From positions 31,992,960 through 32,056,959 of the forward strand of contig NC_041813.1 in assembly GCF_900964775.1 (NCBI RefSeq): a stretch of 64,000 nt of DNA, in the 5' to 3' direction. A program made the position numbers and the translations under genes. The DNA comes from Scleropages formosus. Taxonomy: Eukaryota. Shown here piece after piece: positions 1 through 64,000 of the stretch. The notes under the pieces are model-generated. The model was not told the DNA's origin. It ran no database searches and saw only the letters and a list, made by a program, of their open reading frames with translations. Position 1 is the stretch's first letter; every line of letters begins with the position of its first letter.

Positions 1-364
1 GTAGTGTAATATTACTGTAAGGTCACGTAACAGCTTATTTCTGCAGATGAGGGGCCTCTCTCTCCCTCTTCTTACTACACCTGTTGCTCCGGATCATTTT
101 GTTCACCGCATGATCCACACTTGTACTCGCTTCCTTTCAAATGCACTATTTACAGCATTAAGAGTTATAGCCAAGGTACTTGGCCTTGTCTTATTCTCAG
201 CCATTTGTTTTCCGCTATTCCTCACCCTTTCAATCTGTAAACAGCAACCACACAGATGTAGTCATCACCACCTCCTTCTCTTCCTCCTCCTCAAAGAAGT
301 TAGCAGACAAGCAGCCTCAAACATCCCCCCCCCAGAGCTAGCACCACAACCTGCCATCTACCCC

Positions 365-6776
<6,412 letters not shown>

Positions 6777-8804
6777 GGCCAGCTCTGCAAAGACACCACT
6801 GATGTCGTTGCTGGCCCAGCTCTTGGCAGAACATTTACTACTCATGACAGTATCTGCTATCACTGCTGTTACTAGTCCACAATGACCTGTGGAGAACTGC
6901 CTGCACTTCACCCATTCCTGTAATTGGATTCGCACTGAAGACTTTCAGACTGAGATCCAAGCTGGGCCAAAGTCTCAGGAAACAAAACTTCTGGATGAAA
7001 TGCATTAGAGATAAAATGGTTAAAACAGGTGTTAAACGCTTTTTGTTATTCTATTTGTGCTCAGTACCTTTGCAATCCATTTCTGTGCCACCAATGTTTT
7101 TTTTTTTAAGCTGTGAATATCACCCTGCCAACTCTTCTGGCCATGCACACAGGCCAGACGTGCAGACGTGTGCAGCCTACGCAAAAACGGCTGCTGCCGT
7201 CGACTCAGTCAATAGGCCGGAAAGCAACAGGGTGATGAACTGCCCTGCTCCTCCTGGTTACATCTGCCCCTGGTGCCCAAAACACTGTGTGACGCTCCTT
7301 AGCTCTGTCCAAAGAATAACTCCTTCCGGAACATCTCAAGTCATTACTGATCACCAGCATTCACAAGCACCAGGCATAAGCTGTAAATACTGTGGAAGGG
7401 AGCTGAATGGAGGCAGCCTCACATTTTTATATTGTGTGTGTTTTTTACTGCCCGCGAATAAGGGATCAAGGAATCCCAGGTTGCTTTGACTCAAACAGAC
7501 ACACGTTTTAGAAAATAAATTATTTGATTTATAAGTGATTTTATAGATATGGCTGTGTTTCTGCATCAGTGTTTCATAAAATTATATTATGAAGTGTTGA
7601 AATTTTTGTTCTTTGGTTATTTGTGACATGCGACGACATTTAAATATATGATCTGTTATGCGAATTACAACATGTGACATCATGGTCAACGGTGTAACAC
7701 AGGGATGGCAAATTGTAGCATTCTTGTCAAAGCTACAAATAAATTCTTTGAATACATATTTGTCCTGGAGTTTTTCCTGTATACTAGTGTACAGGAAATT
7801 TTTCCCAAAGTAGTTCCAGCGGTGCAAGATGTGAATCACTGAAAAGGGGAAAAAAAAAAAAAAAAAATCACAGCATTTGCCGGAATGTTGTCTTTTCAGG
7901 CACACAAGGTGTAGGCGGGAGGCTATCTTCCCTGGAAGCCCTTCAGTGAGACACAGACACAGTTTCCATGGACATGCACCATTACATGAAACCTGGGTGC
8001 ACTTACAGGAAAGGAGCAAGAGCTGGTTAAACAACAAAGTGAGCACTTGATGTGTGAGTAAACAAGTAAACACAATCAGGACACGGGACAATGGAAAAAT
8101 AGTACATGGGGTTAAGGGATCATTCTCACAAGTGGCAAAGTCAGCAGCATGCTTTCCCAGCCTGGGTCATAAAAATTCATTAATGCACTGAAGTATACAC
8201 TTTATGACCTTTTCACACATATCTGTAAACAGTCTTAGTAAGTGAAAATACAGCAAGTGGATGGCACTACAGCACATGAGAAAAATGAGTCAAAGCAATA
8301 GTTGACTAATCAGTTCAATGAGCACAGCCACACATACTCCCCAAAGGAAGGAAGGTGCTGAGGAATACAAACAGCGTCAACGGCCAGACAGCCAGATTCA
8401 GACACACACTCTTCGGGTTCTCTACCATGCCATGGTCAAGGGCACCACAAGAAAACAGTTTACAATCATTGTAATTACAGTCAAATGATTAAAGCATGGA
8501 GAAATACAGAGAACAAAATTCATATTTTTGCTAGAAATGACACTGGTATGTCATATATTAATTTTTAAACAGTCCGTGTCAAGAATACAAGTCAAGTGTT
8601 CTTAATACAAAAGCATAAATAATACAAAGAAACTTCAGGTGATCAAACATAAAACGAAGGAATGCCACTGCTGACTGATGCAGAAACACCTGAAATACTA
8701 CTTAGCATACAGAGCTCTGAGGACAAGACCTAAAGATTGACAAAATCACAGCTATGAAGCAGACAGAAGTATGGATGGTTCAACTCTACGATCGACAGCA
8801 GGAC

Positions 8805-8835
<31 letters not shown>

Positions 8836-10449
8836 ATGTGGATCCCAACCTCTAACAATCAACAACAGGACACATTGAAAGTGGATCCAAACCTAGAGCC
8901 TCTAGTCTAGTGAAAAGAACACGTTGCGGTCGTAGTACTACTAGGACTGCTTCATCCACAGCTCAGCTGTCAATCCCAAATTCAATATCCAGCAAGTTTA
9001 TTCCACTATGATGTGTGACTGCTGTCCGCTCTCTCACAAGCACTTCTCGCGTTTCAGCACAAACCCCTGTGTTTCGGTACCGGGACAATTCGTGTGAACT
9101 AGTAGCAACGCAGCGGCCGGCGACAGTGACTGGGACTTAGTCTTACCACAGCGAAACGATCCCTCCTAGTCCTCCTAGGACCTAGGAACAAACGGCCTCT
9201 CTCTTCCAATCAATGAATGTCTCCGGCGTCTCCCGTCCTCTTCGGTCCAAAGACTCAGTGTTTATTCACCGGCATATTCAGTTTTTCTTCTACTCGCTCT
9301 CGCCGGTCCCTCCCTTCGAAGCAACTCTCGGTCCCGCAGTCGAGTACACGACTAACCGTCTCTCTCCAGCTAGCGCCTCAAAGGGCTAACTAAGGCAGCC
9401 TCCCTCCCTTCCCTTCCCTTCCCTTCCCTTCCCTTCCCTTCCCTTCCCTCACGTCGCGAGCCTCGGCCCGTGTTCCCTGTCGCCTAATACTCTTTCTATC
9501 ATACTTTGCCGTTACATCGTGTCAGTTTATAACATCCATGTGCTTTATTTCAGTTGTTTGCCACCATTCCTCCGTGTGCCTTTCTGGCTCACCCTTTTTT
9601 TTTTTGTTCAGAAATGTAAGATGGCTACGCGGGGCGGGAGCCGACCGGAAACCGGAAGTACAGTTCATGGTCATCATGGAAGTGCTTCCGGAAGGTCAAC
9701 TCCCACGGGGGGAGTTAGTTAGTGTTCGCGATGCGCTATTAATTAATAAACTCAAAAATGCTTATTTATGCGGGAATATTTCACTGTATATAAAATGCAG
9801 AATTAAGTATGGTACAAGTTGAATGCCTCATAGCTACAGAGTTCTAAGAAACAACGCTATTTTAATAATCATGAGTTTATTTTCTGCTACACACACAAGC
9901 ATGGATGTTTTATTCTCGCAAATAATTTTTCCGAGAAGACAAATTTTTAAGTACACTGTTAATGTGGTGACCATAACACCCGGAGAAAAGCTGTTATAAA
10001 TTAAAGTTAAAAAATAAGCGCAGAAACGCTAACTCTGGCTGCCCGAGCCGTCCACCACTGACCCAGTACTTGGACGAAAACAAAAACGTCAAAGTGCGAC
10101 ACGAGCAAAACCCCTTTCTCGGACCCAGAAGACACACAGCCCCCTCTAAATCCCACTATGCAGTACACAATGACACTGCACTGAAGAAAGCACGAGAATG
10201 AGATACAGCGGACGTGATTGAAGGCACGCGCACGCGCACGCGCCTACATCCTGCCGGTAGAGTATAAAAATGATGGAATGCGGTCCACGTAAAGACTGGA
10301 ATAAACAAACAGGCCGACGGTAACGTTCAATTGGTAAAGTTATGTGAGGTAACTAAAGAAACACCTGGAGGAAATGAGCTCAGCAGCACCTCTCCTGCCA
10401 CAGTAAAGCGGTAGAACTCCAATGTACTGAACTCGCTTCATTGTTTTTA

Positions 10450-10860
10450 CGTGGCACTCCCTGTGGAGGCTGCGGAGGACCAGCGTGTCCTCACACATCA
10501 TGCACACCTTCTACGGGGCGCCACTGAGAGCATTCTGCCCAGCCGTGTCACTGCGTGGTGTGGGAACTGCAGCGTCTGTGGCCGCAAAGCGCATAGTGAC
10601 TACAGCCGGGAGGATCGCTGGTACCCCGCTGCCCTCCCTACAGGACATCGGCCGTGCCCGCAAGGCCTCCAGGATTGTGGGCGACCCCGCACGCCCCTCC
10701 CGCAGCCTCTTCGGCCTCCTGCCAACTGGGAAGAGATGCAGGAGATTGGAGGCGGATCCACCAGACTGTGCAACAGCTTTTTCCCTCAAGCTATGAGGAT
10801 CCTGAACTCCCTGCAGCACTCTAATCCTGAACTCTGACCACCAGAACCAGCCCCCCGATC
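10450..10860 (+). repeat. Decayed copy of a common teleost interspersed-repeat ORF (...WYGNCS...LPSLQDI...NSFFPQAMRILNS motif)
   Basis: ORF track entries 10451..10837 and 10485..10796 cover the same element in two frames, which implies frameshifts. The motif recurs in many unannotated fish loci. Confidence 0.45.
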
Positions 10861-11339
10861 CAGAAGGACGCCAGCCACTGTTATATGGTCTGCAGAGATT
10901 GTCCTCTCGGGTCCCTGACAGTCTCTGCTGAAACCTCACTGAAGCTGATGTCCTTCCCAAGTATAAGTGCTGTATTTCTTTAGTACATTCCACACCGACC
11001 TACCCCTCTTTTCCAACTATTATTGCACAAAAACTCACTTTCTTTGCACTAGCACTTTTAAATCTGTGCACATTTCTATTTATTGAACCGACCACACCAC
11101 TGCACTTCATTCCAGTATTTTCACTTTAGTAGTTAGTTATTGTGAACTCTACTGAAGCAGTAGCAGTATATGCTGTAAACTGTACGTTGTCCTTCATGTG
11201 GCACCGTGGTCCAATGTATGTTCTAAACATTTTGTGGAAGTGACAATAAAGTTCACTTTGACTTTTCACTTGCCTTCATTTAGTAGTTGATGCTTTTCTT
11301 CATCAGAACAACTCGCACTCTGTTCAGAGATGTATAATT

Positions 11340-11382
<43 letters not shown>

Positions 11383-11550
11383 ATCCCATACAGGGTTGCA
11401 GGGAGCCAAACCCTAACCTGGCAACACACGGCTGGACGGGGACACACCCAGGACGGGACGCCAGTCCGGCGCAAGGCACCCCAAGAGGGGCTCGAACCCC
11501 AAACCCAAACCCACCAGAGAGCAGGACCCGGTTCAACCCACTGCGCCCTC
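11383..11550 (-). mobile_element. tRNA-derived SINE (family A), preceded by a (CA)n tract
   Basis: Reverse complement of GGGCGCAGTGGGTTGAACCGGGTCCTGCTCTC...GGTTCGAGCCCC...GGCGTCCCGTCCTGGGTGTGTCCCCGTCC...CCCTGTATGGGATAC. Confidence 0.7.
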
Positions 11551-12779
11551 AAATGTGTAATTATTTACACACATTCAGGCTGCTGGGTATTTTTCCCTGC
11601 AGTAACTAACTAACCAACCTTAACGTTAAGGTAAGTACTTCACTCAAGGCTACGACGGCTGGAAGTGAGACTCGAACCTACGACCTTCGCTGTACCCGCT
11701 ACGTCGTCCACCGCAACTACCGCAGCTTTTTCTCCCCGGTTTCTACTCATCTGCTTTTTTTTCCACCACGGAAACTATTTGCGAAGGCGGCCGTTGACAC
11801 CGTCAGTGAGCCGGTCTTTCGGCACTGAAGTAGAAATTCGCACCGCGTGGGTGTGGAAGAAAACTCCCGCGCTGACCAATGAACGATCGTGGAACGCACG
11901 CGACCTCCACAGACGAGCTGCCCTCGTGCGCGCGTCCACAGCACCGTTCCGTGACGCGCACTAGAGTTTCACAGCCGCGTAACGGTGACAACAGCACTTT
12001 CTCACGCGTGGTGGTTATTAGTTCGATGCCTTGCGCTGCCGGGATGGACTCCGGAGCACCACGACCCTGCCTCTGGATCTCTTTTATTTTTTTCCCTGTA
12101 TAACCACCCCAGTGAGTGATCTATAGCCCTCGAGTGGCTGCAGCCCTTTTCTTCTATCACTGCATCCAAGTGTCTCTTTCTCCTAATGTAATGAACACGT
12201 TGTATTTTCTATGGGATGTATGTCGCTTTGGAGAAAAGTGTCTGACTGATAAATGAATACATGATCATCGTCATGTATTCATGTAAAATTCATGTAATAT
12301 ATCAAATTAAATGTACATGTACATGTTCATGTAATGGACATGTACATGTGAATATAGACGTACATGTAAATGTATATGTAAATGTGCATGCTAGTTAAAT
12401 GGGAATGTAAAAAGGATAAGTAAAAATAAATGTACACGTTAATGCAGCATAATATACTGTACATGGAGGCGCAAAGGCTCCGCTCCGAGCTCCACGTGTT
12501 CCGTCTGTCTCGATTAGAATCGGAAGAGGACATATCGCTCGTACGTATGGGGGGGTCATCGGCACAGTAAGAGAGACACGACACCACGCAGACGTGCCCA
12601 CGAAGGGCGTCAGGCAACACGCGCCGCAACGGGACAGGTGAGCGGACAGGTGAGCGGACAGGTGAGCAGGGGTGAGCGCGCGCGCTCTCTTGTCTCTTTG
12701 TGAGCGCCTTCTCTCCTGGACACGGACGCGGATGCGGACTCGCAAGGCTTTCCCTCTGAAAGCAAAGTTCTGGAAGAGG

Positions 12780-12834
12780 ATGACTCCGTGGAGGACTTTA
12801 TTGGATGTGATGGTGGCAGTTACCATGGCAACAG
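12780..12834 (+). CDS. Serine protease copy 1, exon 1 (signal peptide MTPWRTLLDVMVAVTMATG)
   Basis: ATG at 12780, a hydrophobic signal peptide, donor CAG|gtaggc. It is homologous to the exon-1 sequences at 20429, 26405 and 32255. Confidence 0.55.
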
Positions 12835-13285
12835 GTAGGCTTTACCAAGTCAGCGATGCCTGAATATAAAGAGTACGGAGTCGAAGAGCGAAGTCACTTT
12901 GACGAGCGAACGCAGTGCGGCTTTAAGTGACCACGAGGGTCACACGATCATGACCGTGGCACACAGCACCAGTGAGCGCGTCCGCATTGCAGTCCACCTG
13001 TAAACTCGAGTGGACTTTTCCACTTTCCACTTTGAAACGAGTTAAAAGGAAAAATCATGTACAAACTTTGACTTGTTGTTGTTGGCAAATCAAATGTACT
13101 GAGCCTGATCACGTCCAACAACATCGATCGTGTCCTCCGCATTCCGTTTTCTCCCTCGCGAACATTTTTGAGGCGAGACACGGCAGAAAAAACGCGGAAA
13201 CTAACTTAGTATTACAGTAAAACCGCAGCCGGAGGAACCGGATTTCGTTCGCTCACGGAGACGCGCTCGAAGCGCTCGGCAGTGC

Positions 13286-13292
13286 GGGACAC

Positions 13293-13340
<48 letters not shown>
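13286..13340. repeat. (CA)n microsatellite. A (TA)n-rich tract lies downstream at 13466-13502.
   Basis: Simple repeats between exons 1 and 2 of protease copy 1. Confidence 0.9.
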
Positions 13341-13343
<3 letters not shown>

Positions 13344-13561
13344 GCACAGTCAGTGCTGTACACGAATCATTGCTTCGGAGTATGAAAATGAGGTGCGTTC
13401 CCATGGCCACACACAGTCACAGTGTGTACACACACGGACACGGATACACACCCAGACAAACACTATATATATTATATATATACACATATATATATATATA
13501 TATGATGCCCCCTGCAGACACACGCGGTCCTGATCTCTATTTCTTCTCTCCCACTTTCCAG

Positions 13562-13588
13562 AATCACACTCCCAGCTCCATGGCAAGT
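13562..13588 (+). CDS. Serine protease copy 1, exon 2 (propeptide micro-exon). The boundary and phase are uncertain.
   Basis: Acceptor ttccag|AATCACAC. This exon is 25-27 nt, against 21 nt in the other three copies. Only the donor caagt|gtccgt keeps the reading frame. See findings. Confidence 0.35.
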
Positions 13589-13794
13589 GTCCGTGTTGGT
13601 TACTCACTATTACTCCCTGTTCCGCTTCCTTCGGACAGGAACAGTTCATCATGGGCTCTCACCAAAAAGGAAAAAGCTGCACTGAGTATCATCTACAAAC
13701 ACAGTATTCTGCTACTACTAATGTACACATGTCATGTGTTTGTACAGCAATTTCTTTACAAGATTTTGAAACCACTGGAAAATCAAACCCTTAT

Positions 13795-14240
13795 CTCTTC
13801 ATCCCATCCATCCATCCATCCATCCAATTGAAATAAGTGCCTGTCCCGAGCAGGGTCGTGGCGAACCGGAATCCAACCTGGAGGTGTATGGTGCAAGAAT
13901 GGAGGGGGGGTACATCCTGGATGGGATCCCAGGTCATTGCAGATCTTTCCATTCCCCTCACAAAAAAGAATAAATTGTAACATGGACCAAAATGTACAAA
14001 CGATAAGCTGTTATGTTTGGTCATAGATATATGTATTTTGTCACGTCACAGCTCCCTGGCACTGGGTTCGAATCCCCCCTCAGTCTGTGTGGAGTTTGCA
14101 TGTACTCCTCATGTTCTTCATGTGCTTCAGGTAGATTGGTGACTCTAAACTGTTATGTGTGTGTGTGTGTGACTGCCCAGTGATGGACCACTGTGTCCCA
14201 CCTGGGGTTTGTCCAGCCTCACACGCTATACTTCCAAGAC
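13795..14240. repeat. Two adjacent fragments of SINE family B: the 3' part with a (GGAT)n tail in minus orientation at 13795-13960, and a central part in plus orientation at 14040-14240
   Basis: Sequences CATCCATCCATCC...CAGGGTCGTGGCGAACCGGAATCC...GGGTACATCCTGGATGG and ...GGTTCGAATCCCCCCTCAGTCTGTGTGGAGTTTGCATGTACTCC...GGTAGATTGGTGACTCTAAACTG.... Confidence 0.45.
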
Positions 14241-14376
14241 AGACTGTGGACTACAGTGACCCTGCCTAGTGCAGACAGTTACCAATAATAAATTAACATG
14301 TATGTGTTATAAAATTACATTAATTTAAATAATTAAGACACACACACACTAGCAGTTGCACAATTGTGCTTTTTGA

Positions 14377-14700
<324 letters not shown>

Positions 14701-14743
14701 TGATATCATCTTAAACTGCACTCTGTCACGTCTTCTGCTGTAG

Positions 14744-15012
14744 CACAAATCCAAGCAGGTGGACTATGGTTCTGGGCCTGCAGACCCAGCAGGGAACCAA
14801 CCCAAACTCTGTGTCCGTATCAGTCAGCAAAATCACCGTGAACCCAAATTACAATGGAAACACCAACAACAACGACCTCGCTCTAGTCCAGCTGTCCTCC
14901 ACTATCAACTTCAGTGACTACATCCAGCCCATCTGCCTGGCAGCCACTGGCAGCACCTTCTACAACGGCACTGAGACCTGGGTCAGCGGCTGGGGAAACA
15001 TCCAGTCAGGAG
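14744..15012 (+). CDS. Serine protease copy 1, exon 4 (Asp102 exon: ...NNNDLALVQLSSTINFSDYIQPICLAATGSTFYNGTETWVSGWGNIQSGG)
   Basis: Contains the DLALVQL catalytic aspartate motif. The donor here is GC (ggag|gcgagt) where the other three copies have gtgagt. Confidence 0.7.
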
Positions 15013-16404
15013 GCGAGTGCGTTCGTCCTGAGGGCCAGCAGGTGGTGGCATGGTTAGGGAACAGGAGCTGTAAGTGACTGATTGGAGTTTCCTTTCCAAC
15101 GATGCCTGTTCTTTTGTACAGAAAATATGGTAAATAGTAAATATGCTCGACATGCAAACTTTCCGATGCTCAAACCTGGCTTTATAAGTGACACAGCGAC
15201 ACTGAAAAGCACTTAAGATGCTACTCGGGAAAGTGACACCATCGCCGGATGCAGCACAGGTCAAAGAGCCTGGGAAAATACAGGGAGGAGGCCATTACTT
15301 TGCTGCCTGATACTTTGTTCTTCTGCCAAAGTCATGTTCGAGAGACTTTGACCACCCCAGACAATACAGGCATCCCTAGATGTACTAAATGAATCCGATG
15401 CCGAAAACGGTGCGGATGCCGCAAGCCTGTTTCCCATTGTTCTAAGTCATTTTAAATAACAACGCTCATCGTTTTCCCACCAGCCGAGCACCACTGTGCT
15501 GTGCAAAAGGCTGCAGTGTACTTCTTGCCAGCTCTTCTCCTGACTTACCAGCATCTTAACATCTTTTTTAAGGAATTATCTCAACTTTGGCCTTTCTGTC
15601 ACTACTTATGCTCCTTGCTTCATGGTGTTCCGCGCACTCTGAGCTCTTCTGCCTCTTGACTTTCGGTACAAATGCGTTCTTATCTGCAATGCCCTAACAG
15701 ACCGTTTCCTTTAAGACTTGGATGCATGGTCTATGCATGTAGGTTGGTGCTGGATGACTCCGTTGCGTACTGAAGAAGCACCGCACTGAGTTTCCTTCTG
15801 GCCCGTAAGGAAATGACTTTTGGATACAGTGAGCTTTCACCCCCCGTGACATTTCCTATCTCCTTCAGATCTCCTTATGAGACCTCAACACCCCATCTTG
15901 GAAATCTGGTTCGTTGAGCTACTGCTTGCTGACTAGCCTTGTTGGCACAAACCTCAGTTTTATGTCTGTTGAAGTGTCTCAGCCTCGACATCTCCAAACC
16001 TCGCCTCCGAACCCCTCGCTCGTACTTTCTGTGGTACCAATGTTTCCGTCTCGTTACTCCAATGACATATAGAGTGTTCACGAAAAAACAAACACGTACT
16101 CTCCAGCCAGAGAGCTTTACCCAGAGTTTTAGACAGTAGCATATGGCTCTATATGGCTACGCTTATACCACAATTTAGAAAAAGACACGTTTGTATAAAA
16201 TAATACCAGTGTATGAGTACCGCATGAGTTAAACACAACGTAAAGAACAAACCTTTCGGAATTGCTACAGTGGTACGGTCAGACGAGCCTGCTGGTGCGT
16301 GATCAACCATTTGTGTTAGCTGAGTGTTGGGGCAGTCCGTCTCTCGCCGCACTGCCACTTTGACTAGTGACACTGTGTTAATCCTCATTGTCCTCTTTCC
16401 ACAG

Positions 16405-16550
16405 TGTCCCTCCCTTCACCCGGGACTCTACAGGAAATGCAGGTTCCTGTGGTGGGAAACGGGAAGTGTAACTGTCTCTATGGACCGGGGTCCATCACGG
16501 ACAACATGCTGTGTGCTGGTCTGCTGGCGGGGGGCAAGGACTCCTGTCAG
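16405..16550 (+). CDS. Serine protease copy 1, exon 5 ([49 protein letters not shown])
   Basis: Acceptor tttccacag, donor TGTCAG|gtaccg. Confidence 0.8.
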
Positions 16551-16670
16551 GTACCGCAGCTACCACAGCCTCCTGAGTCAACGTCTGTCTCAGAGAGCTC
16601 TCCACATATCCACAGCGAGTCCAGTGTGACCGTTCCCACTCACACCAGAAATGCGTTTCCACCTGTGCAG

Positions 16671-16982
16671 GGGGACTCAGGAGGTCCACTGGTGGTCAAA
16701 CGGGGTTCCGTCTGGGTCCAGGCCGGGATCGTGAGCTTTGGTAACGGATGTGCTGAACCCAGTTACCCAGGAGTCTACACCAGGGTGTCCCGGTATCAGT
16801 CCTGGATCAGCTCAGTCATCACCTCCAACCTACCAGGATTTGTCACATACTTCTCCAGTGGGACAAACAGTGATGTCACCTGCTACAAGTCCAGTCACTT
16901 AAATTCTGGCCGGACCCTCTTCTTTCCTTCTGTCCTCCTCTCTCTCCTTCCTTCACTGCTGCTCCTTGGAAGTCAGTTTTAA
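16671..16982 (+). CDS. Serine protease copy 1, exon 6 ([50 protein letters not shown]...). It has a hydrophobic C-terminal tail and a TAA stop at 16980-16982.
   Basis: Contains the GDSGGP catalytic serine motif. The tail [21 protein letters not shown] looks like a GPI-anchor or transmembrane signal. The preceding intron is exactly 120 nt. Confidence 0.8.
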
Positions 16983-18079
16983 ATGCAACACGTCACTTTT
17001 ACTATCATTTTACTCATTTTTATTCATTTAGAATTAATAAACATACCTGTGAACAGCAATGCATTTAATTCAATTCATTTCTACAACCCTCCAAAGCAGG
17101 CTGCCACACAGCTTTTAAGACTGAGTGCAAAAATATAGAAGAGGAAGCAATCCTTAACATCAATAACAAAAAAACAATTAAAATGAATAAAAAGTGTTGA
17201 AGGAGAAGACTGCAGGGCAGGAGACAGAACTGCCAAAGATGTTAGAGGATGTATTCAGTGCGTAAAGTGGTATGAGGAACTGACATACCAAATTCACTCA
17301 CAACATTTACAGTCAGCGTCATTATGTTTATTCAGGTTATCGTCAGAAGATTTTAAAACACAGAGCAGCTTTCAACTTCAGCACAAATCACACTTTATTC
17401 GCTATTCTCACGTTTGGTTTATTACTAACTGGTTTGTAAAGCAATGAAAAGATGTGCATTTTCAGCAAGTCCATATTTAGTATGTATTCATATCTCTCGT
17501 GAGAGAGAGTTGCAGTTAGAACAACTGATAGATTCCAGTAATGTGTGAACCTTCGACTTTTAAAGGACATTCCGTGTTTACACTGCTGCACTTGGACACT
17601 GTGCTGCGCTTCACCTATGGAAATATCAGGGTAAATTGAACAAATGAATGAATGAATGAATGAATGAATGCGTAGAGACACCCATGTAGTAGCTATTCCC
17701 ACAAACACTGCTACTGCATTTCTACTCAGCACACAAACAGTGACACTGCAGTCTTATACCACATTCTTACATACTGTAGGTACGACTGCTGTCATAACGC
17801 GTCACTTGTCTGGAAAATGATATTGTACAAAAGGTAATCTGTGCAATCACGCCGGTGCCAAAATAATCTTATGTCACTCTTGTTTCTGTTCCTCTACTAA
17901 AAAGAAAAAAAAAAAAATCAAGGTAAAAAAGGAATCTCAAGAAAACTAAGACTCTCTGATTCTTTGAAATGTATTCACTAACTGGACTGTAGTTTACTGT
18001 TATTGATTCACAGCTCTGGGCTTCTTTAAAATCATGATAAAATGGTAAAATAGAGTAAGTGCACTGTGCATTTTTGGTG

Positions 18080-18460
18080 GCCAAAAGCACCCCAGAGAAC
18101 AGTCATGGTGCACTACCGTATCCTCCTCGTCTCACTGGGACAGCTGAGAATCGTCACTGCAATGGATGGAATCTTGCTTGACAGGTTCGTCTCACCTAAT
18201 GGCTTCGTGGGATTCTCTCTCGATCCCCAGTCTCTCTCTGTAGGTGTTGCTCAGGGCTCAGCGCTGGGACACTAACTCTTCTCCATCTCTTCTGTTTCTC
18301 TTGCCAGATAACATGCGCAGCTCTCTGTCTCCTTTCCTCCAGTCAACACACATTCATTCACACACATCGTTGGACTTCGGAGCACAACAGAGGTGAGGCG
18401 AAGTGTTGCTTGAACCCACAACCCAAGCCCAGCCACGCGGTACCCGCTGTCCACTGCACC
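18080..18460 (-). repeat. Probable tRNA-derived SINE remnant
   Basis: On the minus strand it reads GGTGCAGTGGACAGCGGGTACCGCGTGGCTGGGCTTGGGTTGTGGGTTCAAGCAACAC... followed by a GTGTGTGAATGAATGTGTG block. Confidence 0.35.
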
Positions 18461-19499
18461 AAAAAGAGGAAAAAGAGAAGATCATGGTCAGAACAGTTCT
18501 GAGGAAATGGCAATAGAAAGGGAGCACTGACGTGTCATGTGAAGCGGTTTTCAGTTATTGGGTTATGACAGTAGTTTCTGAAGCAGAGCTACGGAACTTC
18601 CTATGACTTTCTGTGGCTCAGGAAAGTCACGTGACTGTGCCGAGCGTGAAGGTGACCACACTGCCACACTTTGTTTTATGGCAATTCACTTGAGGGGGAT
18701 CAACTACGCCTCCCTTCGCGCTCGTGCACCTGTTTGTTCGCGCTCCCTCGGCTGCTGTCACACCTGTACGAGCGCACATTACACGGACATGCTCTGCGAA
18801 TGAGGACGCGTCACGTCGCGTCTCCTGTTTATTAATGAATTACATTACCATATATTATTTATGTATTACTTCAACCACCGCCTTTGAGGATGGAAGCAAA
18901 ACTCTGTGTGAAGTCAGAGGGAATCTGGAAGGACCTGAGAGGCATGTTTCACACTCAGTTTTCTTTGTGGAAAAATGTCGGTTGTGTGTTTGCGCACACA
19001 CGCACACGCAAGCATTCACGGCGTACTGGAAGTACGGGCGCTGACGGTTAACAGTGAGGAGACTCAACTTTCCGGCTGAGGAACCTGATTGTTACTTCGC
19101 TCACAGCTGGCGTCTTGCACGAGATGTTCTTTGAAGTGCATGCCAGTGCTGCACGTAACACAAGTGTGATTCGTTTCCATGAATCTTCTTCAGTTTGGAG
19201 CGGCTCTCAATCACAATGCAAGCCTATACAGTGAAAAAAGCACACTCTGTTCACAGTGCCACTCAAGTGACGTGTTGCTCACCATCCCTGTGGCGCAGTA
19301 TGAAGTAGAACACACACACACACACACACACACGTCGCTGAGGTGTAGCGATGGCAATTGTGCGCAGCAGCGATCGACTTCTACACGCTCGTGTTTAGAA
19401 TGAGACTGGATACAGTTCGTTAATATGAACATAAACAGAAACAACGGAACTGCAGTGATGATGTTTGTTTGTGGTACGTACAGCATGAGGAATTATTAC

Positions 19500-20200
19500 T
19501 AACTACGTAACTACTCCTCTCTCTGGATTTCATCTAGTACCTCAGAACCATAGTAGTTCAGAACCTCAGTATCACTACCTCTGAACCCAAGTACCTCAGT
19601 AACAGTACCTATTACTCCAGTATCAATACCTCAGTGTCAGTACCATTACCACAGTAGCTCAGTATCAGTATCTTATTGCCTCATTGCCTGTGTCAGTACC
19701 TCAAGATTTATACCTCAGTACCTCAGAATCAGTACCTCAGTAACAGTACCTCATTACCCCAGTATCAATACCTCAGTATCATTACTTCAGTACCTCAGAA
19801 TCAGTACCTCAGTACCCCAACATCAGTACTTTGTTACCTCAGTATTAATACCTCAGTACCTCAGTGTCAGTACTTAATTACTCAGTATCAGTACCTCAGT
19901 ATTAATGCCTCAGTATCAATACCTCATTACCTCAGCATCAATACCCCAGTACCTAGTATCAAAACATCAGTACCTCAGTACCCCAATATCAGTACCTTGT
20001 TACCTCAGTATTAATACCTCAATACCTTAGTATCCCAGTATCAGTACTTTGTTACCTCAGTATCAGCACCTCAGTATTAATACCTCAGTACCTCAGTATC
20101 AGTATTTAATTACTTCAGAATCAGTACATCAGTATTAATACCTCAGTACCACAGTACCTAAGAATCTCAAGATCTCAGTACCACAGTACCTAAGAATGTC
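19500..20200. repeat. Minisatellite array of about 12-15 bp units (CAGTACCTCAGTAT, CAGTATCAGTACCT) upstream of protease copy 2
   Basis: About 700 bp of tandem units. ORF track entry 19676..20014 (QYLS repeats) is a translation of this array. Confidence 0.85.
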
Positions 20201-20428
20201 AGAATGAGGAATTTCTCGTGTGACACACACGTTGACATCATGCGTTCACACGAAAGGCGGCAACTGATCTGCAGCATAAAAAGCGCAGGCGAGTAGAGAG
20301 TAGAGCAAAGCGAACATCCGTCGTGCGAAGAGCACACGGCTCGTCTCCGCCCGGTAACACCGGCACACGTGTCACCCTAAACCTTTTACAAAGAAGCAGC
20401 GAGAAATAATCAGACAACGAAGAGGACG

Positions 20429-20483
20429 ATGACTCTGTGGACGGCTCTCTTCACTGTGGTGGCAGTAATTGCCATGGCAACAG
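20429..20483 (+). CDS. Serine protease copy 2, exon 1 (signal peptide MTLWTALFTVVAVIAMATG)
   Basis: ATG, hydrophobic core, donor CAG|gtagga. Identical to the sequence at 32255-32309. Confidence 0.6.
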
Positions 20484-21252
20484 GTAGGATTTATTCCACA
20501 TAGCATATGGCAGACACGATGATGGAGATAAAGAAATAAAGATTGCGGGGCAAGAGCCAGGACTGACGAGCCAGGCCAGTCTGTGTTCATACACACTCTG
20601 TAATTATTGGAACAATGAAAGTCAGCACGAAACTGTGACTAAATGACCAAAGTTGAAGAGAGAAAAGTTTGTCACCGGATGTTCTTTCCTTCTGTGACGT
20701 ACGACTCGTGTCAAACGGCGTCATTTATTAAATGATCAGAAATTAACGTGACGTGGGATATGTGGGCTTGAACGCGCAAAAACGTCCTCCAGGAGACCGA
20801 AGGGACCAAGTGCGAGAGGGAAAACGACGACACGGCGAGTACAGAGTAAGGGCACGTTCGTACAGTACCCATAAAATAAGAATGTTTCACCCTGGGCTGT
20901 TTCTTACACCATTCAAAGTGAGGAAAAGTTTGCAGTCTAACAACCTGAGGAATGTGTGACTTGAGGGAAAAATGAGTGTTTGGGCAATAATAGATCCCTA
21001 CAGCACAGGCTCTGCAGTTTTCAAGGACTGAAATGGTGCTGCAGAAAGTGCCGCGTGTCGTCGTAACACACATTTTGGGAAAAGTTGACAAACGTGCCAA
21101 ACACATTCCATGTTTCCCGTCCTCAGAGTCGACTCGCCTCCCCCTTATACACTTTCATAACTTTACTGTCCTGCCGGAGACCGAACTTCGTTTCCGGAAC
21201 GTTTCCTACTCAAGATCTCACTGACTTGTTCTTCTCTTCTTCTGCCTTCCAG

Positions 21253-21273
21253 AATCACACGCCCAGAAGCCAA
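21253..21273 (+). CDS. Serine protease copy 2, exon 2 (21-nt propeptide micro-exon)
   Basis: Acceptor cttccag|AATCACACGCCCAGAAGCCAA and donor |gtaagtg. Phase 1 in and phase 1 out, consistent with exons 1 and 3. Confidence 0.55.
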
Positions 21274-21618
21274 GTAAGTGCTCAATGCCGCTGTTACTCT
21301 TGTGTCGCGTGTTTGTCACACAGCAGTGCGGCCACAGGTTCGTGTTCAGTGTCAGCGCCAGAGCGGTCAGTCCAACAGCAGCTGGCCATCATCACTGAAA
21401 TAGAAGGAAACACTCCAGTTCGGGTTAAGGGCTCAAAACTGGACAGAAAATATAATCAGAATGTAAGTAGAGAAGTAAGAGTTTGATCCGGTGTCAAGGT
21501 CGAGATCTTCCCAGATCCCGGATCTTCATGCCTGCTGCTCGGAGCGGCGCAGTTCATGTCGCTGGGCCCTCTTGGGCTATGAGCTCCGCATGGGTGTGAA
21601 GCAGTTATGCAGCACTAG

Positions 21619-21879
<261 letters not shown>

Positions 21880-22004
21880 TAATTACAGGATGTGACAATG
21901 AAGAGGTGGAGCAGTGTTACGTGTGTCATGTACCATGTTTTGCGGTATGATGTTTCACCCCTGATATCGTCTTAAACTGCACTCTCTCACATTCTCTCCT
22001 CCAG

Positions 22005-22273
22005 TGCGAATCCAAGCAGGTGGACTATGGTTCTGGGCCTGCAGACCCAGCAGGGTACCAACCCGAACGCAGTGTCTGTATCAGTCAGCAAAATCACCGT
22101 GAACCCAAATTACAACGGAAACACCCATGACAACGACCTCGCTCTGGTCCAGCTGTCCTCTACTGTCAACTTCAACAACTACATCCAGCCCGTCTGCCTG
22201 GCAGCCGCTGGCAGCACCTTCTACAACGGCACCAAGACCTGGGTCACCGGCTGGGGATACATCCAGTCAGGAG
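22005..22273 (+). CDS. Serine protease copy 2, exon 4 (...NGNTHDNDLALVQLSSTVNFNNYIQPVCLAAAGSTFYNGTKTWVTGWGYIQSGG)
   Basis: Asp102 motif. Donor GGAG|gtgagtg. Confidence 0.8.
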
Positions 22274-22534
22274 GTGAGTGTGTTCGTCCTGAGGACCAGC
22301 AGGTGGAGGCGTAAATAGGGAACAGAAGCTACAAGTGAATTTTTTGCAGATACTGAGACGCTGCTGCCCACGATGCAGTGCTCTCTGTCCTTCTGGCACC
22401 TCAAACTGCATATCGGAACAAATTTGTCATTTACGAAATCAGAGCTAAATCACGACTGCAGGCTGCTGTTTTGCAGTTAGTCCACCTGATTACAGCCTTG
22501 GGAGCTGCAACCAGTTGCTGTCCTCTTCCCTCAG

Positions 22535-22680
22535 TGTTCCTCCCTCCACCGGGGATTCTGCAGGAAGTCGAGGTGCCTGTCATTGGAAACGGGAAGTGTA
22601 ACTGTCTCTATGGACCGGGGTCCATCACCAAGAACATGCTGTGTGCTGGGCTGCTGGCGGGGGGCAAGGACTCCTGTCAG
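22535..22680 (+). CDS. Serine protease copy 2, exon 5 ([49 protein letters not shown])
   Basis: Acceptor cttccctcag, donor CAG|gtaccg. Confidence 0.8.
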
Positions 22681-22800
22681 GTACCGCAGCTACCACAGCC
22701 TCCTGAGTCAACGTCTGTCTCAGAGAGCTCTCCACATATCCACAGCGAGTCCAGTGTGACCGTTCCCACTCACGCCAGAAATGTGTTTCCACCTGTGCAG

Positions 22801-23031
22801 GGGGACTCAGGAGGTCCACTGGTGGTCAAACAGGGTTCCGTCTGGGTCCAGGCCGGGATCGTGAGCTTTGGTAACGGATGTGCTGAACCCAATTACCCAG
22901 GAGTCTACACCAGGGTGTCCCCGTATCAGTCCTGGATTAGCTCAGTCATCACCTCCAACCTACCAGGATTCGTCACGTACTCCTCCAGTGGGACAAACCG
23001 TGACGTCACCTGCTCCGCTTTTGGGAAATGA
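22801..23031 (+). CDS. Serine protease copy 2, exon 6 ([76 protein letters not shown]). There is no hydrophobic tail.
   Basis: Catalytic serine motif present. TGA stop at 23029-23031, sitting upstream of the tail-encoding region that is still visible but out of frame. Confidence 0.8.
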
Positions 23032-24904
23032 AATAAATAAATGTGAATGTCCTCTTTTCCTCTATCCCCCTCTTTCTGTTTCCTTCACTGTTGCTCACTG
23101 GCACCCTGTTCTAATTCTCACACTGATAATTTTATTATTTTCATCCAGTTGTAATCTGAACAGTTGATTAAATTCATTTTCATTTGGTTCCCTTACCAAC
23201 CAGGTTCTTAAGATCAAGCGTAAAAAATCCAGAGAGATTTTTTCTCAGCTGCACTACAGATAACAGAGGCCTGGAGATAACAGGAGCATCATTGGAGAAC
23301 CCATGAGGGTTGCATTCAGACCCAAACAAACAGAATGGAACCAAAGTTTTAAGAACAATGGCACTGAAATGTGTCCAGATGAGAACTTCACTTTGTGGAA
23401 CAAAGTAGAAGAAGATTTGACCTTGCTACAGCCATACAAACATAACTAGAGAGATATTTTTATCTTTGGTGAGGAAAGCTAAACTCTCCTCATACAGATG
23501 TGTGTATAGGAGGCACCGTTTAATACTCTTGGATGAACTCAGTCATCACCTCCACCACATCAGGATTCGTCAAGTACACCTCTAGCAGACTAAAGCCTGA
23601 CATCCCCTGCTAAACAACTGAATCCTCTCCTTCGTCCCAGATCTCCTCTCTACCCTGTGCTGCTGTCATGGCGGCGGGCTGAGAGGAGACAGACATGTAA
23701 GGACCCAGTTGCGGGTTGGTTTTTATTCGTAAACGAGGTTCGAAGGACAAGGCAAGATCACAGTCAGGGACAGGTGAAGGTCTTCGAGGTGCGAACGTCA
23801 CAACAAGGGCAAGACAGACTCAGTGGTCGAGGAACAGGCAATGGTCAGGAAACAGGAACAGGAGTCGTAGGCACAAGGCAAGAAACCGCTGATACTGCAA
23901 AACCACAAGGGCGTTTGCAAGAATCCGAGTTGTGTCATGGTCACGGAGCTCCTTTTATCCCGGGTTCCCATTGATTAGTCGCCAATGTTGGCGATCCGCT
24001 TGTTCCACGGGGTGTGACAGCTGCTGTAGGTTTCCTGCACTGCTGGTATTTAGCAGTCAGTTTTACTAAAAAGAATTACATTGATAATTTCTCCAGGTTT
24101 CATTTATCTGTTATTAATATTGACAATAGTATTCTGGTTAGAAAGAAAACACATCTTATAACCTAGTAAATCAATAGTTCACAAGCTAACTACACAGCAG
24201 GAGAAGAGCAACAACTTACTGCCACCACCTTTTTTTTTTAGTTTCATTGTGGAGTTTATGTATATTGATAGGCAGAGGCAACAACGCATGAAGGTAGACC
24301 TGTGACAGGTGTAACCAGAAAGACTGGGGTCGACGTGGACATCATAAGCACACACTGAGATTGAGGCCCCAGATTTTCATTCTAAACCGAGGTGCTCCGC
24401 AGCTATTCCATGGCTCTCGATCCAGGGGGGAACTGAGACTAACAGCTGATGGGACTTGGCCGACGGCACCCACAGCAGAAGACAGCTACAGCAAGGAGGT
24501 CTAGCTAATTATTTACAGTAAGTTGCTTATTGGATTTAAGGAGAGAAAATAAAAACATTAAAATGCCACAAAACTGACAATAATGACAAAAGGGTGTTAG
24601 AAATGCAATGGAGTAAAAGCACATATCTATTCTAATACAGGATCACTTTTTAGTCCTCACTCAACTCCCTTTCAGAGGTTGGGAAGAAGTAAAGCTCCTT
24701 CATGAGAGCCTGAGAGGGAATATCTGGGTAAAAAGAGTGAAATAGTAGAACACGGCAAGGGTACACGTCGCTGTCTGCTGCCTGGTAGACTACATGGTTC
24801 TGAGAGAGACAACCTGGACCACACGCTTTGGGATGAGAAGGGAATTATCAGCATCAGAAAGGTGAGAAAACATCATTCAATTTCCCTGTTGCACCTTTTG
24901 AAAT

Positions 24905-25270
24905 ATGTGGTCATTTTCTGAGAGCACTGCAGGGAAGCAGCAGGTGGCGCTGTTGCCTCACTGCACCTGGGCTGTTCAAGAGCGAGTCTGGACCCTGCTC
25001 AGTCCGTGTGGAGTCTGTATGTTTTCCCCGCATCCACATGGGTTTTCTCCAGGTGCTCTGGTTTCCTCCCACAGTCCAAAGACACACATTTCATTCACAT
25101 GAACTGGTATCTCTCAGTTTCCCCAAAGCGTGCGACAGTGTGTGGCCACCCTGCCACGGACCGACGTCCCATCCAGGAGTAAAGGAACCGGATCTGGACC
25201 TTTGGCAACTCGGACTTGGACAAGGAATTAAAAGGACGAGCGAGTTAGCGAGTGGTCATCTTCTATCTGA
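24905..25270 (+). mobile_element. Widespread teleost SINE, family B (motif ...CTGTTGCCTCACTGCACCTGGGCTG...GTGTGGAGTCTGTATGTTTTCCCC...GGTTTCCTCCCACAGTCCAAAGACAC)
   Basis: Carries the conserved core seen in many actinopterygian genomes. ORF track entries 24905..25102 and 25008..25514 are translations of this element. Confidence 0.5.
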
Positions 25271-26404
25271 CAATAAAGACCCCACCGAGAGCAGAGTGGC
25301 GTCTGGCTTTTTCCGAATATTGACGGCTACGCGAGGCATAAATGCACTGCTGACGACAAGCCCTCTTACTCACCTTGTCAAATGCCGAACTGCTTGGAGA
25401 TGCGCAGCAGAAGTACCCTCCACTTGGGAGATCAGTACTGCTCAGGTAAAGAGAATAGTGACGCTGACACCTGTGGAGGTGGAACACGGATCCGCTGATG
25501 CGAGGCTCTTCTGAGAAGCTCTCCTCTGGTGCTATTCAATGGTGTCGGAGGGAACAGCTCCAGCACCTGGGACAGCAGGGGACACGCTGAGGAAGGACTG
25601 CGGCCCAAACACACCGGTGCTATAGCATCGCCTCTGTGTTCGCGCTGAATAAAACGTACATACGTATAGTTGCAGCCTTATAACACTTCATTTCACTTTT
25701 CCGTGGGCTTCATCACCCGCTGTAACAGTTTCTCCTGCCTTTTAACGAGCACCTATTTAACCTTCCGCAAATGTTAACAAAGCGTTAGTATCCTGCGTCG
25801 AAATACCTTCATTTTGGATTTTTAAGTTTTTTTTTTTTAGGGCACACTTTCCTTCGAAGAACCTACTGTGAGAATAACGGTAGTCTGATGGCAGTCGGAG
25901 GCTCTCATGTCAGGAACTCTTCCGATGGGGTTGTTTTATGCGAGGAATGGAGGGCGTTACGCCAGGGATGGTTCTGTTCCGCTGCTGTGGTCCCTCGACA
26001 CAAACGCGCTCCACAAAGTGTCCAACTTGCTCCTCCTGTCAACGACGGTAACAGTAAATAGCGGCGCTGACACGAAGGAATGAGCTGCTGCGCTGTGCGC
26101 CACCTACACATTGTGACATTTCACCTTCTCTTCTGTAAGGCGCAAGGGAAGGCGCAAGGAAGGCGCAAGCCAGGCGTTGACCCGTTCGGCCTGTTTTGCA
26201 TTCACTCCACCTCGGTAGCACCTTCCTTCCTGGCAGTAAATGGGCAAAGCGCCTCCTCGTGCCAAACTCACATGACCGCACGATGCGAGCGAAAAGACGT
26301 TTTGCGCGCTCCTCCCGCAGCACGGACAGAAGGGACGGGACGGACGGAACGGACACCACACAGTCTTTTAGACCGAGATCGGAACGACCTGCGACTCCGA
26401 ACAC

Positions 26405-26459
26405 ATGGCTCTCTGGAGGAGCGCGCTCACTGTGGCGGCGATCGTCACCGCGGCAAAAG
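26405..26459 (+). CDS. Serine protease copy 3, exon 1 (signal peptide MALWRSALTVAAIVTAAKG)
   Basis: ATG, hydrophobic core, donor AAAG|gtagga. Confidence 0.55.
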
Positions 26460-26985
26460 GTAGGATTTACTACGCGGGAAAAACGTGAGAAAAACGTGAG
26501 AATCACGCCAAGGTAGAGAGTGCGGGCGCGAGCCGCCACTGACCAGCAGCGCGTGCACGTTCACGCACACGTCACGCTTCTTGCTGGGAGAGCGAACAGC
26601 GGCGCGTCGGTGGCTCCGCTAAACTTTAGTATCGCTGACATGATGATTGATGGAGTGGAACGAGTTGGACGCTTTAGTTTATGTTCCGAAAGATTCAAAC
26701 GTCACGGCTGTTCCTGAAGGAAGCCGCTCGCGCCCGACATACTACTGCTGGACGTGACGAGTTTCAACGTGAGTAAATGCGGGACACGTGCCCTTGAACG
26801 CGGCCCACGACCCACGACCCACGACCCACGCACTCTTCAGCACACTTTTCTTTTAGTGAAGATCACCCAGAAGCGGTGCGTGTCAGGAGGAAGGACCAGT
26901 CGCCAGTGTCACCGACCCACCGACCGACAGCGAGAGCTCGACAGCGTGACGTCTTTACACCGTTAGGGTGAGAATTAGGATTAGG

Positions 26986-27024
26986 ATTAGGAGTGAGGGG
27001 TTAGGGTTAGGGTTAGGGTTAGTG
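26986..27024. repeat. Interstitial telomere-like repeat (TTAGGG)4 adjacent to TTAGGA units
   Basis: Sequence gagggGTTAGGGTTAGGGTTAGGGTTAGtg, preceded by ATTAGGATTAGGATTAGGAG. Confidence 0.8.
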
Positions 27025-27561
27025 CATGCGACTCCTTTGCTCTGCATGATGTGGAGCCACTTCTTTTAAGGGCATTCACAGTACCATGCAGGCACACTCA
27101 TTAAAACACAGTAAAACATAGTAACACTCAGCCCTTGGTGATGAGGAGGACAAAGTAAAAACTGCGCTGGAAGAACGTGATCATCGAAAGTGACCTTTTC
27201 AGGAATTTCCTTCGGGGGCCCAGCATGTAGAGAAGGCTAAACAAGGGTTACGTCCAACATGCATGTTTATGCGATGTGATCATGCATAATTTAAAAACCC
27301 GGAAGATACACATCTGATCCGGGGTCACATTTGTCACTAAATATTCAGTGTTTTCCCCAATTGTAAATGTTTACCAAGCAGAAGTTGTTGCTAGAACGAG
27401 CGACTCGCTCCCTTACAGAGCACACGCTGCCTACGAACCATGTTTAGTGTGTGTGTGTGTCATACAATCCGTATAGCAAATTTGTCACTGGTCACACTTG
27501 TACACGACACGATCCTGTTTCAACAAAATGACGCTTTTTTTTTTTCTCTCCCGCTTCTCAG

Positions 27562-27582
27562 AATCACAGTCGCAAGCAAACG
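27562..27582 (+). CDS. Serine protease copy 3, exon 2 (21-nt propeptide micro-exon)
   Basis: Sequence tctcag|AATCACAGTCGCAAGCAAACG|gtaagt. Confidence 0.5.
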
Positions 27583-27901
27583 GTAAGTTTTGCTAGTAGT
27601 TTTACACTATTGTGGGTCTGTGCTTTCTACACATTCGTCTGTTATTACACACGTTGTCACTCAGAATTCATCAGTTTTTCAAACTCGTATCATTTACAAT
27701 AATGCGCTACATGTTTTAAGTTCTTTGTGTGTATGCACTGCATTTGTAGTCCCTAGAGAAAGATGGAAACACAAAACTGAAATTGGCAAAACTCAACATC
27801 CTCACTGCTGTAGAAAAACGTGTAACATGACGAAGACATGTACAGATACACGAAAACTATGTTTTATAAAAACATAGGTTATACAACAACCTCACATCTG
27901 A

Positions 27902-28198
<297 letters not shown>

Positions 28199-28241
28199 TG
28201 ATATCATCTTAAACTGCACTCTCTCACATTTTCTCCTGTAG

Positions 28242-28510
28242 CGCGGATCCAAGCGGTTGGACTATGGTTCTGGGCCTGCAGACCCAGCAGGGAACCAACC
28301 CAAACTCTGTGTCCGTATCAGTCAGCAGCATCACCGTGAACCCAAATTACAATGGAAACACCAACGACAACGATCTCGCTCTGGTCCAGCTCTCCTCCAC
28401 TGTCAGCTTCAGTGACTACATCCAGCCCATCTGCCTGGCAGCCTCTGGCAGCACCTTCTACAACGGCACCGAGACCTGGGTCACCGGCTGGGGAAACATC
28501 CAGTCAGGAG
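28242..28510 (+). CDS. Serine protease copy 3, exon 4 (...NGNTNDNDLALVQLSSTVSFSDYIQPICLAASGSTFYNGTETWVTGWGNIQSGG)
   Basis: Asp102 motif. Donor GGAG|gtgagtg. Confidence 0.8.
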
Positions 28511-28999
28511 GTGAGTGTGTTCGTCCTGAGGGCCAGCAGATGAAGATGTGGTTAAGGAACGGGAGCTGTAAGTGTTTGATTCACACTGTTCACATGGCAA
28601 TGAGCGAGTTCACCTAAATGTCCTTGACTTATGAGATTTTGCCTCACAAACTTTTAGAGATACAAACTTGGCTTTATGTCCAGTATCGAATTGATGTTCA
28701 TAAGTTCAAGCCCCGTCACCACATAAGGCTTCCGTAAGAATCCCAGCATTGCCATTGTTCACTAGCATTGTTCCTATCCACACAGCTGAAATGATCGTTT
28801 CAGTGTTATCGTAGTGGTTCTTCTGGGTTTTGTTGTGCGTACAAACCCAGCCCTGTGACTGACATTGCGGACAGCACTAGATGGACGGTCGGTACCCTAT
28901 TACTATCAGAAATTGAAATATGAATTTACTCTGGTAAGGTTGCTGACTTCAGATCTACAACTAGTGAGTCTGTGCTAATTCTAAGTCCTTTACCCTCAG

Positions 29000-29145
29000 T
29001 GTCCCTCCCTTCACCCGGGACTCTACAGGAAGTGCAGGTTCCTGTGGTGGGAAACGGGAAGTGTAACTGTCTCTATGGACCGGGGTCCATCACGGACAAC
29101 ATGCTGTGTGCTGGTCTGCTGGCGGGGGGCAAGGACTCCTGTCAG
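29000..29145 (+). CDS. Serine protease copy 3, exon 5 ([49 protein letters not shown])
   Basis: Acceptor taccctcag, donor CAG|gtaccg. Confidence 0.8.
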
Positions 29146-29265
29146 GTACCGCAGCTACCACAGCCTCCTGAGTCAACGTCTGTCTCAGAGAGCACTCCAC
29201 ATGTCCACAGCGAGTCAAGTGTGACCGTTCCCACTCACGCCAGAAATGTGTTTCCACCTGTGCAG

Positions 29266-29577
29266 GGGGACTCAGGAGGTCCACTGGTGGTCAAACAGGG
29301 TTCCGTCTGGGTCCAGGCCGGGATCGTGAGCTTTGGTAACGGATGTGCTGAACCCAATTACCCAGGAGTCTACACCAGGGTGTCCCAGTATCAGTCCTGG
29401 ATCAGCTCAGTCATCACCTCCAACCTGCCAGGATTTGTCACGTACTTCTCCAGTGGGACAAACAGTGACGTCACCTGCACCGCAACAGCCGCAGTCATCT
29501 CTTCCATGAATGTCCTCTTTTCCTCTATCCCCCTCTTTCTGTTTCCTTCACTGCTGCTCATTGACACCCTCTTCTAA
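29266..29577 (+). CDS. Serine protease copy 3, exon 6 (GDSGGP...). It has the hydrophobic tail ...[32 protein letters not shown] and a stop at 29575-29577.
   Basis: Catalytic serine motif plus an intact hydrophobic C-terminus. Confidence 0.8.
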
Positions 29578-31199
29578 GTCTCATGCTGAAAATTTTCTTA
29601 TTTTCATCCAGTTGTAATCCAAACAGTTGATTAAATTCATTTTCATTTGGCTCCCTTACCAACCAGGTTCTTAAGATCAAGGGTAAAAAATACAGAGAGA
29701 TTAGCAACTGTGATTACCATAAATAATAAAGGAAATGTAATAAGTTAAAATAAGTGAGGGGTGTAACCAGAAGACAAAGCAGAAGGATGGTATAGGAACT
29801 ATGTAAACCAGAATGAAAAGCTGACATAAATTTAAAAACAATATACAGTTAACATAAAAGATATGCATATTTGCATGTAACTGTAGAAAACATCAATTTA
29901 TGAAGGCAACAGTTTTTAAAGTAGTAGCTCTTCTCCTCTAATTTCCAGGTTGAAAATAAGTGGGTCTCCTTCTTACCTCTTAGATTATTACTCCTCGATA
30001 TATAGGGAATAACTGATAAAATGCAACTGCATTTTCATAGTTATATTAGTGATTGATTCATGATTAGTCACCGCATAACCAATACAGGGTTTCGGACATA
30101 CACACATATGTATTCTTTAGATCCTTCAGCTTTACGGCTTCCATTAAACGTGAGATCTCAAATGCAGAGTTCAGACAGAAATACCACGAAGGAAATTGCG
30201 TGTTTATACCAGCTTACTGCTGTACAAAGAGCACGTTGGACTTTGTAGCGCTTAGAGTGAAATGAAGGCACCAAAGAAGGTGAGCTTCTACATTCCTGTG
30301 TCACCTTCTCATGTACTCATGAGTAGGTTCCTCACATGGACAAAGTGACATGTCTCATAACTCCTGCAGGATTGATCTAGAGTCCCGTCAGAGCTTAGAA
30401 CAAAAGGCAAACTTGGTTTGTTCACAAGGTTTCATTTCTTTTTCTTTGAATCACTGCATGTGTTGTGATAATAATCACAATAATAATCACTGTAACCTCT
30501 CAGGGCGTTCGGGTTTCATGTCAACATCATCTAACCTCAACATTTCGTTCTCTTTTCATAAAGGGTAAATAAAAGGAAATAAATAAATAAATCTCTGGCT
30601 GTGTGCACTCATTTCAAAGTACTGCTGCCAGCTGTTACCGATTTACAGCAACAGACTCTCTAACTCATGGCAACGCAAAGTTGGCAGAAACGTAAGGAAT
30701 CTCTTGCATTGTCCTGTCTGAAATGCATCAGCGATAACAGAAGCAGCCTGTTTTTCTTGAGATTCTTGACTAGCTGGGTCATGACTGCATCCTAAATAAT
30801 GCAGGAAGGAGCAATGAAAGATGGGCCCACTTGATAATGAGACAAGGTTTGAAACCATGACCTTCTCCATCATCACCTTCAAATCATGCTTATGGGCAGG
30901 TAAAGCTAGCCACCCCAGCCACTAGGAGGGATATCTACCAAGAGTCTTCATACACAGAATGACCAGCTTAAGCACCCTATTGTTACATTATAAAAGGTAA
31001 CAACTCTCTCAAAACACACAACACTGAATGACGATCACACCTTGCCCAGGTGCAGCGATGGCAATTGTGCGCAGCAGCGATCGACTTCTACACGCTCGTG
31101 TTTAGAATGAGACTGGATACAGTTCGTTAATATGAACATAAACAGAAATAACGGAACTGCAGTGATGATGTTGTTTTGTGGTACGTGCAGCATGAGGAA

Positions 31200-31990
31200 T
31201 TATTACTAACTACGTAACTACTCCTCTCTCTGGATTTCATCTAGTACCGCAGAACCTCAGTACCAATACCTCAGAACCCAAGTACCTCAATATCAGTACC
31301 TCAGCACCTCAGTATTAATACCTCATTATCCCAGTTTCAGTACCTCAGTACCTCATAATCTCAGTATCAATACCCCAATATCAGTACCTTTACCTCAGTA
31401 CCAGTATCTTAGTATTAATACCTCAGTATCAGTACCTCAGTAACCCAGTGTTAGTACTTCGTTACCACAGTATCAGTACATATTAATACCTCAGTATCTC
31501 AGTAACAGTACCTCATTACCCCAGTATCAATACCTCAGTACCATTACTTCAGTACCTCAGAATCAGTACCTCAGTACCCCAATATCAGTACTTTGTTACC
31601 TCAGCGTCAATACCCCAGTACCTCAGTATCAAAACATCAGTACCTCAGTACCCCAGTGTTAGTACTTCGTTACCACAGTATCAGTACATATTAATACCTC
31701 AGTACCTCAGTATCGGAGGGGGGTGCAGTGGGTTGGACCGGGTCCTGCTCTCCTGTGGGTCTGGGGTTCGAGTCCCGCTTGGGGTGCCTTGCGACGGACT
31801 GGCGTCCCATCCTGGGTGTGTCCCCTCTCCTTCCAGCCTTATGCCCTGAGTTGCTGGGTGAGGCTCCGGTTCCCCGTGACCCCGTATGGGACAAGCGGTT
31901 CTGAAAATGTGTGTATCTCAGTATCAGTACTTTGTTACTTCAGTACCACAATACCTAAGGATCTCAGTACCACAGTACCTAAGAATGTCA
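31200..31990. repeat. Paralogous minisatellite array upstream of protease copy 4, interrupted by the SINE at 31716-31912
   Basis: Same unit as the array at 19500-20200. ORF track entry 31886..32122 partly covers it. Confidence 0.85.
31716..31912 (+). mobile_element. tRNA-derived SINE (family A), full length, inserted inside the minisatellite array
   Basis: Sequence GGGGGGTGCAGTGGGTTGGACCGGGTCCTGCTCTCC...GGTTCGAGTCCCGCTTGGGGTGCCTTGCGACGGACTGGCGTCC...CCGTATGGGACAAGCGGTTCTGAAAATGTGTGT. It is absent from the paralogous array at 19500-20200. Confidence 0.8.
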
Positions 31991-32254
31991 GAATCTTGGT
32001 ACCTCCCTCTCGATGAGCAGCATATGAGCATGAGGAATTTCTCGTGTGACACACACGTTGACATCATGCGTTCACACGAAAGGCGGCAACTGATCTGCAG
32101 CATAAAAAGCGCAGGCGAGTAGAGAGTAGAGCAAAGCGAACATCCGTCGTGCGAAGAGCACACGGCTCGTCTCCGCCCGGTAACACCGGCACACGTGTCA
32201 CCCTAAACCTTTTACAAAGAAGCAGCGAGAAATAATCAGACAACGAAGAGGACG

Positions 32255-32309
32255 ATGACTCTGTGGACGGCTCTCTTCACTGTGGTGGCAGTAATTGCCA
32301 TGGCAACAG
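32255..32309 (+). CDS. Serine protease copy 4, exon 1 (signal peptide MTLWTALFTVVAVIAMATG)
   Basis: Identical to copy 2 exon 1, offset by 11,826 nt. Confidence 0.6.
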
Positions 32310-33078
32310 GTAGGATTTATTCCACATAGCATATGGCAGACACGATGATGGAGATAAAGAAATAAAGATTGCGGGGCAAGAGCCAGGACTGACGAGCCAG
32401 GCCAGTCTGTGTTCATACACACTCTGTAATTATTGGAACAATGAAAGTCAGCACGAAACTGTGACTAAATGACCAAAGTTGAAGAGAGAAAAGTTTGTCA
32501 CCGGATGTTCTTTCCTTCTGTGTCGTACGACTCGTGTCAAACGGCGTCATTTATTAAATGATCAGAAATTAACGTGACGTGGGATATGTGGGCTTGAACG
32601 CGCAAAAACGTCCTCCAGGAGACCGAAGGGACCAAGTGCGAGAGGGAAAACGACGACACGGCGAGTACAGAGTAAGGGCACGTTCGTACAGTACCCATAA
32701 AATAAGAATGTTTCACCCTGGGCTGTTTCTTACACCATTCAAAGTGAGGAAAAGTTTGCAGTCTAACAACCTGAGGAATGTGTGACTTGAGGGAAAAATG
32801 AGTGTTTGGGCAATAATAGATCCCTACAGCACAGGCTCTGCAGTTTTCAAGGACTGAAATGGTGCTGCAGAAAGTGCCGCGTGTCGTCGTAACACACATT
32901 TTGGGAAAAGTTGACAAACGTGCCAAACACATTCCATGTTTCCCGTCCTCAGAGTCGACTCGCCTCCCCCTTATACACTTTCATAACTTTACTGTCCTGC
33001 CGGAGACCGAACTTCGTTTCCGGAACGTTTCCTACTCAAGATCTCACTGACTTGTTCTTCTCTTCTTCTGCCTTCCAG

Positions 33079-33099
33079 AATCACACGCCCAGAAGCCAA
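33079..33099 (+). CDS. Serine protease copy 4, exon 2 (21-nt micro-exon)
   Basis: Identical to copy 2 exon 2. Confidence 0.55.
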
Positions 33100-33444
33100 G
33101 TAAGTGCTCAATGCCGCTGTTACTCTTGTGTCGCGTGTTTGTCACACAGCAGTGCGGCCACAGGTTCGTGTTCAGTGTCAGTGCCAGAGTGGTCAGTCCA
33201 ACAGCAGCTGGCCATCATCACTGAAATAGAAGGAAACACTCCAGTTCGGGTTAAGGGCTCAAAACTGGACAGAAAATATAATCAGAATGTAAGTAGAGAA
33301 GTAAGAGTTTGATCCGGTGTCAAGGTCGAGATCTTCCCAGATCCCGGATCTTCATGCCTGCTGCTCGGAGCGGCGCAGTTCATGTCGCTGGGCCCTCTTG
33401 GGCTATGAGCTCCGAATGGGTGTGAAGCAGTTATGCAGCACTAG

Positions 33445-33705
<261 letters not shown>

Positions 33706-33830
33706 TAATTACAGGATGTGACAATGAAGAGGTGGAGCAGTGTTACGTGTGTCATGTACCATGTTTTGCGGTATGATGTTTCACCCCTGATATCGTCTTA
33801 AACTGCACTCTCTCACATTCTCTCCTGCAG

Positions 33831-34099
33831 TGCGAATCCAAGCGGTTGGACTATGGTTCTGGGCCTGCAGACCCAGCAGGGTACCAACCCACATGCAGTG
33901 TACAGAGCAGTGAGAAGAATCATTGTTCATCCAAGGTACAATGGAAACACCAACAACAACGACCTCGCTCTAGTCCAGCTGTCCTCCACTATCAATTTCA
34001 GTGACTACATCCAGCCCATCTGCCTGGCAGCCGCTGGCAGCACCTTATACAACGGCACCGAGACCTGGGTCACCGGCTGGGGATACATCCAGTCAGGAG
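33831..34099 (+). CDS. Serine protease copy 4, exon 4 (...[72 protein letters not shown])
   Basis: Asp102 motif. Contains a mosaic patch relative to copy 2 (see findings). Confidence 0.8.
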
Positions 34100-34648
34100 G
34101 TGAGTGTGTTCGTCCTGAGGACCAGCAGGTGGAGGCGTAAATAGGGAACAGAAGCTACAAGTGAATTTTTTGCAGGTTAACATCCCTGGTCAGCTGGGAA
34201 ACTGAGTGAGATGAGCTGAATAACCTGAACTTAGACACTTAAAGAGGTACAAACCTGGCAACAAATTCCCAGAATTAAGCTTAACTGTAAGGGGACCCGC
34301 GTCATTAGAGAAGGCCTTCTCCAGCATTCCCGCTGGTGCTGCTGCCACTCTAGCATTCCGTCCCTCAAGGTGCTTTTCTCCAGTTCTTTTCCTTTCCGTT
34401 CTTCACAAACACACATACAAAAAACAGTGGATGAAGAGAAGTCCATACTGCCGCTGAAGGGCGGTACTGAGACGCTGCTGCCCACGATGCAGTGCTCTCT
34501 GTCCTCCTGGCACCTCAAACTGCATATCAGAACAAATTTGTCATTTACGAAATCAGAACTAAATCACGACTGCAGGCTGCTGTTTTGCAGTTAGTCCACC
34601 TGATTACAGCCTTGGGAGCTGCAACCAGTTGCTGTCCTCTTCCCTCAG

Positions 34649-34794
34649 TGTCCCTCCCTCCACCGGGGATTCTGCAGGAAGTCGAGGTGCCTGTCATTGG
34701 AAACGGGAAGTGTAACTGTCTCTATGGACCGGGGTCCATCACCAAGAACATGCTGTGTGCTGGGCTGCTGGCGGGGGGCAAGGACTCCTGTCAG
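34649..34794 (+). CDS. Serine protease copy 4, exon 5 ([49 protein letters not shown])
   Basis: The upstream intron is about 290 nt longer than in copy 2 because of an insertion at roughly 34170-34480. Confidence 0.8.
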
Positions 34795-34914
34795 GTACCG
34801 CAGCTCCCACAGCCTCCTGAGTCAACGTCTGTCTCAGAGAGCTCTCCACATATCCACAGCGAGTCCAGTGTGACCGTTCCCACTCACGCCAGAAATGTGT
34901 TTCCACCTGTGCAG

Positions 34915-35172
34915 GGGGACTCAGGAGGTCCACTGGTGGTCAAACAGGGTTCCGTCTGGGTCCAGGCCGGGATCGTGAGCTTTGGTAACGGATGTGCTGA
35001 ACCCAAATACCCAGGAGTCTACACCAGGGTGTCCCAGTATCAGTCCTGGATCAGCTCAGTAATCACCTCCAACCTGCCAGGATTTGTCACGTACTTCTCC
35101 AGTGGGAGAAACCGTGACGTCACCTGCTCTGCAACAATCGCAGTCACCAGTAACAGTATATTGCTTACATAA
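34915..35172 (+). CDS. Serine protease copy 4, exon 6 (GDSGGP...[23 protein letters not shown]). There is no long hydrophobic tail.
   Basis: Stop at 35170-35172. Compared with copy 3, about 300 nt covering the tail and the first downstream block is missing. Confidence 0.8.
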
Positions 35173-35383
35173 CATATATGTGTATTTGCATATAACTACA
35201 GAAAACATATCAATTTATGAAGGCAACAGTTTTTAAAGTAGTAGCTCTTCTCCTCTAATTTCCAGGTTGAAAATAAGTGGGTCTCCTTCTTACCTCTTAG
35301 ATTATTACTCCTCGATATATAGGGAATAACTGATAAAATGCAACTGCATTTTCATAGTTATATTAGTGATTGATTCATGATTA

Positions 35384-35598
35384 GGGGGGTGCGGTGGCGC
35401 AGTGGGTTGGACCACGGTCCTGCTGTCCGGTGGGTCTGGGGTTCGAGTCCCGCTTAGGGTGCCTTGTGACGGACTGGCGTCCCGTCCTGGGTGTGTCCCC
35501 TTCCCCCTCCGGCCTTACGCCCTGTGTTGCCGGGTAGGCTCCGGTTCCCCGTGACCCCGTATGGGACAAGCGGTTCTGAAAATGTGTGTGTGTGTGTG
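35384..35598 (+). mobile_element. tRNA-derived SINE (family A), full length, with a 12-bp target-site duplication ATTCATGATTAG
   Basis: The TSD occurs at 35372-35383 and at 35599-35610. The empty site GATTGATTCATGATTAGTCACCGCATAACC is intact in the paralogous sequence at 30048-30077. Confidence 0.85.
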
Positions 35599-38336
35599 AT
35601 TCATGATTAGTCACCGCATAACCAATACAGGGTTTCGGACATACACACATATGTATTCTTTAGATCCTTCAGCTTTACGGCTTCCATTAAACGTGAGATC
35701 TCAAATGCAGAGTTCAGACAGAAATACCACGAAGGAAATTGCATGTTTATACCAGCTTACTGCTGTACAAAGAGCACGTTGGACTTTGTAGCGCTTAGAG
35801 TGAAATGAAGGCACCAAAGAAGGTGAGCTTCTACATTCCTGTGTCACCTTCTCATGTACTCATGAGTAGGTTCCTCACATGGACAAAGTGACATGTCTCA
35901 TAACTCCTGCAGGATTAATCTAGAGTCCCGTCAGAGCTTAGAACAAAAGGCAAACTTGGTTTGTTCACAAGGTTTCATTTCTTTTTCTTTGAATCACTGC
36001 ATGTGTTGTGATAATAATCACAATAATAATCACTGTAACCTCTCAGGGCGTTCGGGTTTCATGTCAACATTATCTAACCTCAACATTTCGTTCTCTTTTC
36101 ATAAAGGGTAAATAAAAGGAAATAAATAAATAAATCTCTGGCTGTGTGCACTCATTTCAAAGTACTGCTGCCAACTGTTACCGATTTACAGCAATAGACT
36201 CTCTAACTCATGGCAACGCAAAGTTGGCAGAAATGTAAGGAATCTCTTGCATTGTCCTGTCTGAAATGCATCAGCGATAACAGAAGCAGCCTGTTTTTCT
36301 TCAGATTCTTGACTAGCTGGGTCATGACTGCATCCTAAATAATGCAGGAAGGAACAATGAAAGATGGGCCCACTTGATAATGAGACAAGGTTTGAAAGCA
36401 CAACCACAGAAAGTTCCCAAATTTATATCAACAATGATCTTAAACCAAAAACAAGCAGGAACACCAATTTACTCCGCTGCACCTGGGTAAACATAGCTAT
36501 GTACACGTCGAGGAGGACTTCTGCAGGAAAGCACAACTATTGATAGTTATTATTATTTCAGCAGATTTCTGTCCTATTCTAGGCATATCATAAGCGGTAA
36601 CTGCAGTAATATTTCGGGTTCATTTCGTTTTTGCTCAAGTTGAACATCAGTCGTTTATTCATTATCCTCACAGCCTTCACAGAAAAGTTGAAGAGCCTTG
36701 GTGCCCCAAAAGAGGGTTGAGACACCAGAAACTAGATGGGTGATACAGCCATTGCCACAGCATACATATTCCAGAAGACAGCTACAGAAGAGACAGACAG
36801 AAACATGAAAACAGGTGGATGAAAAATGACAGGTGGAGAAGCAGCTCACCGACAATGTTTGCTAAAGTCTTTGCTAAACAATAAATGTAAATGTAAGGCT
36901 CAAGATGAAATGGGGCACCAAGACATTGACCACATAGTCCCTAGAATGTGGCTGTTTTTTCCATCCATTCATGCAAGCAGTCACTGTGCGTTATGAGCCC
37001 GGACAGAGTCAAGAACTTCTTCCCAGATGTTGACCCTCTTGTTGCTGGGCGACTGTTTAACTTGCACATCTCACACGCTCCTTTTGCTACGCTGTAGCCT
37101 ACTTTCAAGGGTTTTAAACTCATGGCTCATAGGTTTTATAACATGTTGCAGGAAGGCCGAAGGATTTGCAGAACGACGACTCACTGGATTGTGCTCCATC
37201 AACAGCATGACCACAAGACTTGCAAAGAGAAGGAGCAAATCCCTCCTTCTCCATCATCACCTTTAAATCACCCTTACGGGCAGGTAAAGCTCTTCCCCCC
37301 AACCTCTAGGACAGATATCCAGCAAGGGTCTTCATGCACAGAATGACCAGCTTAAGCACCCTACCCTTCGACAATAGTAGGTGAACAAAGCGTCCTGTGG
37401 TCACCTCTAAACATGCTCTGTTTGGTGCTTGAGGGCTCATAGCGCCACCCCATTGAATACCCACCTGAACTCCAGCAACAGGAGCCTAAGAACTCTGTGA
37501 CACAAGATGCTGTATGCCGCAGGTGCGTGCTCTTGTCCGCTTTATTTCTCTCTTGAAAGAGACAGGGGATCGGGTCATGTGGAAGGGAGGAAAGGGGGTA
37601 ACCGGGAAGTGGGACAGCGAGAGGGGGTCTTGAGGTGCGGTTGGGGTTGGGCGAGGACATCTTTGTCTCCTGCTCTGAGTGTGTGCATCTGGCTTCCGTC
37701 TCCCTCTCCATCTCCCTCGCTCACTGTCAGGCACAGGGTTTGAAATAGAGGTTTTTATTAGCTGCAGGTATGGCGAATCCTTCCCCCTCCCCCCGCCTCC
37801 GTCCACCCAGGCATGCCACAAAGTCTTTCAACCAGAAATCGGGGGGATGTCCAACTCGTGAAATGTCCTGCCGGATGCTCGCGCTGTTCTTATGGACCGA
37901 TGGAATGGACCAAAGCAACAGCATTGCTGCGTGACTCAAACAGCTAAAAATGTCTACGCATGGAGCAAACTGTGCTAATAAATTCAGTGATGGCGAAAGT
38001 GACTGTTCAGCCCTCTCTCTTCCTGCTTTTGTGTTGTGCATCGTTATTTTGTGTACTGTACTAGAAAATGCTTAATCATTTTAAAAGTAATGTGGTCAAA
38101 CCAGTAGGAGACCATACTGCAGAATTTGCACAGATAGGGTGAAGCTGTCATTTCATTTATGTGTCATTTTCTCCCCTGCTGTATAAAAGGAGGGGGCCCT
38201 TAACCATCCAACATCATTGAGCTGATGGTAGAACACCACACTTTCCATCGAAGAAGTTTCACATAACCCTTACACATGTCCATCTTCTCTAGACAAGTTT
38301 TATACTACAACCACACACACACACACACACACACAC

Positions 38337-38531
38337 ATTTTCAGAACCGCTTGTCCCATACGGGGTCACGGGAAACCGGAGCCTACCCGGCAACACAGGG
38401 CATAAGGCCGGAGGGGGAGGGGACACACCCAGGATGGGATGCCAGTCCGTCACAAGGCACCCCAAGCGGGACTCGAACCCCAGACCCACCGGAGAGCAGG
38501 ACTGTGGTCCAACCCACTGCACCACTGCATA
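38337..38531 (-). mobile_element. tRNA-derived SINE (family A), with a (CA)n tract at its tail
   Basis: Reverse complement of the same consensus (…GTGGTCCAACCCACTGCACCACTGC at the head). Confidence 0.75.
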
Positions 38532-39426
38532 CTACAACCAGAATAACTCAAAGTCCATTAACCACTTGCTGTCTTCTGATCAGTTGAAAACCTTTCTGAG
38601 ACAGCTGTCAACACATATTTGGAAAAATAAAATTTTGCAGAGAAATAATCTGAGACACTGAGGATGACGACTCAAAGAATATGTTTACTGTGCTGACAGT
38701 AATTACCAGCCCATAATATGCATTAAATATGAAAAGAAGGACTGACAGAAAAGAACGAACCACACAGTGGAGTACATATTCATACGAGCTCCCTCATTAT
38801 TGTTGTAATATCAGTCAATACATCAAAATTGTAACTACCGAATTTTTATGGAAAGAAGCCGTACAACAAAGAGGAGATTTAGATCTTTTTTTACATATAT
38901 AGTTTCTTATTTAGTACTAAAATAGGAGTAAGTGGGTTGGAAAGTGCAGAATGACTGAAACAACACATTTTATACTGTATTTATATTACATTAAAATTCT
39001 TGTGGGGATGAGTGTGGACTGTTACAGATTCTGAGCTGTCAAAGACTGAAACCATTAAACAAAGCCAAGTCAGTTGTGGATTTCTTCAGAAAGGTATTTT
39101 CTCTTGGCTCTTTAACTCTATGTAGGATTGACATGACAGTATGAATGAATGAACGAGCGAGCGTTATCGCAAAGTATGTTTACACATACAAGGAATTTGT
39201 CCTGGTGACAGGAACTTCCACAACACAGACAGAATGACAGTGACAAGACACAGAGAATAAAAGTAGAGTGGGCTGATAAAAGATAAAAAAAAAAAAATAG
39301 AGTATAAAGTACCCAATATACAAAAAAGACACTAGACATTATATGTTTGTACAGGTATGTTGTATACAATGCAAGGGAAAGTAAATAGGAGATGTGAAAA
39401 TAAATATAAATAGCGTTGTTTATAGC

Positions 39427-39645
39427 ACGGGGGGGTGCAGTGGCACAGTGGGTTGGACCCAGGTCCTGATTTCCAGTGGTTCTGGGGTTCAAGTCCTGCT
39501 TGGGGTGTCTTGCGACGGACTGGTGTCCTGTCCTGGGTGTGTCCCCTCTGGCCTTACGCCCTGTGTTAGGGGGTAGGCTCTGGTTCCCTGCGACCCTGTA
39601 TGGGACAAGCGGTTCTGGAAATGTGTGCGTGTGTGTGTTTATAGC
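39427..39645 (+). mobile_element. tRNA-derived SINE (family A), older and more diverged
   Basis: Sequence GGGGGGTGCAGTGGCACAGTGGGTTGGACCCAGGTCCTGATTTCC...GGTTCAAGTCCTGC...CTGTATGGGACAAGCGGTTCTGGAAATGTGTG. Confidence 0.7.
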
Positions 39646-41897
39646 ACCAGTTTACTCCCTAGGAGGCATTTAGCTGTTCATGAGGTAGATGGCCTGAGGG
39701 GGGAAGGAAAGAAAAGAAAAGGAAAAAAAAAAAAAAAAAAAAAAAAAACTTTTCCCGTGCCTGGCTGTCCTGGTGCTCAGTGCTGTGTAGCGCTGACCAG
39801 ACGGCAAAAGTTCAAAGAGGAAGTGGCCCGGGTGCGAAGGGTCTAGGATGATTTTGCCTTTTTCTCACTATTGACAGTGGGCTGGTGTCCCATCTTGTAC
39901 ACTTGTAGCTGGGCTCTTGTTTAAAAACACAGAAACCATCACTTGGAGTTAAACAATGTAGCAATATAAACAAGAAGGTGGGAGAACCTGATTTTTTGTG
40001 ATGGCAACTACACTGTGTCTATGGATGGGGATTCTGGAGCTCAGTGTGACAGTGAAACCACAGAAGGGGACACATCCAGAAGGGCTGGTTTGTCGCGCCT
40101 GACTGTGTCACCATTTCAGAGAACTTGTACACAGTATGTTCCTAATAATCAGAAGATGCTCAACTTTATATGAAGATGAAATTAACATCTTAGGTGCTCT
40201 AATCCCCCTCAAATACACAAAATTAGGATGAAACGGAAGAGCACACAATTTACATAGAAATTCTCGGTTTTTAGCTTTCCTGACCCAGGTTAAGGTTTCA
40301 GCAAAACACCTTCATCTCTGGGTAACAGGCCAGGTGGGACATGTATATAGTTCAGAGACCATGTGATGACATCAAATACGATGTGACAGTACACTTCTAT
40401 AATAAACGAAGATTTTACGGCGGGTTTACACAATTGTTATACAACACACATAAAAATCTGTTACTGCGCTGCTTCCAAGCTCTGAATACCTGAAAAACTC
40501 AGACCACAACAACCCAAACTCTTCACACCTTAGAGAAATATTTCAGATGAACAAAAAAAAGTACAAATTGGCAACACGTTTTATAAAAGCTGGCATTTCT
40601 CAGCACTGAGACATCTGAAAAATCTCACCTGCTCACATCTCATCTCCTCATCAGTGTAGCAGAGTGCTGATTGATTGATTTTTGATTTTTTTTCTTGGAT
40701 GCCATCCATGGAGGTTGATGTTACGCAATGTCCTTCGCACCGTCTCAGCTGTCGCAGAAATTCCGATTTCCATCGATAACCCCTGTGCCAAGTCTGAAGC
40801 GCATGACTGGTCTGTTTTTTAGAGCTAGATTGTGCCAGTAGCACGCTCTCTGCGGTGTCACGTTAGGACAACGATCACTGTGGCTCTGATTAATGGTACT
40901 ATGGCTCGTTCTATACCTCCAGCTTACTGCTGCAATTGCGTTGGAACTGATTTTCAGTCGGTTGCATATCCTTCTGTGTCCTGTTCCATCTTCTTCAAGT
41001 CACACAATCAGATTTTTCCAGTTCAATTCTTTGACATGCGCATAGACACAACCCCTAAACCCAAAAGTGAGAAAGTTCTAGTGTTCACAGTTCATTTTGT
41101 AACAATGTTAAACCAATTAGGCTAATTTTAAATCACAGGTCTACTCAGTGATGTTTCAATGATCACACACTTTCTTAAGTCGGATGTCAGTGATCACAGA
41201 TGAATTCCCTTTTGACCCATGGAGCTTCGAACGATGGGCCTGTATTTTCAATATAGTCTTTCCAAAATATTTGTTTTTGATTGTTCATAAAAGGAAATAC
41301 TCTACTTGCATTATTTCTACATTGACAATTATTGAGAGGTGATAAAATTTTGAATCATTTGAGTGATATTGCACAGGGATGTACTCACTTCTGGGATATA
41401 TTTTATGAGACACTTTGTATCCGACGTTCTCATCTTAGGTTCACAGGGTCCGGGACCATCCCCCAGCCTGACTTCAGGACTCGGTCAGACTCCGCACATG
41501 AAAACTGTTCCACAACGCAACACAAAGGCGTCAGGATACAAACTTCAAGCTGCATGTGCAATTATGGGACAGAAAATGAGAAAAGCAGCCCAGACCTGGT
41601 TGGAACATTCTCTTTCTCTCACATCAGACGACAAATACACTGTCATATGGCCTTGTGACTCCAGAGAGTCTGAAATTCCTGATGTCCCAGCAGTCAAAAT
41701 CACCAGTCAAACAAAAAAGCAGCTTAGGGAATGTTTAATGTACAAAGAGCACTTTCAGGCAATTACATTCATATAAAATTCTTTAACATGTCACACAAAA
41801 GCATAGAAAAATATCCATAGGTATAAATGATGAGAAACTCATCGTGGCACATAAAAGAACCCCTGCTTGACACGGAGAGAAATGCTGCTGAACGACC

Positions 41898-42067
41898 TCA
41901 CTCGCTCTCTCCGCCATCGGTGATGATCCCTTGCAGATTGCTCCAGTCGGGCTGGACGTCCTCCTCGCTGTCCGAATCGGAGCCCAGCGCCCGTTTGTAA
42001 GGGGGTTCTGGGCAAGCAGAGGCCTGAGCCGGTGGCCACTGCGACGCTGTCCTCCTGCGGGTGCGAC
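41898..42067 (-). CDS. hirip3: HIRIP3 last exon ((G)RTRRRTASQWPPAQASACPEPPYKRALGSDSDSEEDVQPDWSNLQGIITDGGESE*)
   Basis: Matches the human HIRIP3 C-terminus (RRRTAWNPL...LDSDEE...PDWSHMRGIISSDGESN). Acceptor ctttcag|GTCGCACC. Stop at 41900-41898. Confidence 0.8.
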
Positions 42068-43047
42068 CTGAAAGGACAAGAGAGATGAGAGTGGAGACGA
42101 CTGTTCGACGTACCAGAACCCTTGTAAAACAATGAACCTGTCTTCCCCAAGAAACAGCGACATTAAAAAGTGTAAAAACAGATTATTCAGTATTACATTA
42201 ATGATGTTACATTCACAGATACTTGTCATGGCAGAATGTTGAGTTTCACTGTTAGTGGAACAGAGCCAACAATTACCAGAATGACAATAGCAACACCTGT
42301 AGATACCCTGCTGTTGCGCTACACTCGGTGACCTTTCTCACAATGCCCGAAGAGTGAGATGAATGTCTAAACCTCGCGTTTCACTCAGCAGCTGCCACTA
42401 CAATAGATTATTCATAAATGCAGAAGACAAAGCAGGAGAAACATTTCAGCGGTCAACAACACCTGACAGGTGGAATCTGAAAGGACTTATCTGTGACAGC
42501 ACAACAAAAGGTACCCTACCCTACCCTACCCTACCCCACCCTTCAGCGCTCAGTGTACTTCACTCTTGCAGCTTGGACCAATGTTTTCAGAAGAGAAGAG
42601 CAGAACAAAAAAACAAAGACAAAGGAGAACTTCTCAATAAGAGTGTGGATCAAAGCTGAGTCTATCAGCTGCGCAGGAACACATTTTGCTTTCCTTCAAA
42701 AGGATTACAATACATTCTTCAGAAGAATGCAAAACATGACACTATTCGATCAACTTGTGCTTGAAGAAACAGGTTCTCCGTGTTAGCACAATTCTTTGGT
42801 ATAGTATAGTACATGAGTACCGTACTGGCTCTTGTAAAACTTGCTCAACTTCTCAAGTGCAGCGGCGATGCAGTCAATCAAGGTACTCGCGTAGAACGAG
42901 CAACTACAATCTCACACGCCGATCTGCTCAATGAATACTGTTCAGCGTAATACTGTCAGCGGTGCCGAATGGCGGAGCTGCAGCTCCACACTTCTCACAT
43001 TTGGCTGTGAGGGCACCTGGGCCAGCCTGCCCCCCATGCGATGTTAC

Positions 43048-43146
43048 CTTGTGTGGTTATGATATTGGCGACGTCCAGCTCGGCCAGCTCCTCAGCCTCC
43101 TCCCTCTTCAGCCGGGCCTTCTTACACTTCTCCACAGACGGCTGCC
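43048..43146 (-). CDS. hirip3: HIRIP3 exon 6 ((G)QPSVEKCKKARLKREEAEELAELDVANIITTQG)
   Basis: Matches human GKCRALKEQREEAAEVASLDVANII. Donor CAAG|gtaaca. Confidence 0.7.
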
Positions 43147-43282
43147 CTGGAAAAGCAGCCCTTCCACTCAACAATCCAGGACCTGCTACCGGAGCATCCG
43201 CCAAACTAAAGGTTTCGCTCACGGAGCTCTTTAACTCAGAAACTCGGACTTCGGAGCGTGGCCCCCAGCTGTTCTAACTGAC

Positions 43283-43478
43283 CTACAACCCCAAGCTCCT
43301 CCAGCTCCCTCTTCAGCACAGCGACCTGCGACTTCACAGAGCGACAGCCATCGAGGAGCTTCTTGTAGTTCCGCCTGACGCCACAGAGGGTGATGTAGCG
43401 CTTCAGTTTGGACACCATCCTGTTCTCTTCAGCCTGGAGGGGGTCACACAAGGCCCATGAACAGCTGTCCCCACCACC
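43283..43478 (-). CDS. hirip3: HIRIP3 exon 5 (CHZ-like motif: ...AEENRMVSKLKRYITLCGVRRNYKKLLDGCRSVKSQVAVLKRELEELGVV)
   Basis: Matches human MRLKRYIRACGAHRNYKKLLGSCCSHKERLSILRAELEALG. Acceptor tattttcag in phase 0, donor GTAG|gtcagt in phase 1. Confidence 0.7.
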
Positions 43479-44208
43479 CTGAAAATACTGTACACCCATT
43501 CCTCAAGTAACAGCCTTAATTTGTTCCAAGGATTCAAATTCATGTTGCCAGTGGTTTCAATTAATATTCATTTGCTGAAAAAGTATGACACCAAATCACT
43601 GGGGCAGTTCTTGTTGTATGGGACAACTATGTGTGCGCAAATTTTTTTTTAAAACCACATAGAAATGGCTATTTCTCAGATGGCCCAGCAGGGTAAATAC
43701 GTAAAAGCAAAATGAAAGCACCGGATGCTGTAACTGGAACAATTAGCTAGCAGCTGAAAGCATGGACACGCTGTTCCACGCCGGAATGTGTGTTGAGTGG
43801 CGCACAGATCCATGTGAAAATGGATTACCTTCCTTTCCCTCACGCAACCTGTGCCCTCCAGCGCTTTCATCTTCTTTTTTACTTGTTGTGACTTAGCTGT
43901 GCCCCTGACTCCCTCCTCAAACGACGGAAGGGAAGAGGAGTCCGAGAGGCCTCCTGGACCCACCTTGGTCTCCTCCTCAGCCCTCACTTCTGCTCTTCCA
44001 GGAAGGAGAAAAATGCGTCAGAAGAAACAAACAGATTTCCAACAGCGACATAAAATGCAGAACACCAGGCAGCCCCACACCATACACACTGTGCAGCGTC
44101 CTTCCCATAACCTCTGGCTGAACCGGCACACCGACCTTTGCGACGGCCTCCTTCGCCTTTCTGGACCGAAAAGAATGGCAACATTCTCCACCGGTGGCTC
44201 GTACCTAC

Positions 44209-44741
44209 AGTTTGTGGTGCGCTGCCCCTTCCTCCATTCTCCCCGGCTCCTCCTGAACCTTCTATCTCAGTGTTGAAGTCACCGCCACGTCCTGAACTTG
44301 ATCTTGGGCACCTCGGCAGGCCGCTTCCTTTATTCTTCATTTCCGGATGATTCTCCTCCTCTTCGCTCTCCAGCTGAGTGCTCCCCCAGTTCGACTTCCC
44401 CCTTTTCTTTTCTGTCTGTTCTTCTTTGTCCGAATCTTCCGAGGTGTGCTCTGTAGCGTCCTCATCCTCACTGTCTACCACCACCACTCTCTGTTTCTTC
44501 ACACTTGGTTTCTTCCACACATCCTCTTCGCTGTCAACGACCACCTCGTCAAGCCTCCGTTTGGTGACCTTGCGTCTGCGCTGGGCTACGACACGCTTCA
44601 CCGTACTCTTGCTGGCTTCTGCCTGCCGTTCTGTTTTAGCCACCATTGATGACTCCTCTTCATCACTTTCCGTATCAGCGGGAGCCTCCTCTTTAACGCT
44701 CGTTGCCTTTCTGACTCTTTCTGTTCCAGAATCTGGAGAGT
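44209..44741 (-). CDS. hirip3: HIRIP3 exon 4. This is the large acidic, Ser/Glu/Asp-rich exon ...DSEEDVWKKPSVKKQRVVVVDSEDEDATEHTSEDSDKEEQ...
   Basis: Acceptor ttcttcag|ACTCTCC in phase 1. The donor ACT|gtaggt was chosen because the downstream exon requires phase 0. An alternative donor 4 nt downstream is possible. Confidence 0.6.
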
Positions 44742-44857
44742 CTGAAGAAACCAAAAAAGGACAAATATGCAAGAACGACCGTTAGAGACTGAAAGAAAAC
44801 CAGTCCAACAGCCGAGGGCTCAGCGAGACAGGCCGAGGGAAGCGTCCCACACAGCAC

Positions 44858-45014
44858 CTGGGTCTTTTCTGTTGACTCGCAACCTCTTCTTCCCCACATC
44901 CTCCACACGCCTTCCAGCTGCCTTTTCCTCTACCTCGCACTTCCTTTTCAGGTTCCTGGAGCACATGGAAATGGGCTTCTCAGAGAGTGGTTCATCATCA
45001 CTGCTGTCGCCATC
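44858..45014 (-). CDS. hirip3: HIRIP3 exon 3 (DGDSSDDEPLSEKPISMCSRNLKRKCEVEEKAAGRRVEDVGKKRLRVNRKDP)
   Basis: Acceptor ctacag|GATGGCGAC, donor CCAG|gtgctg. Confidence 0.65.
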
Positions 45015-45364
45015 CTGTAGTTGGAAATAAAACACTCAGCTTCCACTTTTCATGTTTGCACCGACAGCGTTCCAGTGGAACCGCACTGCACAACTGGACC
45101 AAGTTCGGCAGGAGAGGGGAAAAACGGTATTCATAAGGTGCGATAATGAAGCGTTGCGCAACAAAGGAGGAGGAAGGAATTCTTTCTATTTTATACATTT
45201 TTTTTTTTTTTTTAAAAAAAAAAAGAAAAAGAAAGAAAGAAAGAAAGAAGCACATTTCCATCGGCCGCGCGCGTTGCTCAGACGGGACAGCACTAGAGGG
45301 CACTAGAGAGCACGTGTTGGCCCCGCCCCTGCTGGCCCCGCCCCCGCCAGGCCCCGCCCCCTAC

Positions 45365-45485
45365 CTCCACCTTCAGCAGCTCCTCCTCCACGATTCGCTT
45401 CAGCAGTTGCGTGTCTTCGTGGCTGAGCGAATCAACGCGGCGATGCGCCGAGTACAGCTCCCTAATCTTCCGCTGGGTCAGTGTA
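45365..45485 (-). CDS. hirip3: HIRIP3 exon 2 ((S)TLTQRKIRELYSAHRRVDSLSHEDTQLLKRIVEEELLKVE)
   Basis: Matches human STLTHSIVRRRYLAHSGRSHLEPEEKQALKRLVEEELLKMQ. Acceptor ctaaag|T, donor GGAG|gtaggg. Confidence 0.8.
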
Positions 45486-45872
45486 CTTTAGAAGAGAAAC
45501 AAGAAGGATTACACACAGTGCAGAGTGTCGACGAAAAGCACGTCCTCTACAGCCCACAGAGCAGAGGCCGGCTGCGGGAGGTCCCCCCTCCCCCCAACAT
45601 ATATTAGAACACAGGAAAATAATGCTCTTGGTCCAGCTAAGGATCCCTTTCCTCAATGACTCACTGTCCTGCGCACCAAGCGCTTCGTCCCAGCCTACTT
45701 AACACCCCCAAGAGTAGACTTCCCAGTGGGCGGGCTCAGACTCTGAGCACAAACACACACTTTTCGCCACACACCCGCGTGACTCTGTGAGCGAAGCGAA
45801 AAGATACGCACTCGTTGGAACCACGGCACGGTGGACCACGCTGCCACAAAAAGAAAAGAAGAAGAAAAAAAA

Positions 45873-45908
45873 TTAAAATAAAATAAAATAAAATAAAATA
45901 AAATAAAA
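45873..45908. repeat. (AAATA)n microsatellite, about 60 bp upstream of the HIRIP3 start codon on the minus strand
   Basis: Sequence aaaataaaataaaataaaataaaataaaataaaa. Confidence 0.9.
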
Positions 45909-45921
45909 CCCGCTACTTCAC

Positions 45922-45989
45922 CTGAGATCCGGACACTCGCACAGCTGCTTCACTACGAAGCTCCTCATGCGCAGCGCCTCGGACACCAT
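45922..45989 (-). CDS. hirip3: HIRIP3 exon 1 (MVSEALRMRSFVVKQLCECPDL(S))
   Basis: ATG at 45989-45987. Matches human MAREKEMQEFTRSFFRGRPDLS. Donor CTCAG|gtgaag. Confidence 0.7.
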
Positions 45990-46820
45990 AGCGGCGCGCG
46001 GCCTTCCGCTCCTGCGCAGCTCGTGTAGCCCTCGCTCCCGCGTTCGCGCACGTGCTGTGGGTGGAGTCTGCGTCCGCGCCAGACGCGGGAGAGCGCGCAA
46101 AGGGCGCGTTTGTGTTTTTCTTCAGCTTGCATCGCATGTCGTGGCAGGTGCAGCAATAGGCGAGAGAAGCGAAGGGAGAAACAGAGCCTCTGTACTTAAA
46201 AAAGCGCTTTATTGTTTTATTAGGAAAGCTCGGGACCAGTGTCTCAGGCGGAGGACGGTTCTGGTTCCGGTTCCGGTCAGGAAAACCGGAAGGCGTACAG
46301 TCTCCAACACAGTGCCCTAAACACGGGTGCCAATGGGTGGCGCAGTCGCTATTGCGCCCGTCCCCTCCATTAATGGAAACGTGTCCGTATAAAAAGAATA
46401 CAGCACTGGAGAACATCCAGCATACAAACAATATCTCCCCCTGTACTGGAAAACAATAATTTATTTAAAAAATAAACACTGAATAATAAATAATCAACAT
46501 AATAAATTAATTTAAAAAAGTACAGAAAGACATTTACATACATACATACATACATACACAAAGCTTTTAAATGAACCGTGAGGGTGTGCCCAGGTTTCAA
46601 ATGGGAATGTTTCTGCTCTGGTCCCTATGTAGCCCCCCCCCCTTCCCAGTGAAGCGCAGTGTTAACAACTCCCACCCCCCTGCCCCCAGCAAGCAGTGCG
46701 TGTGGTTTTGACCCCCACACCCACTACCAGTTGGTGTGTTGACCACTGCAGCCGGCACCTTCCTCGTCACACCGCATTCTGCCATGTGACCCACGCCCAT
46801 CGACCACTCCTTCATCCTCA
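45990..46820. promoter_or_regulatory. The putative HIRIP3 promoter lies in the 830-bp interval between the KCTD13 stop (46818) and the HIRIP3 ATG (45989), both on the minus strand
   Basis: A GC-rich block at 46000-46330, an AT-rich block at 46430-46560, and (TACA)n at 46537-46560. A tail-to-head arrangement leaves little room for a separate promoter. Confidence 0.35.
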
Positions 46821-47072
46821 GTCCTTATAGACTGTCTGCAGACCATGTCCACGTTCGTCATGCATGATGTGCCGCCTGACATGGATGCGCCGTACCCTGC
46901 GGTCGCCTCCTCCCACACCGGCACCCTCCTCCTCCGATTGGCCGGCACCCGGCAAGGACCCCGCTCCTCCGGATTCCAGCAAAGCCAGGCTGCCAGGCCC
47001 AGACCCTCTGCCGTTCTCGTAAATCAAGATGTTGAGGGTCTCCTCGAAGATGCGGGCCTCTGGGAACTCCAC
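46818..47072 (-). CDS. kctd13: KCTD13 last exon (VEFPEARIFEETLNILIYENGRG...RRVRRIHVRRHIMHDERGHGLQTVYKD*)
   Basis: Matches human VEFPEARIFEETLNILIYE...RVRRIHVRRHITHDERPHGQQIVFKD. I used the ORF track coordinates because my own indexing in this line was off by one. Confidence 0.85.
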   Translation of the reverse strand: MEFPEARIFEETLNILIYENGRGSGPGSLALLESGGAGSLPGAGQSEEEGAGVGGGDRRVRRIHVRRHIMHDERGHGLQTVYKD

Positions 47073-47196
47073 CTGAGGTCAGAAACATTTCTCACATACA
47101 TGCCAGCTGCGTGTGAATGCATGTGACTCTAGTAAGAAGACGGTACAGGACACTGCAGCACTGAGATGGAACAGAGAGCTCCACGTGAGCGCCTAC

Positions 47197-47392
47197 TTTG
47201 GTCTGCTTCTTCTCCGTGGCATAAACGATGGAGGTGCAGCACACCTCGGCGATCTTCCTGCCCTCGCCGTAGAAAGACCAACAGCAGATCTCGTCACCCA
47301 GCACGTCCTTGACAAAGAGCACACGACCGTTGAAGCGCAGGCCCAGCTTGTCGAAGAGCTCGATGTTCTTCAGCAGGTTGTCGTCCGAGTTG
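47197..47392 (-). CDS. kctd13: KCTD13 exon 5 ((S)[65 protein letters not shown])
   Basis: Nearly identical to human KCTD13 residues of about 185-250. Confidence 0.85.
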
Positions 47393-47628
47393 CTGCCGGT
47401 ATGAAACAGATGGGAGCAGAAACACCGTCGCAAATCGTACAGTCGCATAAATAGCGCCCCGCTTCCTTGAATGCACAGGTTATATGTGTCTTTAATAAGT
47501 CATCATCCTTGACGAACTGAGACAGCAAGAGCTGCCGGTCATTAAAGCAGCCTGCTAAACAAGTGTGCCCACGTGTGATGAGGTAAGATGACATACGGTG
47601 CCGCAGGCAACATGGCTGAGTGCAGTAC

Positions 47629-47681
47629 CTGGTGTATGAGTACTTGTTGTTTCCCCTGTTGTTCTGCAGTTTCACCACAGG
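47629..47681 (-). CDS. kctd13: KCTD13 exon 4 (PVVKLQNNRGNNKYSYT)
   Basis: Matches human PVVKLLHNRSNNKYSYTS. Confidence 0.75.
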
Positions 47682-47910
47682 CTGAAAGACAGAATCATCA
47701 TTACGAATGACAGTGTTGCTTCTCCACGAACCTCTCACCTCGCAGCTCAGCAACACGTCACGTGGACAAACACGTTCGTGACATCTCGCGCTCCCACATC
47801 TTTCTGCGCCTTTCCCCTCTGCCTTGAGCAGCACCCTCTTCGTGTCTACTTGAGCTCATCAGTGGAGATACTCATCTTTCCTGACCATCCCGCTGCACTC
47901 CCTCGCTCAC

Positions 47911-48000
47911 CTTGCGGCAAGAGGCGATCATCCTCTGCTCCTCCTTGGCCGACGTGATCATAGGAATGCGACAAGAGCCCTGAAAGCCCTCGCGCAGTTT
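47911..48000 (-). CDS. kctd13: KCTD13 exon 3 (KLREGFQGSCRIPMITSAKEEQRMIASCRK)
   Basis: Acceptor cctttcag, donor AAG|gtgagcg. 30 codons. Confidence 0.8.
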
Positions 48001-48597
48001 CTGAAAGGGAGGAGAGGCACCACAAAACCCCAGTAAAGCACAACTTTACTGTGAATGATCTGGCTTAACCTTCGCCAAAGAAAAGCCATCTCCAGACACA
48101 GGTACTGCCTGCTCAGCCTCACCACACTGCATTCTGTTTTTTTTTCTTCCCCCCCCCGTGTTTTCATTAGTCCTATGAACAGCACTGGCTCCCAGCACCT
48201 TGCAGGCAGAAAGCACACACCGACACACTGCAAACAGCGCACATACACAGAGCAGGCGCTCGAGATCAGAGGGTTACACCCTTTCGCAGGTGAGAGCACA
48301 TACATAGCACCCTCTGATGAGTTCCAGAAGAGTCTATAGACATTCCAGAGTTCCAGTGAGCTGTCCTGCACATCAAACATGCACTTTTCAAGCAGCACAA
48401 AATTAAACACTCTGGTCATCTACACATTCACAGAGAGAGTTTCCAGAGTAGATCACTGCAGTAAAATACTACTTCTTGCTAAGCAAATACTTCGTTTCTT
48501 CCTTGGAAAGTGGTCACATCATTCTGCTGCTGTATCTTACTCTGGACTTCGCTTCCATGGCCACAAGTTCACACATTTGCACCCTAACACGTCTAAC

Positions 48598-48767
48598 CTT
48601 CAGAGCAGCAAAGCAATGCTGGATGAGCCCCTGCACCCGGTAGTACTGCGCCTCTGCCAGAACCTCCTCCAGCTCCCTCTGGGACTCGGGCAGGGGCACG
48701 TATCCATCGCGTAGGAAGTTCAGGATTAGACTGAAATGGCGGCCGCTGCGGTCCAGCACCACCCAAC
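48598..48767 (-). CDS. kctd13: KCTD13 exon 2 ((G)WVVLDRSGRHFSLILNFLRDGYVPLPESQRELEEVLAEAQYYRVQGLIQHCFAALK)
   Basis: Matches human [57 protein letters not shown]. Confidence 0.8.
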
Positions 48768-48861
48768 CTGAAAAAAAAAAAAGAGAGCAATACAGCACGT
48801 GCGGACCATGGAGGGACGAGCAAACACGGCAGCGCCCGCCCGCTCGGCCACCGTCTCTCAC

Positions 48862-49102
48862 CCTCGGGGTCAATGGTGACCTCAGCGGCGCCGGTGCACA
48901 TGCGGCTCAGCAGGCTGTCCTCCTTGCTCAGCGTCTGCACGGTGGTGTAGTGCAGCGATCCTCCCACATTGAGCTTCACGTATTTGCTGCCTGCCAGGCC
49001 GCCACCACCGCCTCCCTTATCCTCACTCAGCCCATCGGGGGGCCCTGCCGCAGCAAGAAGCAGCTCCGACGCCACGCTTCCAGCGGAGGCTTCGGCCGAC
49101 AT
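48862..49102 (-). CDS. kctd13: KCTD13 (BACURD1) exon 1 (MSAEASAGS...KYVKLNVGGSLHYTTVQTLSKEDSLLSRMCTGAAEVTIDPE(G))
   Basis: Encodes the BTB domain. The start matches human KCTD13 MSAEAS. ORF track entry 48593..49165 has this M as its 22nd residue. Confidence 0.85.
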
Positions 49103-49767
49103 TGGGGGTGGGAAGTGAGCTGCGGAGGAAACACGGAAAGGTGAAGGGCACAGGGTTCGCCACATCGCTCCACGCAGGGGTGCGAAAACGACAACTCTTG
49201 CACCATCGCATCACGCTGCGCTCGCGCTCACGCTCACACCCCCCCCCCCCCAGCTTTGGAGGGGTCCACTTTCGGTTATCGACCGCTCCAGTTGAGCTGT
49301 CAGTGCTGCTTTTTGTTGCCTTTTTTTTGCTTATTTCTTAATTCACGGTTTGTTAATGTTGTGCTTGTCTGGGTCTGTGTTCACCTGTTGCTGTGTCAGC
49401 ATCTTGTGTGTGTGTGTTGCTTGCTGTACCTGTCAAAAGATCAACAATGAATGTTTTCAGCCATCGATTGCCATCCGTCTCGAGCTGCAGCGCACTACGG
49501 ACAGCAGCAGAGACTCTCACTTGTCCCAAACCCATCCGGTTCGGCTACAATCTCCTTTTTCCCAGCGATTCCAGCCACCCACTGCACCGCTGGCACTTCC
49601 AGCACGACGTTCACCCCTCCCTCAGACACGGCGCCGCTCAACTTCCCAGAATGAGCTGCGCCGACTCACTCCTGACAAGCTGCTGTTTAGCAGACAAGCC
49701 CATTCCAAAGCATTAAAACGTCCTGTCGCCCTATCTGACAGGTAAACAGGGTAAACACTGAGTACTA

Positions 49768-49808
49768 CACTCACTCACTCACTCACTCACTCACTCACTC
49801 ACTCACTG
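49768..49808. repeat. (TCAC)n microsatellite
   Basis: Sequence cactcactcactcactcactcactcactcactcactc. Confidence 0.9.
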
Positions 49809-51527
49809 TCACTTTCCAACGGCTAAGGCTGAGGCTGAGTTACTAGCTACTCAACTACTAGCGGGCTAGCCACTCACCGTGAAGCGGGCCCAGACGGGTA
49901 TGTACGCGCCGCTACTTTTTCACTTGCGGTATATATGTTGACAAGAGCAACAGGAGCACGAAGAAATCAGCTTACAAAATAAAAAGAAAAATAAAGTGCT
50001 GTTACGAGGTCATTGCGGCCGCAGACCCGTCTTCCTCTTTCTGCACTTGAAACAATCACAATGGCCTCCCTGTCGTCGTTGAAACCGAGGCAGGTGATTG
50101 GCTAAGAGGACTGTCTATCACGCGTTCCGTTTCGCAATTATTGGATAAAAAATGGCTGTGAAACACTGTAGTAGCCGGTGATTGGAGAAAGGAACGCCTA
50201 ACGATGACATACCTTCAACATTGAATGGATAAAAGCCTTGTCTATCAAGCAGTGCGGTGATCCGTGATTCGTGCAGTGTCCAAAATGGGCGGCAACTCTG
50301 TTTTCCTCTGGTTTCACGAAATGCAGAGGATTCGCTGAGCGCCGCTGATGTTTGCGTTTTGGCGCGTAATGCCTTCGTCAGACACTCGGCTGCTACGAAG
50401 TAGCTTGTTTTTTTGTCATTTGTTCGCCAACACGTTTAGAATGTTCCACGGTCGTGCTTATTTGCACAAGAATACTGTAATTATTGCAGTTTATTGAAAG
50501 CCTAGAGCAGGTATTGAAAGTTGGCCACATCATCATGATCATCATGTCATAACGTGTAACACGCGTGTAACACGCGTGTGTATCGACACGCGGCATCGCC
50601 GTGGTGTGTGGCCGTCTCGCTCGGCTTACTAATGTTCTTGTGTGTCCGATGTCGTCGTACACATGTCGGCTGCGTTCCGGAACATTCCCGCGTGCCCGGG
50701 GCCTCTAAACATCCTTCCTTCTTCTATGCAGGTTGCACATTTCAGCATTTTGAAGAAAAACGCCGTTGTTCGGGTTCCGGCATACCGGCACTTTACGCCC
50801 TGCGGTGACCACGAACGGGCGGATTCTGCAGTCCTTCGCAAGTCCAGGTCCACCGGCGGTTCCGGAAGCGCGGGCCGCGCTCGTTCACGCAGGACAACAC
50901 GCACCAAACATATGGCACACGCCGCACCATCCAACAGAGAAATGTTTATTTCATCGTCAATCTCAGCAAAGTCGTTAACAGTTGCCGCTGACGGCAAAAC
51001 AATGAAAATAAATAATAGCAATAATACCATGAGAATGAGGTCAAACCCTCGTTGGTACAGTGAGAGCGACGCAGCTCAACAGAACTTAAAGGAACCATAA
51101 TTTGATTAAAAGAATACTTTTTTCAATAGTGCATCACAGCAAGCAACCAGTTTTATAGTATTTTCAACATTGTGCATACACAACACCAACAGCATTAATA
51201 ACAATAATAATCATTGTTAATTATAACTGTAATAACATGGTTCAGCAGAAGCAACAGAGAATACAATCACTGCGTGCCTTGAAAGCGATGATGTCCTGCT
51301 GCTCTCCCGCCACTTGTCCTTCACAGTATAAAGATGACGCATTCGTACAAACCGCTAAGAACAAAACACTATCCTTGTATTTTACAGATGGAAGATGCAG
51401 AAGGTACTAAGACTACGAAGTTCAGATGCTCAGGGATGTCACATTGATGGGAAGTCTTGTTTTGGCACAGATTCAGTACATATACATGTAAGCCTCGATC
51501 AAAATATTTACATTCACTCTGTTGCTG

Positions 51528-51534
<7 letters not shown>

Positions 51535-51572
<38 letters not shown>
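51535..51572. repeat. (GT)n microsatellite followed by (GC)n
   Basis: Sequence tgtgtgtgtg...gtgcgcgcgcgcg. Confidence 0.9.
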
Positions 51573-51992
51573 CGTCTGCCTCTCTGCCAACCTGTGAGTC
51601 TCTGTACAGCTGCCGCCTGCTGTCCCCATTCACCATCCCTCTCAACACCCCCCCCTCTCTAAGGCACCAGTCCTAATTATAGACTGAAAACAACAAAACT
51701 GCGAGACTGTTGTGCACAAGACAGCAGATGAGGTGACACCGAGGCTCAGGAGAACAGGACCGACGGATGAACACTGACACGGATGGACGGACCGCATGTT
51801 ACACACAGACTTATGCTAATGGACAGAGGTGTGTTTCTGTACAGACATCGGGTGGAAAGGGGGGCGAGGCGGGAGGGACAAGACGATGGCAGTAATGAAG
51901 GTAGCCGACAGGAGGAGACTGCAAAGCGTCCCCCTCTCCTTCCCACCAAACCTCTGTCCTCTCAGCCACATCGCTCCGCTGTGTCTCCTTCT

Positions 51993-59343
<7,351 letters not shown>

Positions 59344-59699
59344 GTCTTGAGAGAGTCGGTGCACCTGAGAGGACAGAGAGAGCGCAGGTGACACAGGAAG
59401 GAGGGAAAGCAGGGCCGGAACTCAACTGGAGCGGCTCTGGCTCTGAGGCGTCGCCATGGTGACGAGGCAAAAACACCCACAGAAAGGGAACTTGATGCAC
59501 TTAAAGGTGGAGTGACCATAAGTGCGTCACGTGCCCCTCGCAGCAGTGACACAGGAGCACCATCAGCGTGTTTCCGCGTGTCCACCTCCACACCAGGCTG
59601 CAGGTGTGTGACAGTGTAGTCGGTGTGGGGGGAGGGGGTGCGCGCTGGCTCACATCCCATTATAAAAAGGACTCCCGGCGCCTCCAGCACATCTGCATT

Positions 59700-61300
59700 C
59701 CAGTCCAGCTTTAATGACGCGGCTCAGAGTCACAGACACGGCACTCAAAGGACGGAGGGACCGCACTAAACATTCACATTCACACTGTATCGGCCGTGGC
59801 GGGGGGGGGACGTTGCAGTAGCAGTCTGCGCTGATCCTGTGCAGGTTTCGCTGCTCGGTCTGCTCTTGCTGCCATGATGACTGGGGGGGACTGGGGGGAA
59901 CGGGGGGGGCGCCGTGATTTGCGTCACGCAGACGATGCGGCGGCGGCCGGCGGGATGAGGCGCACTGAGCGCGCGGGCTCTTTATTCTAAGGCGGTAGGG
60001 CGCGCGCAGACACGGGCCTGGTTCGGTTCGGTTCGGTTCCGCTCCGCCCCGCTCCTCCATCCATCGAGCGATCACCCCTCCATCGTCGCACCCCCCCACC
60101 CCACCCTTCCGCCATCGTTTCTCCGCTCCGCTCCTTCAGTAACACCGTTTTTCGCCGCTCCTCTTACGGCCCCACCGAACGCCCCCCCACCGCCACCCGC
60201 GACAATGTTTCCAGATTCACTGCACGCGCACGAAGTGTTCGGTCAAATGAACATATGAAACGACGGCTCGCGCTGCGAACGATGCTGCTCAAGGTTAGAC
60301 CCCCCCCTCCCCCGCCCAGCGAACCGTACCTGTGTAAAGCAGCTCGGGCTCGTGCCGCGGGCCTGCGGATCCTGCTGCGATTGAGAGCCCCTGTGTGATG
60401 CGCGCTCCCGCGTCTCTCCTAGAGAACAGGTGCAGAAAAACACGCGTTAAATGTCATCAAAGAGCCCCCTCCCCGCCCCCGCCCCCGCCCCCGGAGCGCC
60501 TCCCTCGCGCGCCCTACCAGCGTCAGTCATCAGTCATCGAGCGCCAGTCATCAGTGCGCCACGGCGCAGGAGAGCGCTTCGCTCGGTCTGTGCCTGCAGG
60601 CCCACGGCGGACGAGCAGGTGGGGGGTTCGAGTCCCGCAGCTTCCTTTCGAATGCTCGACGCGTCCACAGCCTTGGAGTGAGCGCCCCTTGCTGCCCCCA
60701 GGCGGCCGCGCCGAGCCACTGCGCTCCGCTTAGCGAGCGAGCGAGCGAGCGAGCGAGCGGGCGGGAGGGAGGAGGGAGGAGGAGAGGGGGGCGGGTGGTT
60801 GGCGCTGTTCGCGGTGCTGAAAGCGCGAGAGCCGCTCGAGAGCCGCACGGGAAACACGTCGGCACGGGCGCTGTCCGCGCTGGGCCGCAGCGAAGGAGCT
60901 CGCGGCGCGGAAGAGGCGCTCGAGACGCAGAGGCTCAGCGGCCACGCGGGCACGCGCACGGACACGGACACGGAGCAGCGCGGCGGTGAGTCCTCCGTCG
61001 CCCGGTGTTTCCCTCGCGCGTCCGCGGCTCCGCCCGTCAAATCGTGGCTCCTCATCGGGAGCGCGCTGTGAACGCGCTGTGAACGCGCTGCGACCATGCA
61101 GGCAGGGGCTGTGCGGAGGAAAGGCCTCCTGTAAACACAACTCGATGTACGAGGTCCAGTGCGGAGAACAGGGGGTATAGATGTGTGCTCAGGCTTGTTC
61201 TTGGACATGGCTACTCGGGTTGAGGACCTGTGAGGCTGTGTCACTGGAGCTTCGGTGTCTCCCGCAGGAAACGGGAGTGAGGGTGCATTCTAGTTGAAGC
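59700..61300. promoter_or_regulatory. CpG island at the 5' end of SEZ6L2. Probably the SEZ6L2 promoter and 5'UTR.
   Basis: Extremely GC and CpG rich, with (GAGC)n at 60731-60764 and GGGGG or CCCCC runs. The many overlapping ORFs here (for example 60534..61244) are composition artefacts. Confidence 0.5.
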
Positions 61301-61649
61301 CTATAATTAAGCTATAATTAACCTGTGGTTAAACTCTTGAAACGATGGTTGGACCACGGGCAGCGATGGTCTTTTTTTTCCCACTCACTGACCGCGCAGC
61401 GAGTCCGTGTCCTCCCGGCCGATTTACCCAGAGAGGAGCGCCACGTCCGGGAGCCGACCTTTTTCGATTCCCCCTGTTTCTGCAGCGTTTTGACCGGAGA
61501 CCTGGTCGGATGTTCTTCTCAGTTCTAGTTGTGCGTGAATGGAGCCTGAGAGAGGGAAACAGTGGCACCAGGCCTCCGTTCAGGTCATCTACTTGGTGTG
61601 GAAGGTAATGAAATGTTCAGCCTGGAGTGTGAAAAAGTAGCTCCACCCT

Positions 61650-62962
61650 CACAGTCGATAACTGGTTGACCACCTGTAGCCGCAATGACCGTAACCGAAC
61701 CCTTCCTGTAGTTGTTGACCAGAGTCGCCTCACATCACCGTGGAGGAGTTTTCACCCACTGCTGCATGCAGAACTGCTTTAGCTCAGCCTTATCTGCAAG
61801 TTTTAGAGCATGAGCAGCTCTTTTCAGGTCTTGGTAAAACATCTCAGTCAGATTCATCTGAGAACTTTGAGCAGGCTGCTCCACAACTTTAATCTACCAT
61901 TCGGATGTCAAACTTCTTGTATGTTGGAAGTCATTGTCTTGCTACGTGACTCACATGAGCTTCAGCTTCAATTCATGGGTGGATAGCTTCACACTGTGCT
62001 GTAGGATATTCTGATGAAGACAGCAATTCAAGATAGCAAGGAACCCAAGTACTGTGGCAGCAAAACTACCCCGGCCCATCACACTGCCACCACCACAGTT
62101 GACTGCTAGTAGGAGGTTCTTATTGTAAAATGCCGTATTTGGTTTTCACCAGGTATAACATGGCCCATATCGTGCAAAAAGTTATACTTTTGATTACACA
62201 GAACACTGTACCAGAAGTCGTGAGAGATCTCCAGGTGCTTTCTGCTGATGTGTAGAGGGGCCTCCATGTCCCTTTCGGTGAGCAGTGGTTTCCATGGTGC
62301 CGCTCTCCCACGCGTCTCATTTTTACACAGTGTTTCTCTTACTATGTGGTCATGAACACTGACTGGAGGTCAGGTCAGAGGTCTGCAGTCCCCTGGATGC
62401 TGATGTATCATCTTCTGAGGTTCATTTATGATTTTACACTTTGATGCTGGAGAGATTTTGGTACGACTGCCACTCCTACTTTCATTCACCACTGTTTCAA
62501 ACTTTCTCTGAGTGCTGCTTTGATCGTGTTTTGACTGAGGTTTAGAGCCTGAGAAATGGCTGTGTGAGAGCCTCCCCAGACTGATAGACTTCAGCAACTT
62601 TTCTCCAAAGGTCTTCAGAAATGTCCTTTGGCTGTGGCACGATATGCCTCCATGAATTGCTTGTAAGGGTTGAAGTCGATGACAATGATATTGAGCAGCG
62701 CTGCCTGAATCGGGCCTGACTGTATTCAGACAGTAGACTAATTAGCCACTTAATTAGGTTGATTGGGAGGACAATCTTTTCTCACACCTATGGTTGTACA
62801 TTTCATCATCTCCCTCGTCAGGGAATGACATAAAAACAACACTGGTGTCACCGTTTCCCTTCGGGCTTCATTCATATTCTGCCGGAACTGACAAAATCTG
62901 ATTGAATTTAACGCCAAAAAAATCCAGAAATTGGGGCAAATACTTTCTCCGCAGCACTGTAG
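61650..62962 (-). mobile_element. Tc1/mariner (Tc1-like) DNA transposon remnant. Its transposase ORF is disrupted.
   Basis: The right end reads CAGTGCTGCGGAGAAAGTATTTGCCCCAATTTCTGG (a terminal inverted repeat). The minus-strand frames encode ...TVVNESRSGSRTKISPASKCKIINE... and other Tc1 transposase-like peptides (ORF track entries 62370..62597 and 62120..62320) carrying frameshifts. Confidence 0.6.
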
Positions 62963-62984
62963 GAGTCCTTTGCTTTGGCAACTC

Positions 62985-63012
62985 TGTGTGTGTGTGTGTG
63001 TGTGTGTGTCTG
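62985..63012. repeat. (GT)n microsatellite immediately upstream of the ASPHD1 start codon
   Basis: Sequence ctgtgtgtgtgtgtgtgtgtgtgtgtct. Confidence 0.9.
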
Positions 63013-63085
63013 TGTGGAGGAGGGTCCATCTGAGAACAATTCTGTCCCCCGTCTCCAGTTGTCCAGCCAGTCTTCCCAGTCCAGG

Positions 63086-63577
63086 ATGCAGTGGACGTTG
63101 GACTTCTTCCCGATACCACCGTGTGCGGAGCTGGGAGCGCAGCCCCTCAGTGGCCTCCTCTGGACGCTACTCGTTCTCTTCCTGTGGTACTGCTATCGGG
63201 TCGGCTCAGACCCCCCTGGGACGGGACGCACCCACCCAGGCAAGTTGAAATCGGGATCGGCGCGGTCCGGCCGCATGTTGCGGTCCAGCATCAGTGCCCG
63301 CGGCAGCAATGTAGCGGCTAGCGGGGTAAACTTGTCCAAGGCCGCCGCCAGCGACAGAGTGACCCCCTGCATTGTCATGGAAACGGGGGAGGAGGAGGAA
63401 GAAGAGGATGCAGAGATGGGGCGTCACCGTGGTTACCTCACACCAGTCCTGGGACACACCCTGTTCCCAAATCAGGCTCCGGCGGCCAGCAAGAAGCTGT
63501 ACGGTGCCCTGCAGGAGTACGCAAAGCGCTACAGCTGGGTAGGGATGGGCCGCATCCACAAAGGCCTGAGGGAACAG
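63086..63577 (+). CDS. asphd1: ASPHD1-like (aspartate beta-hydroxylase domain-containing 1) exon 1 (MQWTLDFFPIPPC...TM...[21 protein letters not shown])
   Basis: Matches human ASPHD1 ...[20 protein letters not shown]. ATG at 63086 (ORF track entry 62975..63613, 38th residue). A hydrophobic transmembrane segment LLWTLLVLFLWYCY is present. The donor appears to be GCAAGT (a GC-AG intron). Confidence 0.7.
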
Positions 63578-63663
63578 GCAAGTCACGGAGCCTCAACTCG
63601 GACCGTGTGCTGACCGCGGCCAGGCGGCGGTCACTCCCACTCACTCTCTCCCTTATGTCTTTC

Positions 63664-63873
63664 AGGCCAGACTTAGCGAACGCTCGTCCATCCAGAAACC
63701 CCACCTCTTCTTCCTCCCTGATGTTCCCAGCATTCCCTTCTTCCCACGCGACGCTCACCGCCATGACATCGAAGTCCTGGAGGCCAGTTATCCCATCATC
63801 CTTGCTGAGTTCCAGGCCGTCTACCAGAGGGGTGTCGATGCAAAGCTCGGCTGGACCTGCCAGAGCCCCAAGG
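63664..63873 (+). CDS. asphd1: ASPHD1-like exon 2 (ARLSERSSIQKPHLFFLPDVPSIPFFPRDAHRHDIEVLEASYPIILAEFQAVYQRGVDAKLGWTCQSPK)
   Basis: Matches human [50 protein letters not shown]. Acceptor tttcag, donor AAG|gtgcgt. The gene continues past the window end. Confidence 0.7.
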
Positions 63874-63935
63874 TGCGTAGCAGCCTGCCTGTTTCCCTCT
63901 GTACTCCTAGAAAATGAATAATTACTGTATGCAAA

Positions 63936-64000
63936 GTATGGGGGCGCGGTGGTGCAGTGGGTTGGACCGGGTCCTGCTCTCCAGTGGGTCTGGGGTTCGA
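63936..64000 (+). mobile_element. tRNA-derived SINE (family A), cut off by the window end
   Basis: Sequence GGGGGCGCGGTGGTGCAGTGGGTTGGACCGGGTCCTGCTCTCCAGTGGGTCTGGGGTTCGA. Confidence 0.7.

Follow-up and report, generated by a model that had tools for sequence, protein, structure and literature searches.

A composite, gene-conversion-like tract within one exon of a tandem PRSS27/prostasin-like protease gene of the Asian arowana

The stretch analysed here, which we call the window, comprises 64,000 nucleotides of intron-containing vertebrate DNA from Scleropages formosus (Asian arowana) and carries four tandem PRSS27/prostasin-like S1 protease genes, c1–c4. A six-frame motif scan located exactly these four copies, all on the plus strand, and no further protease copy in the window. 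Exon models were built for the mature domain, with the first listed exon counted from the IVGG codon in every copy. On the plus strand these are 14473-14612, 14744-15012, 16405-16550 and 16671-16982 in c1; 21736-21875, 22005-22273, 22535-22680 and 22801-23031 in c2; 27971-28110, 28242-28510, 29000-29145 and 29266-29577 in c3; and 33562-33701, 33831-34099, 34649-34794 and 34915-35172 in c4. The full extent of the c4 exon with His57 is 33533-33701, its IVGG codon lying at 33562. This study concerns the c4 exon that encodes the Asp102 region (33831-34099, plus strand), called exon 4 in an earlier note on this DNA. Its splice sites were read directly, and its translation is that of the Ensembl/UniRef models P0004 and P0121. 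The counterpart exon of c2 (22005-22273) lacks the patch described below.

Catalytic His57, Asp102 and Ser195 and the IVGG activation N terminus are intact in all four copies (AAHC, NNDLAL and GDSGGP motifs), and D91 and the other catalytic-core columns are invariant in an alignment of 55 sequences. For both c4 and c2 the match to the Pfam Trypsin profile (PF00089) spans positions 1-220 of 220, with 247.7 bits (E 1.5e-73; 248-250 for the two copies) where the cut-off is 20.6. Among solved structures (PDB) the top matches are enteropeptidase light chain and prostasin (E about 1e-64), and the nearest named homologues are teleost proteins annotated as serine protease 27/33-like, zgc:100868, prostasin and tryptase-like, at 55–66% identity. 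By sequence, c1–c4 are S1 chymotrypsin-fold serine proteases of the prostasin/PRSS27-like type. The c4 reading frame is intact and predicts an enzyme.

A search with the c4 domain returned S. formosus Ensembl/UniRef models identical to coding segments of the window: P0004 and P0121 to c4, P0012 to c3 and P0014 to c1. The public gene models P0001, P0002, P0004 and P0008 are unreliable for this locus. P0001 and P0002 join neighbouring copies into two-domain proteins (c2+c3, c1+c2), and others among the four run through introns or omit part of the patch-bearing exon.

The copies differ at their C termini. The last exons of c1 (16671-16982) and c3 (29266-29577) encode a hydrophobic tail of the sort seen in prostasin-type proteases that are GPI-anchored or membrane-bound. 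That of c2 (22801-23031) ends at an early stop (…VTCSAFGK) and has no tail, and that of c4 (34915-35172) has none because about 340 bp of c3 (29497-29837) are missing there. In all four copies (16404-16982, 22378-23031, 28972-29577 and 34492-35172) the intron separating the final two coding exons, 120 bp long, keeps the frame and contains no stop codon, so that exon, intron and exon form one long open reading frame and an intron-retaining isoform would be possible. Downstream of the array lie a weak BTB_2 match (48593-49165, minus strand), which is below the curated cut-off, and a CUB-domain exon (54409-55104, minus strand; Pfam E 7.7e-10).

The closest pair in a self-comparison of the window is formed by the c2 unit (20088-23018) and the c4 unit (31913-35132). 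Base-by-base alignment of the two divides c4 into a c2-like left block, a non-c2 tract and a c2-like right block, all on the plus strand. The left block (32060-33843), which includes exon 33533-33701, has 5 substitutions in 1,784 bp (0.28%; 99.72% identity). The tract (33844-34060) has 34 in 217 bp (15.7%). The right block (34061-35030) takes in exon 34649-34794 and the first part of exon 34915-35172; it opens without a single substitution over 34061-34174 and, after an indel, shows 7 in 566 bp over 34465-35030 (1.24%; 98.8% identity). The indel is a 288-bp intron segment (34175-34462, plus strand) that is present in c4 and absent from c2. It has no match in the introns of c1, c3 or c5 (a paralog outside the window, described below) or elsewhere in the window, and we dropped the idea that it is a repeat or a homologue of the c1, c3 or c5 introns. 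It is either an insertion in c4 or a deletion in c2, and serves as a c4-specific anchor.

The differences between c2 and c4 are thus not scattered evenly across intron and exon. Thirty-four of the 48 substitutions fall inside the 217-bp tract, which lies wholly within exon 33831-34099; within 32060-35050 this amounts to 34 in 233 aligned bp (33827-34059) against 14 in the remaining 2,470 bp (Fisher p about 1e-26). Outside the tract, as far as 33835 and from 34084 on, all c2-diagnostic sites are c2-type in c4, and inside it c4 is non-c2. Sawyer-type (GENECONV-type) runs tests over 101 polymorphic sites gave p 4.5e-4 by permutation for a run of ten consecutive sites shared by c1 and c4 (33942-33995), p 2e-4 for the c4-private run and p 4e-4 for the run at which c2 and c4 differ. 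This confirms that the mosaic of the c4 exon is genuine and statistically robust as a pattern in the sequence. The earlier note had placed it at 33890-33990 inside an otherwise ~99%-identical duplicate of c2. The four peptides on which that description was based are in place (c4 33886-34032, c2 22060-22206, c3 28297-28443 and c1 14799-14945) and the mosaic does occupy that interval, but the true tract is wider. Likewise, the flanks are 99.7% and 98.8% identical to c2, but only to about 35030; from 35036 c4 resembles c3.

To resolve the parentage of the tract, every polymorphic site was compared across c1–c4 and c5. Along the exon, c4 reads successively as c2, c3-type, private, c1, c5-type and c2 again. 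At the left edge, positions 33844 and 33846 are c3-type and also agree with the Gly of the family consensus; together with 33917 these are the only sites that the tract has in common with the c3 exon (28242-28510). The c1-type segment (33942-34018, plus strand) is c1-type at 12 of 12 non-c2 sites, its candidate donor or partner being 14855-14931 (plus strand) in the c1 exon 14744-15012. Three of these sites (33955, 33972 and 33991) have an A that occurs only in c1 and c4. Polarity was set by alignment with an outgroup paralog (the P0077 gene), and since this paralog, c2 and c3 all have G, the A is a derived state shared by c1 and c4. A private synonymous change at 33996 is the sole DNA difference from c1 in the second half of the patch. 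The right end (34019-34083, plus strand) is identical to c5, and A34047 is found only in c4 and c5. Hence, the protein-level identity of the second half to c1, noticed earlier, extends to c1-specific derived states in the DNA. The division of the patch into two parts captures its c1-type and private halves, both of which exist, but misses that the tract as a whole is composite, with c3-type, private, c1-type and c5-type portions.

The private portion is concentrated in a 45-bp core (33892-33936, plus strand) that contains 15 c4-unique sites, differs from c2 at 17 of its 45 positions and encodes (H) plus 14–15 residues. These 15 sites are nearly all of the c4-private sites in the 666-bp alignment (15 of 17; binomial p 3e-16). 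Over 19 codons, NG86 distances of the core from c1–c3 are 0.31–0.34 for dN and 0.70–1.25 for dS, with dN/dS about 0.25–0.5. Outside the patch, dS is 0.10–0.14 between lineages family-wide and 0.03 for c2 and c4. Because dS is very high, the core is old paralog sequence under purifying-type constraint rather than the product of a burst in place or of positive selection. Its nucleotide distance is 18/50 from c1–c3 and 16/50 from the outgroup paralog (locus L001), which itself stands 18–20/50 from c1–c3; the core thus appears to represent a third deep lineage, about equidistant from the other two. At the 18 core sites where c4 differs from c2, the outgroup paralog shares the c4 base at 10 and the c2 base at 6.

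The core also keeps the reading frame and the family consensus. About 120 teleost homologues give NPNEVSRTV(S/A)RII(V/L)HPNYN for this segment, and c4 retains R-x-V-x-R-I-I-V-H-P-x-Y-N. Conservation in the 55-sequence alignment is 90% or higher at His80, Pro81 and Asn68 (c4 numbering); of the consensus residues, c4 has Arg, Ile and His-Pro in its core, whereas position 68 is His. The first half of the patch had been described as close to the consensus of the trypsin fold and unmatched by the other copies in the window, and both points hold, matches to these copies being no longer than 11-mers. In c1–c3 (14744-15012, 22005-22273 and 28242-28510) the at least 90% conserved His of the His-Pro turn (chymotrypsin His91) is replaced by Asn; together with a low-complexity SVSVSVS stretch in the same copies, this makes an unusual derived state for the family.

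These data bear directly on a reading in which the core arose by a burst of point mutations in place, under positive selection on the protease surface and with no template. Such a burst would account for the concentration of ten amino-acid changes in a 15-residue stretch of strand and turn at the surface. It would, however, have had to place 17 substitutions, synonymous changes and multiply hit codons among them, in 45 bp beside flanks that differ by 0.3%, to raise dS far above that of the flanks at a dN/dS of only about 0.25–0.5, and to arrive again at the consensus of the family, with its near-invariant His-Pro. When both window strands were searched for a source of the core by short-word blastn and exact k-mers, only chance matches of at most 11 bases came back. 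A local template is thereby excluded, and with it templated mutation from a local quasi-repeat. We regard a mutation burst as very improbable, and the synonymous divergence effectively refutes it.

An AlphaFold2 model of the c4 domain (mean pLDDT 87) places the patch on the protease fold. Residues 70-79 form a beta-strand predicted with high confidence, residues 80-83 (HPRY) a turn, residues 84-92 (NGNTNNND) the loop to Asp91, equivalent to chymotrypsin Asp102, and residues 93-97 the next strand. From alignment with enteropeptidase and prostasin and from the known fold, we take the core to correspond to about residues 77-94 of chymotrypsin, from the last part of the 70-80 loop through strand 81-90 to the turn at His91-Pro92, and the c1-type half to correspond to the 99-loop, Asp102 and the following strand. 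The earlier description of the patch as a surface loop preceding Asp102 therefore suits the c1-type half, but not the private half, which in the model is beta-strand 70-79 and the His-Pro-x-Tyr turn. Relative to c2, the core introduces ten residue changes between N68 and N82. The near-invariant His of the His-Pro turn is restored, the near-invariant Asn68 becomes His, four Arg are gained and one Lys is replaced. The patch should leave the catalytic triad unaffected. The change may plausibly affect an exosite or a surface that binds inhibitors or glycosaminoglycans.

The search for donors covered the window and two arowana paralogs outside it (L001 and L002) at the DNA level, and protein libraries. 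By segment, the match is c1 for 33942-34018 and c5 for 34019-34083, and none was found for 33892-33936. The fifth paralog, c5, is KPP70955.1 (P0134) on scaffold L002 (JARO02003209.1) of a 2015 short-read assembly, and its flanks have no counterpart in the window. Its exon (L002:10679-11045) is c3-identical for about 140 bp, then c4-identical for 65 bp, then unique. This makes c5 either another conversion mosaic or a short-read assembly chimera beside a 1-N gap, L002 being a gapped short-read scaffold in which part of the mosaic could be chimeric. Both outside paralogs were rejected as donor of the core: the P0077/P0122 gene (L001) differs at 16/50 core positions, and c5 is c3-identical through the core.

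Protein searches were equally negative for the core. An exon-only search returned only the c2, c3 and c5 fragments of the 2015 assembly and unrelated fish fragments. When 1.84 billion representative proteins were scanned with the patch by HMMER, nothing other than the c4 models themselves came nearer to the 17-residue core than 11/17, and no core donor was present among the 270 family proteins retrieved. Exact look-ups of the exon-4 ORFs of c1–c4, the c4 exon 5-6 ORF, P0004 and P0122 yielded no record, and a metagenome scan with 27 nt of the core no match. The suggestion that the donor may lie outside the window is thus upheld in part: family members do exist there (c5 and the P0077/P0122 gene), and c5 shares A34047, but neither of these two carries the core.

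The history of c4 as a whole determines how the tract can be read. Identity of c2 and c4 is about 97–100% in unique sequence and persists to no more than 45 bp from the point (19329/31036) at which homology stops abruptly; that point resembles a duplication breakpoint. Because the identity extends to this end, the 5′ block of c4 would be a young copy and the deviations in it secondary. c4 also differs from c2 by a SINE insertion (31719-31914), the 288-bp indel and a diverged tandem repeat. The repeats 5′ of c2 (19693-20154, period 36) and 5′ of c4 (31281-31650, period 22) are related and diverged, about 70–80% being alignable, and the unique sequence adjoining them is 97–100% identical. Moreover, the left and right c2-like blocks are unequally diverged (0.28% and 1.24%; p 0.011). 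A young simple duplicate predicts none of these features and is weakened by them.

At its other end, c4 changes from c2-type to c3-type between 35007 and 35036, inside the last coding exon (region 35007-35146). This change makes c4 a composite with a c2-type 5′ and a c3-type 3′ part, not a plain duplicate of c2. The c3-like 3′ end and downstream flank (35036-36400, plus strand) are interrupted by a SINE-like insertion (35385-35596), and their identity to c3 is heterogeneous, with stretches at 80–85%, 94% and 99%; the downstream flank is an older duplicate of that of c3. Within it lies a sharply bounded block of about 950 bp (c3 29915-30860, c4 35230-36400) at about 99% identity, its neighbours (29837-29915 and 30875-30955) being only 80–85% identical. 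This block resembles a second tract of conversion or homogenisation in the array, here in non-coding DNA. A 99% block between stretches of 80–85% would mean that conversion of old duplicates happens at this locus.

Two other routes to the composite were set aside. A single c2 x c3 exchange by unequal crossing-over is expected to leave a hybrid only in the two-gene deletion product, not in a four-gene array. A later fusion within a duplicated two-gene unit fails because the 3′ identity of c3 and c4 is heterogeneous. The SINE-like element, about 200 bp long, occurs five times in the window (11342-11547, 31719-31914, 35385-35596, 38321-38529 and 39430-39640), and scaffold L002 ends in the same element. 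The copy at 31719-31914 stands immediately upstream of the c4 unit, and that at 35385-35596 has about 14 bp of c3 (30054-30067) on both sides, resembling a target-site duplication.

Several of these features would also be expected if c4 were an older paralog whose body was recently homogenised by c2 in at least two tracts, the patch or at least its core being original c4 sequence. Heavily mismatched heteroduplex would then have been rejected or repaired to the recipient, and conversion would have run in the opposite direction, without an external donor. The 3′ end and flank of c4, an older duplicate of those of c3 (80–94% identity) with a sharply bounded homogenised block, fit this history, as do the unequal divergence of the two c2-like blocks and the tandem repeat, SINE and 288-bp indel that bracket or interrupt them. 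So do the failure to find the core in the window, the L001 gene, c5 or the 270 family proteins, and the agreement of the outgroup paralog with c4 at 10/18 core sites against 6/18 for c2. Such a remnant does not explain the second half of the patch, however, which is 99% identical to c1 with c1-specific derived states and so is not old c4 sequence. A leftover 37% diverged from its neighbours further implies an original gene too diverged for easy conversion over 4 kb, and the high c2/c4 identity up to an abrupt end resembles a duplication breakpoint, not the end of a conversion tract. Whether the core is incoming or a remnant, the c1-type half would require a recent exchange between c1 and c4 at this spot. 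We consider a remnant possible but doubtful, and the same applies to the reversed conversion that would have preserved it.

A further alternative places the mosaic in the assembly rather than the genome: reads of an unassembled or collapsed paralog could have been misplaced into c4 during consensus building or short-read polishing, the array being a tandem repeat of near-identical units. The c4 exon is known solely from one assembly, on which the Ensembl/UniRef models are also based; neither its ORF nor P0004 had an exact match in other assemblies. An independent 2015 contig (L003) supports c2 and c3, with 100% identity in the c2 exon (22005-22273) and 99.8–100% in c3 and its flank, and ends at 30854, before c4; scaffold L002, for its part, illustrates how paralog mosaics arise or get mis-assembled. 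Against this, the window is gap-free, and over its 217 bp the patch shows 15% divergence, keeps the reading frame and sits in a c4-specific context, with the 288-bp insert 76 bp downstream. The same stray reads should have been drawn to c2, which L003 confirms throughout the exon, and A34047 of c4 is present in an independent assembly (L002). The break of L003 also coincides exactly with the end of the near-identity between the c3 and c4 flanks; since a short-read assembler would break at such a point, the c4 flank is implied to exist in that individual too. An assembly artefact is, in our judgement, improbable.

Of the readings considered, interparalog gene conversion into a c2-derived copy is the best, and we put its chances at about even. 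The 5′ 4 kb of c4 would be a recent copy of the c2 unit. In one of its exons, repair of a double-strand break with other family members as template (non-allelic gene conversion) would have overwritten about 217 bp, either in a single event with template switching or in two or three independent ones. For its 3′ two-thirds the tract would derive from c1 or a c1-like copy, its last 65 bp would reflect the paralog outside the window that they match, and for the 45-bp core the source would be a family member absent from this window and much more diverged. Which way the transfer went, how many events there were and which gene supplied the core are here what we infer from the pattern.

Incoming conversion is favoured because the tract stays within an exon, which a donor whose introns no longer align would predict; because c4 is c2-type on both sides of the tract and non-c2 within; because c5 exists outside the window and has A34047; and because conversion appears to have been active at the locus (the 99% block at 29915-30860). 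It also has precedent in exon-limited conversions between S1 paralogs, namely CELA3A/CELA3B, PRSS1/PRSS2 and PRSS1/PRSS3P2 (PMC5187948). It is weakened because the core donor was not found in the window, L001, L002, the 270 family proteins or the metagenome scan, and because the c4 sequence comes from one assembly. Conversion from a donor only about 65–80% identical is inefficient, which weakens it further. A more speculative variant, which we think quite unlikely, would make the core a cassette in a family-wide, selection-maintained exchange of exon-limited segments near the 99-loop, diversifying the exosite or inhibitor surface. By analogy with the microconversion-driven diversification of immune genes, and with as little probability, c4 (with its four added Arg and the conserved His) and c5 (a c3/c4 mosaic) would then be two snapshots of a process that repeatedly reshuffles this strand and turn among many prostasin-like paralogs.

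If gene conversion is the correct reading, the PRSS27/prostasin-like cluster of the arowana would evolve by exchange between paralogs as well as by duplication. Unmasked mosaic tracts of this kind would yield misleading gene trees, orthology calls and dN/dS scans for the family. One event would swap ten residues on a surface strand and turn, and c2 and c4 would make a natural, almost isogenic pair for probing that surface. The significance is nevertheless modest, the phenomenon being routine for tandem protease families and involving no new mechanism.

As proteins, c1–c4 resemble the secreted or GPI-anchored proteases prostasin (PRSS8), PRSS27/marapsin and zgc:100868 in their Trypsin domain, IVGG terminus and triad and, for c1 and c3, in the hydrophobic tail, a likeness drawn from sequence similarity. 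They differ from this type in that c2 and c4 lack the tail and c1–c3 have Asn for the near-invariant His. The tract itself recalls discontinuous, or mosaic, conversion tracts, which stem from patchy mismatch repair or from template switching in synthesis-dependent strand annealing or break-induced replication. As in these, the parentage of c4 alternates over tens of bp in a short region, here known from one sequence.

The closest parallels are human. Conversion of CELA3A to CELA3B in exon 7 spanned 7 nt or more and altered five nucleotides and three residues, and conversions between PRSS1 and PRSS2 and between PRSS1 and PRSS3P2 cause pancreatitis (PMC5187948, whose references on such conversion include Chen et al. 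2007, Nat Rev Genet 8:762). In common with these cases, the arowana tract is a short, exon-confined, multi-nucleotide tract between neighbouring S1 genes that changes several adjacent residues at once and leaves the remainder of the gene as it was. It differs from them in its greater length (217 bp) and its composite make-up of three or more parentages, and in standing in a reference assembly rather than on a rare heterozygous allele. Its 45-bp core, moreover, is far more diverged than anything in the human cases and has no source among the sequences searched. By analogy, the arowana tract would be the same kind of event as the human conversions, in another protease subfamily and another lineage.
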